A DNA stretch of 64,000 bases, taken from contig JAVYVS010000002.1 in the NCBI GenBank assembly GCA_038727515.1, positions 128,001 to 192,000 on the forward strand, given 5' to 3'. The notes beneath the pieces are model-generated. The model made no database searches and was not told the DNA's origin. It saw only the letters and a program-made list of their open reading frames with translations. The first letter of the stretch is position 1. Each line of letters opens with the position of its first letter. The position numbers were made by a program, and so were the translations under genes. Source of the DNA: Candidatus Methanomethylicia archaeon (GTDB lineage: Archaea; Thermoproteota; Methanomethylicia; Culexarchaeales; Culexarchaeaceae). Positions 1-64,000 of this stretch are shown here, piece after piece.

Positions 1-1382
1 TGTGCAAAATTCTTTCGCATCAATATGTATTTTGCTTCAATTATCTCCTTATATATCCATAATCCACCTGAAATCTTAAATCCCCATTCAATGAATTTTA
101 TCGTTAAATCCTTTTGTGATGCTATGTTTAAATAGTTTATGAAGGTTTCTGTATCACTAATAGTTAATCCCTTAATTTCATTGAATAATTTCTGCAATAA
201 GTTTAATCCACCATACCCCTCTAATATTGTTTTTATTATTGCATATGATGCAGCATAGTAATTGAGTATGTTTGATGGGGTTTCCACGGGATTCCACCAT
301 TGTATAAATCCATAATTCTCCTTTAATTGTAATGATATTTCCTCCAATGTCTTCATTCTCGATAGAGCTCCTTCCCATCCCATATTCATCGTTAATTTTA
401 TGCTTAGATATTCAGCTAAACCTTCATGTACCCATAATAGGTTTGGAGATATTCCTGCCTTCCAAGCAAAATGATGTATTAATTCATGTAAGGCTATTTG
501 CTCCCAGAATCCTTGTGCAGTTCTAATGTATAATAGGTTTAGATATATATTTCCAAGATGAGTTCCATTAAATGGTATATATCCACCAGTTCCAAGATCT
601 GCTATTCTAGGTGCAAAGAACATAACTTTTACAATCGTTAAATTTACACCAAATATCTTCGTTAGATTATTGTAGAATGTTTTATATGTTTTTATCAGAT
701 TTTCCGCTACTTCTCTATATCTTTCTGGTGTTACCACTTGGAATATTCCATCACTATACACCCTCATATTTCCAGTTTGCATTGTAGTATATTCTATGGC
801 TATTCTAGCACTATTTGACTGTAATCTTATAGTTATCTTCCATTTTCCCCCCTCTAATCCTATGTCTGTTGGCGATGGTTGTACTCCACTTCTTGATACC
901 CTTGAGTTTCCTGGTAGATATATGTATACTATACCTGCATCCCTTTGACTAAAGTATATTTGTGGTGAATAGAAGAAGCAATTTGGTTCAACTATTAAAG
1001 CTCCATTATTCATTGTATAGTTTATTTCTAATTTAAATACTGGGCTTCCAATATATGTGAACGTATAATTATCATAAAATGTAAATTCTTCTCCAGTTGC
1101 TGTATATGCTCTCTTTAATTCACTACTCTTTATGCGTCCACTAATTTCCCTTATTGTGTATTTCGTAAAGTTTCTTGGAACTAGAAGCCATGATTCCCCT
1201 GAACTTCTTGAGGATTCATAGATTATCGTTATTTTAGTTATACCATCATCATCTACATCACATATATAACTGTATGTTCCACTATACTGTTGTGAAAGTA
1301 TTTGATCATTATATGAATACGATATGTTTACAATTAATGGTATTATTAACATTATTATTAGGGTGAATATTGTTTTCCTCAA
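1..1382 (-). CDS. Secreted gluzincin-type zinc metallopeptidase (M1/MA-like), 3' end runs off the window
   Basis: Not in the ORF track. Manual translation from TTG at 1382 (overlaps trmI stop, TTGA): signal-like MRKTIFTLIIMLIIPLIVNISYS, then ALHELIHH...LWVHEGLAEY (HExxH plus downstream Glu); frame open to base 1. Confidence 0.85.
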   Translation of the reverse strand, partial: MRKTIFTLIIMLIIPLIVNISYSYNDQILSQQYSGTYSYICDVDDDGITKITIIYESSRSSGESWLLVPRNFTKYTIREISGRIKSSELKRAYTATGEEFTFYDNYTFTYIGSPVFKLEINYTMNNGALIVEPNCFFYSPQIYFSQRDAGIVYIYLPGNSRVSRSGVQPSPTDIGLEGGKWKITIRLQSNSARIAIEYTTMQTGNMRVYSDGIFQVVTPERYREVAENLIKTYKTFYNNLTKIFGVNLTIVKVMFFAPRIADLGTGGYIPFNGTHLGNIYLNLLYIRTAQGFWEQIALHELIHHFAWKAGISPNLLWVHEGLAEYLSIKLTMNMGWEGALSRMKTLEEISLQLKENYGFIQWWNPVETPSNILNYYAASYAIIKTILEGYGGLNLLQKLFNEIKGLTISDTETFINYLNIASQKDLTIKFIEWGFKISGGLWIYKEIIEAKYILMRKNFA

Positions 1383-2161
1383 ACATCTTCACCTAAAATT
1401 TTTCTTGCAAAAACTATATATCCAGTATGTCCAATCATTATTGTTTCCGGTCTAGTTTCATTAACCTTCACTTTCCATCTCCTTTGAATATTTTCTATAC
1501 ATTCTATCCCTATGAAATTTGATTTCTCCAATGCTTCAACAGTCTTTATAACTTGTTCTATTGTTGGACTATAACTTACAAATACACCCCAATCTGCTAA
1601 TGCTTTATATGCATTATTTACCACTAGCCATGGTGTAGCTACATCCAACATTACAGCATCAACATCTTCTTCATCAAATCCTTGAGTTACATCTTTAAGT
1701 TTTAATTCTACGTATTCCATTAAACCAGCTCTCTCAAGATTCTTCTTCGCTATTTTAATATGTTCCTCTCTACTCTCATAACTATATACTTTTCCATCTG
1801 GTTTTACATAGTATGCCAATGCCATGGTTAAAGCTCCTGAACCAGTTCCAGCTTCTATAACTCTTGACCCTGGACCTATACCTGAATAATGTATTATTAC
1901 TGCTATATCCTTTGGATATATTATTTGAGTTTTCCTTAGTGATTTCATTATGTAATCTCTTATTGTTGGTTTAAGTACATAGAATTCAAATCCAATATTA
2001 CTTTTAACCTTTGATCCATATCTTTTCCCAATTATATTATTAGTATCTAGATATCCCTTATGACTATGGAATTTTTGATCTCTCTTTAAATTCACCATAT
2101 AACTCCTCTTTTGATCGATATATAATATGACATTTTCATTTTCCCTTACTACCTTCTCCAA
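1379..2161 (-). CDS. trmI: tRNA (adenine-57/58-N1)-methyltransferase TrmI
   Basis: RKTQIIYPKD, EAGTGSGALT SAM motif, MLDVATPW, RPETIMIGHTGY. Confidence 0.95.
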   Translation of the reverse strand: MEKVVRENENVILYIDQKRSYMVNLKRDQKFHSHKGYLDTNNIIGKRYGSKVKSNIGFEFYVLKPTIRDYIMKSLRKTQIIYPKDIAVIIHYSGIGPGSRVIEAGTGSGALTMALAYYVKPDGKVYSYESREEHIKIAKKNLERAGLMEYVELKLKDVTQGFDEEDVDAVMLDVATPWLVVNNAYKALADWGVFVSYSPTIEQVIKTVEALEKSNFIGIECIENIQRRWKVKVNETRPETIMIGHTGYIVFARKILGEDV

Positions 2162-2201
2162 AAGTTTCCCTCCAATTCAGATATAAATTACCATCTTCTA
2201 T

Positions 2202-2417
2202 TTATTTTCTCGACATTAAAATAGTTCGTATTTCATCAATCTTCTTCTCCAATCTACTTATGTCTTCAATAATTTTCATCAATAATCTAACTACTTCATT
2301 GTGAACGTATAATTCTTGTAGTGGTCTATCTACACTTTCACCAATCAATCTATAAAATATCAATCTATCCCTCATTAATCTATCTAATTCCCTTTTCTTT
2401 TCCTCTTCTAAATTCAT
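2202..2417 (-). CDS. Small helical/coiled-coil hypothetical protein
   Basis: 71-aa ORF with minus-strand-type codon usage, co-oriented with trmI. Confidence 0.65.
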   Translation of the reverse strand: MNLEEEKKRELDRLMRDRLIFYRLIGESVDRPLQELYVHNEVVRLLMKIIEDISRLEKKIDEIRTILMSRK

Positions 2418-2518
2418 TTCAACTCAAATATATTCACGATTATTAATCTTGTAAATTTTTCTTTGAATTACAGCTAAACATTTTATATAAGTTTTTAATA
2501 TTTTTAATGGTGTTTTAA

Positions 2519-3283
2519 TTGAATTTTAGAGAGTTTATCTCTTCAGCTTCAAAGATGAATCATAGTAGAATTATTCTTGCTTTAGATCTATCTATGATGC
2601 CTAGGGATAGTGGATTTAATCTTTTAAAGAATACTGCTATGAAAATACTTTCATCTGTAGCCAATTATATATGTGCTGTTAAAATTAATATGCAATTACT
2701 CTTGCCATTGGGCCTTTATGATGGTGTTAGTGATATTATACGTTTAGCACATGATTTTAATATTCCTACAATTATGGATTGTAAGTTAAGTGATGTTGGT
2801 CATACAAATCTATGGGCTTCAAAACATTATTTTGAAGCTGGTTTTGATGCTATTATTGTTAATCCAATGGTTGGTTGGAGTGAAGGGGTTGAACCAGTAT
2901 TTAATGTAGCTAGGGATTATGGTGGTAGGGGAGTTATATTGTTAACGTATATGAGCCATAAAGCTTCCCCTGAAAGTTATGAATTGCCAATTTTAATTGA
3001 AGGTTCTCCTAAACCCCTCTATAAGATTTTTGCTGAAAGGGCTTTGAAATGGGGTGCTGATGGAGTAATCGTTGGTGGAACATATCCAGAGAAGATAAGG
3101 GAGATTAAGAGTATTCTATTGGGGAAAATCCCAATATACACTCCAGGCATTGGTTTACAGGGTGGTGAAATTAAAGCTTGTATTGATGCTGGATCTGAAT
3201 ATTTCATTGTTGGTAGATCAATATTTCAAGCTGAAGATCCTGTTGAAGCTGCTAGAAGATTTAGAGATTTAAGCTGGTTTTAA
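2519..3283 (+). CDS. pyrF: Orotidine 5'-phosphate decarboxylase
   Basis: IILALD, DCKLSDVGHT (DxKxxD), TPGIGLQGG, IVGRSI. Confidence 0.95.
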   Translation: MNFREFISSASKMNHSRIILALDLSMMPRDSGFNLLKNTAMKILSSVANYICAVKINMQLLLPLGLYDGVSDIIRLAHDFNIPTIMDCKLSDVGHTNLWASKHYFEAGFDAIIVNPMVGWSEGVEPVFNVARDYGGRGVILLTYMSHKASPESYELPILIEGSPKPLYKIFAERALKWGADGVIVGGTYPEKIREIKSILLGKIPIYTPGIGLQGGEIKACIDAGSEYFIVGRSIFQAEDPVEAARRFRDLSWF

Positions 3284-3744
3284 CCCGTGTATTCATAGAT
3301 CCTCCATAATTCAATAACCTTTGTTAGAAAGTTTTCTATTAAATATCCTTGTCCTACACCTGGACATAATGCATCTACATACAAGTATAACTTCCCCTCA
3401 TTTACTTCTACTTCTGCTCTTTTCTCATCTAATCCTTCAATGGGCCTTCTTGAGACATGAAATGGATATAATTTACAGCATAATGGTCTCTCAAGATAAT
3501 TCATACAATAAGCTATATTGTTAATCTTTGTTAGGAATATACATGTTCCATCAGCCTTCTTTGATAGATAATATCTCCCATTATAATATACCAATATTGG
3601 ACCATATTTCCTCATTAATGATATTGCCTCATGATTTTTTAATGGTACAATATATGTTGTACAACATCTTCCACATCTAATACATCTCCATGATTTTGCA
3701 TCTTTCCACGGTATATATCTCTCAGCCTTCTGCATATTACTCAT
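3280..3744 (-). CDS. YkgJ/CxxCxxCC family cysteine-cluster protein
   Basis: CIRCGRCC, CIFL, CMNYLERPLCCKLYPF. Confidence 0.85.
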   Translation of the reverse strand: MSNMQKAERYIPWKDAKSWRCIRCGRCCTTYIVPLKNHEAISLMRKYGPILVYYNGRYYLSKKADGTCIFLTKINNIAYCMNYLERPLCCKLYPFHVSRRPIEGLDEKRAEVEVNEGKLYLYVDALCPGVGQGYLIENFLTKVIELWRIYEYTG

Positions 3745-3801
3745 ACCATCAATGAAAGTTAATTATTTATAATTTATAATTAAATTTTATGTGGTATATT
3801 T

Positions 3802-4233
3802 ATGTGCTCCATATTCCTGGGCGATATAAGATCTCTAAATTTTAATGATTTAATTAATCGTTTAAAATCTACGTCTCCCAATGTTGGTTGTGTATTGTTG
3901 TTTATTGGGTTTGTTAGGTCTGAAGGTGTAGATGGTGGTAATGTTAGGAATCTTGTTTATGAAGCTTATAAAGATCTCGCGGAGAGGGAGTTGAAATCAA
4001 TTGTGGATGATTCTATGAAGGTTGATGGTGTTTACTCCATTGAGATTATGCATATGATTGGTTCAGCGGTTCCTGGGGAGCATACATTTATTGTTGGGGT
4101 TGCATCTAAACATAGAAATGAAGGATTTAGAGTTTTAAGAGATGTAGTTGAAAGAGTTAAAAGAGAAGTTCACATATGGAAGAAGGAGATTACGGATAAA
4201 GGTGAAAATTGGATTATTGGTGGGGATAGTTAA
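3802..4233 (+). CDS. moaE: Molybdopterin synthase catalytic subunit MoaE
   Basis: FIGFVR, LVYEAY, SKHRNEGF, VKREVHIWKKE. Confidence 0.9.
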   Translation: MCSIFLGDIRSLNFNDLINRLKSTSPNVGCVLLFIGFVRSEGVDGGNVRNLVYEAYKDLAERELKSIVDDSMKVDGVYSIEIMHMIGSAVPGEHTFIVGVASKHRNEGFRVLRDVVERVKREVHIWKKEITDKGENWIIGGDS

Positions 4234-4279
4234 TAGTTATGCTTTTTAAGTTTAATTAAACAGTATTATTGGTGTTTAT

Positions 4280-5185
4280 ATGGCTATGGATTTAGCTTCG
4301 AAAATTGAAGATGCAACTGTAATGCTTATTAAAGCTGCATCAATATATCTACCATTGGATGTTAAAAATGCATTAATTAAAGCTAGAGATTTAGAGGTTA
4401 ATACATTGGCTAAAGCTCAACTTGAAGCTATAATCAAGAATTGTGAACTTGCAGAAGCTGAAGGTAAACCTATATGTCAAGATACTGGTCTCATATCATT
4501 CTATGTATCCATAGGTGATGATTTTCCAATTAAAAGTAAACTTATCGATATTCTGAATAAAGCTACTATAAGAGCTACAAAGGAGATTCCACTAAGACCT
4601 AATGCTGTTGATGTTTTAAGTGGTAAGAATAGTGGTGATAATACTGGTAGATATATTCCAAGTATTGATTGGGAACTTATATCGAATAGCGGTGAAGTTA
4701 AAATAACAGTTTTTCCAAAGGGTGGTGGAAGTGAAGGACCTTGTATAGCTAAAGTTATACTTCCAACTGAAGGTTTAAAATATGCTAAAAAGCTTGTTTT
4801 AGATGCTGTTGCTGATGCTGGGGCAAAACCTTGCCCACCTACAGTTGTAGGTGTTGGTTTAGGTGGAACAATAGATTTAGCTGTTAAACTTGCTAAGAAA
4901 TCTCTACTAAGACCTATAGGTGTTAGAAGTGAAATTGAGGAAATTGCTAAACTTGAAGAAGAATTAATTGAACTTGTAAATAGTTTGGGTATTGGCCCCC
5001 ATGGTGTTGGTGGAAAAACAACTGTACTAGATGTACATGTTGATTGTGCTCATAGACATCCTGCATCTTATGCTGTAGCTGTATTATTTAATTGCTGGGC
5101 TGTTAGGAGATCCACTATGACTATAGATTCAAAGGGTAATGTTAATTTCATAACACATGAATTTATGAATAAATTTTGGAGGTGA
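4280..5185 (+). CDS. Fe-S fumarate hydratase / tartrate dehydratase, alpha subunit
   Basis: PICQDTG, LRPNAV, KGGGSE, PCPP, HRHPAS, NCWAVRR. Confidence 0.9.
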   Translation: MAMDLASKIEDATVMLIKAASIYLPLDVKNALIKARDLEVNTLAKAQLEAIIKNCELAEAEGKPICQDTGLISFYVSIGDDFPIKSKLIDILNKATIRATKEIPLRPNAVDVLSGKNSGDNTGRYIPSIDWELISNSGEVKITVFPKGGGSEGPCIAKVILPTEGLKYAKKLVLDAVADAGAKPCPPTVVGVGLGGTIDLAVKLAKKSLLRPIGVRSEIEEIAKLEEELIELVNSLGIGPHGVGGKTTVLDVHVDCAHRHPASYAVAVLFNCWAVRRSTMTIDSKGNVNFITHEFMNKFWR

Positions 5186-5190
5186 ATATT

Positions 5191-5796
5191 TTGGAGTATT
5201 ATCTCAATACCCCCATAAGTGATGAAGATATTAGGAAACTTAAGGTTGGAGACATAGTTTATTTAAGTGGTATTATAGTTACAGCTAGAGATGCAGCTCA
5301 TAATAGAGCTTTATCCATATTGAATTCCGGTAAACAATTACCAATAGATTTAAGGGGTTTAGCTGTTTACCATTGTGGTCCAGTTGTTGATAAGAGGAAT
5401 GGAGAATGGGTTATTGTAGTTGCAGGACCCACCACTAGTACTAGGATGGATGCATTAGAATATGATTTCATTGAGAAAACTGGTGTAAAGATGGTTATTG
5501 GTAAAGGTGGTATGGGTAATAGAACTGTTGAAGCTTGTAAGAAGTTTGGTGCAGTCTATACAATATTTACTGGTGGTGCAGCAGTTTTAGCTGCTAAAGG
5601 TATGAAGAGAGTTTTAGATGTACATTGGCTTGATTTAGGTGTTCCAGAAGCTCTATGGGTTATTGAAGTTGATAAATTTGGGCCATTAATGGTTACCATT
5701 GATTCTCATGGAAATAACTTCTATGATTCCATTAATAAAGAGGTTTATAGAAGGCTTAGGGAAGAGATTTATCCAAAGATTGGAGTTAAAGCTTAA
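5191..5796 (+). CDS. Fe-S fumarate hydratase / tartrate dehydratase, beta subunit
   Basis: TARDAAH, YHCGP, GPTTSTRM, IGKGGM; start placed at TTG 5191 behind a GGAGGTGA SD (track start 5176). Confidence 0.9.
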   Translation: MEYYLNTPISDEDIRKLKVGDIVYLSGIIVTARDAAHNRALSILNSGKQLPIDLRGLAVYHCGPVVDKRNGEWVIVVAGPTTSTRMDALEYDFIEKTGVKMVIGKGGMGNRTVEACKKFGAVYTIFTGGAAVLAAKGMKRVLDVHWLDLGVPEALWVIEVDKFGPLMVTIDSHGNNFYDSINKEVYRRLREEIYPKIGVKA

Positions 5797-5797
5797 T

Positions 5798-6295
5798 TTA
5801 AACAATATTTTCTTTTTGATATATTCCTTCATATATTTTATGTGGTTCTCCACTTAATTTAATGAATATTAATTGTACTATCCTTGCATTTTTATATAGG
5901 TATATTCCCTTTTCATTGAATACATGTAGTAGACTTTCACTTCTACCAATATATCCTGGATCCCATATAGCTGTATATATTGTTGCTCCACATCTTATTA
6001 ATGATGATCTTGGATATCCAATTGCTATAACATCCTTTGGCATCTTTATTATTTCATTATACTTTACTCTATATACTCCTGCTTCTAAGAATATTTTTCC
6101 ATCTTCTCCAAAGGATAATGGTTCTGTTTTCGGTATCTTCCTAAATTTATTTGTTAAATCTATAACTCCTGCTTCCAAAATTCTTTCAATACTATTCAAT
6201 GTTAATTCTATACCAGCTGGTTGAACTTGTAATTCTGGATTTACCAAATTTTCCACAATACCCATTTTATATGCTTCTAATCCAGTTATAATCAT
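5798..6295 (-). CDS. dut: Archaeal dUTPase (dCTP deaminase-like trimeric family)
   Basis: QPAGIELT, PRSSLIR, WDPGYIG, ARIVQL, YEGIYQ. Confidence 0.8.
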   Translation of the reverse strand: MIITGLEAYKMGIVENLVNPELQVQPAGIELTLNSIERILEAGVIDLTNKFRKIPKTEPLSFGEDGKIFLEAGVYRVKYNEIIKMPKDVIAIGYPRSSLIRCGATIYTAIWDPGYIGRSESLLHVFNEKGIYLYKNARIVQLIFIKLSGEPHKIYEGIYQKENIV

Positions 6296-6297
6296 GT

Positions 6298-9093
6298 TTA
6301 CTCACCCCAAAACATTCTAGTCCTTAAATATTCCTTTTCTGCTTCTAATATTTCAAGGTAAAATTCTTCTTCAGTTTTTTGAGGTCCTCTAAGTATTCTT
6401 GAAGCTGTTGTAGGTCCAATTCCTCTTGCAGCTAATGCTATTAATGCTCTTTTACCATAACTCATTATTAGACTTATACTTTTCTGGAAGTTTTCTAAAT
6501 CCTTCTTTTCATCTTCACTTAGCTTTCTACCTTTAAATTTTTTATCAATTATTTTTAGGATGTCTTCTCTATATGTTGTTCCTATAGCTTTAGCTCCACA
6601 TTTTGGGCATGTTATTTCATCTGGAATATATTTCAATCTATATTTACCCATCCATTTTCTACAATGTATACATGCCAATATAATCTCTCTATTTTGAATT
6701 CTCTCTTTAACTATTTCCACTAGATTTAATGGGGCTTCTGAACTTGGAATTAAACCTTGTGGTAATGTTTGCATTAATATTTGCTTTGTTAATGGTGAAA
6801 TTTCTTCATTTAAATTCCTCCTTACAACTATTATCTCCACTTTTCCACTATTAATATCATTTAGATACTTTTTTACCGATTCTACTTCAAAATAATCTTG
6901 TAATGCTTCTCTAATAGCTTCCCCTTCAACGATGCTTCCTTCTAAATATGGAATTATTGATTCTATCCTACTAATTTTTGCTTCTTTCTCTATTACCCCC
7001 ATCCTTCTAGCAACATGGAAAATCTTCCATTTATATTCTGATGTATTCTTTAAAGCTTTCACTAAATCTTCCATTTCCATATTTATTTCATGTATTATTT
7101 GAATTATTGATTCTGGATTTAATGGTCTTGAGGTTATTAATGCTATCCTATATGGATCGCTTGCTATTCTCACATTAATTCTAAGTTTTTCATGTATTTT
7201 CAATGCTATTAATGATGCTATAGTCCTATTACCATTAGTTCCAAGTGGTATATGTATCACTATTATCTTACCCAATCCTTCCACTATAACCCTCTTTGAT
7301 GTTGGTATCTTAATTCCAAGTTTAACATGTTCATTTAATGCCCCCCTAATTTTACCTAAAATCTCCCCTCTTAATGGGTATCCACTCAATCTTTCACCTT
7401 TAAATATTTTCTCCCTTAAATCTGCAGCTTCCATGGCTACATCTACTGGTACTGGTATTAATTCTCCAATCCATGCTGGTATTGCAGCTAAATCTTCCCC
7501 CATATATTCCACGTAAATTTTCAATTCATTTTCATCTATGTTTATAATGTTCCATGTTCTTCCAGCTAATATAAATGGTTCCTTTCCATGTATTACTACA
7601 AATTCTTCATCTAAATTTCCAATGGGTCTTCTATCTTCTACTGATATTACAGTAAACTTTCTAGTGTCTGGTATTACTGATAAATTTTCATAGTAGTATT
7701 TCCAAGTTCTATTTTTCCTCACCTTTAAATTTCCATCTTCCCCATAATATTTTATTACGCCTATTTCCGATAGGAATGATGCAACTTCAATTACATCTTC
7801 TTCTTTTAAATCTCTATATGGGTATGCTTTGCTAAATATCCTTTTTACATCCTTTACATTTATGGATCCTAAATCCAATATTAATCCAACCATTTGATGT
7901 GCTAATACATCTAAAGCTTTTTCATGCATCTTTAAATCCTCTATCCTCTTCTCCATAACTCTCTTTGCCAATACTGCAGATTCAATTATATCATCTATTG
8001 TAGATGCTATTATTGTTCCACATGATGTTTCCCAAATTTTATGTCCAGATCTTCCGACTCTTTGCATTAAGTTTGTTGCTTGTCTTGGTGATGTATATTG
8101 TATAACATGGTCTATCGATCCAATATCTATCCCAAGTTCTAGTGATGATGTACAGATCAAAAGTTTTATTATTCCATTTCTAAATTCTTCTTCAATTCTT
8201 ATCCTCTCCTCTTTTGATATTGAGCCATGATGTACTCCAATTTTAAATGGTGGATTTAACTTCTTAATCATAGTTGATAATGCTTCAGCAGTTTCTCTAG
8301 TGTTTGTGAATAATAGTATAGAATTACCTTTTGAAGCTAATTCTATTATCCTCCTAAGTCTCTTTACCATGTGTACTGGTATACCTTCTACTTCTGAATA
8401 ATTTTCTTCATCATCAAATACTGCTTCAACATTTATTTCGAAATTCTTCTTTTCTGTTGAATCTATTATCTTTACTTTCCTATCTGTTCCAGCTAGGAAT
8501 TTCGCTGCTAAATCCCTATTCCCTATAGTTGCAGATAATCCTATTCTCTGAATCTCCTCCTCACATACTTCTTCAAGTCTCTCTAAAGCTAATGCTAGTT
8601 GAGCCCCCCTCTTATCGGATACTAGCTCATGTAGCTCATCTATGACTACATATCTTACTTTTGATAGATGTTTACGTATAGTTTTACCTGGTAATATTGC
8701 TTGTAGTGTTTCTGGTGTTGTTATCAATATTTTTGGCGGTTTTAAAGCTTGTCTCCTCCTAATTGATTCAGGTGTATCTCCATGTCTAACTTCTATTGAT
8801 ATTCCAGCTTTCTCAGCTATTTCCACCATCCTCTTCAATATATCCCTATTTAAAGCTCTTAATGGTGTTACGTATATTGCCCTTATCCCTCTAATATCTT
8901 CATTCATCATCATACTTATTATTGGGAATAATGCTGCCTCAGTTTTACCCGATCCCGTTGGTGCTATTAATAATATATTTTCTCCATTCAATATTTCTGG
9001 TATTGCCTTCTCCTGTGGTTCTGTAGGCTCTATATATCCATAATCCAATATTATCCTTCTAAGTTTTTCATTTAATTTTTGAAATGCGTTCAT
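6298..9093 (-). CDS. lhr: Lhr-family SF2 helicase (paralog 1) with C-terminal Cys-rich domain
   Basis: APTGSGKT, PLRALNRD, RHGDT, DELH, SAT, HHGS, SSLELGID, QRVGRSGH; C-terminal CIHC...CPKC. Confidence 0.93.
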   Translation of the reverse strand: MNAFQKLNEKLRRIILDYGYIEPTEPQEKAIPEILNGENILLIAPTGSGKTEAALFPIISMMMNEDIRGIRAIYVTPLRALNRDILKRMVEIAEKAGISIEVRHGDTPESIRRRQALKPPKILITTPETLQAILPGKTIRKHLSKVRYVVIDELHELVSDKRGAQLALALERLEEVCEEEIQRIGLSATIGNRDLAAKFLAGTDRKVKIIDSTEKKNFEINVEAVFDDEENYSEVEGIPVHMVKRLRRIIELASKGNSILLFTNTRETAEALSTMIKKLNPPFKIGVHHGSISKEERIRIEEEFRNGIIKLLICTSSLELGIDIGSIDHVIQYTSPRQATNLMQRVGRSGHKIWETSCGTIIASTIDDIIESAVLAKRVMEKRIEDLKMHEKALDVLAHQMVGLILDLGSINVKDVKRIFSKAYPYRDLKEEDVIEVASFLSEIGVIKYYGEDGNLKVRKNRTWKYYYENLSVIPDTRKFTVISVEDRRPIGNLDEEFVVIHGKEPFILAGRTWNIINIDENELKIYVEYMGEDLAAIPAWIGELIPVPVDVAMEAADLREKIFKGERLSGYPLRGEILGKIRGALNEHVKLGIKIPTSKRVIVEGLGKIIVIHIPLGTNGNRTIASLIALKIHEKLRINVRIASDPYRIALITSRPLNPESIIQIIHEINMEMEDLVKALKNTSEYKWKIFHVARRMGVIEKEAKISRIESIIPYLEGSIVEGEAIREALQDYFEVESVKKYLNDINSGKVEIIVVRRNLNEEISPLTKQILMQTLPQGLIPSSEAPLNLVEIVKERIQNREIILACIHCRKWMGKYRLKYIPDEITCPKCGAKAIGTTYREDILKIIDKKFKGRKLSEDEKKDLENFQKSISLIMSYGKRALIALAARGIGPTTASRILRGPQKTEEEFYLEILEAEKEYLRTRMFWGE

Positions 9094-9100
9094 GGTTAAT

Positions 9101-9274
9101 TTAAATCTCCCTAATTATCTTCTTGAATTCTGAACTTGCTTCTAATTCCTTTTTCAAGTGATCTCTTATAGCTGCTCTAATGAATTCACTTCTACTTGGA
9201 TATGTTCCTATCCTTATCAATTCATCCATTGCCTTCACATATTGTTCTGGAAGCCTTATACATATAACCTTCAT
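9101..9274 (-). CDS. Ribbon-helix-helix (CopG/Arc/MetJ, CdrS-like) regulator, 57 aa
   Basis: Below the track cutoff; manual translation MKVICIRLPEQYVKAMDELIRIGTYPSRSEFIRAAIRDHLKKELEASSEFKKIIREI. Confidence 0.88.
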   Translation of the reverse strand: MKVICIRLPEQYVKAMDELIRIGTYPSRSEFIRAAIRDHLKKELEASSEFKKIIREI

Positions 9275-9367
9275 ATACTTCCCAAAACCTAAATTTGTGT
9301 TTGTTCAATATAAATTATTGCAAAAAGTATATTTAATTTATAGTACAAGATTTTTTGGTGGATTTCT

Positions 9368-10126
9368 TTGTCTATTATTGTTGAAAGGTTTAAAACTGGA
9401 ATTGCTGCTTTAGATGAAGTTCTACCCAATGGTATCCCTAGGAATAATATGATTTTAATTTTAGGTGAAGGTGGAACTGGTAAATCTGTATTTATGGTTC
9501 AACTAATGAATTATAGACTTAACCTGGGTGAACCATGTATATTCATTTGTTTTGATGATATTCCATTGGCAATATTTCAATCAGCTGCATCCTTTGGATG
9601 GAATTTTATGGATTATGCTAATAAGGGGTTGCTTAAATTCGTAGATTGTTTTTCATTTAGAATGAGTCCCGATAAAACTTCAATACCTGAATATATAATA
9701 TACGTTGAAAATCCAAGGGAACTCTACAATTTAATAGATGTTGTAACTACTTTAATGGATAAATTGGAGATGAAGAATAGAGGTGCAATATTCATAGATT
9801 CTGTAACAGAATTATTTAGTTTAAGTGAAACTGCTATTGCACTTGAAGCTGTAAAAATTCTTAGAGCTGAATGCTCTAAGGAGCGTAACGTCCCAATATT
9901 TGGAACCTTCCATTTTGGCATTAAACCATTTGATGATATTGAACAAATATTGGAGTATGTTGTTGATGGACTCATAGATTTAAGATATGATCCACAGTAT
10001 ATGCAACAAGGATTTCTAATTAAACAATTTAGAGTTAGGAAGATGAAGGGTGTCCCCCACCATACAAATTGGGTTAACTTTAACATTGATTCCTCTGGAA
10101 TATTTAAGATTGATACTAAGAGTTAA
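9368..10126 (+). CDS. KaiC/RAD55-like RecA-superfamily ATPase (single domain)
   Basis: FKTGIAALDEVL..GIP, GEGGTGKS, IFIDS, EYVVDGLIDL, RVRKMKG. Confidence 0.9.
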   Translation: MSIIVERFKTGIAALDEVLPNGIPRNNMILILGEGGTGKSVFMVQLMNYRLNLGEPCIFICFDDIPLAIFQSAASFGWNFMDYANKGLLKFVDCFSFRMSPDKTSIPEYIIYVENPRELYNLIDVVTTLMDKLEMKNRGAIFIDSVTELFSLSETAIALEAVKILRAECSKERNVPIFGTFHFGIKPFDDIEQILEYVVDGLIDLRYDPQYMQQGFLIKQFRVRKMKGVPHHTNWVNFNIDSSGIFKIDTKS

Positions 10127-10850
10127 AATTCCATAAATACTCAAAATATATTTTTGCTATTTTAGTTAGATCTTTATTGTTGGACCATATTGCTATTAGA
10201 TTCTTATTTCCTCCACTTAATAGTATTATTGTTTCTTCATCATCAATTATTAATCCTCCACCAAACATCTCCTTTCTTACATTGATTTCAAATCCATAAT
10301 TACTTATCAAATCAATTTTATTCAATGTTTTTTCATCTAATAGTATCCTCACCTTCACTCTCTTCTTCAAATTCATTAATGCATCTAAAATTTTCCCATG
10401 GATTTCAAGAATTCCCCCTGAAATTGCTATATCCAAATTTCTACGAACATTTTTCAAAGAATTTAAAGCTTTTTCAATTATGATGTTTTCACCTTTAAGT
10501 ATTATTATTTCAGATTTCTCTTCAAAACCAATTTTATCATATATTGGCTGAAGTTCTTCAATAATCTTATTACCTTGCAATTTTAATTTTTCCATTTCAT
10601 TCTTCATTAATTCTTCAACCACTTGTATTGGTGGTTTAGCTCTATACCTTTTGGGTTTTCCTTCTTCTATTGTTATCCAACCTTTATCTCTTAAATTTAA
10701 TAGTACATTATGTATTTTTGCATATGGGATACCTGCTTTTTCACTTATTTCTTTTGCATTTAATTCCCCTTCTCTAATCATGATTACATATGCCTTTGCT
10801 TGATATAATGTTAATCCAAACCTTCTTAGGACATTTACTATACTCTCCAA
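10116..10850 (-). CDS. TrmB-family transcriptional regulator
   Basis: FGLTLYQAKAY, AKEISEKAGIPYAKIHNVL..L..KGW, GKPKRYRAKPP, C-terminal effector domain. Confidence 0.9.
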   Translation of the reverse strand: MESIVNVLRRFGLTLYQAKAYVIMIREGELNAKEISEKAGIPYAKIHNVLLNLRDKGWITIEEGKPKRYRAKPPIQVVEELMKNEMEKLKLQGNKIIEELQPIYDKIGFEEKSEIIILKGENIIIEKALNSLKNVRRNLDIAISGGILEIHGKILDALMNLKKRVKVRILLDEKTLNKIDLISNYGFEINVRKEMFGGGLIIDDEETIILLSGGNKNLIAIWSNNKDLTKIAKIYFEYLWNFNS

Positions 10851-10941
10851 TTTAACCTACCATTCAACATTTGAATTGTTTGATTAACTTAATATATATT
10901 CTATTAAATCACATATTTATTGAATTTGTTGAGGTGTATCT

Positions 10942-12417
10942 ATGAAGATTTTAAGGAGGACTCAAAGTCTATGTCCAGAGTGTTTAAAGGTTTTAGATGC
11001 TGAAGTCTATGTTGATGAAGATAATATAGTTAAGATTCGTAGAACATGTTCTGAACATGGATTTTTCAATGAAGTTTACACATTTTCAGATCCTGAACTT
11101 TATGAATGGGCTGAGAAATATGCTCATAACCCCAGTGGAATTACAAAATCATTTACACAAACCGTTAATGGATGCCCCTTTGATTGTGGTTTATGCCCAA
11201 ATCATAAATCTGCAACTGTTCTAGCAATAATTGATGTTACAAATAGATGTAATATGCGTTGCCCAATATGTTTTGCTAATGCTGCTGCTTCAGGTATGGT
11301 TTATGAACCAACCCTTGAACAAATTAGGGATATGCTTATTAGGCTTAGGTCCATTGGACCTGTTCCTCCACCAGCATTACAATTGAGTGGTGGTGAACCT
11401 ACTGTTAGAAGTGATCTTATTGATATTGTAAGGATGGCTAAAGAAATGGGTTTTAGACATGTGGAAGTAAATACCAATGGTATTGCACTTGCAAATGATA
11501 TTGATTATTATAAGCGTTTATTAGACGCTGGTGTTAGTACAATATACCTACAATTTGATGGTTTTAATGATGATCTATACATTAAGTTGAGGGGTATTCC
11601 AATGAGGAATATAAAGTTAAAGGTTATTGAAAATGCTAGGAAGATCGGTCATGAAAGTATAGTTTTAGTGGTTACATTGGCTAAGGGTGTTAATGATGAT
11701 CAAATTGGAGATATAATTAGATTTGCACTTGAAAATCATGATGTAATTAGATGTGTAAATGTTCAACCAATATCATTTAGTGGTAGAGCTAATAAACTTG
11801 AGAGGGATTCACTTAGGATTAATACATCTGATTTTATGAAGCTTGTAGAATATCAAACTAAAGGTTTAATTTCTAGATATGATTTTAGACCTGTACCATG
11901 TGTAGTTCCAATTTCAAGAGCTGTGGGTGCACTTAAGGGTAAACGTTATACTGAATTTACCACTAGTCCATTTTGTGGTGTAGCTACATTTATGGTTAAA
12001 ACTGATGAAGGTTGGAAGCCTATAACTAGACTTGCAGATGTTGATAAATTCTTCTCCTCTATGGAGAAGGTTTATGAAGATGCTTCTAAGGGGAGTAAGA
12101 GCAAAGCATATTTAAGAGCTATTTCAAGTTTGAGGTATGTTAAATTTGGGCTTCTAAAGGATTTAATTATACCAGTTTTAAGAGAGGGTAGTTATGAAGC
12201 TCTGGGGAAATTTATGCGAAAGGTTGTTATGATTGGATGTATGCATTTCATGGATCTATGGAATTTCGATCTTCAGAGGGTTAATCAATGCGTTATACAT
12301 TACGCTCTTCCAGATGGAACTGTAAGACCATTCTGTACACATAATAGCATTCATAGGAGTATTGTGGAAGGGAAATTCAGTATTCCATTAGATGAATGGA
12401 AGGGTATAAAGGTTTAA
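10942..12417 (+). CDS. tes: Radical SAM tetraether lipid synthase (Tes/GDGT-MAS, MJ0619-like)
   Basis: N-terminal SLCPEC...CSEHG, GCPFDCGLCPNH, TNRCNMRCPICF (CxxxCxxC), SGGEPT, C-terminal MHFMD...CVIHY...PFC. Confidence 0.85.
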   Translation: MKILRRTQSLCPECLKVLDAEVYVDEDNIVKIRRTCSEHGFFNEVYTFSDPELYEWAEKYAHNPSGITKSFTQTVNGCPFDCGLCPNHKSATVLAIIDVTNRCNMRCPICFANAAASGMVYEPTLEQIRDMLIRLRSIGPVPPPALQLSGGEPTVRSDLIDIVRMAKEMGFRHVEVNTNGIALANDIDYYKRLLDAGVSTIYLQFDGFNDDLYIKLRGIPMRNIKLKVIENARKIGHESIVLVVTLAKGVNDDQIGDIIRFALENHDVIRCVNVQPISFSGRANKLERDSLRINTSDFMKLVEYQTKGLISRYDFRPVPCVVPISRAVGALKGKRYTEFTTSPFCGVATFMVKTDEGWKPITRLADVDKFFSSMEKVYEDASKGSKSKAYLRAISSLRYVKFGLLKDLIIPVLREGSYEALGKFMRKVVMIGCMHFMDLWNFDLQRVNQCVIHYALPDGTVRPFCTHNSIHRSIVEGKFSIPLDEWKGIKV

Positions 12418-12438
12418 TCTTTAAAAATCAATATTTAT

Positions 12439-13095
12439 TTGATGTTTATGGGTTCACCTGAATCTCCGAGATGTGCATATTGTGGCGTTTTTGCATGTTA
12501 TTCTGCTGATTTAGATCGATTACCTCAAAATTGCCCTATGAGGATTCTTAAGAGCACCATTGAAGAAGCTAGAAATGAAATTCTAAGCAACGATTATTCT
12601 AGGAGACTTGCAGTTGAAGCATCAATAATTGAAGCATCTGGATATATGCAATGGCCTAGGTTAAGGGAGATTATAGAGTATTGTAGGAGGCTTGGTATTT
12701 CAAAGGTTGGTTTAGCTTTTTGTATTGGTTTAAGGCGTGAAGCAAATTATACTTCTCAAGCTCTTGAAAATAATGGTTTAAAGGTTTACTCAGTTTGTTG
12801 TAAAGTTGGTGGGATTGATAAAGCTATTGTTGGCGTTCCAGATCAGTATAGACTTAGTAAGAGACCTGTGGAAGCCATATGTAACCCAATAGGTCAAGCA
12901 TATATTTTGAATTCCATTGGTACAGAATTGAATATAGCTTTAGGTTTATGTGTTGGACATGATTCACTGTTCTATAGGTATTCAAAGGCTCCTGTTGTAA
13001 CATTTATAGCTAAAGATAGAGTTACAGGTCATAATCCTGCTGCAGTCATATACAGTGGCTATTACCATAGGATTCTAGGTATAAGAGCTGTTTAA
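12439..13095 (+). CDS. DUF1847-family metal-binding protein
   Basis: GLAFCIGL, VCCKVG, CNPIGQA, GLCVGHDSLF, KDRVTGHNP. Confidence 0.85.
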   Translation: MMFMGSPESPRCAYCGVFACYSADLDRLPQNCPMRILKSTIEEARNEILSNDYSRRLAVEASIIEASGYMQWPRLREIIEYCRRLGISKVGLAFCIGLRREANYTSQALENNGLKVYSVCCKVGGIDKAIVGVPDQYRLSKRPVEAICNPIGQAYILNSIGTELNIALGLCVGHDSLFYRYSKAPVVTFIAKDRVTGHNPAAVIYSGYYHRILGIRAV

Positions 13096-13409
13096 AACTC
13101 CCATTTCTTAATCTTTTTCAAAACTTTTTCATGCACTCCAAAATCTTCCTTTTCCGCTTCCTCCTCTATATCTCTAATCTTTACTGGTTTCTTCCTTAAT
13201 TCTAATTCGCATGTTCCATCTGGTAATAGTGCTCTTGCTTCACAGTATGAGAATGTACAATTGAATCCACTACAATATTCATTTACCCATGTACATATTG
13301 CTTGTGGCATAGCTCCACCACTTGCTTTTGATTGTTTTGGATTGCTCTTTATTAACGCCTTTTTTGCGCATCTAAAGTATTGACATGTAGGTTTACATTT
13401 CATGGACAA
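13092..13409 (-). CDS. Small Cys-rich hypothetical protein (probable metal binding)
   Basis: CKPTCQYFRC...CTWVNEYCSGFNCTFSYC...DGTC, charged C-terminal tail. Confidence 0.7.
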   Translation of the reverse strand: MSMKCKPTCQYFRCAKKALIKSNPKQSKASGGAMPQAICTWVNEYCSGFNCTFSYCEARALLPDGTCELELRKKPVKIRDIEEEAEKEDFGVHEKVLKKIKKWEF

Positions 13410-13506
13410 GAATTATCCTCCACACCTAATATCCATGATCTAAAATTTTCTCTTATGTTCATTTACTTATTTTTTTCGTTTCACATCTTTAATTAAATTT
13501 AGCATT

Positions 13507-14430
13507 TCATCTATTTAATCTCCAGTAATATATGTCTTCTATGTCCAATCCTGAAACTTGAAATTTAACTATGTTCTTCATATCCATTAGAAGTTTCCTG
13601 ATAAGTTCTTCAATTTCAACTTCACTTTTTAAATTGAATCTAACAGTGTTTCCCATAACCTTATATTGATATCCCATACTCCTTAATTTATCATTGTCTA
13701 TATTACCTTTCCATGTAACTTCTATATCATACTTATATGGGTAGTCTGCAAGTATTCTTTTGATATTCCCCACATCTATTACTTCTCCATTACTTAATAG
13801 AATTATTCTTTCACATAGATTGTTTAAAACGTCAACATTTTTATCTACGATCATCATTGTTAATCCATTTATTGATCTCAGTATTTCCAATGTTTCTTCA
13901 AGTATTTTATATTCTAGGTCTCCAAGTATATTATCCATTAATAGTATCTTTGGCTTCTTTATTAATCCTAGGATTAATTTTAATATGGTTATTTGTGTTT
14001 CAGATAAAACTTCTATCCTCTTCCCATAATCTTCTCTGTATATTCCAACGGTTTCAAGCATTCTTATACATTCTTTACCCATTTTATTTCCAAATATTTC
14101 TTGGAAATATGATATTTCCTCTTTTATTGTGAGTTTCTTATTTAATTGCATACTTTGTGATACATAGTATGTATTCTTCCTAATCCAATTTAAATCTCTT
14201 CTAATACTTCTACCATATACTATTATATCTCCTTCATCTGGTCTATATATTCCTGCAGTAAGTTTTAGTAGTGTTGTTTTCCCTGAGGGGCTTGGTCCCA
14301 TTATTGCTATTGCTTCTCCATCTTCAACTTGAAATGATACATTTTTTAAGGCAACCGTCTTCTTACCCATTGCTCCACTCTTAAAAGTTTTTGTTACATT
14401 TATGAATTCTACAGCTTTCATTGAATTCAC
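13507..14430 (-). CDS. ABC transporter ATP-binding protein with degenerate catalytic motifs
   Basis: ABC layout: GPSPSGKTT, LSETQ, ILLMDN, IVDKN; C-terminal DrrA-like extension. Confidence 0.85.
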   Translation of the reverse strand: MNSMKAVEFINVTKTFKSGAMGKKTVALKNVSFQVEDGEAIAIMGPSPSGKTTLLKLTAGIYRPDEGDIIVYGRSIRRDLNWIRKNTYYVSQSMQLNKKLTIKEEISYFQEIFGNKMGKECIRMLETVGIYREDYGKRIEVLSETQITILKLILGLIKKPKILLMDNILGDLEYKILEETLEILRSINGLTMMIVDKNVDVLNNLCERIILLSNGEVIDVGNIKRILADYPYKYDIEVTWKGNIDNDKLRSMGYQYKVMGNTVRFNLKSEVEIEELIRKLLMDMKNIVKFQVSGLDIEDIYYWRLNR

Positions 14431-15267
14431 CTAATATTGTTCTATTGTCCCCCAGAGCTCCGCTTTCTCCACTGTATACTTTAATATTATTATAGTTAAT
14501 GTAATGAATATTGTTGATGATATGATCATTTTAATTAGTCCCATGCTTAAACTGCTATATACTGCATTTACCATTTCCCTTGGGTATCCAAGTATCATTA
14601 TATCTCTAAATATCTGCATTCCAATGGTGAATGGAATTACTCCAGTTATCGGCCATAGCTGTTTTGGGAATAATTCTACTGGGAAGTAGAATCCTATTGC
14701 CATCATTGTTATCTCCATTACTGATACTGTTATCATTCCAATTCTTTTGAATATCAATGTCATTGACACTAAGATTATGGATAATCCAATTACGAATATC
14801 CATGAGCATATAATACTTAACATTAAGATTGGTATTTTCTCTAAATTTACATTTAATGCTCCAATATACTTTAATGTTGGTAATCCAAATATTGATGTTA
14901 TTAATGAATACTTAAGTGTGGAAGCTAATGCTCTTCCAAATATCATTTGAGTGATGGTTATATTGCTTTCAAGCATTAATATCATGGTCCCCCTACTTGC
15001 TTCCTCCAATAATAGCCTTATACAATCATCATATGTTCTAGCAAGCATAGTCCATAGATATGTTCCCGTCAACATGAATTTCTCAAATGTATATCCCTCT
15101 GGCAATACATTCCCTCTCGCTTCGAGAAATAAGCCTATTATTCCAAAGCCAATGAAATTTCCAGCTATAACCAATGAATCCATTAACAATTGAAACTTAT
15201 ATTTTAAATCTAAATTTATATATCTCTTTGCAATACTAATAGTTTTAAAATGCAAATTAACCTCCAA
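14431..15267 (-). CDS. ABC-2 type permease
   Basis: About 6 TM segments, EEASRGT, GFYFPVELFPKQL, PFTIG. Confidence 0.85.
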   Translation of the reverse strand: MEVNLHFKTISIAKRYINLDLKYKFQLLMDSLVIAGNFIGFGIIGLFLEARGNVLPEGYTFEKFMLTGTYLWTMLARTYDDCIRLLLEEASRGTMILMLESNITITQMIFGRALASTLKYSLITSIFGLPTLKYIGALNVNLEKIPILMLSIICSWIFVIGLSIILVSMTLIFKRIGMITVSVMEITMMAIGFYFPVELFPKQLWPITGVIPFTIGMQIFRDIMILGYPREMVNAVYSSLSMGLIKMIISSTIFITLTIIILKYTVEKAELWGTIEQY

Positions 15268-15323
15268 ATTAAACTATACTTTTAACATCTATAAAATTAT
15301 TAAGGAGTTTATCGAAGATTATT

Positions 15324-16271
15324 TTGAGGATTAAAATGCTTAATACATTACTTTTTAATCAAATAATTCCAGTGGGTTTAGGAACAATAATAATGCTACT
15401 TATAATTGTTTTAATTTTAGTCTTCATAATTTCCAGTGCAATTAGAGTTGTTAGGGAATATGAACGTGCAGTGATTTTTAGACTTGGAAGATGTATTGGA
15501 GCTAAAGGTCCTGGAGTAGTATTCTTAATACCATTCATAGATAGACCTGTAATTGTTGATCTACGTGAGAGATATCTTGAAGTTTCTAGGCAGACTTGTA
15601 TAACTAAGGATAATGCACCAGTAGACATAGACTTCCTAATATACTATAAGGTTATAGATCCATTGATGTCAACATTGCAAGTTAGGAATTTTGAGGGTGC
15701 AGCTGTTGGTATGGCTACAACAATCCTTAGAGCAGTTGTTGGAGATATATTGCTTGATGACGTCTTAGCTAGGAGGGAAGAGATAAATAGTATTCTACGT
15801 TTAAAACTTGATGAGGTTACTGAACGTTGGGGTATAAAGGTTAGTAGTGTTGAAATTAGAGAGATACTTCCACCAAAGGATGTTCAAGAGGCTATGATAA
15901 AACAGATGGCTGCTGAACGTAATAAGAGGGCTATGATACTTGAAGCTGAAGGTAGAAGGGAAGCTGCAATAAAAGTTGCTGAAGGTGAAAGGCAATCAAG
16001 TATTTTAAAGGCTGAAGGTGAAAGACAAGCGAGTATATTGAGAGCTGAAGGTTATGCTCAAGCATTGGAAACAATATTTAGAGCTGCTAGTAGATTAGAT
16101 TATAAGACTATGGCACTACAATACCTAGAAACTTTAAAGAGTTTAGGTCAATCTCCAGCTACAAAATTCATTTTCCCAATGGAATTCTCAGAATTAATAG
16201 CTCCAATAAGGAGATTTCTAGGTGAAGTTGAAGGTTCAAGTGAATCAAAAACTCAAGGTGAAAACAAATAG
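15324..16271 (+). CDS. SPFH/stomatin (band 7) membrane protein
   Basis: REYERAVIFRLGR, ITKDN, WGIKVSSVEI, QMAAERNKRA, AEG repeats. Confidence 0.93.
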   Translation: MRIKMLNTLLFNQIIPVGLGTIIMLLIIVLILVFIISSAIRVVREYERAVIFRLGRCIGAKGPGVVFLIPFIDRPVIVDLRERYLEVSRQTCITKDNAPVDIDFLIYYKVIDPLMSTLQVRNFEGAAVGMATTILRAVVGDILLDDVLARREEINSILRLKLDEVTERWGIKVSSVEIREILPPKDVQEAMIKQMAAERNKRAMILEAEGRREAAIKVAEGERQSSILKAEGERQASILRAEGYAQALETIFRAASRLDYKTMALQYLETLKSLGQSPATKFIFPMEFSELIAPIRRFLGEVEGSSESKTQGENK

Positions 16272-16278
16272 ATTAAAC

Positions 16279-16704
16279 TTAAAACTTTATAATCAATTTT
16301 TTGGGTACATCATCAATTATAACCACTTGACAATTTATCCTAGCTGATAAATCTATGTTTAAAAGCTCTAAAGCTCTCCTAACCTTATATAACCCTGCAA
16401 GTCTCTCATTCAATCTCTTTAAAATCTCATTTAAAATTTCAATTTCCCTTTCAGGTTGTGGATTTAATGATATCTCAATACCATGAAATTCAATTTCCTG
16501 CCTTCTACCAATATCGCTTGAATCCCCACTTGAAACCATTGGTCCAGCAATTCTCTTGTAGACTTCAATCCTCCTATTAACATCTTCAAGCATCTTCTGG
16601 TGTTCTATAATTAAATTTTGAACTTCTTTCAACTTCTCATCTACATAATCTGCTAATTCTTTAAGTGTTTGGAAGGTTTTTAACGCGCTAACCATTTTAC
16701 ACAA
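16279..16704 (-). CDS. Hypothetical coiled-coil protein
   Basis: 141-aa ORF: helix, short beta segment, helix, ending DDVPKKLIIKF; divergent from the TadC-like gene. Confidence 0.7.
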   Translation of the reverse strand: MCKMVSALKTFQTLKELADYVDEKLKEVQNLIIEHQKMLEDVNRRIEVYKRIAGPMVSSGDSSDIGRRQEIEFHGIEISLNPQPEREIEILNEILKRLNERLAGLYKVRRALELLNIDLSARINCQVVIIDDVPKKLIIKF

Positions 16705-16783
16705 ATAAAAGTTATATTTCCATATATTTTATTGTTTTCTTCGAAAACCTAATATTCCACTTATCTTAAAAGGTTCTTTTGAT

Positions 16784-18559
16784 GTGGCTTTGACGTTAAT
16801 TGACATTATCCATAGATATTTTGGTTGGGCTGGGAGAATCTTACTTAGATTCTATCCTAATATTTATTACGATATTAAAACTTCTGGTATTGGTATTCAT
16901 CCAGAGGTTTATGCTTCTATTGGCGGCTTCACATACATAATATCAATAATTATAAGTGTTGCCATTTTTATATATTCAATATTCCAATTACCGTTAACAT
17001 ATTTATTCTTCACAACCTTATTCATAATATTATTTCCTGTGGGTGTATTCATAATTTTGGGTTTAATTTTGCCGAAGGCTTTAAGTTTAAATAATGCTGC
17101 TGGATATGATCAGGAAGCTCCATATGCATTTGCATATTTAAGTATTATGGTTACTGGAGGCGTATCCCCATACGCTTCCTTTGAGCGTCTTGAAGCTGCT
17201 GAATCACTGTTTAAGAGGTTTTCAAAAACTGCTAAGAGGTTTAAGATTATGGTTAGAGCTATGGGTTGGGATCCATTATCAGCTTTTGAAGACATAGTTA
17301 GTAGAGTTAGAAGTTTCATGTTATCGGATGTTTTGCTTGGTTATGTTGCTACTGTGGGTGCTGGTGGTGATGTTGTTGATTATTTGATTAAGAGATCTAG
17401 GGATGTCTTTAGTGGACTCATAACTAAGATTAAATCTGCTGGTGAGAAAATGTCAACTTTATTAGAATCTTATCTTGCAGTATCATTCATCTTGTTGATG
17501 ACGATAAACGTCATGTACCTGATAAGTTTATCCATTGCTAGAATCTATATTCCAGGAGTAAACCTTTACACCCTATTCTTTTTCACATATATTTTAATGC
17601 CCTTCATCTCCCTTGTAATTCTCTATTTATCTGATATATTACAATATAGAGAGCCTGGTGTAATATGGGATCCATACATAATATTCCTATTAACCGCCAT
17701 ACCCATATTCATCTTCTTCACATATGTATTGATTGCACCCTTCTTTTATCCGGTGGAAATACCCATGATAGGCGATTTATCTATAAGATTAACATCAATG
17801 ATAATTTCAATTCTGAATTTTTTCAATGTCGATATTGTTTATGCACCTTCAATATCCACATCAATAGCTTTAGCCATATCTCTAATTCCATCAACACTAT
17901 ATGAAGCCTTTATATTTAGGAAATATAGTATGATTGCTAGTGGTGTTGTTAAATTCCTTAGGGATATTGTGGAAGTTAGGAAGACTGGTTTATCCCCTGA
18001 GAAATGCATTATAACTTTGGCTGATAGAGAGTATGGTGCTTTCTCAAAATATTTGAGGGAAGCTGCAAATAAACTTGCTCTAGGTTTGCCCATAGCTAAG
18101 GTATATGAAGATCTTATGAGAAAAATTAAGGTTTGGAGGGCTAACGTTTTTTTATATATGCTTATAGATGCTATTGAAGTTGGTGGTGGAACGCCTGAAA
18201 CCCTTGAAAACATTGCTTATTTCGCTGAAATGAGTGAAGCTGTAGAGAGGGAGAGAGCTGCATCAGTTAAAATACTACTAATAATACCATACTTATCAGC
18301 AATAATACTCGTAACTTCAATGATGTTTATAGCTGTATTTATGTCAACGGTGGCTGCTGGAATTGTAGAATATAGGGCTGCGATTAGAATTATTATGCCA
18401 TCAATAGTCTTCAACACCTTGTTCATGGGTTTAATTGCTGGGAAAGTTTCCACAGGTATTACTGCATCTGGATTTAAACATGCGCTAATGTTATCCATAA
18501 TTTCAACAATAACAATACTCTTAACACCTAGAATAGCTTCAATATTTGGGCTTGTTTAA
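16784..18559 (+). CDS. Type IV pilus platform protein (T2SS F / TadC / ArlJ-like, two T2SSF domains)
   Basis: EAPYAFAYLSIMVTGGVSP and FLRDIVEVRKTGLSPE domains, IEVGGG, GLIAGKVSTG...GFKHA. Confidence 0.9.
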   Translation: MALTLIDIIHRYFGWAGRILLRFYPNIYYDIKTSGIGIHPEVYASIGGFTYIISIIISVAIFIYSIFQLPLTYLFFTTLFIILFPVGVFIILGLILPKALSLNNAAGYDQEAPYAFAYLSIMVTGGVSPYASFERLEAAESLFKRFSKTAKRFKIMVRAMGWDPLSAFEDIVSRVRSFMLSDVLLGYVATVGAGGDVVDYLIKRSRDVFSGLITKIKSAGEKMSTLLESYLAVSFILLMTINVMYLISLSIARIYIPGVNLYTLFFFTYILMPFISLVILYLSDILQYREPGVIWDPYIIFLLTAIPIFIFFTYVLIAPFFYPVEIPMIGDLSIRLTSMIISILNFFNVDIVYAPSISTSIALAISLIPSTLYEAFIFRKYSMIASGVVKFLRDIVEVRKTGLSPEKCIITLADREYGAFSKYLREAANKLALGLPIAKVYEDLMRKIKVWRANVFLYMLIDAIEVGGGTPETLENIAYFAEMSEAVERERAASVKILLIIPYLSAIILVTSMMFIAVFMSTVAAGIVEYRAAIRIIMPSIVFNTLFMGLIAGKVSTGITASGFKHALMLSIISTITILLTPRIASIFGLV

Positions 18560-18577
18560 ATATTAAATCAATTAAAT

Positions 18578-19705
18578 TTAGCTTATATTAACTTTTATTG
18601 GAGCATTATACCCTATGCTTTTCATAACCCATTGAGCATCATCAACAAGTTTACCTTCAACATCAGAAAGTTTAACTCTTTTAAGTGAGAAACCCTTCTT
18701 TCTAACTTTAACTTGAAATGTTACAGTACCATCAATTAAATCAACCTTTAAATCTTCCATTATATACCCAAAGCCTTCTAAACTACTCTTAAAATACTCC
18801 AACGCTCTATCCCTAACCTTTTCCAAATCTATCTTAACTGGTTCCACCGTTACAATCTTCCTAGGTTTCCTCCTTTCCTCCTCAGCTTTTGAAATGATTT
18901 TTGGAAATGAAATTTTATCCATGGTCTTCTTCAATTCAGCTTCATCTTTATTTAGCAATTCAAGATCTTCCTCTTTTAATTCGTATAGAAAGACAATGTA
19001 TTTCCCCTCAGCTTTATTTAACTTCATTATCTCGTTCAATGCATTTTTACCAGTCAACACTTTATTAACTCCACTAATCATTGTTGAAATAACTTCTCCA
19101 TTTTTTAGTAAAATATCAAAACTCTTCCAATTACTCTCTCCAAGGAAGCTTACAAACATATACAAGATTTTACCTTTACTCTCAGCAATAATCCTTTCAA
19201 CAACTTTATTAATATCCTCCATACTCTCTAGAACATCCATTTCCTCCTTCAACTCTTCTTTATCCTTCAACATCAAATTTCTAATTAGTGGCATATTCAA
19301 CATCTTCCTACTATAATCATTTATGTTTACATGCGTTTTTACACCCTTAATTTCTCCACTACTAATAATGGCATTTGGATTTTCTTCCTCAAATTTTGAT
19401 AATTCCTCTTCACTAACTTCATATACTTCAACAATTCCAGCAACTTTATCTTTAATCTCAGAAATTTTCTCCCAACATTCATTTCCACAAATAACTTTTT
19501 CATTACTCTTCATCATGGCTAATGAAGGTTTTCCACCCTTAAAATCAATATGTAAATCGTATCCAGCATGATGATAAATAATTAACCCTTTAATCCTCCT
19601 ATTCCCTTTACTTTTCTCTATATCCTTTATCAAATCCCTCAATTTCTCTTCAGCTAAATTCACTATATCTAAAAGCTTTACATCTTTCCCCTCATTAGCA
19701 AACAT
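18578..19705 (-). CDS. Hypothetical protein with two tandem DUF2226/PATAN-like domains
   Basis: Repeated pattern ..GGKPSLAM..ICGNECW..IVEVYEVSEEEL and ..NGEVISTM..LTGKNAL..VFLYELKEEDL; downstream of the pilus ATPase. Confidence 0.55.
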   Translation of the reverse strand: MFANEGKDVKLLDIVNLAEEKLRDLIKDIEKSKGNRRIKGLIIYHHAGYDLHIDFKGGKPSLAMMKSNEKVICGNECWEKISEIKDKVAGIVEVYEVSEEELSKFEEENPNAIISSGEIKGVKTHVNINDYSRKMLNMPLIRNLMLKDKEELKEEMDVLESMEDINKVVERIIAESKGKILYMFVSFLGESNWKSFDILLKNGEVISTMISGVNKVLTGKNALNEIMKLNKAEGKYIVFLYELKEEDLELLNKDEAELKKTMDKISFPKIISKAEEERRKPRKIVTVEPVKIDLEKVRDRALEYFKSSLEGFGYIMEDLKVDLIDGTVTFQVKVRKKGFSLKRVKLSDVEGKLVDDAQWVMKSIGYNAPIKVNIS

Positions 19706-19795
19706 TTAATTACACCCAAATAACCAAATTAATTACTTTCTACTTTAATAGTATATGTAACATCTTTCATTTTAAATTTTTCTAAATTCTATAGT

Positions 19796-21367
19796 CTATA
19801 CCTTTCCCATAGATTCCATTTCTTTAACTGCTTCTTCATATACCTCCTTTGGATTGTAATGGTATCTAAATATCCATTTACTAACTTCCATAAAATCATA
19901 TACACCCTTCATCACAAGCCATCTTAAAACTGTACTCCTCCTATAAATCTCTTCCCTCAACTCATCTACACTTCTACCACTCATTTCACTAATTTTTCCA
20001 ATTAACCAAGAGTTTTCCAATGTAAATTTATGTTGATCTAAAGATGGATCCCATATGGACACAGTCCTATACTTCCCATAATCTTCTACTTCTTGCATAA
20101 TCCTAACCCTCCTCTCAGTTCTACCAATCTCCCCAATTGCAACTCTATCAATATGTAGAAATATATTCATTAATTTAACGTAGGTTTCAGGTATATTCAT
20201 GGGTGGAGATGTAATCCTCTTTATGGCATAATCCAGAGATTCAGCGTGTATTGTTGATATTCCACCATGACCTGTAGCCATAGCTTGAAATAGTACGAAA
20301 GCTTCTTCACCTCTAATCTCACCAACAATTAAATAGTCAGGTCTATATCTCAAAGACAATTTAATAAGATCAAAAAGTTTAATTTCAGTTATAGTTATAC
20401 CAACAGCATATGTAGGTCTAACAGTCAATTGAATCCAATTCTCATGTGGAAGATTAAGTTCAGGGGTATCTTCAACAGTCACAATCTTGAGACCAGGTCT
20501 AATAAATAGGCTTAAAGCATTTAGAAGCGTAGTTTTACCAGCACCAGTCCCACCGGAAATCATAATAGTCCTACCATAATCAAGCATAAGCCAAATATAT
20601 CCAGCCATAAACTCATCAATCACGTTGTCAGCTATAAGCTCAGTGGGAGAAAAAGGTTTAGCCCTAAACTTCCTAATGGTAAAAGTCGACCCAGCAGTAC
20701 TAACCTCAGAACCAAATGTTGCTGCAACCCTATGTTTCTCTGGAAGCATAGTATCAAGAGTTGGATATGCAAGACTAATATGTTTACCAGCCCTATGAGC
20801 AAGCTTCAAAATAAACTCATTTAAAACCTTAACATCCCTAAAAACAATATTAGTAGGTATACTCTCATAACGCCTATGCCAAACATAAATAGGCCTATTA
20901 ACACCAACACAACTAATATCCTCAACATTAGGATCAAGCATCAAAACATGAATAGGACCATAACCAAGCAAATCCCTCTCAACATAATACAGAACCCTAT
21001 CCCTCATAGCACCACTAAGCCTCAAACTACCACGATACCTATCAGCAATACGCCTAATCTCACTAAAAACATAACCCCTCAAATCCTCAGCAACACTATA
21101 AACCTTCAACTCCTCAGTAACAAAATCAACAAGCTTATCATAAACATCCCTCTCCTCATAACTAAGCCTATACTCATCAACATAATACGCAACAGCACCA
21201 CCCATCCAAGGAATCCTAACAATATAAACCCTAGCGAAAGGCTCAAAAACAGGATAACTCTCCAAAACCTCAAACCTCTCATCCAATGGAAGAAACTCCA
21301 CAGCCTTCTCAACAACCACCCTCCTAACAACACGAACCTTAGGACTAACAAAAGGAAGCCTAACCAT
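19796..21367 (-). CDS. Type IV pilus/secretion ATPase (VirB11/ArlI/CpaF family)
   Basis: DPNVEDISC, STFTIRKF, GGTGAGKTT, EDTPEL, LRYRPDYLIVGEIRGEE, TGHGGISTIHA. Confidence 0.95.
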   Translation of the reverse strand: MVRLPFVSPKVRVVRRVVVEKAVEFLPLDERFEVLESYPVFEPFARVYIVRIPWMGGAVAYYVDEYRLSYEERDVYDKLVDFVTEELKVYSVAEDLRGYVFSEIRRIADRYRGSLRLSGAMRDRVLYYVERDLLGYGPIHVLMLDPNVEDISCVGVNRPIYVWHRRYESIPTNIVFRDVKVLNEFILKLAHRAGKHISLAYPTLDTMLPEKHRVAATFGSEVSTAGSTFTIRKFRAKPFSPTELIADNVIDEFMAGYIWLMLDYGRTIMISGGTGAGKTTLLNALSLFIRPGLKIVTVEDTPELNLPHENWIQLTVRPTYAVGITITEIKLFDLIKLSLRYRPDYLIVGEIRGEEAFVLFQAMATGHGGISTIHAESLDYAIKRITSPPMNIPETYVKLMNIFLHIDRVAIGEIGRTERRVRIMQEVEDYGKYRTVSIWDPSLDQHKFTLENSWLIGKISEMSGRSVDELREEIYRRSTVLRWLVMKGVYDFMEVSKWIFRYHYNPKEVYEEAVKEMESMGKV

Positions 21368-21443
21368 ACAAACCCAAAAAAACTAAACACAACCAAAATA
21401 TAAACATATCACCAAAAATACAAAAAGAATACAAAACATATAT

Positions 21444-21497
21444 AAAAGAAAAACTTTAAATATTCCACACAATTCAATAGTATAAACAAAATGGTGA
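21444..21497 (+). promoter_or_regulatory. Pilin promoter (BRE + TATA) and SD
   Basis: aaaagaaaaac then TTTAAATA at 21455-21462; GGTGA at 21493-21497, 6 nt before the ATG. Confidence 0.65.
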
Positions 21498-21503
21498 ATA
21501 TAT

Positions 21504-21923
21504 ATGGAGAATAAAAAGAGTAAAGGTATATCACCAGTAATAGCAACAATAATAATGGTGGCAGTAGCAATAGTAATAAGCATTGCAGCAGCATTCTGGC
21601 TAACAGGACTAATGGGAGCATTCACAACATACGAAAACATAAGGATAATGGCTTACGCCAGCAGAAGTGGAAATAATTACTATATAAATGTAACTATACA
21701 AAATATTGGAAGCTTAAATGTAACTATAACACAATTTAATGTCGGAGGAATGAACGCAACAAATGTAATTCCAGATAAAACTAAATGGGTTATAGAACCT
21801 GGTGCGTTTAAAATCTTTCAAATTAGTGGCTTTACAACGGATAATTTCCGTCCCGGTAGTACCGTTAGAATAATTGTAGTGACTACAAGAGCATCTTATG
21901 AAGGTCAAGTAACCCTTCCATAA
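21504..21923 (+). CDS. Archaeal type IV pilin
   Basis: Class III signal peptide KKSKG/ISPVIATIIMVAVAIVISIAAAFW; NVT, NVT and NAT sequons; divergent from the pilus ATPase. Confidence 0.93.
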   Translation: MENKKSKGISPVIATIIMVAVAIVISIAAAFWLTGLMGAFTTYENIRIMAYASRSGNNYYINVTIQNIGSLNVTITQFNVGGMNATNVIPDKTKWVIEPGAFKIFQISGFTTDNFRPGSTVRIIVVTTRASYEGQVTLP

Positions 21924-22339
21924 ATCTCTTCATATTTTTACGATATTGAATTTACATAAGTGAAGAGTTACACTTTAAATTAACACAGTCAAATTTTTGT
22001 CAACAAGAAAGTTAAAAATCAAGTTATTAATTGAAATTTTCCAGTTAGAAGATAAAACTTTAGATGCCTCACCGAATGTGAGTCCTGAACTATGTAGTCT
22101 TTGATGTATATATGTAATCATAGTAGCAATTTCAAAATAAGATAAGTTTAAATATTTATTTAAGTTTGTAGGGGGTTGGAACTTTTGATGAAAGTTCATA
22201 TAATTTGAATTTTGTTCCTTCAGTTTGGCTTGTGGAATGAATTTAATATATAGTTGTTCCAAATATTTCAAGTGGATTTAAACATATTTTTATCTTTCAT
22301 TGGACTATTGTATAGGAATATGTAGATATAGTAGTTTAG

Positions 22340-22534
22340 TTGAAGAGATTTTTCGTTACGAGAAAGAAGGATAAAATTATGATATTGTGCTTTATATGTG
22401 TAGTATTGATTGTTTTTATGACATTTATTGTTCCATTGATCATCATTGGTACATCTTTAAATGATTACATAATGATTTTATATTGTGAAACTATATGTAT
22501 TGTAAACATTATTCTACCTATAAATAGCATATGA
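22340..22534 (+). pseudogene. Possible remnant of a membrane protein gene
   Basis: Basic N-terminus plus hydrophobic stretch, then stops, in an otherwise ORF-poor AT-rich tract. Confidence 0.25.
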
Positions 22535-22739
22535 TTTCTTTACAATATAAAATCATTAATAATTATAGTAATATGAAGGAAACATCAATAAATTAAGATG
22601 ATTATCCCAACATTTATGTCAATTAAATATTTAATAAGGAGCAACATGACCTAATGACCTATATTTATTTACTACTTCTTTTTCTTTAATATTTCTAGAG
22701 CTCTAATGATGATTTCTTATAAATAAATAAAGGGGTTAT

Positions 22740-23816
22740 TTAAATTTTTATTTTTGTTAATATATCGTTTATAAGAGTTTTCCTGTCTATTTGCCATCTT
22801 CCCTCTTTAAATGGTTCACCATAGAAGTAGTATCTCATGCTTGTTTTGTAATCTGCCCACATGAACTCCATTTCTTCCACTTTCCCCTGTATTATTCTGC
22901 CGAATTCCGATATGAAGGTGGGTGGTAGGAATATTTGTAGTATAAAGCCTTCTTTTAATGGTACAAATGTTGATTGAAATGGGAGTTCTTTTATTGCTGT
23001 AGCTATTTTTGCTGTTGTTGTTATTGGACATTTACATTTGAATATGAATTGATCAAATATCCTTGATGCATGTGTATAAACTACTACTCTAAAACCTTCT
23101 ATAACTCCATTATCAATGTAGAATGATATTCTCCTACTTAAATGGTATTCAGGTATCCCCGTCTTCTTACTAATGTCCTTTAATCTTTCCCTAGCATTTA
23201 TTGTAAGCTCCCTTAAAATAATCATATCCTTTTCATTCATCTGATGTAGTATTGATGGTGGGTAGGGATTTAATTCAGCTTTCTCTATACTTTCAATCTT
23301 CCTCTCCCAAACATTCCAATCTAAATTCCATGAATCTTCTCTAACATTATAACTTGAGAAATCGTTTTCATTATAAATCCATTTTGCTATAGTTGTATAA
23401 TAATTGTATCCTCTTATATAACCTAATTTTTCAAGTTCATCTAAAAGATTTATTAATAGTGGTTGTGAACCTCTAGGCATATTAAATACCATTAATAAAC
23501 CATTTACTGAGCCTAGAACCCTAATTCTATAACGTGTATATGGATGTAGATCACATACTTTTTCAATTATGGGTATATCCTTAAACTTAACATTTGAAAA
23601 AACAACTATTGAATCCATATCTAATGAGGGAGCACATATTTGTGCTGCAACATAATACAATACTTTACTTTCAATTAAATCTTTAAGCCTCTTAGATACA
23701 GTTTTAACATTTAAACCAGTGAGTTTACTTATTTCCACTACCTTTGAGAGAGGGTTTTTCCCCAACGCTGTAAGTATTTTGTAGTCTTCCTCATCTAAGA
23801 TACGCAACTTCATCAC
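22740..23816 (-). CDS. Tandem (double) Lrp/AsnC-type winged-helix regulator
   Basis: Two HTH modules, LDEEDYKILTAL..NP...EISKLTGLNVKTVSKRLKDL and MNEKDMIILREL..NAR..LKDISKKTGIPEYHLSRRI, each followed by a RAM-like segment. Confidence 0.8.
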   Translation of the reverse strand: MMKLRILDEEDYKILTALGKNPLSKVVEISKLTGLNVKTVSKRLKDLIESKVLYYVAAQICAPSLDMDSIVVFSNVKFKDIPIIEKVCDLHPYTRYRIRVLGSVNGLLMVFNMPRGSQPLLINLLDELEKLGYIRGYNYYTTIAKWIYNENDFSSYNVREDSWNLDWNVWERKIESIEKAELNPYPPSILHQMNEKDMIILRELTINARERLKDISKKTGIPEYHLSRRISFYIDNGVIEGFRVVVYTHASRIFDQFIFKCKCPITTTAKIATAIKELPFQSTFVPLKEGFILQIFLPPTFISEFGRIIQGKVEEMEFMWADYKTSMRYYFYGEPFKEGRWQIDRKTLINDILTKIKI

Positions 23817-23873
23817 CTCCAGCAGATATCGCTCTATTAGCTTTATGGCAATTGCTGAAATTCAATTTACCAC

Positions 23874-24119
23874 TTATTCTAGTGGTCCAGGGGCTCCACC
23901 TGGTGGATCAAAGGTTACGGTTTTTATTAATACTCCATCTTTAAATATTCCTATTGTTACCCAAGTTTTCCCATCTATTACTTCCACTGATATTACTTTT
24001 ACTTCCACCTTCTTTTCATCACAATCCTTTTTTGCTAGTGTTGGTGTTGCGTATAATACTGTTGCTAGGAGGGTTATTATTACTAAACTTAGTAGTAATA
24101 TTGTTTTTGTTTTTTGCAT
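23874..24119 (-). CDS. Small secreted protein (signal peptide plus about 52-aa mature part)
   Basis: MQKTKTILLLSLVIITLLATVLYATPTLA then a beta-rich segment ending FDPPGGAPGPLE; own TATA and SD. Confidence 0.75.
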   Translation of the reverse strand: MQKTKTILLLSLVIITLLATVLYATPTLAKKDCDEKKVEVKVISVEVIDGKTWVTIGIFKDGVLIKTVTFDPPGGAPGPLE

Positions 24120-24123
24120 ATAT

Positions 24124-24170
24124 TCACCACATTAAATTTTTGTTTTCTTTATATTTAAATTTTTCCTTTT
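24124..24170 (-). promoter_or_regulatory. Promoter (BRE + TATA) and SD of the small secreted protein
   Basis: Minus strand reads aaaaggaaaaa-TTTAAATA (24159-24152) and GGTGA (24128-24124); closely resembles the pilin promoter. Confidence 0.6.
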
Positions 24171-24315
24171 TATTGTTTTTTCATGCAATTTTTATCCATA
24201 TTTATAATTTTATCATAACCATTTTTTGCATTTTAAATTTCTCTCGAATTTTTAATAAATTAGTTAGCAATTTTGTGGTAAGATTTATATATGTATTTAC
24301 CATATATTTGCAATC

Positions 24316-24813
24316 GTGGGAAATAATTTTTCCATTCCATATTCAATATTTACTCTTTTTTTGGTTTCTTTATCTACTGTTCTCCCCATAATGGCTTGGG
24401 TTGATTCTCTTGTTCATGGTATTTATGGTGGAGGTGAATTACGCATAGACCTTTTAAATTATAATTATGATTCTAACATTGGATTTTATGTTTTTGATTT
24501 TAAGGTTTTTAATGGTTATGTGGAGTTTATAAATTTAATTGATGTTTCAATTAATGGTTTATCTTTTAAGGGGTTTGGTGAAAATGCGTATTTCTCTCAG
24601 CTTTCCCAATTAGAGTATGATTTTGGCATGATTTCTAGTAGGAATTATGCCAATAAGTTTTATATTACTATACTTGGGAAATCCACAATTTACTTAAAAC
24701 TTTATCTTCCAAAAACCATTTTTAACAATAATTGTATGAATTTCACTTTTAGGTTTATTAAGGGTTATGATAGTAGTAAGGTATTGTCTGTTGAAGTTGC
24801 TATGGTTAGATAG
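24316..24813 (+). CDS. Membrane-anchored protein, degenerate pilin-like
   Basis: N-terminal hydrophobic helix ending AWVDSL..G, then ELRI..FKVFNG..INLIDVSING; TTTATATA about 25 nt upstream of the GTG. Confidence 0.6.
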   Translation: MGNNFSIPYSIFTLFLVSLSTVLPIMAWVDSLVHGIYGGGELRIDLLNYNYDSNIGFYVFDFKVFNGYVEFINLIDVSINGLSFKGFGENAYFSQLSQLEYDFGMISSRNYANKFYITILGKSTIYLKLYLPKTIFNNNCMNFTFRFIKGYDSSKVLSVEVAMVR

Positions 24814-24861
24814 CTATTTGTGATTTGGTAAGGTATTTATATTTAACATTACCTATTTACT

Positions 24862-26073
24862 TTGATATTTATGTTGAAGTTTTATTTGGAGTGTAGTGGT
24901 TGTGGAGAAGTTTATGATGTTGATAAACCTATTAATGTATGTTTAAAGTGTGGTGGTGCACTACTATACAAATATGATTTTTCTAATTTAAAGTTTGATA
25001 AAAGTGTTTTTAGTTTTAGATTTGATAGTTTTTGGAAGTATATAGACTTTCTACCTTTAAGGGGTGTTCAAGACGTAATTTCTTTAGGTGAAATTTTCAC
25101 TCCAATTATACGTTTAGATGGAGATTTATCTTATGGTTGTAGAAATCTTTTTGTTAAAGATGATGGTCATTTGCCCACTGGAACTTTTAAGGCTAGGGGT
25201 ATGGCTTTAGCAGTATCCATCCTTAAGGGTTTGGGTGTTTCTAGAGTTGCAATTCCAAGTGCTGGTAATGCTGCTGCAGCTTTATCTGCTTATGGTGCTA
25301 GAGCTGGATTGGAGGTTTATGCCTTTATGCCTAAAGATGCTCCAATAAGTACTTTGAAGGAATGTGTTTATATGGGTGCTAAGGTCTATTTGGTTGATGG
25401 TTTAATTAATGATTGTGCCAGTATTGTTTCTAGGCTTAGGGATTTTTATGGATGGTTTGATGTTTCCACTAATAAGCAGCCATATAGGTTTGAAGGTTAT
25501 AAGCTTATGGCATATGAGATTTCAGAGCAATTTGATTGGGATCCTCCTGATTACATAATATTTCCTACTGGTGGTGGTGAGGGTGTTATTGGTCTTTGGA
25601 AGGGGTTTAATGAGCTTATGGAGATTGGCTGGGTTGATAATATGCCGAAGCTTATAATTGTTCAATCCACTGGTTGTATGCCTTTGGTTAAGGCTTTCAA
25701 TGAAAATATGAAGGAAGTTTCTGATGTTTGGGTTAATGCTCAAACTATTGCTGCTGGTTTAAGGGTTCCAAAGCCTTATGCAAGTTATTTGATTCTTAAG
25801 GCTGTTAGGGATAGTGGTGGTTATGCTATTGCTGTGGGTGATGATGAGATTATGGATGCCATGAAGATTCTATCTAGAAATGGGTTTTTCACATGTCCAG
25901 AGGCTGCTTCAACTTATGCTGCTCTTAAACATCTACTTGATGATGGTATTGTGGATTCATCTGATAAAATCCTATTATACTTTACTGGTTCTGGTTTAAA
26001 ATATCTTGATGTTTACGCATTGAATGTGGATAATCTTCCAATATTACCTAAGGATGCTACTTCTCTTCCATAA
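24862..26073 (+). CDS. thrC: Threonine synthase (PLP fold II) with N-terminal Zn ribbon
   Basis: CSGC..CLKC, PTGTFKARG, PSAGNA, FPTGGG, CPEAAS, FTGSGLK. Confidence 0.85.
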   Translation: MIFMLKFYLECSGCGEVYDVDKPINVCLKCGGALLYKYDFSNLKFDKSVFSFRFDSFWKYIDFLPLRGVQDVISLGEIFTPIIRLDGDLSYGCRNLFVKDDGHLPTGTFKARGMALAVSILKGLGVSRVAIPSAGNAAAALSAYGARAGLEVYAFMPKDAPISTLKECVYMGAKVYLVDGLINDCASIVSRLRDFYGWFDVSTNKQPYRFEGYKLMAYEISEQFDWDPPDYIIFPTGGGEGVIGLWKGFNELMEIGWVDNMPKLIIVQSTGCMPLVKAFNENMKEVSDVWVNAQTIAAGLRVPKPYASYLILKAVRDSGGYAIAVGDDEIMDAMKILSRNGFFTCPEAASTYAALKHLLDDGIVDSSDKILLYFTGSGLKYLDVYALNVDNLPILPKDATSLP

Positions 26074-26842
26074 ATATTTCTCCATTAATATTTATTGCTG
26101 TTATTTCTATTAGGTCTCTTAATCCAGATGTGGATATCTTCTTCATTAATACATTTTGTATTTGGAATATTCCAGCTGGATTCTCCATAACCACTTTTAC
26201 CCTTAATGGTTTTATATTTCCCTCTTCTATTTCAACTCTTTTTATTGCTAATGCTGATAATGAGTGTATATCCTTTTTACCTAGATCGTATGGTATTCTA
26301 GCTCTCCCCTCAGCCATGTCTAGTCCATCTGCAACTTTTACTATTCCTGCTTCTAAGCTTAAGCATTGTATTTCATCGTCACTTGAATATATGCAGTGTA
26401 GAACTTCACATTTAATCTTTACTCTATCTTCTAATATATCATATATGTTTCTCAGTATTTTGTTTAATGGTTTTTCAATTATGTAGCATCCATTTTGTGG
26501 ATGTTGAATTCTATGTATACAATTTCCAATATCGTGGAGGTATGCTCCAAGTAATATTGTTAATTGTGCATCTTCCATATTCATTCCATGATCTAAAATT
26601 ACATTTGGAGTTCTATGTTTACTTATTATCTTCAATATTTCTAATGCTGCTCCTGAAGTTATTCTTGAGTGTACTGGTCCATGATCATTATACTTCAATC
26701 TTTTCACAGCCATTATATTTGACATTTTGAGTAGGGTTTGTATTTCAATGCTTCTTTCAAGCATATTCCATGCTTTTAAAATCTTTCCATTGTTTAAATA
26801 TCTTTTAATTAATGTTTGTGATACTTCCACCATACTATTCAC
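26057..26842 (-). CDS. HD-domain phosphohydrolase
   Basis: YNDHGPVH, YLHDIGN, VADGLDMAEGRARIP. Confidence 0.88.
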   Translation of the reverse strand: MNSMVEVSQTLIKRYLNNGKILKAWNMLERSIEIQTLLKMSNIMAVKRLKYNDHGPVHSRITSGAALEILKIISKHRTPNVILDHGMNMEDAQLTILLGAYLHDIGNCIHRIQHPQNGCYIIEKPLNKILRNIYDILEDRVKIKCEVLHCIYSSDDEIQCLSLEAGIVKVADGLDMAEGRARIPYDLGKKDIHSLSALAIKRVEIEEGNIKPLRVKVVMENPAGIFQIQNVLMKKISTSGLRDLIEITAININGEIFMEEK

Positions 26843-26888
26843 GAAATCATTATATTCATTTAAGCATTTATCTTAATCGGGTGTCTAT

Positions 26889-27362
26889 TTGAAGGTTTTA
26901 TGGGCTCCTTGGAGGGTTGAATATATTTCTGCTCCCAAGGATGTTGAATGCTTTTTCTGTGTTTATCCAAAGCTTAATCGTGATGATGAATTATTCATTC
27001 TAAAGCGTGGCTTACATTCATATATTGTTTTGAATGCATATCCATATAATAATGGTCATTTAATGATTGCTCCATATAGGCATGTTATATATCCCAATGA
27101 GCTTTCACGTGAAGAGGTTTTGGAGATTATGGATTTCATATCTCTATCCATTGATGTTTTGAAGAGGGCTTTTTCACCTGATGGTTTTAATATTGGTGTT
27201 AATATTGGTAGAGCTGCTGGTGCAGGTGTTGGACATTTACATTTCCATGTTGTTCCAAGATGGTTTGGTGATACTAATTTTATGCCTATACTGGCTGATG
27301 CAAAAGTTATTCCACAACATTTAAAAAGTACATTTGAAGTTTTAAAGAAATTTATTGATTGA
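26889..27362 (+). CDS. HIT-family nucleotide hydrolase/phosphorylase
   Basis: LWAPWRVEYI, NAYPYNNGHLMI, HLHFHVVPRW histidine triad. Confidence 0.93.
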   Translation: MKVLWAPWRVEYISAPKDVECFFCVYPKLNRDDELFILKRGLHSYIVLNAYPYNNGHLMIAPYRHVIYPNELSREEVLEIMDFISLSIDVLKRAFSPDGFNIGVNIGRAAGAGVGHLHFHVVPRWFGDTNFMPILADAKVIPQHLKSTFEVLKKFID

Positions 27363-27851
27363 TTACCTTTTATATCCAATGCTCCTTAGAAATCTCTTCC
27401 TCTCCTCTATCCCCTTTTCATCTTCAACTCCTAGACTTTTCCCTCCATCTACAATTCCAAGTATAGCTCTACCTTGATCTGTTTCTCCAATTATAACTTG
27501 TACTGGATTTGCAGTTGCACAATATATGTTTACTACTTCCGGTACTGCTTTAACTCTATCTAATACATTTATTGGGTATGCATTCCTCATAACTATTATG
27601 AAGCAGTGTCCAGCTGATAATTTAAGTGCATTTTCAATAGCAATTTTCCTAAGTTCTTCATCATTTCCATCATGTCTTATTAAACGTGGTCCTGAAGATT
27701 CACAGAATGCAATTCCAAATTTAACATTTGGCGTTGAATTCATCATAGCTTCATATAAATCTTCAACTGTTTTTATGAAGTGGCTTTGACCAAGTATTAT
27801 ATTGCATCCCTCTGGAACATTTAAATTTACAATTTCCAATTTAATACTCAT
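27363..27851 (-). CDS. Adenosine-specific kinase / AMP-binding protein (DUF355)
   Basis: [45 protein letters not shown]. Confidence 0.9.
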
Positions 27852-27891
27852 ATCCCCTAAAACCTCAATAAATAATTTATTTAAAGTTGTT

Positions 27892-28296
27892 TTATAGGTA
27901 TTTCTCCACTATACTTATCAATTCTTCTTCAGTTACTACTCCCACTATTTCCTCCACCTTCCTTCCATTTAAGAATATTAGTGTTGTTGGAACTGCATAT
28001 ATCCTATACTCCTCTGCTAATTCTGGATTTCTATCTACATTAACCCTTCCAAACAACGCTTTACCCACAAGTTTTTCAGCTGCAGATTTAAATATTCTAC
28101 TATATATTTGGCATGGTCCACACCATTGAGCCCAGAAATCCACTACAACAAGTCTATTCTTTGATAATGCTTCTCTAAATTCATCTCTATCCAATTCCAC
28201 TTCAACACTAGCCTCCTTATTCTTCCTAGTTAATTCTTTAATTTTCTTCTCCACAATCTTTTTAAGTTCTTCATCTTCACCCATTTCAATCCCCAT
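27892..28296 (-). CDS. trxA: Thioredoxin
   Basis: [15 protein letters not shown] cis-Pro loop. Confidence 0.93.
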
Positions 28297-28355
28297 AATT
28301 AACTGTAAACATATTATTCTAGTCTCATTTATTCTTTATTGTTGAATTTCTATTT

Positions 28356-29783
28356 ATGGAAAGATTTAAACACATGTTTATTAATAGTTTATCGGTGTAT
28401 TTCATGGGTGAAGTGGATGTTAAGAAGCTTTTGGAGAGAGCTCAAAAACCATCTCTAATAGCTCCACAATTACACAAGTTTTATGAAGGTAAACTTCAAG
28501 TTATGCCAAAAGTTCCAGTTAGAACTTTAGATGATTTCTCAATATGGTATACGCCTGGTGTTGCTGCTGCATGTAGGAAGGTTCAGGAAAATCCAGATCT
28601 AAATAGCTTTGAGTATACCAATAGATGGAATTATGTAGCTGTTGTTAGTGATGGAACTAGAGTTTTAGGTTTAGGCGATATTGGACCTGAAGCTGCTATG
28701 CCAGTTATGGAGGGTAAAGCAGTTTTATTTAAGTATCTTGGTGGTGTAGATGCATTTCCATTATGTGTTAAAACTAAGGATCCAGATAAACTCATAGAAT
28801 TCCTAGAACTTATTGAACCAAGTTTTGGTGGAATAAATTTAGAAGATATTGAAAAACCTAAATGCTTCTATGTACTTGAAAAAGCTAGAGAGAAACTTCA
28901 AATACCAGTTTGGCATGATGATCAACAGGGAACTGCCACTGTAATTCTTGCTGCAGTTATTAATGCATTGAAGGTTGTTGGAAAGAAGCTTAATGAAGCT
29001 AAAATAGTTCTTGTTGGTGCTGGTGCAGCTAATATTAAGACTGCAGATGTTCTTGAAATTGCAGGTGCTAAACCTGGAAACATAGTAATGGTTGATAGTA
29101 AGGGTATATTGAATCCTGATAGACGTGATATAATTGAGAAGGAGAAGGATCCTTGGAAGTGGAAGTGGGCTTTGAAGAGTAATAGTGAAGGATTACGTGG
29201 AGGTATACCTGAAGCTTTAAAGGGTGCTGATGTATGTGTAGCTGCAAGCCGCCCCGGTCCAGGGGTTATAAAGAAGGAGTGGATTAAGGGTATGGCTGAT
29301 AACGCCATAGTTTTAGCATGTGCAAATCCAATACCTGAAATTTGGCCTTGGGAAGCTAAGGAGGGTGGTGCAAGAATTGTTGGTACTGGTAGATCTGATT
29401 TTCCAAATCAAGTAAACAATTCTCTTGGTTTTCCAGCAATATTTAGAGGTGTACTTGATGTTAAAGCTAGAACTGTTACTGATGAAATGTGTGTTGCTGC
29501 AGCTGAAGCTTTAGCTAAATTTGCTGAGAGGAAGGGGATTCATGAAGAGTATATTCTACCAACAATGGATGAATGGGAGGTTTATATTGAAGAAGCTGTG
29601 GCATGTGCATTGAAATCTATTGAGCAAGGTGTTGCTAGAGTTAAACTTAGTAGGAATGAGCTTTGGGAGAGAGCTTCAAAGATTATTAGTGATGCTAGAA
29701 GATCTCTTGAAGCTATTTGGAAGGCTGGAATTATTAGACCTCCTCCAAGTGAAGAAGAACTTTTAAGTTTTAAACCATCTTAA
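28356..29783 (+). CDS. mae: NAD(P)-dependent malic enzyme
   Basis: YTPGVA, DGTRVLGLGDIG, NLEDI, HDDQQGT, GAGAA, GRSDFPNQVNN; true start probably MGEVDV (about 28404). Confidence 0.95.
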   Translation: MERFKHMFINSLSVYFMGEVDVKKLLERAQKPSLIAPQLHKFYEGKLQVMPKVPVRTLDDFSIWYTPGVAAACRKVQENPDLNSFEYTNRWNYVAVVSDGTRVLGLGDIGPEAAMPVMEGKAVLFKYLGGVDAFPLCVKTKDPDKLIEFLELIEPSFGGINLEDIEKPKCFYVLEKAREKLQIPVWHDDQQGTATVILAAVINALKVVGKKLNEAKIVLVGAGAANIKTADVLEIAGAKPGNIVMVDSKGILNPDRRDIIEKEKDPWKWKWALKSNSEGLRGGIPEALKGADVCVAASRPGPGVIKKEWIKGMADNAIVLACANPIPEIWPWEAKEGGARIVGTGRSDFPNQVNNSLGFPAIFRGVLDVKARTVTDEMCVAAAEALAKFAERKGIHEEYILPTMDEWEVYIEEAVACALKSIEQGVARVKLSRNELWERASKIISDARRSLEAIWKAGIIRPPPSEEELLSFKPS

Positions 29784-29813
29784 TAAATTTAAAAATTTGG
29801 GTAAATTTATCCC

Positions 29814-31229
29814 TTATATTCTTCCATTTTTTATATCTTTATGTATTGTTGTTGAAGCTATTCTACCAGTACCCATAGCTTCTATTACCGTTGCTTCTCC
29901 AAGTATTATATCTCCAGCTGCATATACACCCTTCATACTACTTCTACACTCTTCATCCACTATTATACATCCTTCTTCATTCACCTTTATTTCTGGGGTT
30001 GTTTTTGCTATTAATGGATTTGGATGACATCCAATTGCTATTATTGCTGAATCCACTTCAAATATGAATTCAGATCCCTTTATTGGGATAGGCCTCCTCC
30101 TACCACTTGCATCCGGTTCTCCAAGTTGCATTCTTAAACATTCAATTCCAATCAATTTATTTTCTTTATCACCGACAAATCTTATTGGTTGAGTTAGTAA
30201 TTGGAATTTTACACCCTCCTCTTTTGCATTTATAACTTCATCTCTTCTTGCAGGCATTTCCTCTTCAGTTCTCCTATATACAATGTATACTTCTTCAGCT
30301 TTTAATCTAATGGCTGTTCTAGCTGCATCCATAGCCACATTCCCACCACCTATAACTGCAACTTTCCTTCCAACTTTTATTGGTGTATCATATTTTGGGA
30401 ATAAATATGCCTTCATGAGGTTTACTCTAGTGAGGAATTCATTGGCTGTATATATGTTGACTAAAGTTTCTCCTGGTATACCTAGGAATTTTGGCATTCC
30501 AGCTCCAGTACCAATAAATACTGCTCTAAAACCACTTTGGAATAACTCCTTTATAGTATATGTTCTACCAATAACAGTATTCGTCTTTATATCAACTCCC
30601 AAATCCTTTAGATAGTTTATTTCATATTCAACTATCCTCTTTGGCAATCTAAATTCTGGAATTCCATAAACCAATACTCCCCCAGGTTTATGTAATGCTT
30701 CAAACATTGTTACTTCATATCCAAGTTTAGCTAGATCAGCTGCTACAGTTATACCTGCTGGTCCAGATCCAACTACAGCTATCTTTATACCATTAGATGG
30801 TGCTCTAGTTACTTCTTCCTTTATCACTCCCTCCTTTATAGCCCAATCAGCTATAAACCTCTCTAATGCACCTATAGCTATAGGCTCTTTAATTCTCTGT
30901 AGTGTACATTTAGCTTCACATTGAACTTCTTGTGGACATACTCTACCAGTTATTGCTGGTATAGCATCCTTCTCCTTTATAATCCTATATGCTCCCAAAA
31001 AGTCTTTTTCCACTATCTTCTTTATGAATTTAGGTATATCAACGTTTACTGGACATCCACTTACACATGGATAATTTGGGCATTGTAAACATCTCTTAGC
31101 TTCTTCTATTGCTTGTTCTTCAGTTAAACCTAAAGCAACTTCATTAAAACTATTCTTTCTATCTTCAATGGGAAGCTTATTCATTTCAACCCTCTTCTTT
31201 ATCGGCATTTCACTCACCCCTCCCCTCAA
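29814..31229 (-). CDS. nfnB: NfnB/SudA (GltD-like) NADPH-dependent flavoprotein, large subunit
   Basis: RCLQC..PCVSGCPV, GRVCPQEVQCE, GSGPAG, YGIPEFRLPK, GGGNVAMDAAR. Confidence 0.9.
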   Translation of the reverse strand: MRGGVSEMPIKKRVEMNKLPIEDRKNSFNEVALGLTEEQAIEEAKRCLQCPNYPCVSGCPVNVDIPKFIKKIVEKDFLGAYRIIKEKDAIPAITGRVCPQEVQCEAKCTLQRIKEPIAIGALERFIADWAIKEGVIKEEVTRAPSNGIKIAVVGSGPAGITVAADLAKLGYEVTMFEALHKPGGVLVYGIPEFRLPKRIVEYEINYLKDLGVDIKTNTVIGRTYTIKELFQSGFRAVFIGTGAGMPKFLGIPGETLVNIYTANEFLTRVNLMKAYLFPKYDTPIKVGRKVAVIGGGNVAMDAARTAIRLKAEEVYIVYRRTEEEMPARRDEVINAKEEGVKFQLLTQPIRFVGDKENKLIGIECLRMQLGEPDASGRRRPIPIKGSEFIFEVDSAIIAIGCHPNPLIAKTTPEIKVNEEGCIIVDEECRSSMKGVYAAGDIILGEATVIEAMGTGRIASTTIHKDIKNGRI

Positions 31230-32061
31230 GATAAATCTTTAATGCCATTTGCTCCTCACTTCTATATGCATTTAACCTCATTAATAGTATATCAAAGTTT
31301 ACTTTGTGTGCATCGAATTCAGGTCCTTCAAAACATACAAATCTTGTTTCACCATTTACTTCAACTCTACATGCAGCACACATACCCATTCCACATACCA
31401 TTATTGGATTTAAACTTGCAATAGTCTTTATATTATATGGTTTTGTAACTTCTGCACAAACCTTCATCATTATTGCAGGCCCAACAGTTACAACTCTATC
31501 AACCTTCAATCCACTTTTTAATAGATCTCTTAATTCATCTGATACAAACCCCTTTCTCCCCTTTGATCCATCATCTGTAGTTATTCTAAGTTCATCACTT
31601 ACACTCATCATCTTATCTTCATATATAAGTAGATTTTTACTTCTAGCTCCTATTATCGATATAATCTTGTTTCCAGCATTCTTTAATTCTCTTGCTATTG
31701 GGTATATTGCTGGTATCCCCACTCCACCTCCTATGCATACCACTGTTCCAAATCTATCTATTTCTGATGGATTCCCCAATGGCCCTACAACATCCATAAT
31801 TGTTTCTCCCACATTAAGTTTACCAAGTTTATATGTTGAAACCCCAACTTCTTGGAATACTATGGTTATAATTCCATCCTTAGCATTCCAATCAGCTATT
31901 GTTAATGGTATTCTCTCACATTCTTCTCCAACTCTAATCACTATGAATTGTCCAGCTTTCACTTTTGATGCTATATCTGGATTATAAACTTCTATTTCTA
32001 TTATTCTCGGTGCAAGTTCTCTTTTTGCAATTATTTGATTTTTCTGCGGCATTACCACCAC
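31210..32061 (-). CDS. nfnA: NfnA/SudB flavoprotein, small subunit
   Basis: GQFIVIR...ERIPLTIAD, GPLG, GGGVG, TDDGS, MVCGMGMCAACRV...CFEGPEF. Confidence 0.9.
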   Translation of the reverse strand: MVVMPQKNQIIAKRELAPRIIEIEVYNPDIASKVKAGQFIVIRVGEECERIPLTIADWNAKDGIITIVFQEVGVSTYKLGKLNVGETIMDVVGPLGNPSEIDRFGTVVCIGGGVGIPAIYPIARELKNAGNKIISIIGARSKNLLIYEDKMMSVSDELRITTDDGSKGRKGFVSDELRDLLKSGLKVDRVVTVGPAIMMKVCAEVTKPYNIKTIASLNPIMVCGMGMCAACRVEVNGETRFVCFEGPEFDAHKVNFDILLMRLNAYRSEEQMALKIYLEGRGE

Positions 32062-32195
32062 TCATATGTAAGGATTTTCTGCTACACATTTCTATGTGGA
32101 ATATTTAATCATTTCGAATACAATATTAAATTTCATTTGAGGCAACCACTTATATATATGTGTACTAATATTTCTATGGTTTTGGAGGGATTTTA

Positions 32196-32540
32196 TTGGA
32201 GGTTAAGTTTAAGGCTGTTGTTGCAAGTAAAAATGTTGTTAGAGCTCCTAATGGTGAAAAAATGTTTAGAATTGATTTAATTGAAGAAGAGGAATCTCCA
32301 CCTCCAGTATTCTTCTCTTCTCAAGATTCTGAGTTAGCTAAGGATGTTCTTCCAATTATGCAACAAGTTATGAGGATGATGCCAATTCCGCTTTCCACAT
32401 CACTTCAAATTCCACGTTTAACTTTATGGCTTACTGAAGATGAATGGAGTATGCTTGAACCTAAACCTGAATTAGGTGACTCTTTAACGGTAATCGTTTC
32501 CAGTGGGAAAATCAAAATTTCTAAAGAAGAAGATTTATGA
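32196..32540 (+). CDS. Arcadin-1 homolog
   Basis: Resembles Pyrobaculum arcadin-1 along its length (VVASK.V..P.G....IDLIEE.E.PPP....QD..LAKDVLP..Q......IPRLTLWLTEDE......GD); recalled, not searched. Confidence 0.75.
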   Translation: MEVKFKAVVASKNVVRAPNGEKMFRIDLIEEEESPPPVFFSSQDSELAKDVLPIMQQVMRMMPIPLSTSLQIPRLTLWLTEDEWSMLEPKPELGDSLTVIVSSGKIKISKEEDL

Positions 32541-32546
32541 AGAATT

Positions 32547-32957
32547 TTATCTCATATATGTTAATTGCTGTTGAGGTTGCTGTTCTTCTTCTTCCAATGG
32601 TAATGGAGGTATTATCTTCCCTTGCTCTATAACTTTCTTTAAATATTCCCCATATTTCTCAGTATGTTGTATATCAAATTCTGTTATAATCTTCATTATA
32701 GACCATAATTTTTCCTGAACTTCTTTAACCATTTCCAATGGCATTAATCCTATTATTAATGGGTTTTGAAGCCATGCATCAAACCCCTTTATTGTTCTAG
32801 CTATTTGTGAACATGCAGCTCTAGCTGCTATTATTAGTGATAATCTATCTGCTGCTTCAAGTTCACCTTCACTTTTCTTAACATATTCTAGAAATCTCTT
32901 TTGTGAATTCACCCATGATTCTATATTCTGTATTATTGGGGGCTTATCCCTATGCAT
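32547..32957 (-). CDS. DUF2153 family protein
   Basis: WVNSQK, ADRLSLI, RTIKGFDAWLQNP, MP.EM, FDIQHT. Confidence 0.8.
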   Translation of the reverse strand: MHRDKPPIIQNIESWVNSQKRFLEYVKKSEGELEAADRLSLIIAARAACSQIARTIKGFDAWLQNPLIIGLMPLEMVKEVQEKLWSIMKIITEFDIQHTEKYGEYLKKVIEQGKIIPPLPLEEEEQQPQQQLTYMR

Positions 32958-32982
32958 TTTATCTCCTCACCTCTTATTAGCA

Positions 32983-33291
32983 TTATCCCCTATATATGTG
33001 TTTGCCTCCTAAAATTTTCATTAATCCTCTAATACTTAGAAGATTATTTATTACTTTTAATTCCTCTTTAAAAATATCTTTAGATAATCTATCTGCGAGA
33101 TCCTTAGGAATACCATAATTCTCCATAATCCTACGCATCTTCCATTTATATATGTGGCATCTAACTTTCATCTTCATTTTCCACTCATATAACTCCATTA
33201 AAATCACTATTGAATTTAACAATATTTTTACCATTATTAATGCTATAGATATTATTGAGATTACCTTTACAATTTTACTCATCGACATCAA
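32983..33291 (-). CDS. Hypothetical protein with N-terminal TM helix
   Basis: Hydrophobic N-terminus, basic middle, GIPKDLADRL; co-oriented with neighbours. Confidence 0.7.
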   Translation of the reverse strand: MMSMSKIVKVISIISIALIMVKILLNSIVILMELYEWKMKMKVRCHIYKWKMRRIMENYGIPKDLADRLSKDIFKEELKVINNLLSIRGLMKILGGKHIYRG

Positions 33292-33303
33292 CTTTAACTA
33301 CTT

Positions 33304-33711
33304 CTATTCCTTCTTCTTCCACTTCTCCATTTCTTCCTTTAACTTTTCCAATTCTTCTAAATAACTCTTCCTTGGACCACTAAATCTTGAAATTAATTCT
33401 CCAAGTAGCTTCATTGGTGTTTGAGCTTCCTTTGCATAATTTTCTGTTAATCTTATTGCAACTTCATCAGGCAGTCCACTTTCCTTAAGCTTCTTATAGT
33501 ATTCACCTATACTTTTACCAATTCTTTCCCCTAAATCTGCTGCATATATTGCTGAGATCAATTCATTTATTAGTTTTGGCAATTTATCTATGAATTCTGA
33601 TATTACATTTAATACTTCTCTTAATTCAGCTACATCTTCAAATTCCTCTCTTCTCCTCCTCTCTTCCTTTCTTTCTTCATTTTGCATTTTTCCACCTCCA
33701 TATATCCACAT
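33304..33711 (-). CDS. Conserved helical hypothetical protein
   Basis: GKSIGEYYKKLKESGLPDEVAIRLT; start probably MQNEE after a GGAGG SD. Confidence 0.75.
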   Translation of the reverse strand: MWIYGGGKMQNEERKEERRRREEFEDVAELREVLNVISEFIDKLPKLINELISAIYAADLGERIGKSIGEYYKKLKESGLPDEVAIRLTENYAKEAQTPMKLLGELISRFSGPRKSYLEELEKLKEEMEKWKKKE

Positions 33712-33737
33712 ATATGTTTATTGTGATTAATTTTTCC

Positions 33738-33771
33738 ATAATAATTTAATCATTTTATGATCGATTATTAT
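33738..33771. promoter_or_regulatory. Imperfect inverted repeat, candidate operator
   Basis: ATAATAAT-tta-ATCAT-ttt-ATGAT-cg-ATTATTAT upstream of the 33711 gene; AT-rich, so chance is possible. Confidence 0.35.
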
Positions 33772-33804
33772 ATTCAATTTTTATGGATATGATTTGAATT
33801 ATGA

Positions 33805-34218
33805 TTACAATAAATAATATACTTTTTCTCTCCCCTTCAGTTCCTCTTTCACTATACCTTTAGCTACTAATGCCTTCAACTTTCTAGATACTGTTAATCT
33901 TGAAGACCTCCCCCTCCTCCTTTTTATTTCTTTAGTTATTTGGGTTATGTTCATAGGTCCCATGTATGCTAATATGCGCATTATATCCTTTGATATTCCA
34001 TCCAACATTATGTTCCTAATCATCCTCTCAATATTTAGTATCCTTTTATATTCTGATGTTATAGTCCTATATGTTTCTATTCCACCTTCAAGTAATGAAA
34101 ATATATTGCTATCATTTCCTAAACCTAAAATCCTCTTTATAGTTTCTATTTCCCTTGATAGATGTTCAAGTAAATATTCAATTCTATCAAGTCTATCTAT
34201 TAAATCTCTCCTACCCAT
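33805..34218 (-). CDS. Coiled-coil plus ArsR-like winged-helix regulator
   Basis: IMRILAYMGPMNITQIT...SRLTVSRKLKALVAKGIV...GREKVYYL. Confidence 0.8.
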   Translation of the reverse strand: MGRRDLIDRLDRIEYLLEHLSREIETIKRILGLGNDSNIFSLLEGGIETYRTITSEYKRILNIERMIRNIMLDGISKDIMRILAYMGPMNITQITKEIKRRRGRSSRLTVSRKLKALVAKGIVKEELKGREKVYYLL

Positions 34219-34321
34219 TCGATTCCATTTAAGATTTACCTTTATAAGATAAATAAGTATTCCTCAATTTAATATTCGAGTTAAATTTTTATCTTAATTA
34301 GTTTTATCTTATTTTCTGGTA

Positions 34322-34798
34322 GTGTTGATGTATTATAATTATGATGTACCTTTTGTCTCAACTCCTGAAAACGTTGCTAGGAGAATGCTTCAGCTTTGTA
34401 ATGTTAAACCTGGAGAACTTGTTTATGATCTTGGTGCTGGTGATGGTAGAATTTTATTTATTGCAGCCAAAGAGTTTAAAGCTAGAGCTGTGGGTATTGA
34501 GATTAGACCTCAACTTGTTAAACAAATTGAAGAGAGGATTTTAGCTGAAAATCTTCAAGGTGTTGTTAGAATTATTCATGGAAACTTCTTTGATGTTAGT
34601 ATACGTGATGCAGATGTAGTTACAATGTATTTACTAACTAGTGTTAATGAGCGTTTAAAACCTAAACTTGAGAGAGAACTAAGACCTGGGACAAGAATTG
34701 TCTCACATGATTTTGAAATTCCAGGTTGGCGTCCAGTTAGAGTTGAAATAGTATCTGATGAGTGGAGTACACATAGAATATACCTTTATTATAGGTAG
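34322..34798 (+). CDS. Class I SAM methyltransferase, archaeal protein-lysine methyltransferase (aKMT/FAM173-like)
   Basis: VPFVSTP..V.RRML, YDLGAGDGR, DVVTMYL, LRPGTRIVSHDF. Confidence 0.85.
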   Translation: MLMYYNYDVPFVSTPENVARRMLQLCNVKPGELVYDLGAGDGRILFIAAKEFKARAVGIEIRPQLVKQIEERILAENLQGVVRIIHGNFFDVSIRDADVVTMYLLTSVNERLKPKLERELRPGTRIVSHDFEIPGWRPVRVEIVSDEWSTHRIYLYYR

Positions 34799-34818
34799 GT
34801 AAATCTACCTTTACTATT

Positions 34819-35214
34819 TTAAATTTTTCTCGTTAATATGTAGATGAATGTTAATAATGTTATTACAATTATAATTATTATTGATACTATTAATGTTAAT
34901 TCCAGCCCCTCTAAACCTTTTATGAATATTATTGGTATAAATGGGAATATTACTATTCCACCAGCTATTGTACCCCCCATGAATATCTGTGAAATCATTA
35001 TTATGATTATCCCAATGAATATCATTAAAAATCCTATCATTGAAATTTTGAATATGGTGTTTATAGTTTCTCCACCCATAATATTGGAATCCTCTATCTT
35101 AAGACATTTTATACACATCCATTTCTCCGTATCTAAGCATTCTTCACAGACTCTACATCCACAATTAATACATGTATATTTTGCATTTCTAATTCCACAT
35201 ATTTCACATTTCAT
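34819..35214 (-). CDS. Zn-finger fused to DUF131-like membrane domain
   Basis: CEIC..AKYTCINCGCRVCEEC..CIKC then GFLMIFIGII...GGIVIFPFIPIIF. Confidence 0.75.
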   Translation of the reverse strand: MKCEICGIRNAKYTCINCGCRVCEECLDTEKWMCIKCLKIEDSNIMGGETINTIFKISMIGFLMIFIGIIIIMISQIFMGGTIAGGIVIFPFIPIIFIKGLEGLELTLIVSIIIIIVITLLTFIYILTRKI

Positions 35215-35474
35215 AGAATCCTAAACCTCCATAATGGAATTATTGATAATAGCATTAGTGTTATCATGATTAATAATGTTATTATAACCATAATCTTTAA
35301 TATCTTTGAGCTTGTCCCAAATATTATTGGGAATGGTCCTATAATTATTACTCCTCCACTTTCAACTCTACCACTAGATTTAGCTTTCATTATGGCTATA
35401 ATAGCTCCTAAAAATATTGTTAACACTCCAATTATTATCAGTATGAATCCTATAATGGATAAATCTATCATCAA
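35211..35474 (-). CDS. DUF131/TIGR00304 membrane protein
   Basis: GFILIIIG...ESGGVIIIGPFPIIFGTS. Confidence 0.88.
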   Translation of the reverse strand: MMIDLSIIGFILIIIGVLTIFLGAIIAIMKAKSSGRVESGGVIIIGPFPIIFGTSSKILKIMVIITLLIMITLMLLSIIPLWRFRIL

Positions 35475-35503
35475 ATCTTCAATATACTTGGGAAATTATA
35501 TTT

Positions 35504-35707
35504 TTAACTTTTCTTGGATTTAAATAGGTATATGGATGCTATAATTGCTAGTATTGTTGGTATATATATTATTAAAGCTTCAAATGTTATGTTAAATATT
35601 GTGATCCCAAGGATTCTTAATGTTATTGTTATTGTTGAAATGAAGATCATTATTAATGATGTTAAAAAGAAATTTCTCACTTCTTCATTTTCATATGTTT
35701 TTTGCAT
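35504..35707 (-). CDS. Small two-TM membrane protein
   Basis: 67 aa, two hydrophobic segments, basic C-terminus. Confidence 0.55.
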   Translation of the reverse strand: MQKTYENEEVRNFFLTSLIMIFISTITITLRILGITIFNITFEALIIYIPTILAIIASIYLFKSKKS

Positions 35708-35740
35708 ATAAACAATTTAGAAACAAATAAATATTAATAT

Positions 35741-36109
35741 TTGTTAGATTATCTTCAAATTTTAACATTGGTTTTTGAGGTGTGTATGACTTTGTACTTT
35801 GATTATGATATTGCTTCATCAGATGCAAGTAGTTACATGGATATTACTTCTAAGGTTTCACAGAAATTCTTTAAAAATATTGTTATAGGTCCACCTAGAC
35901 TTACTGGTTATGAGAAGGCTAGGATTATTGGGGCTAGAGCTTTGCAAATATCTCTTGGAGCTCCAGTTCTAATTAATGTTGAGGATAAAAATCTTTCACC
36001 AATAGAAATTGCTAGGATAGAATTGGAAAGAGGGGTTCTTCCATTAACTATTAGAAGGATTAAGCCTGATGGCTCTTGGCAAGACATTCCATTATCATGG
36101 CTAATATAG
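35741..36109 (+). CDS. rpoK: RNA polymerase subunit Rpo6/RpoK
   Basis: LTGYEKARIIGARALQISLGAP, IA..EL..GVLPLTIRR..PDG; true start likely later (MTLYF, about 35786). Confidence 0.95.
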   Translation: MLDYLQILTLVFEVCMTLYFDYDIASSDASSYMDITSKVSQKFFKNIVIGPPRLTGYEKARIIGARALQISLGAPVLINVEDKNLSPIEIARIELERGVLPLTIRRIKPDGSWQDIPLSWLI

Positions 36110-36122
36110 AAAACTTTAAATA

Positions 36123-36536
36123 TTGATTTATATCTTGCATGTAATCGAAGATATAGAAATGAATGTAACCAGTAAAGTGATTGTTGGGAAGCATGTCTAC
36201 GGTAATCTATATGATTGTGATGCAGAAATTCTTTCCAATGAACGTTTATTAAGGGATATAGCTATTGAGGCTGCTAAGATAGCTAATATGACTGTTTGGG
36301 ATGTGAAATCTTGGAAGTTTGGTGGAGAGAAGGGTGGAGTTTCAGTTATAGTTTTAGTTATTGAAAGTCATATTGCCATACATACTTGGACTGAGTATTC
36401 CTATGCTACATTAGATGTGTATACTTGTGGTGATAAGAGTGATCCTGAAAAAGCTTTTGATTACATAGCTTCAAAACTTAAACCAAGATATGTGAAGAAG
36501 TATTATGCTGATAGAAGTTCCTTTGCTGCTAATTGA
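36123..36536 (+). CDS. Pyruvoyl-dependent decarboxylase proenzyme of the SpeD fold, probably the crenarchaeal arginine decarboxylase clade
   Basis: GKHVYGNLY, FGGEKGGVSV..LVIE/SHIAIHTW, YATLDVYTCG, YADRSS. Confidence 0.85.
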   Translation: MIYILHVIEDIEMNVTSKVIVGKHVYGNLYDCDAEILSNERLLRDIAIEAAKIANMTVWDVKSWKFGGEKGGVSVIVLVIESHIAIHTWTEYSYATLDVYTCGDKSDPEKAFDYIASKLKPRYVKKYYADRSSFAAN

Positions 36537-36590
36537 GTTCTCAACATAAAACTTTAAAAATCAATTATTTATATCTATTTTTGAATTGTT

Positions 36591-37217
36591 ATGGTTATTG
36601 TTTTAACTGGTTTTGAACCTTATGGTGAAGAATCTTATAATCCATCTGGAGATATTGTAAAGAAGTTTAATGGTTTAAATTTTATGGGTGAAGAGATCGT
36701 TGGAGTGGTTTTACCAGTTTCTTTTGCTAAAGTTAAAGGATTATTGGAGAATCTCGTATTAAATTATAAACCTAGAATTTTATTGAGTTTAGGTCTTGCT
36801 CCAAGAGCATCTTGTGTACGTGTTGAGAGAATTGCCATAAATATTATGGATTCAGGTCCTGATAATGATGGTTATAAACCTGTGGATGAACCAATAATTG
36901 CTGGAGGTCCTACAGCCTTCTTCTCAACTTTACCGATTAAAGCTATTGTTAAACGTATGTTGGATTTAGGTATACCCGCATATATTTCTAATAGTGCCGG
37001 TACTTTCCTTTGTAATTGTGTTATGTATTTGGGTTTGTACTTTATGGATAGATTTAATGTTAATGGTAAAGCTGGCTTTATACATATACCATACACTATA
37101 GAACAAGCTTCAAGTAAGCTTAAAACTGGGGTTAGAGGTGAGCCTCCTCCCTCAATGAATTTCAATGATATTTTGAATGCTATTAAAGTGGCTCTAGAAG
37201 TTTCTCTACAATCATAA
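36591..37217 (+). CDS. pcp: Pyroglutamyl-peptidase I
   Basis: LTGFEPYG...NPS, VERIAIN, SAGTFLCN, GFIHIP. Confidence 0.95.
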   Translation: MVIVLTGFEPYGEESYNPSGDIVKKFNGLNFMGEEIVGVVLPVSFAKVKGLLENLVLNYKPRILLSLGLAPRASCVRVERIAINIMDSGPDNDGYKPVDEPIIAGGPTAFFSTLPIKAIVKRMLDLGIPAYISNSAGTFLCNCVMYLGLYFMDRFNVNGKAGFIHIPYTIEQASSKLKTGVRGEPPPSMNFNDILNAIKVALEVSLQS

Positions 37218-37700
37218 TTGTCTAGCCATTACATATGCATCTTCACCATCAGCATAATATCCTTGTATCCTATTGGTTATTGTGTAATTCAATTTCTCAT
37301 ATAATCTTATTGCTGGATAATTGCTAACTCTAACTTCTAAGTATACTTCTGTCGCTCCATAGTTTTTCATTGCTTCCATGGCTTTAACCATTAAATTATA
37401 TCCTATACCCATCCTCCTATATTGTGGTAGTACTGCTATGGATATTACATGTCCCTTCTTTAATAATGCAAATTTGAAATTCGACATTCCATACTCTATT
37501 CTACACATAATATATCCCACTACTTCCCCATCTACATCTGCCACTAGGAATGCCTTTGGATATTTCCTATAGTGTTGCATAAAGAATGATTGTGAATAGT
37601 TTTCTGGTAGGCATTTCCTATTTATATCCATGACTATTGGTATATCTTTTAATGTGACTTCCCTTATCGTATACTTTATAGTAGGCAATAATTTCCCCAA
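37212..37700 (-). CDS. rimI: N-alpha-acetyltransferase (Ard1/RimI)
   Basis: LPENY, GYIMCRIE, GHVISIAV..YRRMGIG, LEVRVSN, YYADGEDAY. Confidence 0.92.
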   Translation of the reverse strand: MGKLLPTIKYTIREVTLKDIPIVMDINRKCLPENYSQSFFMQHYRKYPKAFLVADVDGEVVGYIMCRIEYGMSNFKFALLKKGHVISIAVLPQYRRMGIGYNLMVKAMEAMKNYGATEVYLEVRVSNYPAIRLYEKLNYTITNRIQGYYADGEDAYVMARQL

Positions 37701-37758
37701 GACAATTTATGGTAGAAATATTTTTAGGTTTTACTCATCATGATTTAAATAGAATTTT

Positions 37759-38886
37759 ATGGGGGAACAATCTATAAGTAGTTTGCCGGAAACAACTCAA
37801 ACTCCTCAAACCCAATCAAAGGAACAGCTTATAGATTTTTTATCAATTGAAAATTTTGTTAAGAGATTCTTTGTAGTTGAAGATTTCTCTATACAATTTG
37901 GTGTTCCCACATTTATAGTATCCTATAAACCAGATTTAAAGGAATCCTTTATTTCCCTCTATAATTCTATTAAAGGTTCTGGTTATATGCCGACGCTTAG
38001 AAGGCATGAGGGTAAAATTGTTCTAAGAATTTTTAAGGTTGATGAAGAACGTCATGGTAGGAGTGGAATTATAACTGCAATACTTCTTTTCTTTGCAACT
38101 TTAGCAGCAATAATCTATAGTGGATATCTACAAGTTAATAGTGTATCTTTTGATATTGTAGATCCATATCGTAATATTATTTTGAATTTAGTGTTGTATA
38201 CTGCTTGTCTCTTATCTATTGCTGTCCTCCATGAATTTGGTCATAAGATTGCTTCAAAATTTCATGGTGTTGAAACTAGCCTTCCATATTTTATTCCAGG
38301 CCCTCCGGAGATTGGTGGAACTATGGGTGCAATTATAGTTCAACGTTCACCTATGGTGAATAGAGATCAACTTTTTGATGTTGGTTTAAGTGGACCTTTA
38401 CTTGGTTTTTCAGCGGCTATACTTGTATCTATATTGGGTGTTCGATTATCATATGTCATTCCTAAACAAATGGTGTATGGTATGTATATTCCAGTTCCAA
38501 TGATATTCGATTTTATAGTTCAATTTATTAAACCCTTTAATCCAGTTTATTATGATCTACTTTTACATCCAGTAGCTTTTGCAGGATGGATTGGTTTTTT
38601 GATAACCTTCATAAATTTAATGCCTATATCTCAACTTGATGGTGGACATATTTCAAGAGCTATGTTTGGAGGAAAGTATTATAGGGTTATCTCATATATT
38701 GGAATTGCAGTTTTAATGTTTTCTGGATATTTATTAATGGCTATTTTAGCATTGTTTATGCAAATTTATAGAGATCATCCTGGACCTTTGGATGATGTTT
38801 CTTCATTGAGTTTTAAGCGGAAGATTATAGGTTCAATACTTCTACCAACATTACTACTACTTTGCTTTACATCCTTTTATTACTAG
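37759..38886 (+). CDS. Site-2 protease (M50) membrane metalloprotease
   Basis: LHEFGH, GTMGA, GLSGPL, NLMPISQLDGGH. Confidence 0.93.
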   Translation: MGEQSISSLPETTQTPQTQSKEQLIDFLSIENFVKRFFVVEDFSIQFGVPTFIVSYKPDLKESFISLYNSIKGSGYMPTLRRHEGKIVLRIFKVDEERHGRSGIITAILLFFATLAAIIYSGYLQVNSVSFDIVDPYRNIILNLVLYTACLLSIAVLHEFGHKIASKFHGVETSLPYFIPGPPEIGGTMGAIIVQRSPMVNRDQLFDVGLSGPLLGFSAAILVSILGVRLSYVIPKQMVYGMYIPVPMIFDFIVQFIKPFNPVYYDLLLHPVAFAGWIGFLITFINLMPISQLDGGHISRAMFGGKYYRVISYIGIAVLMFSGYLLMAILALFMQIYRDHPGPLDDVSSLSFKRKIIGSILLPTLLLLCFTSFYY

Positions 38887-38925
38887 GTTAAGGCGAAAAA
38901 TTTTAAATCTCCTATACCATATTTA

Positions 38926-39560
38926 GTGAGGGTTTTATTGTCTTGGAATTATTTAAAATGGAATTTGGCTGTTGAAATTGTGAAGAGGATTTTTAATTGT
39001 GGTGCAATATTGTTTGGAGAATTCACTTTAACTTCAGGTTTAAAGAGTCCATACTATATAGATTTAAGGGTTATACCATCATTTCCAGAGGATTTCATAA
39101 GAGTTTGTGATGCATATTATGAGATCATTATGAATGAAATTGGAGATTTCGATAGAATTGCTGGTGTTCCAACAGCTGGTATACCATTTGCAACTATGGT
39201 TGCATATAGAATGAAGAAACCATTGATATATGTTAGAAAGGAGGTGGAGAGAGCTCATGGTAGGGGGAGACTTGTTGAAGGCGTATTGAAAGCTGATGAT
39301 AAAGTTTTGATAATTGATGATGTTGCAACCACTGGTGAAAGTTTAATTTTAACCGCTGAATCCATTTTTACTTATGGTGGAAGAGTGGAGGATGTTGTAG
39401 TTTTAGTGGATAGGGAACAAGGGGCTAGTGATAACCTTTCAAAAAGAGGTTTAAAACTTCATTGTTTAATTAAGATTTCAGATGCTGCTAAAATATTATT
39501 TGAAGCAGGGTTAATTGATGATACATTGTATAATAAAATATTAAATTATGTTAGAGGGGG

Positions 39561-39564
<4 letters not shown>
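38926..39564 (+). CDS. pyrE: Orotate phosphoribosyltransferase
   Basis: [40 protein letters not shown]. Confidence 0.95.
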
Positions 39565-40127
<563 letters not shown>

Positions 40128-40174
40128 TATAAGGAGAAATTATATATTTATTAATATTAAGGTATTGTATCCTC

Positions 40175-40723
40175 TTATTTCTTTTTGTCTAAAATCATTT
40201 TAACGATTAATATTGAAGATACTATTATTATTGATGGTATTACCCATTGCCATAAGTTAAGTGTTATTAATCCTATGTATGGTAGTTTAAATATTACTAA
40301 TCCAATTATGTCATTTTTTGTTAATGTAAATGGATCTGGATAGATATTTGCATCACCCTTAGTTTTAATGTATAATTCTCCATTAATTTTCTGTATGCTT
40401 ATTATCCTATGAACCCATGGTACGCCACTATAATATGGTTTTGGAGGATTGAATACTATTATATCTCCAACTTTTAATTCTCCAGGGTTTGCTCCTTTTA
40501 TCACTATTACATCTCCAATATTAAGTGTTGGCTGCATACTTCCAGAAGCTACAACTAAGAATGGTGTTGGTGTACCTAATACTAATCCTACACCGTAGTA
40601 TATCCCCCTTGAAATTATGATAGCCAATATAACCATTAAAATATACCCAATTAATTCCCTCTTTAAATCCCTCTTCCCATTATTTTTAGTCATAGCCATC
40701 ATAAACCTCCTATGCTTTTTCAC
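40175..40723 (-). CDS. Signal peptidase I (Sec11-type)
   Basis: VVASGSMQPTL..GD, VHRI, TKGDAN...D. Confidence 0.93.
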   Translation of the reverse strand: MKKHRRFMMAMTKNNGKRDLKRELIGYILMVILAIIISRGIYYGVGLVLGTPTPFLVVASGSMQPTLNIGDVIVIKGANPGELKVGDIIVFNPPKPYYSGVPWVHRIISIQKINGELYIKTKGDANIYPDPFTLTKNDIIGLVIFKLPYIGLITLNLWQWVIPSIIIVSSILIVKMILDKKK

Positions 40724-43523
40724 TCCTCCACTTTATTACTATACTTCTAACTAACTTAGCTACTTCATATGCATGCTTCTCTACATCCTCCCCATAGGGT
40801 ATAACTTCAAGTTTAATCTTTGGTTCTTCTTCCATGTATATTTGTATCTTATTTATTGATCCTGATGAACCAATTGTTCCTTGACCAATTCTATAACTAA
40901 ATCTAATAGTTCTATCATCAATTCTCCTCATTCTCTCTACTCCCATAGTGTTATTTAATGATTCCATTAAGTACGTTAATAGTTCTCCTATTTCTTCTAT
41001 TCCAAATCTTATTGGTATTATGAATTCCCATGGTTTATCTAAATCTTGAGGCTTTTTATCAGCTTTCCACCTCATCAATTTTGATGGTGTAACTATTATA
41101 GATGATCTTAAAGCTGGTATTGATCCTGATGCTGCAGTTATAGCTGATATTATTAGTGTGGATATAGCCCAGCTGTATGATACCTTTGGATATACTTCTA
41201 TTGTTAGATTTAGATTGTATGCAATTTTATAGAATGTTAATCCAATTATATATCCTATTCCTCCAGCAATCAACCCTATTATTATTGCTTCAAAGGCAAA
41301 TATTGCTGTTATATGACTTGGATTTAATCCTATGGCTGAAAGTATTGTTACTTCATTCTTCCTTTCATGTACAGATGCCAACATTACAATCCCTATGTTT
41401 GATATGCATATTGCCAATGTAAGCATAGCTTCCAGACCTTTTATATCCATGTAGCTTTGATAGTTTAAGAGGTAGATTTTATTTTGTGTAATTGTTTTAA
41501 CCATGTAGATTCCAGATAATGCTATTCGTTTTGATAGTGAGAAAGCATCTTCTTCATTGATAATTCTTATGTATAGTCTTGCTGGTAGTAGTGAGAATAT
41601 TCTTGAATCTTCTGGTGATACTATAACTGTTTCTATTGGTTCACAATCCATTAATTCTATTCTTACCTCTTCACCTCCCATTACCATTATCAATTTTCCA
41701 GGGGTTAAACTTCTATCATCGTAATCTACTATTGATATAAAATCATCGCTTAATATCCCAGTTACCTCCATTCTCTTTCCACTATTTAACAGTATTATTT
41801 TGTCTCCTATGTTAATATTCAGCTTCTTTGCAGCTTCATTTGTTACTGCTATTTCCCCACTTTTATTTGGTAATCTACCTTTAATCTTCATATTTATCCT
41901 TTGTATTATTGGGTCTGAGGGATTGGTGAAGGCAATAGCTCCATATATGTTTAGTTTATCTTGTACATATGGGTTTATAGCTATTTCTAATGGTGCAAAT
42001 TTTGCTTGACTTTCAAGTTTAAATGAATATTCCCTAGATTTTTCTTCTATTGAGTATGCATCTATTATTGTGGTACTTATTGCTGTGAATTTACTATATC
42101 TCTCTTCTCCAACGCTTCTATATACTATTATTCCTTCAGGTTCATTAACTCTGTTAAATACATTTATCCTTAAACCTTCTTCCACTGAAGCAGATGTTAA
42201 TGCTACAAATCCACCTATTATTATTGTTATTGACATTATTGTTAATATGCTTCTAAGCTTCCTCCTCTTTAAATTCCTCTTTGATATTGATGATATTGAT
42301 GTTATTAAGCTTCTAAGTGAAGCTTCCCCTTTCTCCCCCATATGATTTATGGTTATTGTTAGGATCGTGATTATTATGTATGATGTTGCTGCATATATGT
42401 ACATGAGATTTTGATCTATAGCATTTATTCCTGGATATAATGTCTTGAATACATACACTAGAATTATGAAGGATACTGCTGATGCAATTAAACTGTATCT
42501 TTCTCTATCGAATATTGTTAATCCAATTATTGTTGATGTTAATGTGAGTAGTATGATTATTATTGTTGTTGAACTTGTTGCTTCAGAATATAATTGTGTA
42601 ACTTTATTGTTTATTTCATTTAGAGCTAGTATTGCTTCTCTAATGTTTGAGTAGCATTCATCATACCTCTTTATCCTTAATGCTACTTCTCCATTTTCTA
42701 TTAAATTGATTATATTTGGTATTTTTGATTTATATATTGCTAGATAGAATCCATCTTTCTCTGCTTTCTCAATATTACTTATGGTTTTATTGTATTCTTG
42801 TTTAGCATCAAGTATACTATCCTTTAATGTTATTTCCTGTATTTCAAATATTACAATTTCTCCCTCTAAAAGTTTAATTGGGTTTTTTGTTAAGTTATAA
42901 TACTTCGTGTATACATATCTACCTGCTGTATATAAGACTTCTACTTCCACGGTTACTTCAAAGTTTGCTGGTACAATTATCTTATCGCTTTCTATATCTA
43001 GTGCTATATTCTTCTCCCTTTCTCCAAAGCTTTGTAGGATCTTTGTACCATTTACTTCTAATTTTTGTGTTGAATATATGGTGTATCCCATGATTTTACC
43101 TTTTGATTCACTTCTCGCATCTAAACTCTCTCCTATCACTTTTACTTCTGCTGCTTTTATTAATGTAATTGTAATGTTTAAGTCTCCCTCTACATTTACA
43201 TTAACATAACCTATTGTATAATCTATTGTTGGGGTTTCAATTAGATCTGCTCTTGCATATATTATGTATGTTCCTTGTGGTAGCTTTAGTGTTTTTAATC
43301 CATATTCCAATTTTGTTTTTGTATAGAAGCTGATGGTGTATGGTGTTACATATCTATATATGTATATATTGGAGTTTTCTATTGGTTTTCCATAGGCATC
43401 CACTACCTTTATTGTTACATTGTAGTTTGTTTCAGCATATGTTTTCTGAATTGTTGATGCACATATTATTGATGATATGAGTATTGCAATCAGCATCACT
43501 TTTATTTCTATATTTTTGTCCAT
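40710..43523 (-). CDS. Large FtsX/MacB-like permease-domain protein with extracellular N-terminal domains
   Basis: Signal peptide, VVDAYGKPIENS (carboxypeptidase-regulatory-like), RNLKRRKLRSILT, SVHERKNEVTILSAIGLNP, FAFEA. Confidence 0.8.
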   Translation of the reverse strand: MDKNIEIKVMLIAILISSIICASTIQKTYAETNYNVTIKVVDAYGKPIENSNIYIYRYVTPYTISFYTKTKLEYGLKTLKLPQGTYIIYARADLIETPTIDYTIGYVNVNVEGDLNITITLIKAAEVKVIGESLDARSESKGKIMGYTIYSTQKLEVNGTKILQSFGEREKNIALDIESDKIIVPANFEVTVEVEVLYTAGRYVYTKYYNLTKNPIKLLEGEIVIFEIQEITLKDSILDAKQEYNKTISNIEKAEKDGFYLAIYKSKIPNIINLIENGEVALRIKRYDECYSNIREAILALNEINNKVTQLYSEATSSTTIIIILLTLTSTIIGLTIFDRERYSLIASAVSFIILVYVFKTLYPGINAIDQNLMYIYAATSYIIITILTITINHMGEKGEASLRSLITSISSISKRNLKRRKLRSILTIMSITIIIGGFVALTSASVEEGLRINVFNRVNEPEGIIVYRSVGEERYSKFTAISTTIIDAYSIEEKSREYSFKLESQAKFAPLEIAINPYVQDKLNIYGAIAFTNPSDPIIQRINMKIKGRLPNKSGEIAVTNEAAKKLNINIGDKIILLNSGKRMEVTGILSDDFISIVDYDDRSLTPGKLIMVMGGEEVRIELMDCEPIETVIVSPEDSRIFSLLPARLYIRIINEEDAFSLSKRIALSGIYMVKTITQNKIYLLNYQSYMDIKGLEAMLTLAICISNIGIVMLASVHERKNEVTILSAIGLNPSHITAIFAFEAIIIGLIAGGIGYIIGLTFYKIAYNLNLTIEVYPKVSYSWAISTLIISAITAASGSIPALRSSIIVTPSKLMRWKADKKPQDLDKPWEFIIPIRFGIEEIGELLTYLMESLNNTMGVERMRRIDDRTIRFSYRIGQGTIGSSGSINKIQIYMEEEPKIKLEVIPYGEDVEKHAYEVAKLVRSIVIKWRSEKA

Positions 43524-43549
43524 TTCTTCAACCTCAAAGGGATGTTTCC

Positions 43550-44626
43550 CTATATTTTTGTTAATAGATTTTTATAGTTTTCTCCACTTATCCTTATTAT
43601 TGTTTCAGCAAGTGCTTTTGCTGTGTTTTCTATATCGGTTATTGAAATTATTTCTGCAGTACTATGCATATATCTTAGTGGTATGGATAGTAGAGCTGTG
43701 GCTACTCCACCTCTTGAAACTTGTATTGCAAATGCATCTGTTCCACTAGGTCCAAATATTGTTTCTATTTGATATGGTATTCCATGTTCTTTACATACTT
43801 CTATTATCAATTCTGATAATTTTGGATGGAAGTTTGGCCCTATTCCTATAGCTGGTCCTCCACCAAGTTTTATTCCTGAAACCCTTTTTTCTGGTACGTT
43901 ATATGATGATGCATGCGTTACATCTATTGTAAAGGCTACATCTGGATTTATCCTATAAGCTGCTGTTGTTGCTCCTCTAAGTCCAAGTTCTTCTTGTGTA
44001 GTGGCTACAGCATATATCTTCTTTTTAACACCTTTATCCATTAATATTTCCATTGCTTTTATCATTGCCACTATTCCTGCTTTATCATCTAATCCTACTC
44101 CAGCAACGTTTCTCCCCTTTCCAATGGGGGTTACTTCAAGTTTTGGTGTAATTACCGTTCCAATGTTTATTCCAAGTTCTAATACTTCACTCTTGCTTTC
44201 TACACCTATATCTATTGCCATATCCTCTATATCTACAACTTTTTCACGTTCTTCAGTTTTCACTAAGTGTATTGGTTTTGCACCTATTACACCAATTATT
44301 GGGCCTTTGCTTCCATGTAATACAACTTTTATTCCATATAGTAATCTTTTATCAAATCCTCTTTGTGTAAAGTATATATACCCTTTTTCATCTATGTGAT
44401 TTACCATTAATCCTATTTGATCCATGTGTGCTGTTATCATTATTTTAGGATCTTCCCCTTCCATGTATCCAATTACATTTCCCATAACATCTACATCCAC
44501 TTTTAAACCCATTTCCCTGAATATTTCCATGATTTTTCTTCCAGTATTTTCTTCATACCCAGATACACTTGGTGTTTTAACTATTTCCTCCAATAATCTT
44601 AACACATCTATCTTCAATCTTCCCAC
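43550..44626 (-). CDS. M42 family (TET-like) aminopeptidase
   Basis: SVSGYE, AHMDQIG, LDDKAG, QEELGLRGA, GTDA, PLRYMH. Confidence 0.93.
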   Translation of the reverse strand: MGRLKIDVLRLLEEIVKTPSVSGYEENTGRKIMEIFREMGLKVDVDVMGNVIGYMEGEDPKIMITAHMDQIGLMVNHIDEKGYIYFTQRGFDKRLLYGIKVVLHGSKGPIIGVIGAKPIHLVKTEEREKVVDIEDMAIDIGVESKSEVLELGINIGTVITPKLEVTPIGKGRNVAGVGLDDKAGIVAMIKAMEILMDKGVKKKIYAVATTQEELGLRGATTAAYRINPDVAFTIDVTHASSYNVPEKRVSGIKLGGGPAIGIGPNFHPKLSELIIEVCKEHGIPYQIETIFGPSGTDAFAIQVSRGGVATALLSIPLRYMHSTAEIISITDIENTAKALAETIIRISGENYKNLLTKI

Positions 44627-44675
44627 TATTAATGGATAAAATCATTTTATTTTAATCTTTTTCTATTTATTTATT

Positions 44676-45344
44676 TCAATTTTGTTTTGATGTTAAATCC
44701 CTTAAGGCATTTTTCCATGCTAATTTTATGTGGCTTTTTGCATCTTTTAAAGTTATTTCTCCATGTCCTGGGAACATTGAATCTACATCTAATTTTAATA
44801 GTTTCTCTAAGCTTCTCGTAAGCTCCTTTTGATTTCCTGTGGGTAGATCTGTTCTTCCATATAGTCCATTGGCAAATACTAAATCTCCTGTGAATATATT
44901 TTCTTCATGTTTGAAGCATAGACTTCCAGAGGTATGTCCAGGGGTATGTATTGCCTTAATTTTTATTTCTCCAATGCTTATTTCTTCATCTCCATATAAT
45001 GTTTGAACTCTATCTTTATCTATTTTTAAGCTTTCTACGACCACATCTCTATCATTTTTATGTATGTATATCTTTGCTTCTTCATTTTCATATATGAATT
45101 TCTTTAATTCTCTTGTGTGATCTCTATGTCTATGGGTTATCAATATCTTTTTTATATCTTTTATATCTATTTTGAATATGTTTAATGTTTCATTTATATT
45201 TGAATGTGGAGGTCCATATCCAATATCTATTATCGCTTTTTCATCTCTACTCTCTATTATATAAGTATTTGAACTTAAACCATAACTTATAACTGCATAT
45301 ATCTTTAGTTTTTCTGTGGTCTTTGCTTGTACATGTGCATACAT
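44676..45344 (-). CDS. Metallo-beta-lactamase fold hydrolase (glyoxalase II-like)
   Basis: THRHRDH, HTPGHTSGS, TGD, GRTDLP, PGHG. Confidence 0.9.
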   Translation of the reverse strand: MYAHVQAKTTEKLKIYAVISYGLSSNTYIIESRDEKAIIDIGYGPPHSNINETLNIFKIDIKDIKKILITHRHRDHTRELKKFIYENEEAKIYIHKNDRDVVVESLKIDKDRVQTLYGDEEISIGEIKIKAIHTPGHTSGSLCFKHEENIFTGDLVFANGLYGRTDLPTGNQKELTRSLEKLLKLDVDSMFPGHGEITLKDAKSHIKLAWKNALRDLTSKQN

Positions 45345-45445
45345 TTTAATCTGACTATAATTTTGATATTTATATTAATAAATGGTTTGCCATTAAAGTA
45401 AAGTTTTTATAAGAATTATTATTTAAGCTATTGAGGTGTATCTAT

Positions 45446-45601
45446 TTGGCTGATAGGTATAAGCTTTATAAGTATGATTATAGTAGTGGTAAGATAAGCT
45501 TCTTAGGTAGGAAATGTCCTAAATGCGATAGGGTTATGGCTAATCATAAAGATAGATTTTCATGTGGATATTGTGGATACACTATCTTCATTAAATCCTA
45601 A
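45446..45601 (+). CDS. rps27ae: 30S ribosomal protein S27ae (eS31)
   Basis: Below the track cutoff; TTG start after GAGGTG; MADRYKLYKYDYSSGKISFLGRKCPKCDRVMANHKDRFSCGYCGYTIFIKS. Confidence 0.93.
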   Translation: MADRYKLYKYDYSSGKISFLGRKCPKCDRVMANHKDRFSCGYCGYTIFIKS

Positions 45602-45610
45602 TTTAAGTTA

Positions 45611-48481
45611 ATGGTTTTGATAGTTATGGTAGAGCTTAAGGGTGCATTTAATCTTCTTGCATTACCAGTTAGGAAGGCTTTGGAGAAGAGGGGATTTGAT
45701 ACTCCTACTGAACCTCAGGAGAAGGCTATACCATTAATACTTGAGGGTAGGAATGTTCTATTAATTTCTCCAACTGCTTCAGGTAAGACTGAAGCTGCAC
45801 TTCTACCAATATTTAGCATGATGTGTGGATTGCATGATCCTGGTGTTAAAACGCTCTATATAACTCCTTTAAGAGCTTTAAATAGGGATTTATTGGAGAG
45901 ATTGGAGTGGTGGGGTAGGGAATTAGGTTTTAGGGTTGCTGTTAGACATGGTGATACTGAGCAATCTGAAAGGGTAGCTCAAGCGAAAATGCCTCCAGAT
46001 TTACTGATTACAACCCCTGAAACCCTGCAGATTATTTTAGCTGGTAGAGTTTTACGTAAAGGTTTATCTTCTTTGAGATGGGTTATTGTTGATGAAGTTC
46101 ATGAACTTGCTGAAGATAAGCGTGGTGTTCAATTATCCATTGCTTTAGAACGTTTAAGGAAGCTTATTGGACGTGATTTTCAAATAGTTGGTTTATCTGC
46201 AACTATAGGTAGCCCTGAGATTGTGGGTAGATTCCTTGTGGGTGTTGGTAGAAGTATTGATATAGTTAAAGTTTCAGTGGCTAAACTTATGAAGCTTAGC
46301 ATCTTCTTCCCCGAACCTAAGCATGAAGATTATGATCTTGCAGCTAAACTTTATACTCATCCAGATGTTTCAGCTAGATTGAGATTTATGAGAGAACTTA
46401 TTGAGAAATATAATTCTGTATTATTATTTGTTAATACTAGAGCTATTGCAGAAGTTTTAGCTTCTAGATTTAAAGTTTGGGATATTGATTTTCCAATTAG
46501 TGTTCATCATGGTTCATTATCTAAGCCTTCTAGAGTTGCTGCTGAAAGAGGTTTAAAGAATGGTGATTTAAAGGGCCTTATATGTACATCATCTCTTGAG
46601 CTTGGAATTGATGTAGGTAGAATCGACTTAGTTATTCAATACATGTCTCCTAGACAGGTTACTAGACTTATTCAACGTGTGGGTAGAGCTGGTCATGGTA
46701 TTGGTAGAATTTCTAATGGTGTTATTGTAACTGCAGATCCAGATGATACTCTTGAAGCTATGGCTATATGTAGAGCTGCATTAAATGAAGAACTTGAATC
46801 TGTAAAGATCCCTGAGAAACCTCTTGACGTTTTATGTCATCAAATATCTTCTTTATTGATGTATAAGAAGAGGTGGAATTTTGACGAAATTTTAGAGGTT
46901 CTTAAGGGTGCATATCCATACTCAAATATTTGTATTGATGATCTAATTGGCGTTTTGAATTATATGCATAATAGATATCCTAGACTTGCATGGATATCAT
47001 TTGAAGATAAAATTGTACTTGCACCTAAGAATAGTAGAAATGTGTATGAATACTTTTTTGAGAATCTATCTATGATTCCAGATGAAAAGAAGTATTTAGT
47101 GATTAATACTGATGATAATATTCCAATAGGATTTCTAGATGAAGTTTTTGTTTCTGAATATGGTGATCCAGGTAGGAAATTTGTTTTTAGAGGTAGTTTA
47201 TGGAAGATAAGGGAGATTGTTGGTGATAGAATATATGTTTCTCCAGATAATGATCCAGTTGGAGCTATTCCAAGCTGGGTGGGTGAAGAGATTCCAGTTC
47301 CCTATGCTATTGCTCAAGAAGTTGGATGGATTAGAGGTTATGTTGCATCTAAAATTAATTCTGGAGCTTCCATAGATGATATCATATCTGATTTAAAGGG
47401 TAAATATCCAATTGAGAAGGAATCTCTTAGGAGGGCTTTAGATCATATCTTTGAACATGTTAAGAGGGGGTTGCCAGTTCCTTCTGATAAGATTGTTACT
47501 TTAGAGAAGTGGGGTGAACTTATAATTTTAACAACACATCTAGGTTTACTTGCAAATAGAGCTTTATCTAGAATTCTCGGTGATGCTATGTCTGAATTTT
47601 TGGGGCATTCAGTAGAAATTCAAGAAGATCCATATAGGGTTGTTGTAAAGGCTTCTGAAGATATTAGTTTAAATGATGTTATTGAAATTTTAAAGAAGCT
47701 TAGTGAATCTAATGTTAGAGATTTATTGATTAAATTGGCTGAGAGATCTGGATTGTTTAAGTATAGGCTTATACATGTTGCTAGGAGATTTGGAGCTTTA
47801 TCTAAGGATATGGATGTTGCTAGTATGGGTATTCATAGGTTTATAGAGCTTTTTAAGGGTTCAGCTGTTTATGATGAAGCTTTAAAAGAGTATTTATCTA
47901 TGGATGTGGATGCTGATAGAGTTCAATCTTTCTTGAAGGAATTATTCTCTGGAGTTAGAGAGTTAAAATCCTTTGAAACAAGTGATTTATCACCTATATC
48001 TAGAGTTGGATTAGAGAAGATTTCTATGAGGAGTGAGATAATACCTCCTGAAAGATTGAGGAAAGTTTTAATTGAAGCTACTAAAGCTAGACTCCTAAAT
48101 GAAGTTAGATTCTTTATTTGTACTGAAAATTGGGATTGGTGGAAGCCTATTAGGATAAAGGATTTAAGTGATGAAATCAGATGTGAAGTTTGCGGTTCAA
48201 AATTTGTTTCACCATTAGATGTGGATGAGAGGATTTTGAATAGTATAGTTAGTAAACGTGGTTCTAAACTTAATAGTGATGAGAAGAGAATTGTTGAAGA
48301 AGCTTTAGAGAATGCAGAATTAATAGCTACTTATGGTAAATTGGCTGCAATAGCTCTTGCGGGTAGAGGTGTTAATGCTGGGAGTGTTAAGTCAATTCTT
48401 GAATCTTTTAGAAATGATTCAGATGCATTTTATGAAAAGATTATGGAAGCAGAGAGGAAAGCTTTAAGAAGAGGATTCTAA
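45611..48481 (+). CDS. lhr: Lhr-family SF2 helicase (paralog 2)
   Basis: SPTASGKT, PLRALNRD, DEVH, SAT, HHGS, SSLELGID, QRVGRAGH; C-terminal CTEN...CEVC. Confidence 0.93.
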   Translation: MVLIVMVELKGAFNLLALPVRKALEKRGFDTPTEPQEKAIPLILEGRNVLLISPTASGKTEAALLPIFSMMCGLHDPGVKTLYITPLRALNRDLLERLEWWGRELGFRVAVRHGDTEQSERVAQAKMPPDLLITTPETLQIILAGRVLRKGLSSLRWVIVDEVHELAEDKRGVQLSIALERLRKLIGRDFQIVGLSATIGSPEIVGRFLVGVGRSIDIVKVSVAKLMKLSIFFPEPKHEDYDLAAKLYTHPDVSARLRFMRELIEKYNSVLLFVNTRAIAEVLASRFKVWDIDFPISVHHGSLSKPSRVAAERGLKNGDLKGLICTSSLELGIDVGRIDLVIQYMSPRQVTRLIQRVGRAGHGIGRISNGVIVTADPDDTLEAMAICRAALNEELESVKIPEKPLDVLCHQISSLLMYKKRWNFDEILEVLKGAYPYSNICIDDLIGVLNYMHNRYPRLAWISFEDKIVLAPKNSRNVYEYFFENLSMIPDEKKYLVINTDDNIPIGFLDEVFVSEYGDPGRKFVFRGSLWKIREIVGDRIYVSPDNDPVGAIPSWVGEEIPVPYAIAQEVGWIRGYVASKINSGASIDDIISDLKGKYPIEKESLRRALDHIFEHVKRGLPVPSDKIVTLEKWGELIILTTHLGLLANRALSRILGDAMSEFLGHSVEIQEDPYRVVVKASEDISLNDVIEILKKLSESNVRDLLIKLAERSGLFKYRLIHVARRFGALSKDMDVASMGIHRFIELFKGSAVYDEALKEYLSMDVDADRVQSFLKELFSGVRELKSFETSDLSPISRVGLEKISMRSEIIPPERLRKVLIEATKARLLNEVRFFICTENWDWWKPIRIKDLSDEIRCEVCGSKFVSPLDVDERILNSIVSKRGSKLNSDEKRIVEEALENAELIATYGKLAAIALAGRGVNAGSVKSILESFRNDSDAFYEKIMEAERKALRRGF

Positions 48482-48537
48482 TCTTCTAAATGCAAATATT
48501 TAATTAAATGGATTCAAATTATAGTTTGGTGTAATCT

Positions 48538-48801
48538 TTGGATGATGTAAGTTTAAAGGAGGCTGTAATGGAAAAGCTGAAGGAGGTAATAGATCCAGAG
48601 GTTGGTTTAAGTATTGTGGATATGGGTTTAATTAAGGATGTATCCATAGTTTCTGAAGGAAAAGTTAAGATTAAGATGAGTTTAACAGTTCCATCTTTCA
48701 TGTGTCCCTTAGCTAGATATCTCATTCAAAATGTTAAAATAGCTGCTGAATCTGTTCCTGGAGTTAAGGAAGTTGAAGTAGAGTTGATAGAGCCATTTTA
48801 A
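48538..48801 (+). CDS. DUF59 / MIP18 / SufT metal-sulfur cluster assembly factor
   Basis: LKEVIDPEVGLSIVDMGLI, MSLTVPSFMCPLA, VPGVKEVEV. Confidence 0.92.
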   Translation: MDDVSLKEAVMEKLKEVIDPEVGLSIVDMGLIKDVSIVSEGKVKIKMSLTVPSFMCPLARYLIQNVKIAAESVPGVKEVEVELIEPF

Positions 48802-48835
48802 CATCATTAATTTAAATTTGAGTTTCTAATATTTT

Positions 48836-51634
48836 TTGGTGTTTTTTCTGTCAATTAATTTAATACATGAATCCCTAAAACCACATTTATTCAAAGTTTT
48901 TACTCCCATTCAAGAGATCGCTATCCCTAGAATTTTAGCTGGTGAAGATTTATTATTGATTAGTCCTACTGGTGGAGGTAAAACTGAAGCTGCATTTATA
49001 CCAATTCTAAGTTTATATCTAGATTTTAAAGATAAATTTGGTATTGTCCCTGGAATTCACATCCTATACATAACTCCACTTAGAGCTTTAAATAGGGATA
49101 TTCTTAAGAGGATGAAGAATTGGTGTAACAAAGTTAATGTGGGAATTGATATTCGTCATGGTGATACACCATCTTCTATTAGACGTTTACAACTTAAGTA
49201 TCCTCCTGAAATCCTAGTTACAACCCCTGAAACTCTTCAAGCTATTTTACCTTCAAGTGGTATGAGGAATTGGTTGAAAACCGTTAAATGGGTTATTATT
49301 GATGAAGTTCACAATCTAATTAAAAGTAAGCGTGGTATTCAGTTATCCATAGCCTTAGAACGTTTAAAGCTTATCTCAAGTAAATTTCAATTAATTCTAC
49401 TTTCAGCTACAGTTCCAAATTCAGATTATGTTGCTAAGTTTTTTGGAGGTAATGTTAAAATTGTTGTTGACCCATCTATTAAACCCTATGAATTTCATGT
49501 AGAAAATCCATTTCCATCACAATCTGATTTTGAGTATAGTGTTAAGTGGATGTGCACCCCAATAGTTGCTTCTAGGATTAGGTATATGATTGATTTAATT
49601 AATAATTCAAGATCTACCATTATATTTGTTAATTGTCGTGAATATGCTGAATACATTAGTAGTAGGCTTAGAATTGCTGGTTTAGATGTTTATTCTCATC
49701 ATAGCTCTCTCTCTAGGGAAGTTAGAGAAATAATTGAATCTAAATTTAAATTTGGAGAGTTAAAGTGTATTGTTGCTACATCTTCTCTAGAACTTGGTAT
49801 AGATATTGGTTCTGTAGATTTAATAATTCAATATCTATCCCCAAGGCAAGTTTCCACACTTATACAACGTGTAGGTAGAAGTGGACATTTTATCGATAAG
49901 GTTTCTAGAGGTTATATCATTTGTAGTGGTTTTGATGATGTTATGGAAAGTATGGTTATTTGTAAGATGGCTTTAAATGGTGAATTGGAAGATTTATTTA
50001 CCCATGAAAATGCATTAGATGTTTTAGCTCATCAAATTGTTGGTTTAGCTCTTGATATGGGTGCAATTAGCGTTGTTGATGCATATAATATTATTAGGAG
50101 AGCTTATCCATATAGGAATCTTGATTTTACATCCTTCTTAAAAGTTTTAGATTTTACTTCTAATTTGGGTTTAGTAAAATTTGATGATGAATTCATACGA
50201 CCATCTAAAAGTAGTAGGAAGTATTATTATGAGCATCTATCAACTATTGTTGAAGAAATAAAGTTTCCAGTGAAATTGGAGTCTACTGGTGAAGATCTAG
50301 GTTTTCTAGGTGAAGACTTCTTTTCTGAATATGCTAGACCTGGAGTTAAATTGATTTTACGTGGTAGACCTTGGATTATAAGTAGGATTAGTGATTTTGA
50401 AGTTTATGTTAATCCATCATCTGATTATATGGCTGCTATACCTGGATGGGAAGGTGAAGTTCTACCTACACCTAGGAAGATAGCGTTAAAAGTTGGTTCT
50501 TTAAGTGGTAGGATATATGATATGTGGATTAAAGGTGCTTCAATTGATGATATAACTTCTAATTTATCTATGGAATATCCATTTGGTTTTAATGCTCTTA
50601 AATCTGCAGTTAAATATTTTATTGATTACTTGAATATGGGTTATCCACCACCAACAGATGATAGTATTGTTATAGAGTCTTTTGATAGGTTTATTGTAGT
50701 ACATTCATGTAATGGTCATGGTGTAAATAGGAGTTTAGCTAAGATTATTAGTGCATATTTAAAGGAGAAGTTTAATGTTAATTGTATATTTAGAGTTGAT
50801 GCTTATAGAATTCTCTTTATGGTTCCTGAGGGTATTGATGGTAAGATTATAGGTGAGGTTATATTAAATTTAAATTTTGAAGACGCTTTGAAATTTCTAT
50901 ATCTTAATGTTGATCCATATATTATTAGACATGTAGCTTTGAAATTTAATGCTATTCCACGTGGAATGTATTATAAGACAACAAGCTACTTAATACATTT
51001 ACCACAATACTTTGCTAATACTCCAGTTTATGATGAAGCATATAGATTTGAACTCGTAGAGCATTTTGATTTTAATGGTTTAAGGGATTTCATAAATTCC
51101 TTAAGAAATAACTCTATACATGTACATATTCTAGATAAATCCAATAATCCATCAATTCTTGCTCTTCCAATAATTGAAATAGGTGATTTACTATCATTGA
51201 CAAGTGAAGAATATTTTGCCAATACTATATTTCATAAAGTTGTAGATTTATTATGTATGGATTGTTTAAAGATTTGGAGAGTTATGGTTAAAGATGTATC
51301 TGAACCTATAAATTGTCCTTATTGCAATTCCAAAAATATATCATTGATTAAATGGCGTATTCAAGAAGTTTTAAAGGTTCTTGAGAAATTTAAATCTAAC
51401 AATACTCTAAGTGATGATGAGGAATATCTACTCGCTTATTGTAAAATGTCATCTGATTTAATATCTATCTATGGTAAGAAGGCCATTATAGCTTTAGCTG
51501 TTAGAGGGATAGGTCCTTTAACAGCCTATCAAATTTTAGCTAAAATGCATAAAAGTTTAAATGATTTATTTAAGGATCTTATGGAGGCTATGAAGGAATA
51601 CATGGAGACTAGAGAATTTTGGAGTGAAAAATGA
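48836..51634 (+). CDS. lhr: Lhr-family SF2 helicase (paralog 3)
   Basis: SPTGGGKT, PLRALNRD, DEVH, SAT, HHSS, SSLELGID, QRVGRSGH; C-terminal CMDC...CPYC. Confidence 0.93.
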   Translation: MVFFLSINLIHESLKPHLFKVFTPIQEIAIPRILAGEDLLLISPTGGGKTEAAFIPILSLYLDFKDKFGIVPGIHILYITPLRALNRDILKRMKNWCNKVNVGIDIRHGDTPSSIRRLQLKYPPEILVTTPETLQAILPSSGMRNWLKTVKWVIIDEVHNLIKSKRGIQLSIALERLKLISSKFQLILLSATVPNSDYVAKFFGGNVKIVVDPSIKPYEFHVENPFPSQSDFEYSVKWMCTPIVASRIRYMIDLINNSRSTIIFVNCREYAEYISSRLRIAGLDVYSHHSSLSREVREIIESKFKFGELKCIVATSSLELGIDIGSVDLIIQYLSPRQVSTLIQRVGRSGHFIDKVSRGYIICSGFDDVMESMVICKMALNGELEDLFTHENALDVLAHQIVGLALDMGAISVVDAYNIIRRAYPYRNLDFTSFLKVLDFTSNLGLVKFDDEFIRPSKSSRKYYYEHLSTIVEEIKFPVKLESTGEDLGFLGEDFFSEYARPGVKLILRGRPWIISRISDFEVYVNPSSDYMAAIPGWEGEVLPTPRKIALKVGSLSGRIYDMWIKGASIDDITSNLSMEYPFGFNALKSAVKYFIDYLNMGYPPPTDDSIVIESFDRFIVVHSCNGHGVNRSLAKIISAYLKEKFNVNCIFRVDAYRILFMVPEGIDGKIIGEVILNLNFEDALKFLYLNVDPYIIRHVALKFNAIPRGMYYKTTSYLIHLPQYFANTPVYDEAYRFELVEHFDFNGLRDFINSLRNNSIHVHILDKSNNPSILALPIIEIGDLLSLTSEEYFANTIFHKVVDLLCMDCLKIWRVMVKDVSEPINCPYCNSKNISLIKWRIQEVLKVLEKFKSNNTLSDDEEYLLAYCKMSSDLISIYGKKAIIALAVRGIGPLTAYQILAKMHKSLNDLFKDLMEAMKEYMETREFWSEK

Positions 51635-51639
51635 TGTTT

Positions 51640-52101
51640 TCAAGTAACGTTAAAACTTATTTCGAGTAGATTTTTTGATGGTCTAAATCTAATTTTCTCT
51701 ATCTTTATACTTCCAATTTCACCAGTGGTTTTAGTATGCTTTTTGTTGCATGCATTTATATTCCAATCTTCAATTATCAATATCGATAATTGATTTACAT
51801 TTTCTGGTATTGGAAATAGATCATACATTTCATCTCCAAAAGTTTTCTCTGCTTCACTCCTATCCATTTCCACGATTTTTATTGGTACATTTTCTCTTAT
51901 CTTTTGATTAGCTAATTCCTCTATAGTTTTTAATTCTTCTTCAGATGGTTTTCTATGGTATTGTACCGTTAATCTACCATGATTACCTTCTACATATACA
52001 CTTGCAGTCCATTTAGCTCCTAAAACTTTTCGTACAGCACCTTTTAAAACGTGTAATGCTGTATGAGTTTTTACTTCTATTTCTTCATTCAATTTAGACA
52101 C
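51640..52101 (-). CDS. alaXS: AlaX-S trans-editing Ser-tRNA(Ala) deacylase
   Basis: [10 protein letters not shown] (HxxxH), [10 protein letters not shown] (CxxxH), TGEIG. Confidence 0.9.
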
Positions 52102-52102
52102 C

Positions 52103-52369
52103 TCAACTACTAAATAGTTTATTTAAAATATCTCTTAACCTTTCTTCATCTTTAACATTTTTAAATAGTATTTTCCCAGTTCTAAATACGTTTACTTCCA
52201 CATCTTCAAAATTCCCCTTCATATATAATCCGCCTAAATCAATTAGATTATCTATTTTACCTTTAATTCTATTTATTGCATCTATTACTGCATCCATCTT
52301 TAATACTACTATGTAATCAGCATTTTTACCACATGCTCTTATTACTTGTTTAACGTATTTATCCATCAT
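52103..52369 (-). CDS. Small protein resembling a stand-alone ThiF/MoeB C-terminal (TBP-like) domain
   Basis: ACGKNA near the N-terminus, [18 protein letters not shown]; coupled to sufS. Confidence 0.5.
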
Positions 52370-53616
52370 TAGGCTATATCCTCCAAATCCATTAATACTT
52401 TAATCATTTCATCAATTTCCTCCTCAGTATTATATAGGTAGTAACTTGCTCTTACACTTCCATTTTCTGCTTTAATTATTTGATGTATTGGTTCTGCACA
52501 ATGTAATCCACTTCTAACAGCTATACCATACTGGTCTAGTATTAATGCTGTTTGATGAGGATCTAAACTTCCAATATTGAATGTAATTATTCCAGCTCTT
52601 TTCTCAGCATTTCTTGGACCATATATTTTTACTTTTTTAATACTTTCTAGTTCCTTTAATGTTTTCTCTACAAGTCTCTTTTCATGCATCATTATGTTTT
52701 CCAATCCTATTCTCATTAAATATTTTGCTGCTTCTCCAAGCCCTATTGCACCAGCTATATTTGGCGTTCCAGCTTCAAACTTTTCAGGGCCTTCAATCCA
52801 GTGTATTTTGCATATTCCTTCATCTTGTATCCATTTAACATTTCTTATGGTTCCCCCTCCACTTATTGTTGGTTCAATTCTTTTTAGTAAATCTTCTTTA
52901 ACGTATAATACACCTATTCCAGAGGGTCCAAGCATTTTATGTCCACTGAAGGCTAAGAATTCGCAATCTATATCTTTTACATTTACTGGCATGTGTGGTA
53001 CTGATTGTGCAGCATCTATTAATGTTGTTACATCTTTTTCATGAGCTATTTTAACTATTTCCTTTACATCATTTATTGTTCCTAATACGTTTGATACATG
53101 TGTTATACTTATTAGTCTAGTGTTTTTGGTTATTAGATTTGGTATTTCTTCGGTTTTCAGTGTTCCATCGCTATTTACCCCTATAAATTTCACTTTTATA
53201 CCCTTTATTTCTGATAATGTTATCCATGGAGTTATATTGCTATGATGCTCCATTAATGAGGTAATAACTTCATCTCCCTTCTTTAGATTTCTAATAGCCC
53301 ATGTATATGCCACCATATTTATTGCTTCTGTAGTATTTTTTACGAAGATAATCTCCTTTGTTTTCGCATTTATTAGTTTAGCTATGTTTTCTCTAGCTTC
53401 TTCATATAATTCTGATGCTTCTTGACTTAATGTATGTATTCCCCTATGTATATTTGCATAACTTTTCGTGTAGAATTCCATTATTTTGTTTATTACTTGA
53501 ATTGGTTTTTGTGATGTAGCTGCATTATCAAAGTATATGAGTTTCCTACCATTCACTTCTCTTTCAAGTATTGGGAAATCCTTTCTTATCTCTTTTACAT
53601 TTAACATTTCTTTCAC
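52369..53616 (-). CDS. sufS: Cysteine desulfurase, group II (SufS/CsdA)
   Basis: YFDNAATSQKP, ANIHRG, EHHSN, FSGHKMLGP, EAGTPN, VRSGLHCA, VRAS. Confidence 0.95.
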   Translation of the reverse strand: MKEMLNVKEIRKDFPILEREVNGRKLIYFDNAATSQKPIQVINKIMEFYTKSYANIHRGIHTLSQEASELYEEARENIAKLINAKTKEIIFVKNTTEAINMVAYTWAIRNLKKGDEVITSLMEHHSNITPWITLSEIKGIKVKFIGVNSDGTLKTEEIPNLITKNTRLISITHVSNVLGTINDVKEIVKIAHEKDVTTLIDAAQSVPHMPVNVKDIDCEFLAFSGHKMLGPSGIGVLYVKEDLLKRIEPTISGGGTIRNVKWIQDEGICKIHWIEGPEKFEAGTPNIAGAIGLGEAAKYLMRIGLENIMMHEKRLVEKTLKELESIKKVKIYGPRNAEKRAGIITFNIGSLDPHQTALILDQYGIAVRSGLHCAEPIHQIIKAENGSVRASYYLYNTEEEIDEMIKVLMDLEDIA

Positions 53617-53676
53617 TTCAAATTCTTATTAGGAATATTTTTATTTAATTATTACTATTGTTATTATGGTGTTATC

Positions 53677-54903
53677 TTGAGTGAAGTTAAACGTGATGCT
53701 AAAGATTTACTTAAAGCTCATGGAGCTCCAATTAGACAGGTTTATTTGGATTCTGAAAATTCTGGTTTAATATTTCCTGAAGCTATTGAAGATATGGTTA
53801 AATGTTATACAGTTTTTGGTTATGGCCATCCATCAATTACACATAAAGTTGGTTGGGAGACCTATGAAGTTTTAATGAAGTCTTCTGAAATTATTTCTAG
53901 AGCTTTAGGTTGTAGTTCTGATGAGATTTTATATTTACATAGTGGTACAGAAGCGAATAATTTGGCAATTTTAGGTTTAGCTAAAGCTCATGGTAAATCT
54001 AGGAGGAAGATAATTGTATCAAGTATTGAGCATTTAAGTGTAATTCATACTGCTGAGGATTTGGTTAAGTATGGTTTTGAAATCGTTAAAGTTCCAGTGG
54101 ATAATGAGGGATTTGTTAATCCAGACATATTATCTTCAAATCTTGATTCAAATACTTTAATGGTTAGTATAGGTTTTGTTAATCATGAAATTGGAACTAT
54201 ACAGGATTTAAAGGGTTTAGTTGAAGTGGTTAAGGATTATGATGAAGGAATATTCTTCCATACTGATGCTGTTGACGCTTTTGGTAGAGTTAAATTTAGT
54301 GTTAAAGATTTAAATGTTGATTTAGCTAGTTTCAGCAGTCATAAAGTTTTTGGACCTAAAGGTGCTGCATGCCTCTATGTTAAGAGTGGTGTAAATCTTG
54401 AACCAATAATCTTTGGTCAACTTAGTACTCAGAGGTTTTGGCCTGGTTTAGAAAATGTTCCTTCAATTTCAGGTTTTGCTAGAGCTGTGGATATCATGAT
54501 TTCAAATTTCGATGATTTTAATAGTAGGATGAGCAGTTTTAGAGATATGTTGATAAATGGAGTTTTAAGTACTGTGGATAATTGTATTCTTAATGGTCCT
54601 ATGGGGGTTAAACGCGCTTCAGATAATGTTAATTTAAGCTTCTTGTATTGTGAAGGTGAAGCTCTAACTGTAGAGCTTAGTTTAAGAGGTATATATGTTT
54701 CTAGTGGTAGCGCATGTACAAGTAGAATTCTTCAACCAAGCCATATATTATTGGCTATTGGAAGGAGATATGAGGAAGCTCATGGAAGTATATTGATGAA
54801 GGTTACACCTTTTCATACCATTGACGATATAAGGTATGTTTTAGATAATATTCCAGAGGCTGTTAATAGGATTAGGTCTATAAGCCCATTTAAAGGTGAT
54901 TGA
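53677..54903 (+). CDS. iscS: IscS/NifS-like group I cysteine desulfurase homolog (divergent)
   Basis: SGTEANN, SSIEH, SSHKVFGPKG, SSGSACTS; several consensus positions altered. Confidence 0.85.
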   Translation: MSEVKRDAKDLLKAHGAPIRQVYLDSENSGLIFPEAIEDMVKCYTVFGYGHPSITHKVGWETYEVLMKSSEIISRALGCSSDEILYLHSGTEANNLAILGLAKAHGKSRRKIIVSSIEHLSVIHTAEDLVKYGFEIVKVPVDNEGFVNPDILSSNLDSNTLMVSIGFVNHEIGTIQDLKGLVEVVKDYDEGIFFHTDAVDAFGRVKFSVKDLNVDLASFSSHKVFGPKGAACLYVKSGVNLEPIIFGQLSTQRFWPGLENVPSISGFARAVDIMISNFDDFNSRMSSFRDMLINGVLSTVDNCILNGPMGVKRASDNVNLSFLYCEGEALTVELSLRGIYVSSGSACTSRILQPSHILLAIGRRYEEAHGSILMKVTPFHTIDDIRYVLDNIPEAVNRIRSISPFKGD

Positions 54904-55402
54904 ATTGTCCAGTAGAATTCCACTAATATATTCACCTAAAGTATTAGAGTTATTTAAGAATCCAAAGAATCTAGGTAGAATGGAGGATGCTGATACACAT
55001 GCTACTGCAGGTAGTCTTGCATGTGGAGATATGATTGCAATATATATTAAATTGAGTAGTGATGGTAAAACCATTGAGAAGGCAAGTTTTGAAAGTTATG
55101 GTTGTGCAGCTAATATTGCAGCTGCAAGTATAATGACTGATATGATTATAGGTAAGAGTCTTGAGGAAGCTTGGAAGATTAATTGGAAGGATATATCTAA
55201 TGAACTTGGAGGTTTACCCAGCGTTAAATATCATTGTGGTATTCTAGCTGTGGGAGCTTTAAGGAGGGCTATTAGAAAGTATTTTGAGGATAAGGATAAA
55301 CCTTCATGGCTTCCAAGGGATTTAACTCTTGAAGAAAAACATGCAATTGAAGAAGAGGAATTGATGGAGCGACTTTCAAAAAAGTTTAGTTTAAATGGAT
55401 GA
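54896..55402 (+). CDS. iscU: Fe-S scaffold IscU/NifU-N with C-terminal extension
   Basis: YSPKVLELFKNPKN.G, ACGD, GCAANIAAAS, LPSVKYHC. Confidence 0.93.
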   Translation: MIELSSRIPLIYSPKVLELFKNPKNLGRMEDADTHATAGSLACGDMIAIYIKLSSDGKTIEKASFESYGCAANIAAASIMTDMIIGKSLEEAWKINWKDISNELGGLPSVKYHCGILAVGALRRAIRKYFEDKDKPSWLPRDLTLEEKHAIEEEELMERLSKKFSLNG

Positions 55403-56386
55403 ATATTTTATTTTCTTTAAAGCTTCTTCAGCCCATTTCGGATTTTCAAGCATTGCTCTACCAATGGCAACCATATCTACACTTCCATTTTTAACAATTT
55501 CATTGGCATACTCTGGATTTCTTATTCCTCCAACGCCTATAACTGGGATTTTAACATTTCTTTTAATCTTTTCTGCTTGTGGTATAAAATATCCTTCCCC
55601 GGTTAATTGTGGAGGTCTAGAACCGCATAATCCTCCTGAAACATTTATTATATCTACTCCTTCCTCCTCAAGTTTTAAAGCCATTTTTATAGAATCATTT
55701 ATGGTTATCCCTCCAGGCATTAGATCGTCTGCTCCAAGTCTATATGATAATATTTTCCCATATCCAATTACACTTCTAACCTCTCTTACTATTTCTAATG
55801 GTAGTTTCATCCTTTTTTCTAATGTGCCTCCGTAGGCATCTAAACGTTTATTGGTTAATGGTGAAAAGAATTGATTTAATAGAAATCCATGTGCTCCATG
55901 TATTTCAATACCATCAAATCCAGCTTTAATAGCTCTTTCAGCAGCTTTTTTAAAGGCTTCCTTAACATTTATTATGTCTTGAAATGTCATTTCTCTAGGC
56001 TCTTCAATCCATGTTGAAAATTTTATTGGTGATGGTGCTATGGGTTTCTCTCCAATTATTGATGATAAAGCTCTTCCACCAGCATGATTCAATTGTATTA
56101 AAGCTATTGCACCATTACCCTTTATGGTTTCCGCTAGATTTCTTAATCCGTCAATCAATTCATCATTATATATTCCAAGTTGTTTAGGACTGGCTTTACC
56201 ATTCTTGGCAATATATGAATGTTCAACTATAACTAATCCAGGTCCTCTACTTCTTTCATCATAATGTTTAATTAATTCAGGGGTGACCTTTCCATATTCA
56301 GTCGCCAATTCTGTTGCCATTGGTGGGAGTACAATTCTATTCCTAATTCTAAATCCCCTAATTTCTATTGGAGTTGATAAATCCAT
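55391..56386 (-). CDS. NADH:flavin oxidoreductase (Old Yellow Enzyme family)
   Basis: RNRIVLPPM, QLNHAG, AGFDGIEIHGAHGFLLNQFFSP..NKR.D.YGG, IGRA. Confidence 0.93.
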   Translation of the reverse strand: MDLSTPIEIRGFRIRNRIVLPPMATELATEYGKVTPELIKHYDERSRGPGLVIVEHSYIAKNGKASPKQLGIYNDELIDGLRNLAETIKGNGAIALIQLNHAGGRALSSIIGEKPIAPSPIKFSTWIEEPREMTFQDIINVKEAFKKAAERAIKAGFDGIEIHGAHGFLLNQFFSPLTNKRLDAYGGTLEKRMKLPLEIVREVRSVIGYGKILSYRLGADDLMPGGITINDSIKMALKLEEEGVDIINVSGGLCGSRPPQLTGEGYFIPQAEKIKRNVKIPVIGVGGIRNPEYANEIVKNGSVDMVAIGRAMLENPKWAEEALKKIKYSSI

Positions 56387-56418
56387 GGTGTTTCACATAT
56401 ACCAATTGTAATTTAGGT

Positions 56419-57156
56419 TTATATTAGTATTAGGGTTAATGACGTTGCAACTATCCCAGTTAGATATATTCCATCAAATGTTCCAGCTCCACCTATACTA
56501 ACCATTGGTGCCCCAATTTCACTTATCTTCCCAATATTCATTAAATCTGCTCCTATCAATGTTCCAAAAATTCCACTTACATATGCTATTATTGATGGGT
56601 TACATTTTGGAGGTATTAAAGCAAGTATTATTGAAATTATTGCTGCTGAAATTGGAGGTATAAATCCAGGGGTTACAATTCCAAATCCAGGTATAATCCT
56701 AGAATATCTATTTACAATAATTGAAACTATAAGTATGGATAAGACTATTTTCATTAGAGATATCTGGGGGTTTATTGATGTTTTCATGATCGTTTGAATA
56801 AGTATGTATATTGATATTAATATGGGTATTAATGCTCCACCAATATTTATTGCTATTACTGTTCTCCTCTCTTTTAATCCTATGGTTGGTAGAAACCATC
56901 TTATACCAAATATTTCAATCTCTCTATAAATTAATCCATAGTCAATCGTCTTTACACTTGTTAATGGTATATTAATCATACTCCCAATAAGTGACATATA
57001 TAGTGCTGCTAATGCCAATTGTGGGGGGATCATTAATGCTTCAGTGAATATTTGAAGGGAGCTTAATGCGATTAAACTAACCATCAATGTCATTAATATT
57101 AAGGTTAACATGTAGTTCCATGTTGTAGGTTTATAGACTATACCTCTCCTATACAA
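56419..57156 (-). CDS. DUF1614 membrane protein
   Basis: GSMINIP, IAINIGGALIP, GTLIGADLMN, SIGGAGTFDGIYLTG. Confidence 0.9.
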   Translation of the reverse strand: MYRRGIVYKPTTWNYMLTLILMTLMVSLIALSSLQIFTEALMIPPQLALAALYMSLIGSMINIPLTSVKTIDYGLIYREIEIFGIRWFLPTIGLKERRTVIAINIGGALIPILISIYILIQTIMKTSINPQISLMKIVLSILIVSIIVNRYSRIIPGFGIVTPGFIPPISAAIISIILALIPPKCNPSIIAYVSGIFGTLIGADLMNIGKISEIGAPMVSIGGAGTFDGIYLTGIVATSLTLILI

Positions 57157-57295
57157 TTTTCTTCATCCACCACTATTTAATCAACCTTAAAATATCATCT
57201 TTTTGATAAACCTTTCCATTTTGTTATATTTACATTAATTATGGGTTTGTAGATGGAATGAAATTGTTAAATTTTCCTATGTAAATAGTTATTTT

Positions 57296-60283
57296 GTGGG
57301 ATTGATGAGTTTGCGTAAATCTATTGGTGTTATTGTTGGCTCCCCCTCAACCTACAATTTTGAATTTAAATGTTTTGATGTTGTTAGAGTTAATGATTTT
57401 GTTGAAGTTTTTCATGATGGTCGTTGGCATGTATTATTTGTTAATAGTCTTAGACGTGATGGAGATGTTATTTATGCATCATGTACATGCCTTGGAAAAC
57501 CTTCTGATACCCCATTTAAAGCTGGATTAAATGTTTACCCTGCTTCTGAAGCAAATATACGTAGTGTTTTAGGTTTAACTGCTGATTATTCTAAGTCCAT
57601 ATATCTTGGTTTACTCAAGAATTATAATGTTAAAGTCTATATACCTATTGATAGATTGAATCGTATATTCATTGTTGGTAAACCTGGTTCTGGGAAGTCT
57701 TATACTGTTGGTGTTTTTATTGAGGAGTTTTTAAAGAAGAATATTCCTGTTTTAATTATCGATGTTCATGGTGAATATTCAAGTTTTAAAGTTGCAGCTA
57801 AATCTGGATGTGAAATTTTCGGTGTTGAACCTAAAAGTTATATTGATCAGATTGTAGAGTTTGGTGATAAGAGGTTTAGTCCAGCTGCAAATATAGATAT
57901 ATCTTTTTTAAGTGAGTTATCCGTTGAAGATCTCGTTTTAACTGGTAAATGTGTTATCATCAATTTGAGGGGGATTGATTTAGAGAATCAAATTTCCATA
58001 GTTGCTTCTATTGTTAGTAAACTTTTAGATGCAGCTATTAATAAGAAGATTTCACCATTCTATTTAGTTGTAGATGAAGCTCATAGATTTATTGGTAGAG
58101 AGAAATCTGAATCTCAAATGATTTTGAGGCGTTTTTCACAAGAGGGTAGAAAGTTTGGTGCAAATTTAATTGTTGTTTCTCAGAGACCTCAATTACTGGA
58201 TACTACCGTTAGAGGTCTTAGTGGTACTTGGATTATCCATAGACTTTCAGATCCCAATGATATATCTATAGCCGTTGAAAGTGGTGGTTTAGGTAGAGGT
58301 TGGGAGGATAATATCGTTTGGCTTGATGTAGGTGAATGTATTGTTACTGGTGAAGCTGTTGATAAAATACCATATGTTGTTAGAGTTAGATGTAGAGAGA
58401 CTATGCATGGTGGTGCAGGTTTTAACCCCTTGGATTATGTTTCTGAAGATGCCTTGAAAAGTGCTGAATTAAAATGGAAGAATTTAATGAAGCTTGAATA
58501 CATAGTTAAACCTACTAAAACCTTAGCTAAACCTAAAATCTCTTCACTTATAACACAATACTATCTACCAGTTAAATTTAGTTTGGAATACTTCTCTTCA
58601 AATCTTAAAACTAGATTTCCATTTAAATTTGATTTTAGCGATTTAAAGTTGAATTATTATCCTGCCTTAGAAATTAAAGCTTCAATAATGGTTAAACGTA
58701 ATAAACCTAATTTAGAGTTTACTGATGAATATAAGGTTTTTATACCATTGGTTGATGAATCTTCTGAACTTGATTTTTCACCTAGAGAAGCATACTACAT
58801 AAAAGATTTTGTTGAAAGCGATCTTTCATCTTCATCTGCAAATTTTGAAAATGTAATTTATCATTCACCTAAAATTGATATTTCCAGTTTAAATGCCTAT
58901 GAAAAATTTGTAAATGATTTTAAAAAGTTTGTTTCATTTAAAATATCATATAAAATCTATTATTCAACGAAATTCAAAATTTATTCTAATTATAATGAGA
59001 GTTTAGAGAGTTTTGTTAATAGGCTTAGGAAGATTAGTAGTGATCTTTTTAATGAAGCTTCTCTCAAACTTATGAATAAATATAATGAGAAGATTTCTAG
59101 GCATGAGAGGATTTTAAAGAATTTAAAGGATGAAATTAAGGTTAAAGTTCAATCTGCAAAAAGGCTTTTATCTGATATTAATGAGTTAAAGGGTAAAATT
59201 AAGGGTTTGGATCCAAGTTCTAGAGAGTATATTTCTACAAATTCTAGAATTCAAAGTTTAGAGGAAAAACTTTTAAAATTGAATAAGATGATTTCTAATT
59301 CTAATGCTGAATTAGAGCGTAGGGAGAAGGCTATTAATGAGCTTAAGAGGGAATTGAATGATAAATTGAAGAAGTTGAAATCCGATTTTGATGATTTAGG
59401 TGAAATAAAAACTTTGAGTTTATCTTTAAATAAACGTGATGTAAATGTGGATTTCACTAGGATTATTTGGATTCCAATATTTAATGGTGGTTTAAAGATT
59501 TCTAATGGGATTTCTGAGAGGATTTTGAATTTTGAGTGGAATGGTTATAATGGGCTTGGGGTTTATGGTAGATGTGAATCTTGTAATTCTACAATTAATG
59601 TTTTAGATTCTTTAAATCTATGTAGTATATGTCTCACAGTTCTATGTCCAGAACATGTTTTTGAATGTAGTGTTTGTGGTGCTAAAATATGTTCTGATCA
59701 TATGTTTAAATGTGATATCTGTGGTAGAATTTTATGTGTTAATGAAAAATCGTATAATTGTAGTATTTGTGGTGCTAAAATTTGTTCTAATTGTGTTAAA
59801 TATTGTGTAGATTGTGGGGATGAAATACCCTATTGCAGTAAACATGTGAGTATTTGCAATTATTGTGGGAAAGTTTACTGTGATAAACATTATAATGAAC
59901 ATTTAGTTTCTTGTGGGGTTTGTGGTAAAAGGATTTGTGGAGAATCTATTGAGAATTGTAGTATTTGTAATAAGCCTCTATGTAATGATTGTATTATTGA
60001 GTGTAGTAAATGTGGGAAGATTGTTTGTAGAGATCATATGTGGAGTTGTTCAATATGTGGTGTAAAGATGTGTATTAATGAGGATAGACATATTTGTAGT
60101 ATATGTGGTAGAAACATATGTAGTAAGCATTCTTATAAGTGTCCTTCATGTGGTAGGGAAGTTTGCACTGAGCATATTAAAACTTGCCCAAATTGTGGTA
60201 GAAGAGTTTGTGAATCATGTATAATAACTGTTAAACGCCTATTTAGGTATAAGACTGGATGTAGATTTTGCCTTAAACCCTAA
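57296..60283 (+). CDS. HerA/FtsK-like (DUF87) ATPase fused to a coiled coil and a tandem Zn-finger array
   Basis: HAS-barrel-like N-terminus, GKPGSGKS, IIDVHGEY, VVDEAH, EGRKFG, SQRP; long heptad region; Cys/His repeats. Confidence 0.88.
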   Translation: MGLMSLRKSIGVIVGSPSTYNFEFKCFDVVRVNDFVEVFHDGRWHVLFVNSLRRDGDVIYASCTCLGKPSDTPFKAGLNVYPASEANIRSVLGLTADYSKSIYLGLLKNYNVKVYIPIDRLNRIFIVGKPGSGKSYTVGVFIEEFLKKNIPVLIIDVHGEYSSFKVAAKSGCEIFGVEPKSYIDQIVEFGDKRFSPAANIDISFLSELSVEDLVLTGKCVIINLRGIDLENQISIVASIVSKLLDAAINKKISPFYLVVDEAHRFIGREKSESQMILRRFSQEGRKFGANLIVVSQRPQLLDTTVRGLSGTWIIHRLSDPNDISIAVESGGLGRGWEDNIVWLDVGECIVTGEAVDKIPYVVRVRCRETMHGGAGFNPLDYVSEDALKSAELKWKNLMKLEYIVKPTKTLAKPKISSLITQYYLPVKFSLEYFSSNLKTRFPFKFDFSDLKLNYYPALEIKASIMVKRNKPNLEFTDEYKVFIPLVDESSELDFSPREAYYIKDFVESDLSSSSANFENVIYHSPKIDISSLNAYEKFVNDFKKFVSFKISYKIYYSTKFKIYSNYNESLESFVNRLRKISSDLFNEASLKLMNKYNEKISRHERILKNLKDEIKVKVQSAKRLLSDINELKGKIKGLDPSSREYISTNSRIQSLEEKLLKLNKMISNSNAELERREKAINELKRELNDKLKKLKSDFDDLGEIKTLSLSLNKRDVNVDFTRIIWIPIFNGGLKISNGISERILNFEWNGYNGLGVYGRCESCNSTINVLDSLNLCSICLTVLCPEHVFECSVCGAKICSDHMFKCDICGRILCVNEKSYNCSICGAKICSNCVKYCVDCGDEIPYCSKHVSICNYCGKVYCDKHYNEHLVSCGVCGKRICGESIENCSICNKPLCNDCIIECSKCGKIVCRDHMWSCSICGVKMCINEDRHICSICGRNICSKHSYKCPSCGREVCTEHIKTCPNCGRRVCESCIITVKRLFRYKTGCRFCLKP
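59573..60280 (+). repeat. Protein-level tandem array of 13 CxxC-x4(6)-Cxx[H/C/E/S] units
   Basis: e.g. CSVCGAKICSDH, CSICGAKICSNC, CSKCGKIVCRDH, CPSCGREVCTEH; flanked by lone CESC and CRFC. Confidence 0.9.
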
Positions 60284-60717
60284 ATTGTTATCTCTTCTTC
60301 CCTCAATACTTCTGAAGCCATCTTTATACAACTTGAAGGTATTCTCCTCCTCTTCAAAGCATTTATGTATGCAATTTTTGAAGAACAATGTATTGATTTT
60401 ATCCTATAATATATATTTGGGTCTTCCATTTTCACATAAACCCATTTAACAATTTTATTCCTTCCAATGTCTATATCATATTTTATAAACAATTCTTCTT
60501 GAACATTAGATTCTTCAACAACTTCAAGTTTAAATCCTTCAATTACAAGATATCTTCCCTCAATCTTATACAATATCTTGTTTTTATGGAGCTTTTTAAG
60601 CATTTCAGCCTTCTTTTTAACGTCATGTACTGGTAGTTCAATTACTAGTGCCGCCAGTCCATCTTGCAAAACTTTCACCACTCTCTCTCTACAATTTTTA
60701 ATATATAAATCCCTCAC
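60280..60717 (-). CDS. Hypothetical protein
   Basis: 145-aa ORF filling the gap, GTG start, no motif recognised. Confidence 0.6.
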   Translation of the reverse strand: MRDLYIKNCRERVVKVLQDGLAALVIELPVHDVKKKAEMLKKLHKNKILYKIEGRYLVIEGFKLEVVEESNVQEELFIKYDIDIGRNKIVKWVYVKMEDPNIYYRIKSIHCSSKIAYINALKRRRIPSSCIKMASEVLREEEITI

Positions 60718-60820
60718 TCATAGTATTGTGAGGGGTATCTGAAAGTATTCATAGTAAACTATTTATTATCTCATGTAACCTTTATTTTAGCATTAGTTTA
60801 ATGCTCTTTTTGGTGTAAAG

Positions 60821-61105
60821 GTGGGTTTAATGAATTATAGGAAGTTAATGGCTTTAATGAAAGATCTAAAGATGCTGGTATGCGAAAAATGTAATTCAAA
60901 ATTGGATTTCTATAAACTCAATATTGATGATTCTAATGAAGAATATGATGTCAATGTTTGCATGATATGTTTTAAATGTAAATTGCAATATGACTTTAAG
61001 ATTATTAACCCCGGTGTTATTGGTTTAGTTTCCGTAAGGGAAATTAAAGCTTCATCTTGGGATGAATTTTTGAAATCCATGGAGGAAGAGGAAATTGAAG
61101 ATTAA
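60821..61105 (+). CDS. Small Zn-ribbon protein with acidic tail
   Basis: CEKC...CFKC; overlaps the next gene. Confidence 0.7.
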   Translation: MGLMNYRKLMALMKDLKMLVCEKCNSKLDFYKLNIDDSNEEYDVNVCMICFKCKLQYDFKIINPGVIGLVSVREIKASSWDEFLKSMEEEEIED

Positions 61106-62048
61106 ACCTGTAATTGTAATTCATGGTGGTGCTGGAAACTATAGGGGTTTAAGTGAAGATATTATTTCCAATAGATTAAAACATTTAGAGAAAGCTGTTC
61201 TCTTAGGTTATGAGAAGCTGTCTTCTAGTGCTTTAGACGCTGTGGAAGCTGCTGTAAGTTACATGGAGAGTTGTGGATTTTTTAATGCTGGTTTAGGCTC
61301 TGTATTAACAATCAATGGCTCTGTAGAGATGGATGCTGGAATAATGGATGGTAGAGATTTACGTGTAGGAGCTACAGCCCTATTGAAAAGAGTTAAAAAT
61401 CCTATTTCACTTGCTAGAAAGATCATGGAGGAAACAGACCATATTTTCATTGCTGGAGAGTGGGCTGAAAAACTCGCTGAATTTTATGGTTTAGGATTTT
61501 CAGATGAAATAGTTAATGAATATAAAGTTAAAAGGTTTAAGGAGATTTATGATAATTGGATTAAAGGTGAAATTGGTAGAATGAGTAAACTTCGATCTAT
61601 GATTCAGAGTTTGGGGAAGCTTTTTGATGGTCATGATACTGTTGGTGCTGTAGCTCTAGATTTTAATGGTAATGTTGCTTCAGCAGTATCCACAGGTGGT
61701 TATTGGCTTAAATTTCCCGGTAGGATTGGAGATGTCCCCCTTGTTGGTTGTGGTTTTTATGCTGATAATGATGCTGGTGCTGCTGCAGCTACGGGAACTG
61801 GAGAATATATTGCTAGATTAAATCTTTCTAGGGTTTGCTGTGAATTGATGCGTAGCGGTTTTTCAGCTCAAGAAGCTTGTTCTCTATCTATTAAACGTAT
61901 TACTGATAGATTTGGTTCTGGTAATGCTGGGATTATAGCTGTTGATAAAAATGGTAATTTTGGTTTTGATTTTAATACTAATGGTATGAGTAGAGCCATT
62001 ATGCATGAAGATTTAGATAAACCCATAGTTGGGATATTTCGTGAGTGA
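61095..62048 (+). CDS. iaaA: Isoaspartyl peptidase / plant-type L-asparaginase (Ntn hydrolase)
   Basis: IHGGAG, FNAG.GSVL, EMDAGIMDG, D/TVGAVA, STGG, GRIGD, TGTGE. Confidence 0.93.
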   Translation: MKIKPVIVIHGGAGNYRGLSEDIISNRLKHLEKAVLLGYEKLSSSALDAVEAAVSYMESCGFFNAGLGSVLTINGSVEMDAGIMDGRDLRVGATALLKRVKNPISLARKIMEETDHIFIAGEWAEKLAEFYGLGFSDEIVNEYKVKRFKEIYDNWIKGEIGRMSKLRSMIQSLGKLFDGHDTVGAVALDFNGNVASAVSTGGYWLKFPGRIGDVPLVGCGFYADNDAGAAAATGTGEYIARLNLSRVCCELMRSGFSAQEACSLSIKRITDRFGSGNAGIIAVDKNGNFGFDFNTNGMSRAIMHEDLDKPIVGIFRE

Positions 62049-62083
62049 AGTAAAGATTAATTGAATGTTTACTATAAATATAT

Positions 62084-63277
62084 TTGAGTATTTTCTTTGT
62101 GGGTTTACTTATGGTTACAAATCTTCCTCCACAAGCAAAGGTTTTGATGAGGGAGTATCAGGAAGCTAAAAGTCTACCTGAGAAAATATCTAAACTTGAA
62201 GCTTTGATTTCCGCAATTCCTGAGCATAAGGGTACTGAGAAACTTAGGAGGAATTTGAAACGTACTTTAGCTAGATTAAAATTAGAGTTGGAGGAGAGGG
62301 AGAAGAAGCGTGCTAAATCTTCAAGTGGTTTGAAATTTTCAGTTAAGAAGGAAGGTGCTGGTCAAATATTACTTGTTGGAAATACAATGAGTGGTAAAAG
62401 TTCAATATTATCATTGCTTACAAATGCTAAACCTAAAATTGGTTTTTCACCTTTTACAACTAAAACTCCCACTCCTGGAATGATGGAGTATATGGATGTA
62501 AAGATACAATTGGTGGAGGTTCCTGCAATTTGTATTGGTGCCCCTTGGATTAATCCTGCTTTAAGTTTATGTAGGAATGCTGATGGAATAATATTTGTTG
62601 TTGATGCTTCTTCTAAGGAGGCTATTAATGATTTAAAGTTTATTTTTGAGAAGTTTAAAGCTTCTAGGATAACTTTGAAGAAGCCTAATGTTAGAATTGA
62701 AATTGAACGTAGATCTTCTGGTGGTATACATGTATTTTGTATGGGTAATTTGAAGGATTGTGATAAAGATGATATTGTTGAATTACTTAGGAGTTATGGT
62801 TTAAGCAATGCTTTAATTAAAATTTGGGGTGATGCAAGTTTAAAGGATGTGGAAAATTATATTGATTCAAGTATCGTCTATAAGCCTTCAATTGTTATAG
62901 CTAATAAGATGGATCTTGAAGGCTCTCATGAAAACCTTAAGGTCATTGAGAAAGCTTTAAAGGATTTTATTAAGGTTATACCTTTATCCTGTGTAAATCC
63001 TCCAAAAGATCTATCTACTTTGAAATCTGAGATATATGGTCTACTAAATGTTATTAGGATTTATACTAAGGAGGTTGGAGGTGAAGTTTCTTCTAAACCT
63101 TTAGTTGTCCCTAAAGGTTTCCGCGTTATTGATGTTGCAAGATTGATACATAGCCAGTTATATGAGAATTTTAGCTATGCTAAAGTTTGGGGTTCTTCAG
63201 TTAAATTTAATGGTGAGAGGGTGGGTCCAGATCACGTTTTATGTGATGGCGATATCGTGGAAATAAGAACTAAATAA
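62084..63277 (+). CDS. DRG/OBG-family GTPase with TGS domain
   Basis: MVTNLPPQAK, PEHKGTEKL, GNTMSGKSS, PFTT, NKMD, IRIYTK, AKVWG, HVLCDGDIVEI; start probably MVTNLP. Confidence 0.9.
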   Translation: MSIFFVGLLMVTNLPPQAKVLMREYQEAKSLPEKISKLEALISAIPEHKGTEKLRRNLKRTLARLKLELEEREKKRAKSSSGLKFSVKKEGAGQILLVGNTMSGKSSILSLLTNAKPKIGFSPFTTKTPTPGMMEYMDVKIQLVEVPAICIGAPWINPALSLCRNADGIIFVVDASSKEAINDLKFIFEKFKASRITLKKPNVRIEIERRSSGGIHVFCMGNLKDCDKDDIVELLRSYGLSNALIKIWGDASLKDVENYIDSSIVYKPSIVIANKMDLEGSHENLKVIEKALKDFIKVIPLSCVNPPKDLSTLKSEIYGLLNVIRIYTKEVGGEVSSKPLVVPKGFRVIDVARLIHSQLYENFSYAKVWGSSVKFNGERVGPDHVLCDGDIVEIRTK

Positions 63278-63282
63278 TCATT

Positions 63283-63471
63283 CTATTTACTCACGGCCTT
63301 TTTCATTTTAATATTCATGTATGCTGTTCCTAAACCTATAATTATGATATCTATCATCAGCATTTCTAAGTCTCCAATTATATTCCTAGAATTCAATAGG
63401 TATGTTATGAAGGGTGTTAGAAATATTATTAATGCTGTAAATGGTATGATTAACTCCTTTAGCATCTTCAT
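63283..63471 (-). CDS. Small two-TM membrane protein
   Basis: 62 aa, two hydrophobic segments, GGTGA SD upstream. Confidence 0.6.
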   Translation of the reverse strand: MKMLKELIIPFTALIIFLTPFITYLLNSRNIIGDLEMLMIDIIIIGLGTAYMNIKMKKAVSK

Positions 63472-63479
63472 TTAATCAC

Positions 63480-64000
63480 CTATCTATATAATGATGGTGG
63501 AGGAGTTTTTCCTTCATCACTTCTAAAAGTTTTTTCCTCTATTTTCTGAGGTTCACCCCACTTTATGTTTGGTATGTATACTAATGTATATTTTTGTTGT
63601 TCTACACTTACAACGTATATGTATAGTGTTGTATCTTTCTGTATTTCCTCCAGCTTCTCTCTTCTAAAGGCTGAAGGATATATTATTGCCATCTTCTTCT
63701 CTTCATCCATAGCTATTGCCATTAGAAATGCATATTCTCCCACTGTAAAGACGTTTATTTCATTTTTACCATATTTTCCCATATCAAGGTATTTGTGAAA
63801 TTCTGTGAAGGTATTATTGTCTGTGGATATCATTATTCCGAATGGTGAATTTTCATCAGCTCTACCTGTTGAAACCAGTATTGGATTTACTGTGAGTATA
63901 CTATAACCATCCTTTTTAAGAGCTTCATTTTTCTCTTGTACTTGCTTTATTAACATGTATCTTCCCAATTCAAAGTCTTTTATCATTTTTTGTGCATCAA
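63480..64000 (-). CDS. Hypothetical protein ending PPPSLYR, possibly 5'-partial
   Basis: Frame stays open upstream of the ATG at 63986 to the window edge. Confidence 0.7.
   Translation of the reverse strand, partial: DAQKMIKDFELGRYMLIKQVQEKNEALKKDGYSILTVNPILVSTGRADENSPFGIMISTDNNTFTEFHKYLDMGKYGKNEINVFTVGEYAFLMAIAMDEEKKMAIIYPSAFRREKLEEIQKDTTLYIYVVSVEQQKYTLVYIPNIKWGEPQKIEEKTFRSDEGKTPPPSLYR

Follow-up and report, generated by a model that had tools for sequence, protein, structure and literature searches.

The gene for an archaeal pilin marks a hot spot, conserved among relatives, of strand-specific mutation pressure and not a gene system: on either side of the gene, the strand that leads outward in 5′-to-3′ direction retains almost no A or C at its silent sites. 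The gene belongs to a Candidatus Methanomethylicia archaeon, whose genome is a 1.59 Mb metagenome bin (12 contigs, 2.9% estimated contamination), and the window is the whole stretch of 64,000 nucleotides that we analysed. Judged by its gene content the locus is an archaeal type IV (Ups-like) pilus locus, with a predicted PilB/FlaI-type ATPase (PF00437), a PilC/FlaJ-type membrane protein (PF00482) and a pilin with class III signal peptide (TIGR02537); the UpsA match of the pilin is below threshold. We describe the profile by K3, the share of G plus T at third positions, read on the + strand, and AT3, the third-position A/T skew. The features are, in window coordinates:

15300–20100: left shoulder, + strand AT3 about 0 (baseline of the window about −0.25)
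16784–18559, + strand: pilus membrane platform protein, T2SSF family (PF00482, E 2e-17)
18578–19705, − strand: 375-aa ORF within the pilus locus, no family match
19796–21367, − strand: type IV pilus assembly ATPase (PF00437, PF23989)
20100–21660: left arm, + strand A/C-rich, − strand G/T-rich to about 98% at third positions
21504–21923, + strand: UpsA-like type IV pilin (NF046073, TIGR02537)
21924–22739, no strand: AT-rich non-coding spacer, GC 0.22–0.28
22740–23816, − strand: regulator with two Lrp/AsnC-type winged-helix domains
23850–27400: right arm, + strand G/T-rich, K3 0.65–0.83, AT3 −0.4 to −0.64, fading to baseline
23874–24119, − strand: 81-aa ORF with a hydrophobic N-terminus
24316–24813, + strand: 165-aa ORF, no known family
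24862–26073, + strand: threonine synthase (NF006050, 481 bits)

The left arm is unbroken from the ATPase, of which it takes in the 5′ two-thirds, over the 136-bp gap to pilin codon 52. Between 20775 and 21450 the 150 third positions of its + strand are nearly pure A/C (A105 C42 G0 T3), which is the most extreme tract in the whole 1.59-Mb genome; the next bin on this arm reads A78 C42 G1 T1. K3 declines along the arm from about 0.38 (19.9–20.3 kb) through 0.25 and 0.12 to 0.02 (20.8–21.45 kb). Read on the ATPase coding strand, the G/T-ending fraction is 0.96 in codons 1–50 and 1.00 in codons 51–100, stays within 0.96–1.00 over codons 1–150, and is about 0.5–0.7 past codon 300. On the right arm, between about 23.7 and 27.3 kb, K3 lies at 0.65–0.83; it is highest at 25500–25950 (A20 C6 G34 T90) and afterwards goes back to about 0.55. 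This arm takes in + genes, − genes and the non-coding DNA at 24136–24315. The AT3 shift of the left shoulder, weaker than the left arm, is likewise present in genes of either orientation, while the regulator between the arms, which is conserved in Methanomethylicia, has a mixed composition without the arm signature. Over all 100-codon windows of the genome, K3 has its 0.1 percentile at 0.09 and its 99.9 percentile at 0.86; the pilin locus goes down to 0.00, and its left/right contrast of +0.70 is the genome maximum.

The skew reversal around the pilin proposed in the original prediction is hence real, and the hand counts behind it are exact (37 A, 15 C, 8 T and 0 G at 21361–21420; 33 T, 12 G, 15 A and 0 C at 24481–24540; 2 of the first 62 ATPase codons ending in A or C). 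The polarity it described stands, both outward strands being G/T-rich; the two arms are unequal in strength, as in the source genome the left arm is saturated and the right arm is not. The anomaly does cross two divergent genes, as had been stated, but it reaches only the first ~50 pilin codons: codons 1–52 (signal peptide and helix) are A/C-ending, the pilin head has mixed codon endings, and at a second pilin locus, which has no divergent ATPase, the first ~50 pilin codons are A/C-ending too. Within the ATPase the change is graded and not a single step. In the source genome two steps beat one (log-likelihood gain 5.1 for 2 extra parameters) and so does a sigmoid (2.0 for 1 extra parameter); in the relative G007 the advantage of the sigmoid is 7.9 for 1 extra parameter.

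The bias is mutational and not a matter of codon choice. In ATPase codons 1–200 the 4-fold sites carry T at 0.92 (baseline 0.29), the 2-fold pyrimidine sites T at 0.98 (baseline 0.79) and the 2-fold purine sites G at 0.96 (baseline 0.25), so that T was gained at freely variable silent sites and at those limited to pyrimidines, and G at those limited to purines; the 4-fold sites of threonine synthase have T at 0.71. From this composition the changes on the exposed strand would be A>G, C>T and A>T. Non-coding DNA in the arms is skewed in the same way as the silent sites, and codon positions 1 and 2 as well as amino-acid use are shifted in strongly skewed orthologues. Taken together these data make the pattern look like a footprint of strand-specific damage or synthesis, which agrees in part with the earlier reading.

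The pattern is also tied to the pilin loci of relatives. The original prediction thus withstands the refuting conditions that it had set, the change being no single step and the pattern recurring at further pilin loci. The ATPase orthologues of six related, independently assembled genomes of a Methanomethylicia-related order, which span a family and an order, show the same 5′-to-3′ gradient. In G007 and G009 the opposite (threonine-synthase) arm is saturated as well, at about 90–100% G/T-ending; the threonine synthase orthologue of G009 reaches about 87–95%, and G007 has just 3′ of the pilin a 163-aa ORF with about 95% G/T endings and a high content of V, G, F, S, L and C, which we liken to the 165-aa ORF of the source by position only. 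In G009 a gene at −2819 to −2100 is oppositely oriented, yet the arm there is at full strength. The core between the arms in G007 and G009 is merely the ~270-bp pilin head with almost no non-coding DNA, and these two relatives of the same order have no spacer between the pilin and the downstream genes. The Lrp/AsnC-like regulator is absent from the G009 locus.

The pilin locus is the strongest case of a genome-wide saw-tooth and is not unique, so that the special “undescribed system” once suspected here gives way to the extreme of a general pattern. This saw-tooth, with abrupt A/C-to-G/T resets at larger, probably promoter-bearing intergenic gaps, is superimposed on a chromosome-scale A/T skew at third positions of about ±0.3, which extends across hundreds of kb whatever the gene orientation. 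Coding strands begin G/T-rich and drift toward A/C-rich in 69% of 858 genes, and on the genome average the G/T excess falls off within ~1 kb of the start of a transcription unit. Resets are seen at divergent junctions and at gaps of at least 60 bp, and none occur at operon-internal or tight convergent junctions; in tandem gene pairs the G/T rise is located at −30 to 0 from the start codon. Abrupt switches have the polarity of the pilin locus in 8 cases and the opposite one in 0, and comparable switches also mark numerous unrelated loci, among them PolB, cas genes and sugar enzymes. At gaps of at least 60 bp the arms at gene 3′ ends are about equal in strength to those at 5′ ends, and sharp switches are also found at convergent junctions. 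The coding strand of the archaellum operon is A/C-rich; that of a paralogous pilus operon, on contig C6, is G/T-rich.

We favour, with a probability of roughly 0.4, single-strand damage on the outward strands caused by outward, R-loop-prone transcription. Transcription leaving the pilin/ATPase control region both ways would keep the outward strands single-stranded in each generation, as the non-template strands of R-loops or transcription bubbles; leftward, one transcript would cross the pilin 5′ end and enter the ATPase, the other would be rightward read-through of the downstream genes, and collisions with replication forks may worsen the exposure. In hot-spring heat, the changes C>T, A>G and purine>T in single-stranded DNA would outpace back-mutation, and the fading of the signal would correspond to terminating transcripts. 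The same three changes, A>G, C>T and A>T, are reported from mammalian genes on the strand that is not transcribed, the C>T excess there being limited to the first 1–2 kb (PMC2927911), and loss of A and C from strands kept single-stranded is the standard account of the mitochondrial gradient (PMC3269012). The gene drift, the ~1 kb decay, the resets at gaps and divergent junctions and the uniform polarity of the switches all count for this reading. A non-template G/T excess holds for the ATPase, the 165-aa ORF and threonine synthase, all G/T-rich on the coding strand, and for the genome average. It fails for the pilin 5′ end, the pilin promoter region and the 81-aa ORF, all three A/C-rich on their own coding strand, and for opposite-orientation genes in the arms. 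Because these three are A/C-rich, the simple two-promoter picture requires an unproven antisense or long-leader transcript, and a TATA-like motif in the right place for it is not conserved. The orientation-independent arms and shoulders, the 3′-end arms, the convergent switches and the archaellum operon also count against transcription. Nor does strength scale with transcription level: EF-1alpha, EF-2, the large ribosomal-protein operon and the rRNA operon flanks, whose high expression we assume from gene identity, lie at the local baseline without hyper-skew. Expression level alone can therefore not drive the skew.

In the main rival, which we regard as possible but on balance unlikely, DNA synthesis would locally begin or resume at the pilin gene and expose the outward strands over a few kb in each generation. 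It might take the form of weak initiation without Orc1, with an R-loop or D-loop as primer, or of a fork barrier at which nascent DNA is degraded on one side, with a poorly coupled restart on the other. The left domain unbroken over ATPase, gap, pilin promoter and pilin 5′ end, the indifference of arms and shoulders to gene orientation, reset arms at gaps whatever the gene arrangement, switches at convergent junctions, the silence of highly expressed genes and a position kept across an order all speak for it, as does a polarity equal to that of the large M-to-K transition between two orc1/cdc6 genes in G003. Eukaryotic chromosomes carry a replication-direction saw-tooth with abrupt resets and gradual drift, which the pattern in this genome resembles. 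Farther out than ~6 kb, however, the baseline skew does not change sign between the two sides (AT3 about −0.25 on each), and the background sign is likewise unchanged across the pilin site in G003, G007 and G009. The local amplitude of about 0.95 is far above the replication plateau of about 0.3, so fork direction alone cannot yield the signal. No orc1/cdc6 gene lies near the locus, as had been noted before, or elsewhere on its contig, the Cdc6_C matches being confined to contigs C3 and C5; the orc1 genes themselves show no skew switch. ORB-like or mini-ORB repeats are not found at the locus, which has only short, chance-like ones (largest family 4 × 14 nt, 86% identity). An Orc1/Cdc6-type origin at the pilin is accordingly not supported, with no adjacent orc1/cdc6 gene, no ORB repeats and no long-range sign change, and the proposal of an origin lacking a neighbouring initiator fares no better given the same-sign background and the ~270-bp core of two relatives. 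The premise that a G/T-rich strand is the leading one, taken as established in the original prediction, is not secure either, and leading-strand identity in this clade is ambiguous: the sole sharp large-scale skew switch runs the other way, the skew between the two orc1 genes changes over a 200-kb ramp, and at a Haloferax origin an inverted third-position GC skew is reported (2026 paper, PMC12999951). That the pilin gene is a conserved, Orc1-independent site at which synthesis starts or restarts in each cell cycle, primed by transcription or a D-loop, we consider doubtful. If true, the kilobase saw-tooth would mean that chromosomes in this order are replicated or repaired from many dispersed, gap-centred initiation sites, a eukaryote-like replication-direction pattern inscribed in archaeal sequence.

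Repeated swapping of the pilin head or island by homologous recombination, with damage carried by resected 3′ tails or by repair tracts in the flanks, seems improbable to us, although the A/C-rich run stops in four genomes at the boundary of conserved helix and variable head (+120 to +135 nt from GISPV) and the DNA 3′ of the pilin differs between families, with the regulator on an island. The relative G004 has two contigs that end at ATPase codon 328 (codons 1–328) and a third that starts at codon 288, which suggests co-existing alleles. By geometry the 3′ tails of an incoming fragment would show the observed polarity, while resection from a central break would produce the opposite one. The pilin-cassette replacement proposed earlier is unlikely: tblastn with the pilin head and blastn with the core against the genome returned only the locus itself, and no G4 motif occurs in the window. 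By our estimate a saturation of ~98% requires a strand-specific input ~50 times the back-mutation rate, which means an event in nearly every generation and not rare fixed replacements. The same type of switch, moreover, occurs at many unrelated loci. We give equally little credence to selection on RNA or codons, in which G/T endings would attenuate the ATPase, for example by T-tract termination or slow codons, and A/C endings would keep the pilin 5′ mRNA unstructured and well translated. It would suit a pattern kept at one gene over long evolutionary time, a pilin N-terminus that is A/C-ending in both pilin loci and even in the weakly skewed G008, and hydrophobic segments that are slightly more A/C-ending genome-wide; this last effect, however, is only ~0.1, non-coding DNA is skewed too, the amino-acid composition moves with the bias, genes of both orientations have the strand bias in common, and EF-1alpha and the ribosomal-protein genes have no codon preference on this axis. 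An artefact or one-off event is hardly credible, even for a metagenome bin of this contamination. Inversion, which had been discounted from the first, chimeric assembly and a foreign, horizontally acquired patch are contradicted by the graded boundary and by the gradient in six relatives, and the amplitude is above what inverting background sequence could give.

Several known systems resemble parts of this pattern. The saw-tooth “N-domains” of human and yeast chromosomes, which Touchon in 2005 and Huvet in 2007 are said to have described, and replication-direction profiles in general share with the archaeal genome the jumps of single polarity and the gradual drifts between them; unlike N-domains (~1 Mb), the archaeal saw-tooth has a period of kilobases and resets at intergenic gaps. 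The Neisseria pilE/pilS system likewise joins a conserved pilin N-terminus to a variable head, the boundary at which our composition switch lies, but the pilin locus lacks its silent cassettes and G4 initiator, and we know of no strand-composition footprint in Neisseria. In mammalian transcription-associated asymmetry (Polak, Querfurth and Arndt 2010, PMC2927911) one strand is likewise enriched in G and T by the changes A>G, C>T and A>T, most strongly within 1–2 kb of the transcription start and then decaying, the same shape as the archaeal genome average. Unlike there, the silent sites of the pilin locus are near saturation and amino-acid use is altered, the signal spans opposite-orientation genes with the wrong sign at the pilin 5′ end, and the most expressed genes are spared. 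As at bacterial and Pyrococcus oriC (PMC3269012), the + strand turns from A/C-rich to G/T-rich, which under the bacterial rule means diverging forks; in contrast to these origins the switch is local (~1.5–6 kb) and its amplitude is ~3 times the chromosomal plateau. In vertebrate mitochondrial DNA the strand that is single-stranded longest loses A and C, graded by exposure length (PMC3269012), whereas the pilin locus lies on a chromosome, has two arms in mirror image and is not known to replicate by strand displacement. Within the locus itself, the spacer at 21924–22739 has no RNA family match and contains one 20-nt hairpin (arms 22470–22489 and 22539–22558), and the DNA upstream of the 81-aa ORF (24099–24181) is an inverted copy of the pilin upstream region (21431–21522), with a 74–77% match.

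The genome that bears the window (G000) is a 1.59-Mb metagenome bin of 12 contigs with a GC content of 0.33, and the window spans C2:128001-192000 in it. The skewed region is a type IV, Ups-like pilus locus, and its pilus ATPase finds its closest named relative in a bin that belongs to a hot-spring series and is named 'Candidatus Methanomethylicia archaeon' (89% amino-acid identity). The features of the locus are:

16784-18559, + strand: T2SSF membrane protein
18578-19705, - strand: 375-aa ORF, unknown
19796-21367, - strand: pilus assembly ATPase
21504-21923, + strand: UpsA-like pilin, divergent from the ATPase
between pilin and regulator gene: AT-rich spacer, 816 bp
22740-23816, - strand: regulator with two Lrp/AsnC-type winged-helix domains
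23874-24119, - strand: 81-aa ORF, preceded by an inverted copy of the pilin upstream region
24316-24813, + strand: 165-aa ORF
24862-26073, + strand: threonine synthase

Strand-composition bias is usually weak and seen at chromosome scale. At the pilin locus the reversal of strand skew was confirmed and proved stronger than originally described; all three hand counts of the original prediction were exact on recount. On the + strand the share of G or T at third codon positions (K3) is ~0.38 at 19.9 kb, drops to 0.02 by 21.45 kb, with a minimum block of A105 C42 G0 T3 (n=150), and stays low across the 136-bp gap and pilin codons 1 to ~50. Third positions are mixed across the head of the pilin and the regulator gene; K3 then reaches 0.65-0.83 over 23.7-27.3 kb and returns to ~0.55. 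A weaker shoulder on the left extends to 15.3 kb, across genes of both orientations. Both the most extreme 100-codon window of the whole genome and its largest left/right K3 contrast (+0.70) lie here. As predicted, the arms decay: within the ATPase K3 declines gradually rather than in one step, and a single-step fit is mildly disfavoured in G000 and clearly disfavoured in the related genome G007. Across 600 bp, a local process has brought ~98% of silent sites into a single state.

The skew is mutation pressure and not codon choice. In ATPase codons 1-200, the fourfold sites hold T 0.92, G 0.05, A 0.03 and C 0.00, while twofold sites are 98% T among pyrimidines and 96% G among purines; the minus-strand gene baseline is 0.29 T, 79% T and 25% G, respectively, and the strand is therefore depleted of A and C. 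As read from these compositions, the loss would imply A>T, A>G and C>T changes. The non-coding DNA of both arms is likewise skewed, and in strongly skewed orthologues codon positions 1 and 2 and the amino-acid use drift the same way (V+G+F+L+C+W make up 0.35-0.36 of the ATPase, versus 0.28-0.31 in weakly skewed orthologues). Selection on codons or RNA accordingly receives low odds from us. An effect of hydrophobic segments is real and small (~0.1). We also rejected the idea that A/C-ending codons are favoured for translation where expression is high, because the EF-1alpha, EF-2 and ribosomal-protein genes lie at the local baseline. An RNA family search of the locus returned nothing near a family threshold. 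The same three asymmetries that we see in the ATPase arm are shared by the non-transcribed strand of mammalian genes, where C>T is confined to the first 1-2 kb (PMC2927911), and the mitochondrial gradient is explained by A and C being lost from DNA that stays single-stranded (PMC3269012). Missing repair genes were dismissed as a cause: most relatives carry UDG and NucS, and endonuclease V, although no match turned up in the window's family, occurs in the strongly skewed genomes G007 and G009 and so does not correlate with the skew. For this enzyme (PF04493) the count is 0 of 6 in the family (G000-G005, some 95-99% complete) and 6 of 7 in neighbouring families. Saturated tracts like those at the pilin bias analyses of codon usage, horizontal transfer and dN/dS.

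The same gradient is found in the ATPase orthologues of six independently assembled relatives, four from the same family (82-89% identity) and two from a second family within the order (67%): K3 is 0.8-1.0 over the first 150-200 codons and drops to ~0.4-0.6. The related genome G008 and more distant ATPase homologues show little or no gradient. Six independent assemblies exclude an assembly fault or one-off event, a reading that we consider barely credible; the skew is old, and its position has been held across an archaeal order. In G007 and G009, a 163-aa ORF and/or threonine synthase directly follows the pilin and is ~83-100% G/T-ending on the pilin's strand. Here the arm takes in an oppositely oriented gene at full strength, and the gap between both arms consists of the ~270-bp pilin head only. 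The 163-aa ORF beside the pilin on contig C1 of G007 is ~95% G/T-ending and encodes mostly V, G, F, S, L and C; mutation pressure in this ORF is strong enough to remake the protein. Protein composition is altered by a local strand-specific process.

The pilin locus is the extreme of a general phenomenon and not a private system. In 69% of 858 genes the coding strand is G/T-rich at the start and grows A/C-rich further along, and abrupt switches between adjacent 150-codon blocks (contrast at least 0.45) number 8 with the pilin-type polarity versus 0 with the opposite one. Inside operons and at tight convergent junctions this saw-tooth shows no resets; divergent junctions and all gaps of at least 60 bp do show them, and both arms there deviate by ~0.05-0.10 in any gene arrangement. 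Further near-saturated tracts lie at about a dozen loci, including a CARF gene, cas4, the region upstream of PolB, sugar enzymes and a second pilus operon on contig C6, and dozens of weaker sites in G000 are available for comparison. The second operon (C6:47213-52589; pilin, ATPase and membrane protein on a single strand) has an A/C-ending pilin N-terminal helix and is otherwise G/T-ending (ATPase K3 0.81, up to 0.91). An isolated patch inside one gene is seen in an M20-family peptidase (C1:380331-381755), in which codons 186-266 are 100% G/T-ending, near-5' windows go down to 0.33 and the whole-gene mean is 0.53. Sharp A/C-to-G/T switches with a contrast of ~0.55 also occur at two convergent junctions (C1:313091-313127 and C1:245763-245885, one gap being just 37 bp), so that the coding strands of both flanking genes are A/C-rich at the 3' end.

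A replication origin, one of the two sources originally proposed, is not borne out. Beyond ~6 kb the background skew has the same sign on both sides in G000 and three relatives, the orc1/cdc6 genes are on contigs other than C2 and have no skew switch adjoining them, and a repeat search found no ORB-like repeats at the locus. The local amplitude of ~0.95 is three times the chromosomal plateau, and fork direction alone is therefore insufficient. At chromosome scale, third-position A/T skew on the + strand is ~-0.3 along C2:1-307698 (308 kb, window included) and ~+0.3 over C1:310000-679000, unaffected by gene strand (~51% of genes on +); other stretches of 45-130 kb are near 0.

The rule that the G/T-rich strand is the leading strand, which had been called established, is unproven in this clade, and the evidence points both ways. 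On a 1.08-Mb contig of the related genome G003, the change from A/C to G/T extends as a ramp over 200 kb, with one orc1/cdc6 gene on each side (225 kb and 484 kb; C1:225000-485000) and no step at either. G000 carries the same ramp pieces, divided between contigs C3 and C5. The sole sharp switch in G003, at ~1071 kb (C1), has the opposite polarity and hyper-skew, as at C1 ~205 kb of G000, where G/T-rich turns to A/C-rich beside hypF and the archaellum operon (C1:194700-245800). A hyper-skewed block of 18-40 kb flanks the latter (K3 0.05-0.2 over 18 kb, genes of both orientations), and the genes diverge from the switch. These opposite-polarity switches could be the main origin or terminus. Their sharpness and the diverging genes favour the reverse rule, while the slight preference of genes for the G/T-rich strand (53%, p=0.02) and the orc1 gene positions favour the bacterial one. 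At a Haloferax origin, the GC skew of third positions is inverted, according to a 2026 paper (PMC12999951). The saturated tracts show that origins cannot safely be predicted from skew in this clade.

Replacement of pilin cassettes, the other proposed source, is not favoured either and in our view improbable, level with selection on codons or RNA. Several features fit a variable, exchanged locus: in four genomes the A/C-rich run stops at the boundary of conserved helix and variable head, the island downstream of the pilin differs among families, and in the related genome G004 two of the contigs C20, C118 and C44 hold ATPase codons 1-328 and stop at 328, while the third begins at codon 288, pointing to two alleles of the N-terminal ATPase/pilin side that occur together in this bin. 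However, we found neither silent pilin cassettes nor a G4 motif, and the same switch occurs at many unrelated loci. By our own rate estimate, 98% saturation would also need a strand-specific input of ~50x the back-mutation rate, and therefore an event in nearly every generation.

Our leading, still tentative, reading is outward, R-loop-prone transcription, at a probability of roughly 40%. The mutation types match (A>T, A>G, C>T), resets depend on probably promoter-bearing junctions, the mean decay is ~1 kb from the start of the transcription unit, tandem gene pairs show the rise at -30 to 0 from the start codon, and the pilus genes of both pilus loci are G/T-rich on their coding strands. Nevertheless, EF-1alpha, EF-2, the ribosomal-protein operon and the rRNA flanks give no signal, the sign is wrong at the pilin 5' end, the pilin promoter region and the 81-aa ORF, and an antisense TATA box inside the pilin is not conserved. 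Moreover, the arms disregard gene orientation, those at gene 3' ends equal those at 5' ends, and convergent junctions also bear sharp switches. Local start or restart of DNA synthesis would yield these last three features, but the positive evidence for it is geometry alone; we hold it to be rather unlikely, second to transcription and ahead of cassettes and codon or RNA selection, with artefact last and the rest left to causes outside this list.

The original interpretation is supported in part: strand-specific damage or synthesis has left a conserved footprint that is graded and has the pilin at its centre. The evidence favours neither the cassette mechanism nor a classical origin, and the feature also occurs at other loci. 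In the literature searched we found no description of such a skew pattern in Methanomethylicia, which does not prove its absence. The footprint offers a read-out, from sequence only, of habitually single-stranded DNA sites in an uncultured thermophile. If transcription is the driver, this would be unusually strong natural transcription-linked mutagenesis, shown able to shape proteins; if DNA synthesis is, a mode of replication or restart undescribed in archaea.

The pilin upstream region (21431-21522, with a TATA-like CTTTAAATATTCC and GGTGAATATAT-ATG) has its inverted copy at 24099-24181 before the 81-aa ORF (74-77% match), and the double winged-helix regulator gene sits between both copies. 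Judged by this arrangement, pilin, regulator and 81-aa ORF look like a small co-regulated unit.

Follow-up and report, generated by a model that had tools for sequence, protein, structure and literature searches.

The window, a stretch of 64,000 nucleotides from a Candidatus Methanomethylicia archaeon, encodes a HerA-type ATPase whose chain continues into a shoulder domain, a coiled coil and a Cys/His array. On sequence grounds, the combination of a HAS-barrel HerA motor, shoulder, coiled coil and an array of ~14 sites constitutes a new family comprising 41 proteins, referred to here as the HerA-zinc-rod family. HerA-type pumps serve in DNA-end resection and in several anti-phage systems, each time together with a partner enzyme. 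For the HerA-zinc-rod protein, the reading favoured here, with a confidence slightly below even, is that of a hexameric DNA translocase whose arms grip DNA or chromatin and which serves housekeeping instead of defence.

Gene Model and Features

Counted from a GTG codon, the open reading frame comprises 995 codons. However, an identical database protein (P0002) comprises 992 amino acids, so the ATG at 57305 is likely to be the true start; the ESM Atlas copy begins at residue 4. Features of the gene and its immediate surroundings are as follows.

56419..57156, minus strand: upstream neighbour, DUF1614 membrane protein; position kept only in families f1 and f3
57296..60283, plus strand: whole gene, 995 codons from GTG 57296, stop codon 60281-60283
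57317..57589, plus strand: N-terminal HAS-type beta-barrel, residues ~8-98; AlphaFold2 strands 11-82; mean family identity 0.44
57590..58435, plus strand: compact HerA/FtsK-type RecA-like ATPase core, residues ~99-380; mean family identity 0.64
57677..57700, plus strand: Walker A GKPGSGKS, residues 128-135; G128, K129, G131, G133, K134 and S135 invariant
58067..58084, plus strand: Walker B VVDEAH, residues 258-263; D260, E261, A262 and H263 invariant
58142..58192, plus strand: EGRKFG 283-288 (candidate arginine finger) and SQRPQ 295-299; family-invariant
58436..58540, plus strand: linker with helix 384-397 and flexible segment 401-409 (pLDDT under 50) in the AlphaFold2 model
58541..58990, plus strand: shoulder alpha/beta domain, first half, residues ~416-565; strands of 12-25 residues; mean identity 0.29
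58991..59401, plus strand: antiparallel coiled-coil hairpin in the AlphaFold2 model, helices 570-635 and 643-699, about 9-10 nm
59402..59563, plus strand: shoulder domain, second half, residues ~703-756; invariant W725 and P727, motif W-N-x-x-N-G-x-G
59564..60280, plus strand: zinc-type array, residues 757-995; 15 CxxC and 13 Cxx[H/C/E] knuckles, nearly all Cys invariant
60280..60717, minus strand: downstream convergent 145-aa ORF overlapping the last 4 bases of the gene; position kept only in families f1 and f3

As the original prediction had stated, both neighbours lie on the opposite strand, and nurA, mre11, rad50 and Sir2 genes are absent next to the gene in the window. The DUF1614 neighbour is outside the HerA-zinc-rod system, and the 145-aa ORF had no match in Pfam or PDB. 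In the window, as in families f1 and f3, the region 2-5 kb upstream contains two genes of cysteine-desulfurase type and a NifU gene. Of the gene, metatranscriptome contigs cover only the segments 57304-58769, 59775-60043 and 60233-60431, which is a weak hint of transcription, with carry-over of DNA being possible.

The HerA Motor

The protein belongs to the HerA clade of the FtsK-HerA superfamily, since barrel, RecA-like core, EGRKFG and SQRP are all present. Pfam model PF01935 (DUF87/HerA) matched residues 102-213 (E 6e-17, 62.9 bits against a cut-off of 23.2 bits), and HerA models of PADLOC and NCBIfam matched residues 110-375. FtsK models were absent from the Pfam and NCBIfam matches, and the AlphaFold2 model is devoid of membrane helices. 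A profile built from the family retrieved Sulfolobus HerA (4d2i, E 5e-32); in this alignment, the EGRKFG and SQRP motifs coincide residue for residue. Furthermore, the top Foldseek matches of the AlphaFold2 model were HerA structures, the best fold match being archaeal HerA of the HerA-NurA-Mre11-Rad50 end-resection machinery (E 3e-21); alignments to 4d2i covered ~480 columns (TM 0.61-0.64 on target). The ATPase core terminates in the family-invariant motif R-x-R-E-T-x-H-G-x-x-G-F-N-P.

Barrel, RecA-like core, Walker A/B, EGRKFG and SQRP are shared with Sulfolobus HerA and with Thermococcus HerA-NurA (9x1l/9x1m). However, the HerA-zinc-rod protein lacks the ~100-aa helical insert present in Sulfolobus HerA, whereas the 600-aa tail is not found in canonical HerA. 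The canonical-HerA equivalogs NF040937 and NF040819 matched the core only, with scores of 84 bits (cut-off 800) and 77 bits (cut-off 970). The canonical NurA-HerA pair of this genome is encoded on another contig, and neither NurA, Mre11 nor Rad50 genes occur near the HerA-zinc-rod gene.

Predicted Fold of the Tail

A single-chain AlphaFold2 model was computed from a 41-sequence alignment (mean pLDDT 85.7, pTM 0.47); with this pTM, the relative placement of the domains is not predicted. The model comprises the barrel (11-82), the ATPase (100-375), an alpha/beta domain (420-557 plus strands 704-749), the hairpin and the zinc region (760-995). An alpha/beta linker domain had been predicted from the window. 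Such a domain does exist, but the linker and the strands following the coiled coil belong to a single domain, which carries the coiled coil as an insertion. Modelled separately with the coiled coil included, this shoulder domain reached a pLDDT of 91.4.

The shoulder had no Pfam match, and no database model fits it. As the shoulder was modelled together with the hairpin, searches with this model in VIA-align and Foldseek returned coiled-coil hairpins only (IpaB, dynein stalk, Smc, EmrA, CT398/HP0958). In the ESM Atlas, the middle domain and the zinc array gave only unnamed matches or matches below 0.9. P, W, G, L and F dominate among the invariant residues of the shoulder, which are mainly of structural type; a few are polar (R, S, N), and D, E, H and K do not occur. 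The domain may nevertheless have a catalytic role, e.g., as a cryptic nuclease. The hairpin tip (residues 636-642) contains no Cys and hence no CxxC hook. Moreover, the layout differs from that of Rad50/SMC proteins, in which an ABC ATPase head is split by the coiled coil and the zinc hook or hinge sits at the apex: here the head is of HerA type and wholly N-terminal, and a 240-aa metal array follows after the hairpin has returned to the base.

The Zinc-Type Array

The last 245 residues contain 46 Cys and 9 His. Thirteen full CxxC-x4-Cxx[H/C/E] units, together with end CxxC pairs at 760 and 989, provide 28 half-sites and ~14 predicted metal sites, the metal being assumed to be zinc. The original prediction of a 13-unit array combined with barrel, intact ATPase motifs and coiled coil was thus recovered in all its parts. 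In the AlphaFold2 model, each unit consists of a beta-hairpin and a short helix. Pfam zinc-finger models remained below their cut-offs, the best being zf-C2HC5 (16.9 bits, cut-off 25.8), Zn_Ribbon_1 (16.4, cut-off 25) and zf-AN1 (15.3, cut-off 27.9).

Within the family alignment, 45 Cys columns are conserved. Variation in repeat number among strains had been suggested as a check, and none was seen: the CxxC count is fixed at 18 across homologues of 34-78% identity. Tail positions otherwise vary fast (identity 0.26-0.29 vs 0.64 for the ATPase), which is attributed to surface residues. Lys or Arg is frequent right after CxxCG (51% at unit position +5), and basic residues recur periodically along the units. 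The net charge of the array has a family median of +7 and ranges from -6 to +16; as it is modest and variable, protein binding by the array is equally possible.

Family, Distribution and Gene Order

Forty-one full-length colinear homologues of ~990-1030 aa were obtained, showing 34-78% identity at 99-100% coverage, and of 401 Thermoproteota genomes sampled, 59 contained the gene. The designation of the protein as an orphan therefore had to be abandoned. The gene occurs as a single full-length copy in most genomes of the Methanomethylicia class and, beyond it, in three families of a second class of Thermoproteota. At the level of families, it was present in 4/4 genomes of f1, 28/32 of f5, 9/10 of f7 and 8/8 of f17 (another class), but in 0/56 of f10. 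All seven taxonomic families were monophyletic in the protein tree, with 6 changes, which is the minimum. Judged from tree and distribution, the gene is conserved, vertically inherited and core-like.

Flanking genes are housekeeping genes that differ between families. In f1 and f3, these are the DUF1614 gene upstream and the 145-aa ORF downstream; in f7, an Lhr helicase gene upstream and UppS downstream; in f5, a homocitrate-synthase-like gene upstream and ACT and Alba genes downstream; and in f17, f32 and f34, TrmI downstream. A partner nuclease or effector gene was adjacent in none of ~30 orthologous loci from seven taxonomic families. Lhr was rejected as a partner: its gene is a direct neighbour in f7 alone, the distance in f1 and f3 is ~6 kb, and in f5, f17, f32 and f34 no Lhr gene was seen within ~8 kb of the locus. 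TrmI was likewise rejected, its adjacency being read as local gene order because it is a housekeeping tRNA methyltransferase.

An assembly artefact was ruled out by independent metagenome assemblies and by the 41 colinear homologues. Contigs from other studies (7561 nt covering 58053-60800 and 2285 nt covering 57725-60009) span the junction, so the fusion of ATPase and tail is real. A viral origin was rejected as well, as a search for relatives among IMG/VR viral contigs was negative and the sole phage match was a terminase P-loop. The original prediction had regarded the architecture as foreign to any characterised protein, and indeed neither a characterised protein with this architecture in the databases or literature nor a paper on it was found.

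The closest relatives of the motor are Asgard HerA proteins with a C-terminal coiled coil (P0046-type, ~564 aa, ~40% identity over 390 aa). They share the motif H-G-G-x-G-F-N-P-L-D after the ATPase and, like the HerA-zinc-rod gene, are encoded as single copies without a nuclease partner. However, they belong to another phylum and possess neither the shoulder domain nor the zinc array.

The Tail as a Portable Module

The tail was also found fused to another HerA subtype (HerA_C-type, PF05872) in one archaeon of the Asgardarchaeia (P0122, 981 aa) and one bacterium of the Anaerolineae (P0081, 1279 aa), as well as in the Thermoproteota genomes G304 and G348. These fusions align over the entire tail, including shoulder, coiled coil, W-N-x-x-N-G and array (BLASTP E 1e-46 and 3e-57), but their ATPase represents another HerA subfamily, they are devoid of the N-terminal barrel, and their arrays, with 13-17 CxxC, are shorter. 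In G304 and G348, the gene is preceded by one encoding a 958-989-aa Ig-like and coiled-coil protein.

Furthermore, three haloarchaeal plasmids (Halocatena NZ_CP096023, Halorhabdus NC_021913, Haloferax NZ_CP104744) carry a cassette encoding, in this order, a ZorD/DrmD-like SNF2 protein, a stand-alone tail protein and an Mrr nuclease. The middle protein matches residues ~380-973, i.e., shoulder, coiled coil and array (E 2e-22 to 4e-20). In contrast to the HerA-zinc-rod gene, the cassette encodes the tail as a separate polypeptide, its motor is of SF2/SNF2 type, and a nuclease is present. The plasmid setting is restriction-like, which points towards conflict. In addition, an Mrr_cat domain fused to the zinc array was found in one genome. 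Shoulder, coiled coil and zinc chain form a portable module shared with other DNA motors and nucleases.

Proposed Function and Alternatives

In the favoured reading, the protein would assemble into a HerA-like hexamer that pumps dsDNA through its central channel at the expense of ATP. Each of the six arms would carry a mildly basic zinc rod at its end and hold DNA, chromatin or a fixed partner, and the motor would then act between the anchored site and the translocated duplex. Such an activity could serve a housekeeping DNA transaction, e.g., chromosome resolution, segregation or repair, rather than virus defence. A more far-reaching version, which is considered rather unlikely, takes the tail as a portable 'grip' module for dsDNA motors that was recruited separately by two HerA subtypes, the SNF2/Mrr cassette and the Mrr nuclease; the Methanomethylicia/Bathyarchaeia-type HerA fusion would then be a core FtsK-like or loop-holding chromosome translocase where FtsK is absent.

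A defence or conflict motor was also considered, in which the zinc-rod arms would detect or capture foreign DNA while the HerA ring pumps or holds it for a nuclease encoded elsewhere, or aborts the cell, comparable to Sir2-HerA, DUF4297-HerA and 'capture' systems. The best PADLOC matches are anti-phage HerA models (E 7e-33) and solved anti-phage HerA complexes match structurally, but the PADLOC matches are limited to the shared ATPase core. HerA fold and motifs are indeed common to Sir2-HerA/Nezha, DUF4297-HerA and the HerA-zinc-rod protein, which differs from them in its tail, its core-like phyletic pattern and the lack of an adjacent effector at all of the ~30 loci inspected. The position of the tail between SNF2 protein and Mrr nuclease on the haloarchaeal plasmids, the array-Mrr fusion in another genome and the fast-evolving tail surface also agree with a role in conflict. 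However, the gene is single-copy and near-universal in its own lineages, its tree is congruent with taxonomy, housekeeping genes surround it, its repeat number is constant and IMG/VR viral contigs yielded no relative. Vertical descent, single copy, constant repeat number and surroundings likewise speak against the antiviral-sensor flavour of the original prediction, and a defence function is judged unlikely.

Alternatively, the tail could be a protein-docking scaffold that tethers a DNA pump to the division or membrane-remodelling machinery or to a DNA-transfer apparatus, the protein acting like FtsK or a Ced/VirB4-type ATPase. This is consistent with the single-copy Asgard HerA and coiled-coil proteins being the closest tail-less relatives, with a weak Vps22/EAP30-like gene two genes away in seven Asgard genomes, with the Ig-like and coiled-coil protein gene preceding the HerA_C-type fusions of two Thermoproteota genomes, and with a partial match of the NCBIfam CedD model to the HerA-zinc-rod protein. 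On the other hand, Snf7 genes and the HerA and coiled-coil gene were located on different contigs in the 6 Asgard genomes checked, neighbours at 12 Promethearchaeota loci were metabolic, membrane or division genes are not conserved beside the Thermoproteota family, and no membrane segment is predicted in the AlphaFold2 model. The probability of a docking scaffold is rated as low.

It is highly improbable that the Cys/His array serves chiefly to regulate the ATPase as a metal or redox device, be it a zinc store, an Fe-S carrier or a thiol switch: the Cys content of the array and the desulfurase-type and NifU genes upstream would fit, but the proximity of these genes is lost in f5, f7, f17, f32 and f34, the CxxC and CxxH/C ligands (Glu in some units) and the hairpin/short-helix units resemble structural zinc knuckles, and the array recurs alongside nucleases and DNA motors.

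A partner-less HerA has thus been kept as a single-copy core gene across whole archaeal classes, with a 600-residue arm that no database models. Being well defined and confidently folded, the family is a ready target for biochemistry and cryo-EM. Should the arm be a grip for DNA or chromatin, the protein would qualify as a candidate for the motor, missing so far in these archaea, that resolves or segregates chromosomes. Moreover, the zinc-chain module would then represent a new accessory common to housekeeping and restriction-type DNA motors.

The HerA-Like Gene and Its Motor Domain

The gene lies in a window with a G+C content of approximately 30%:

57296–60283, plus strand: HerA-like gene, frame open for 995 codons

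Since the identical database protein comprises 992 aa, the start is probably ATG 57305. HerA models of NCBIfam and PADLOC as well as Pfam DUF87/HerA all matched the first ~375 residues. A profile of the protein family matched Sulfolobus HerA 4d2i (E 5e-32) and Thermococcus HerA 9x1l and aligned the motifs EGRKFG and SQRP with those of HerA, whose helical insert of ~100 residues is, in contrast, absent from the family. Top Foldseek matches of the whole AlphaFold2 model were the HerA structures 4d2i, 9x1m, Sir2-HerA and DUF4297-HerA. The protein belongs to the HerA clade, and the architecture originally predicted, a HerA-like motor with coiled coil and Cys/His array, proved correct regarding the matching models, the aligned motifs and the array.

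The repair HerA equivalog was ruled out (84 bits vs. a cut-off of 800 bits; no NurA). One of four DUF87 paralogues in the organism's own genome adjoins NurA (C1:26193–28842), so that a canonical NurA-HerA repair pair exists separately. A second HerA-like gene (C1:367656–370540, 619-aa frame) and a 611-aa frame weakly similar to NurA (17.6 bits, under the cut-off) are divergently oriented, and another DUF87 gene is located at C1:638709.

Family Spread and Inheritance

Two contigs from two other studies, of 7561 nt (spanning 58053–60800) and 2285 nt (57725–60009), bridge the ATPase and the tail, which rules out an assembly artefact as origin of the fusion. The organism was found in hot-spring metagenomes of at least nine studies. 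Approximately 40 proteins of 990–1030 aa, originating from Methanomethylicia/Verstraetearchaeota, Nezhaarchaeales and Bathyarchaeota, matched the window protein over 99–100% of its length at 34–78% identity, and hence it is not the orphan it was taken for. Their only label in the sources is 'DUF87 domain-containing protein', and a literature search found no paper describing the HerA, coiled-coil and zinc-array architecture.

Most of 41 related genomes carry exactly one full-length copy. Using the C-terminal 596 residues as query, full-length frames were counted in 401 sampled Thermoproteota genomes. Among the taxonomic families (f-labels), frames were present in f1 (4/4), f2 (1/1), f3 (2/4), f5 (28/32), f7 (9/10) and f9 (1/1) and, in another class, in f17 (8/8), f32 (three genomes) and f34 (two genomes); none was found in f10 (0/56), f19, f20, f24 and many others. 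In a maximum-likelihood tree of 30 orthologues, each taxonomic family formed one clade, with label changes at the possible minimum. Identity within the protein family is 0.64 for the ATPase, 0.44 for the barrel and 0.26–0.29 for shoulder domain, coiled coil and array positions other than Cys; the Cys ligands are nearly invariant. The family is real and well defined.

Predicted Structure and Zinc Array

AlphaFold2, supplied with a 41-sequence alignment, yielded a mean pLDDT of 85.7 and a pTM of only 0.47; the modelled domains are therefore reliable, and their relative arrangement is not.

Domains in the AlphaFold2 model (residues)
11–82: barrel
100–375: ATPase
384–397, then 401–409: helix, then floppy stretch
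420–557: alpha/beta domain
570–635 and 643–699: helices of a hairpin, ~9–10 nm
704–749: three further long strands, returning to the alpha/beta domain

As these strands return to the alpha/beta domain, the coiled coil is, according to the model, an insertion within one 'shoulder' domain. Residues 410–758 modelled separately reached a pLDDT of 91.4. Structure searches with the middle-domain model including the coiled coil were dominated by coiled-coil hairpins and thus uninformative on the shoulder fold. A Rad50/SMC arm was ruled out, since such arms possess an ABC head and a hook, whereas the window protein has neither.

The predicted tandem array of 13 Cys-rich units is real: the last 245 residues contain 46 Cys and 9 His, arranged as 13 CxxC-x4-Cxx[H/C/E] units plus additional CxxC pairs at 760 and 989. 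By motif count, this represents 28 half-sites, corresponding to ~14 predicted metal sites. Almost all family members possess 18 CxxC pairs. About three units were lost in one genus of f7, whose orthologues of 944–951 aa (G018:C10:18941–21721; G026:C1:969548–972319) lack ~45 residues, namely three zinc units around residues 800–845 of the window protein, indicating that the array tolerates a shorter form. Its median net charge across the family is +7, and K/R follows CxxCG in half of all units. The array is modelled as short hairpins and helical turns, and no Pfam model reached threshold for it.

The Tail as a Portable Module

When 1.8 billion representative proteins were scanned in full, the full-length family comprised only about six 50%-identity clusters. 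The same tail was found after a barrel-less HerA_C-type (PF05872) ATPase in proteins of 981–1279 aa from an Asgardarchaeia MAG and an Anaerolineae MAG, aligning through shoulder domain, coiled coil, W-N-x-x-N-G motif and array. Two Thermoproteota genomes (G304, G348) also encode such a HerA_C-type ATPase, of 900–917 aa with coiled coil and shorter zinc array, downstream of a 958–989-aa protein that has a long coiled coil in addition to CarboxypepD_reg/Ig-like domains. Furthermore, on three haloarchaeal plasmids the tail forms a protein of its own, 676 or 1095 aa long and without a match in Pfam or PADLOC; its gene follows that of a complete SNF2 ATPase and precedes that of an Mrr-type endonuclease.

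Loci encoding the tail or array outside the full-length family
L046:8750–14399 and L047:3796–9551: two-gene units of G304/G348
L035:6982–11510: SNF2-tail-Mrr cassette, Halocatena salina plasmid NZ_CP096023
L036:5584–11620: SNF2-tail-Mrr cassette, Halorhabdus tiamatea pHTIA
L034:7265–11184: SNF2-tail-Mrr cassette, Haloferax lucentense pSVX82-3
L049:4087–5655: Mrr_cat-array fusion of Thermoproteota genome G234, 522 aa

The plasmid SNF2 ATPase most closely resembles DrmD, BrxH or ZorD, and the Mrr-type endonuclease matches ZorD at its nuclease end. The cassette resembles a ZorD that has been split, with an arm protein inserted. The Haloferax record lacks an annotation of the tail gene on that strand. 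Two of the three plasmids also carry, upstream and in divergent orientation, a gene for a PbeA-like DEAD helicase. The G234 fusion consists of an N-terminal zinc ribbon, Mrr_cat and a C-terminal 29-Cys array matching window-protein residues 881–993 at 35% identity. Judged from these sequences, the tail is a portable module, and the feature common to all its contexts is a predicted double-strand DNA translocase, DNA nuclease, or both.

The nearest tail-less proteins are Asgard proteins of ~564 aa with the same barrel and ATPase, a C-terminal coiled coil and, in common with the window-protein family, an H-G-G-x-G-F-N-P-L-D motif after the core. Such Asgard HerA/coiled-coil proteins (~500–570 aa) are single-copy in 40 of 121 sampled Asgard genomes, with no nuclease neighbour at the loci extracted (L050–L072; L073–L082) and metabolic neighbours at 12 Promethearchaeota loci. 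In seven genomes, the gene belongs to a conserved block that includes, at a distance of two genes, a weak Vps22/EAP30-like gene, as well as a zinc-ribbon/coiled-coil protein and a Band-7 protein; Snf7 genes were located on other contigs in the six Asgard genomes examined. A placement of the HerA/coiled-coil gene inside ESCRT-III operons was not supported in the Asgard genomes covered.

Genomic Context

Both neighbours of the HerA-like gene are on the minus strand, as originally stated. The surrounding genes have housekeeping functions and encode two class-V aminotransferases, NifU, an OYE-type oxidoreductase, a DUF1614 protein, asparaginase, a DRG-type GTPase and two Lhr helicases.

Further features in the window
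45611–51634, plus strand: two large Lhr-type helicase paralogues in tandem (956 and 932 aa), 87-aa ORF between
52369–55402: Fe-S assembly cluster, a divergent pair of class-V aminotransferase/cysteine-desulfurase-type genes plus NifU_N
60280–60717, minus strand: 145-aa ORF, convergent with the HerA-like gene and overlapping its last 4 bases
60821–61105, plus strand: 94-aa ORF, two CxxC pairs

Flanks of the HerA-like gene by taxonomic family
f1/f3: DUF1614 upstream; 145-aa ORF downstream
f7: Lhr upstream; UppS/Trm112 downstream
f5: homocitrate-synthase-like gene upstream; ACT-AbrB and Alba downstream
f17/f32/f34: tRNA methyltransferase TrmI downstream

Since conservation of the flanking genes is family-specific, no conserved partner gene emerged from the flanks compared. 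The 145-aa ORF, with no match in Pfam or PDB, keeps its position in f1 and f3 only. The 94-aa ORF (no Pfam match) keeps its place beside the asparaginase gene in both f1 and f3 and, judging by its CxxC pairs, probably encodes a small zinc-ribbon protein. In f7, an Lhr gene is directly upstream of the HerA-like gene. The Fe-S cluster lies 2–5 kb upstream of this Cys-rich gene, a proximity limited to f1 and f3.

Proposed Role

In the window protein, an intact motor of HerA type is joined to an arm whose fold is confidently predicted; its inheritance is core-like, and the arm recurs with DNA enzymes. HerA is a hexameric double-stranded DNA translocase (as in 4d2i and 9x1m); by analogy with this established behaviour, the window protein would form a ring pumping duplex DNA. 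Six arms would project from the ring, each ending in a mildly basic multi-zinc rod. By attaching to DNA, chromatin or some fixed partner, this rod would allow the motor to work with an anchor on one side and the moving duplex on the other.

A role in protein docking or site tethering is rather unlikely. A defence role appears about equally improbable, given that no linked effector was found at the HerA-like gene loci and the spread is core-like, which also ruled out an anti-phage HerA system; no relative was found on viral contigs. A metal or redox device is very improbable. Based on genome interpretation and structure prediction, a housekeeping DNA transaction, namely resolution, segregation or repair, is tentatively proposed as the likeliest role of the window protein.
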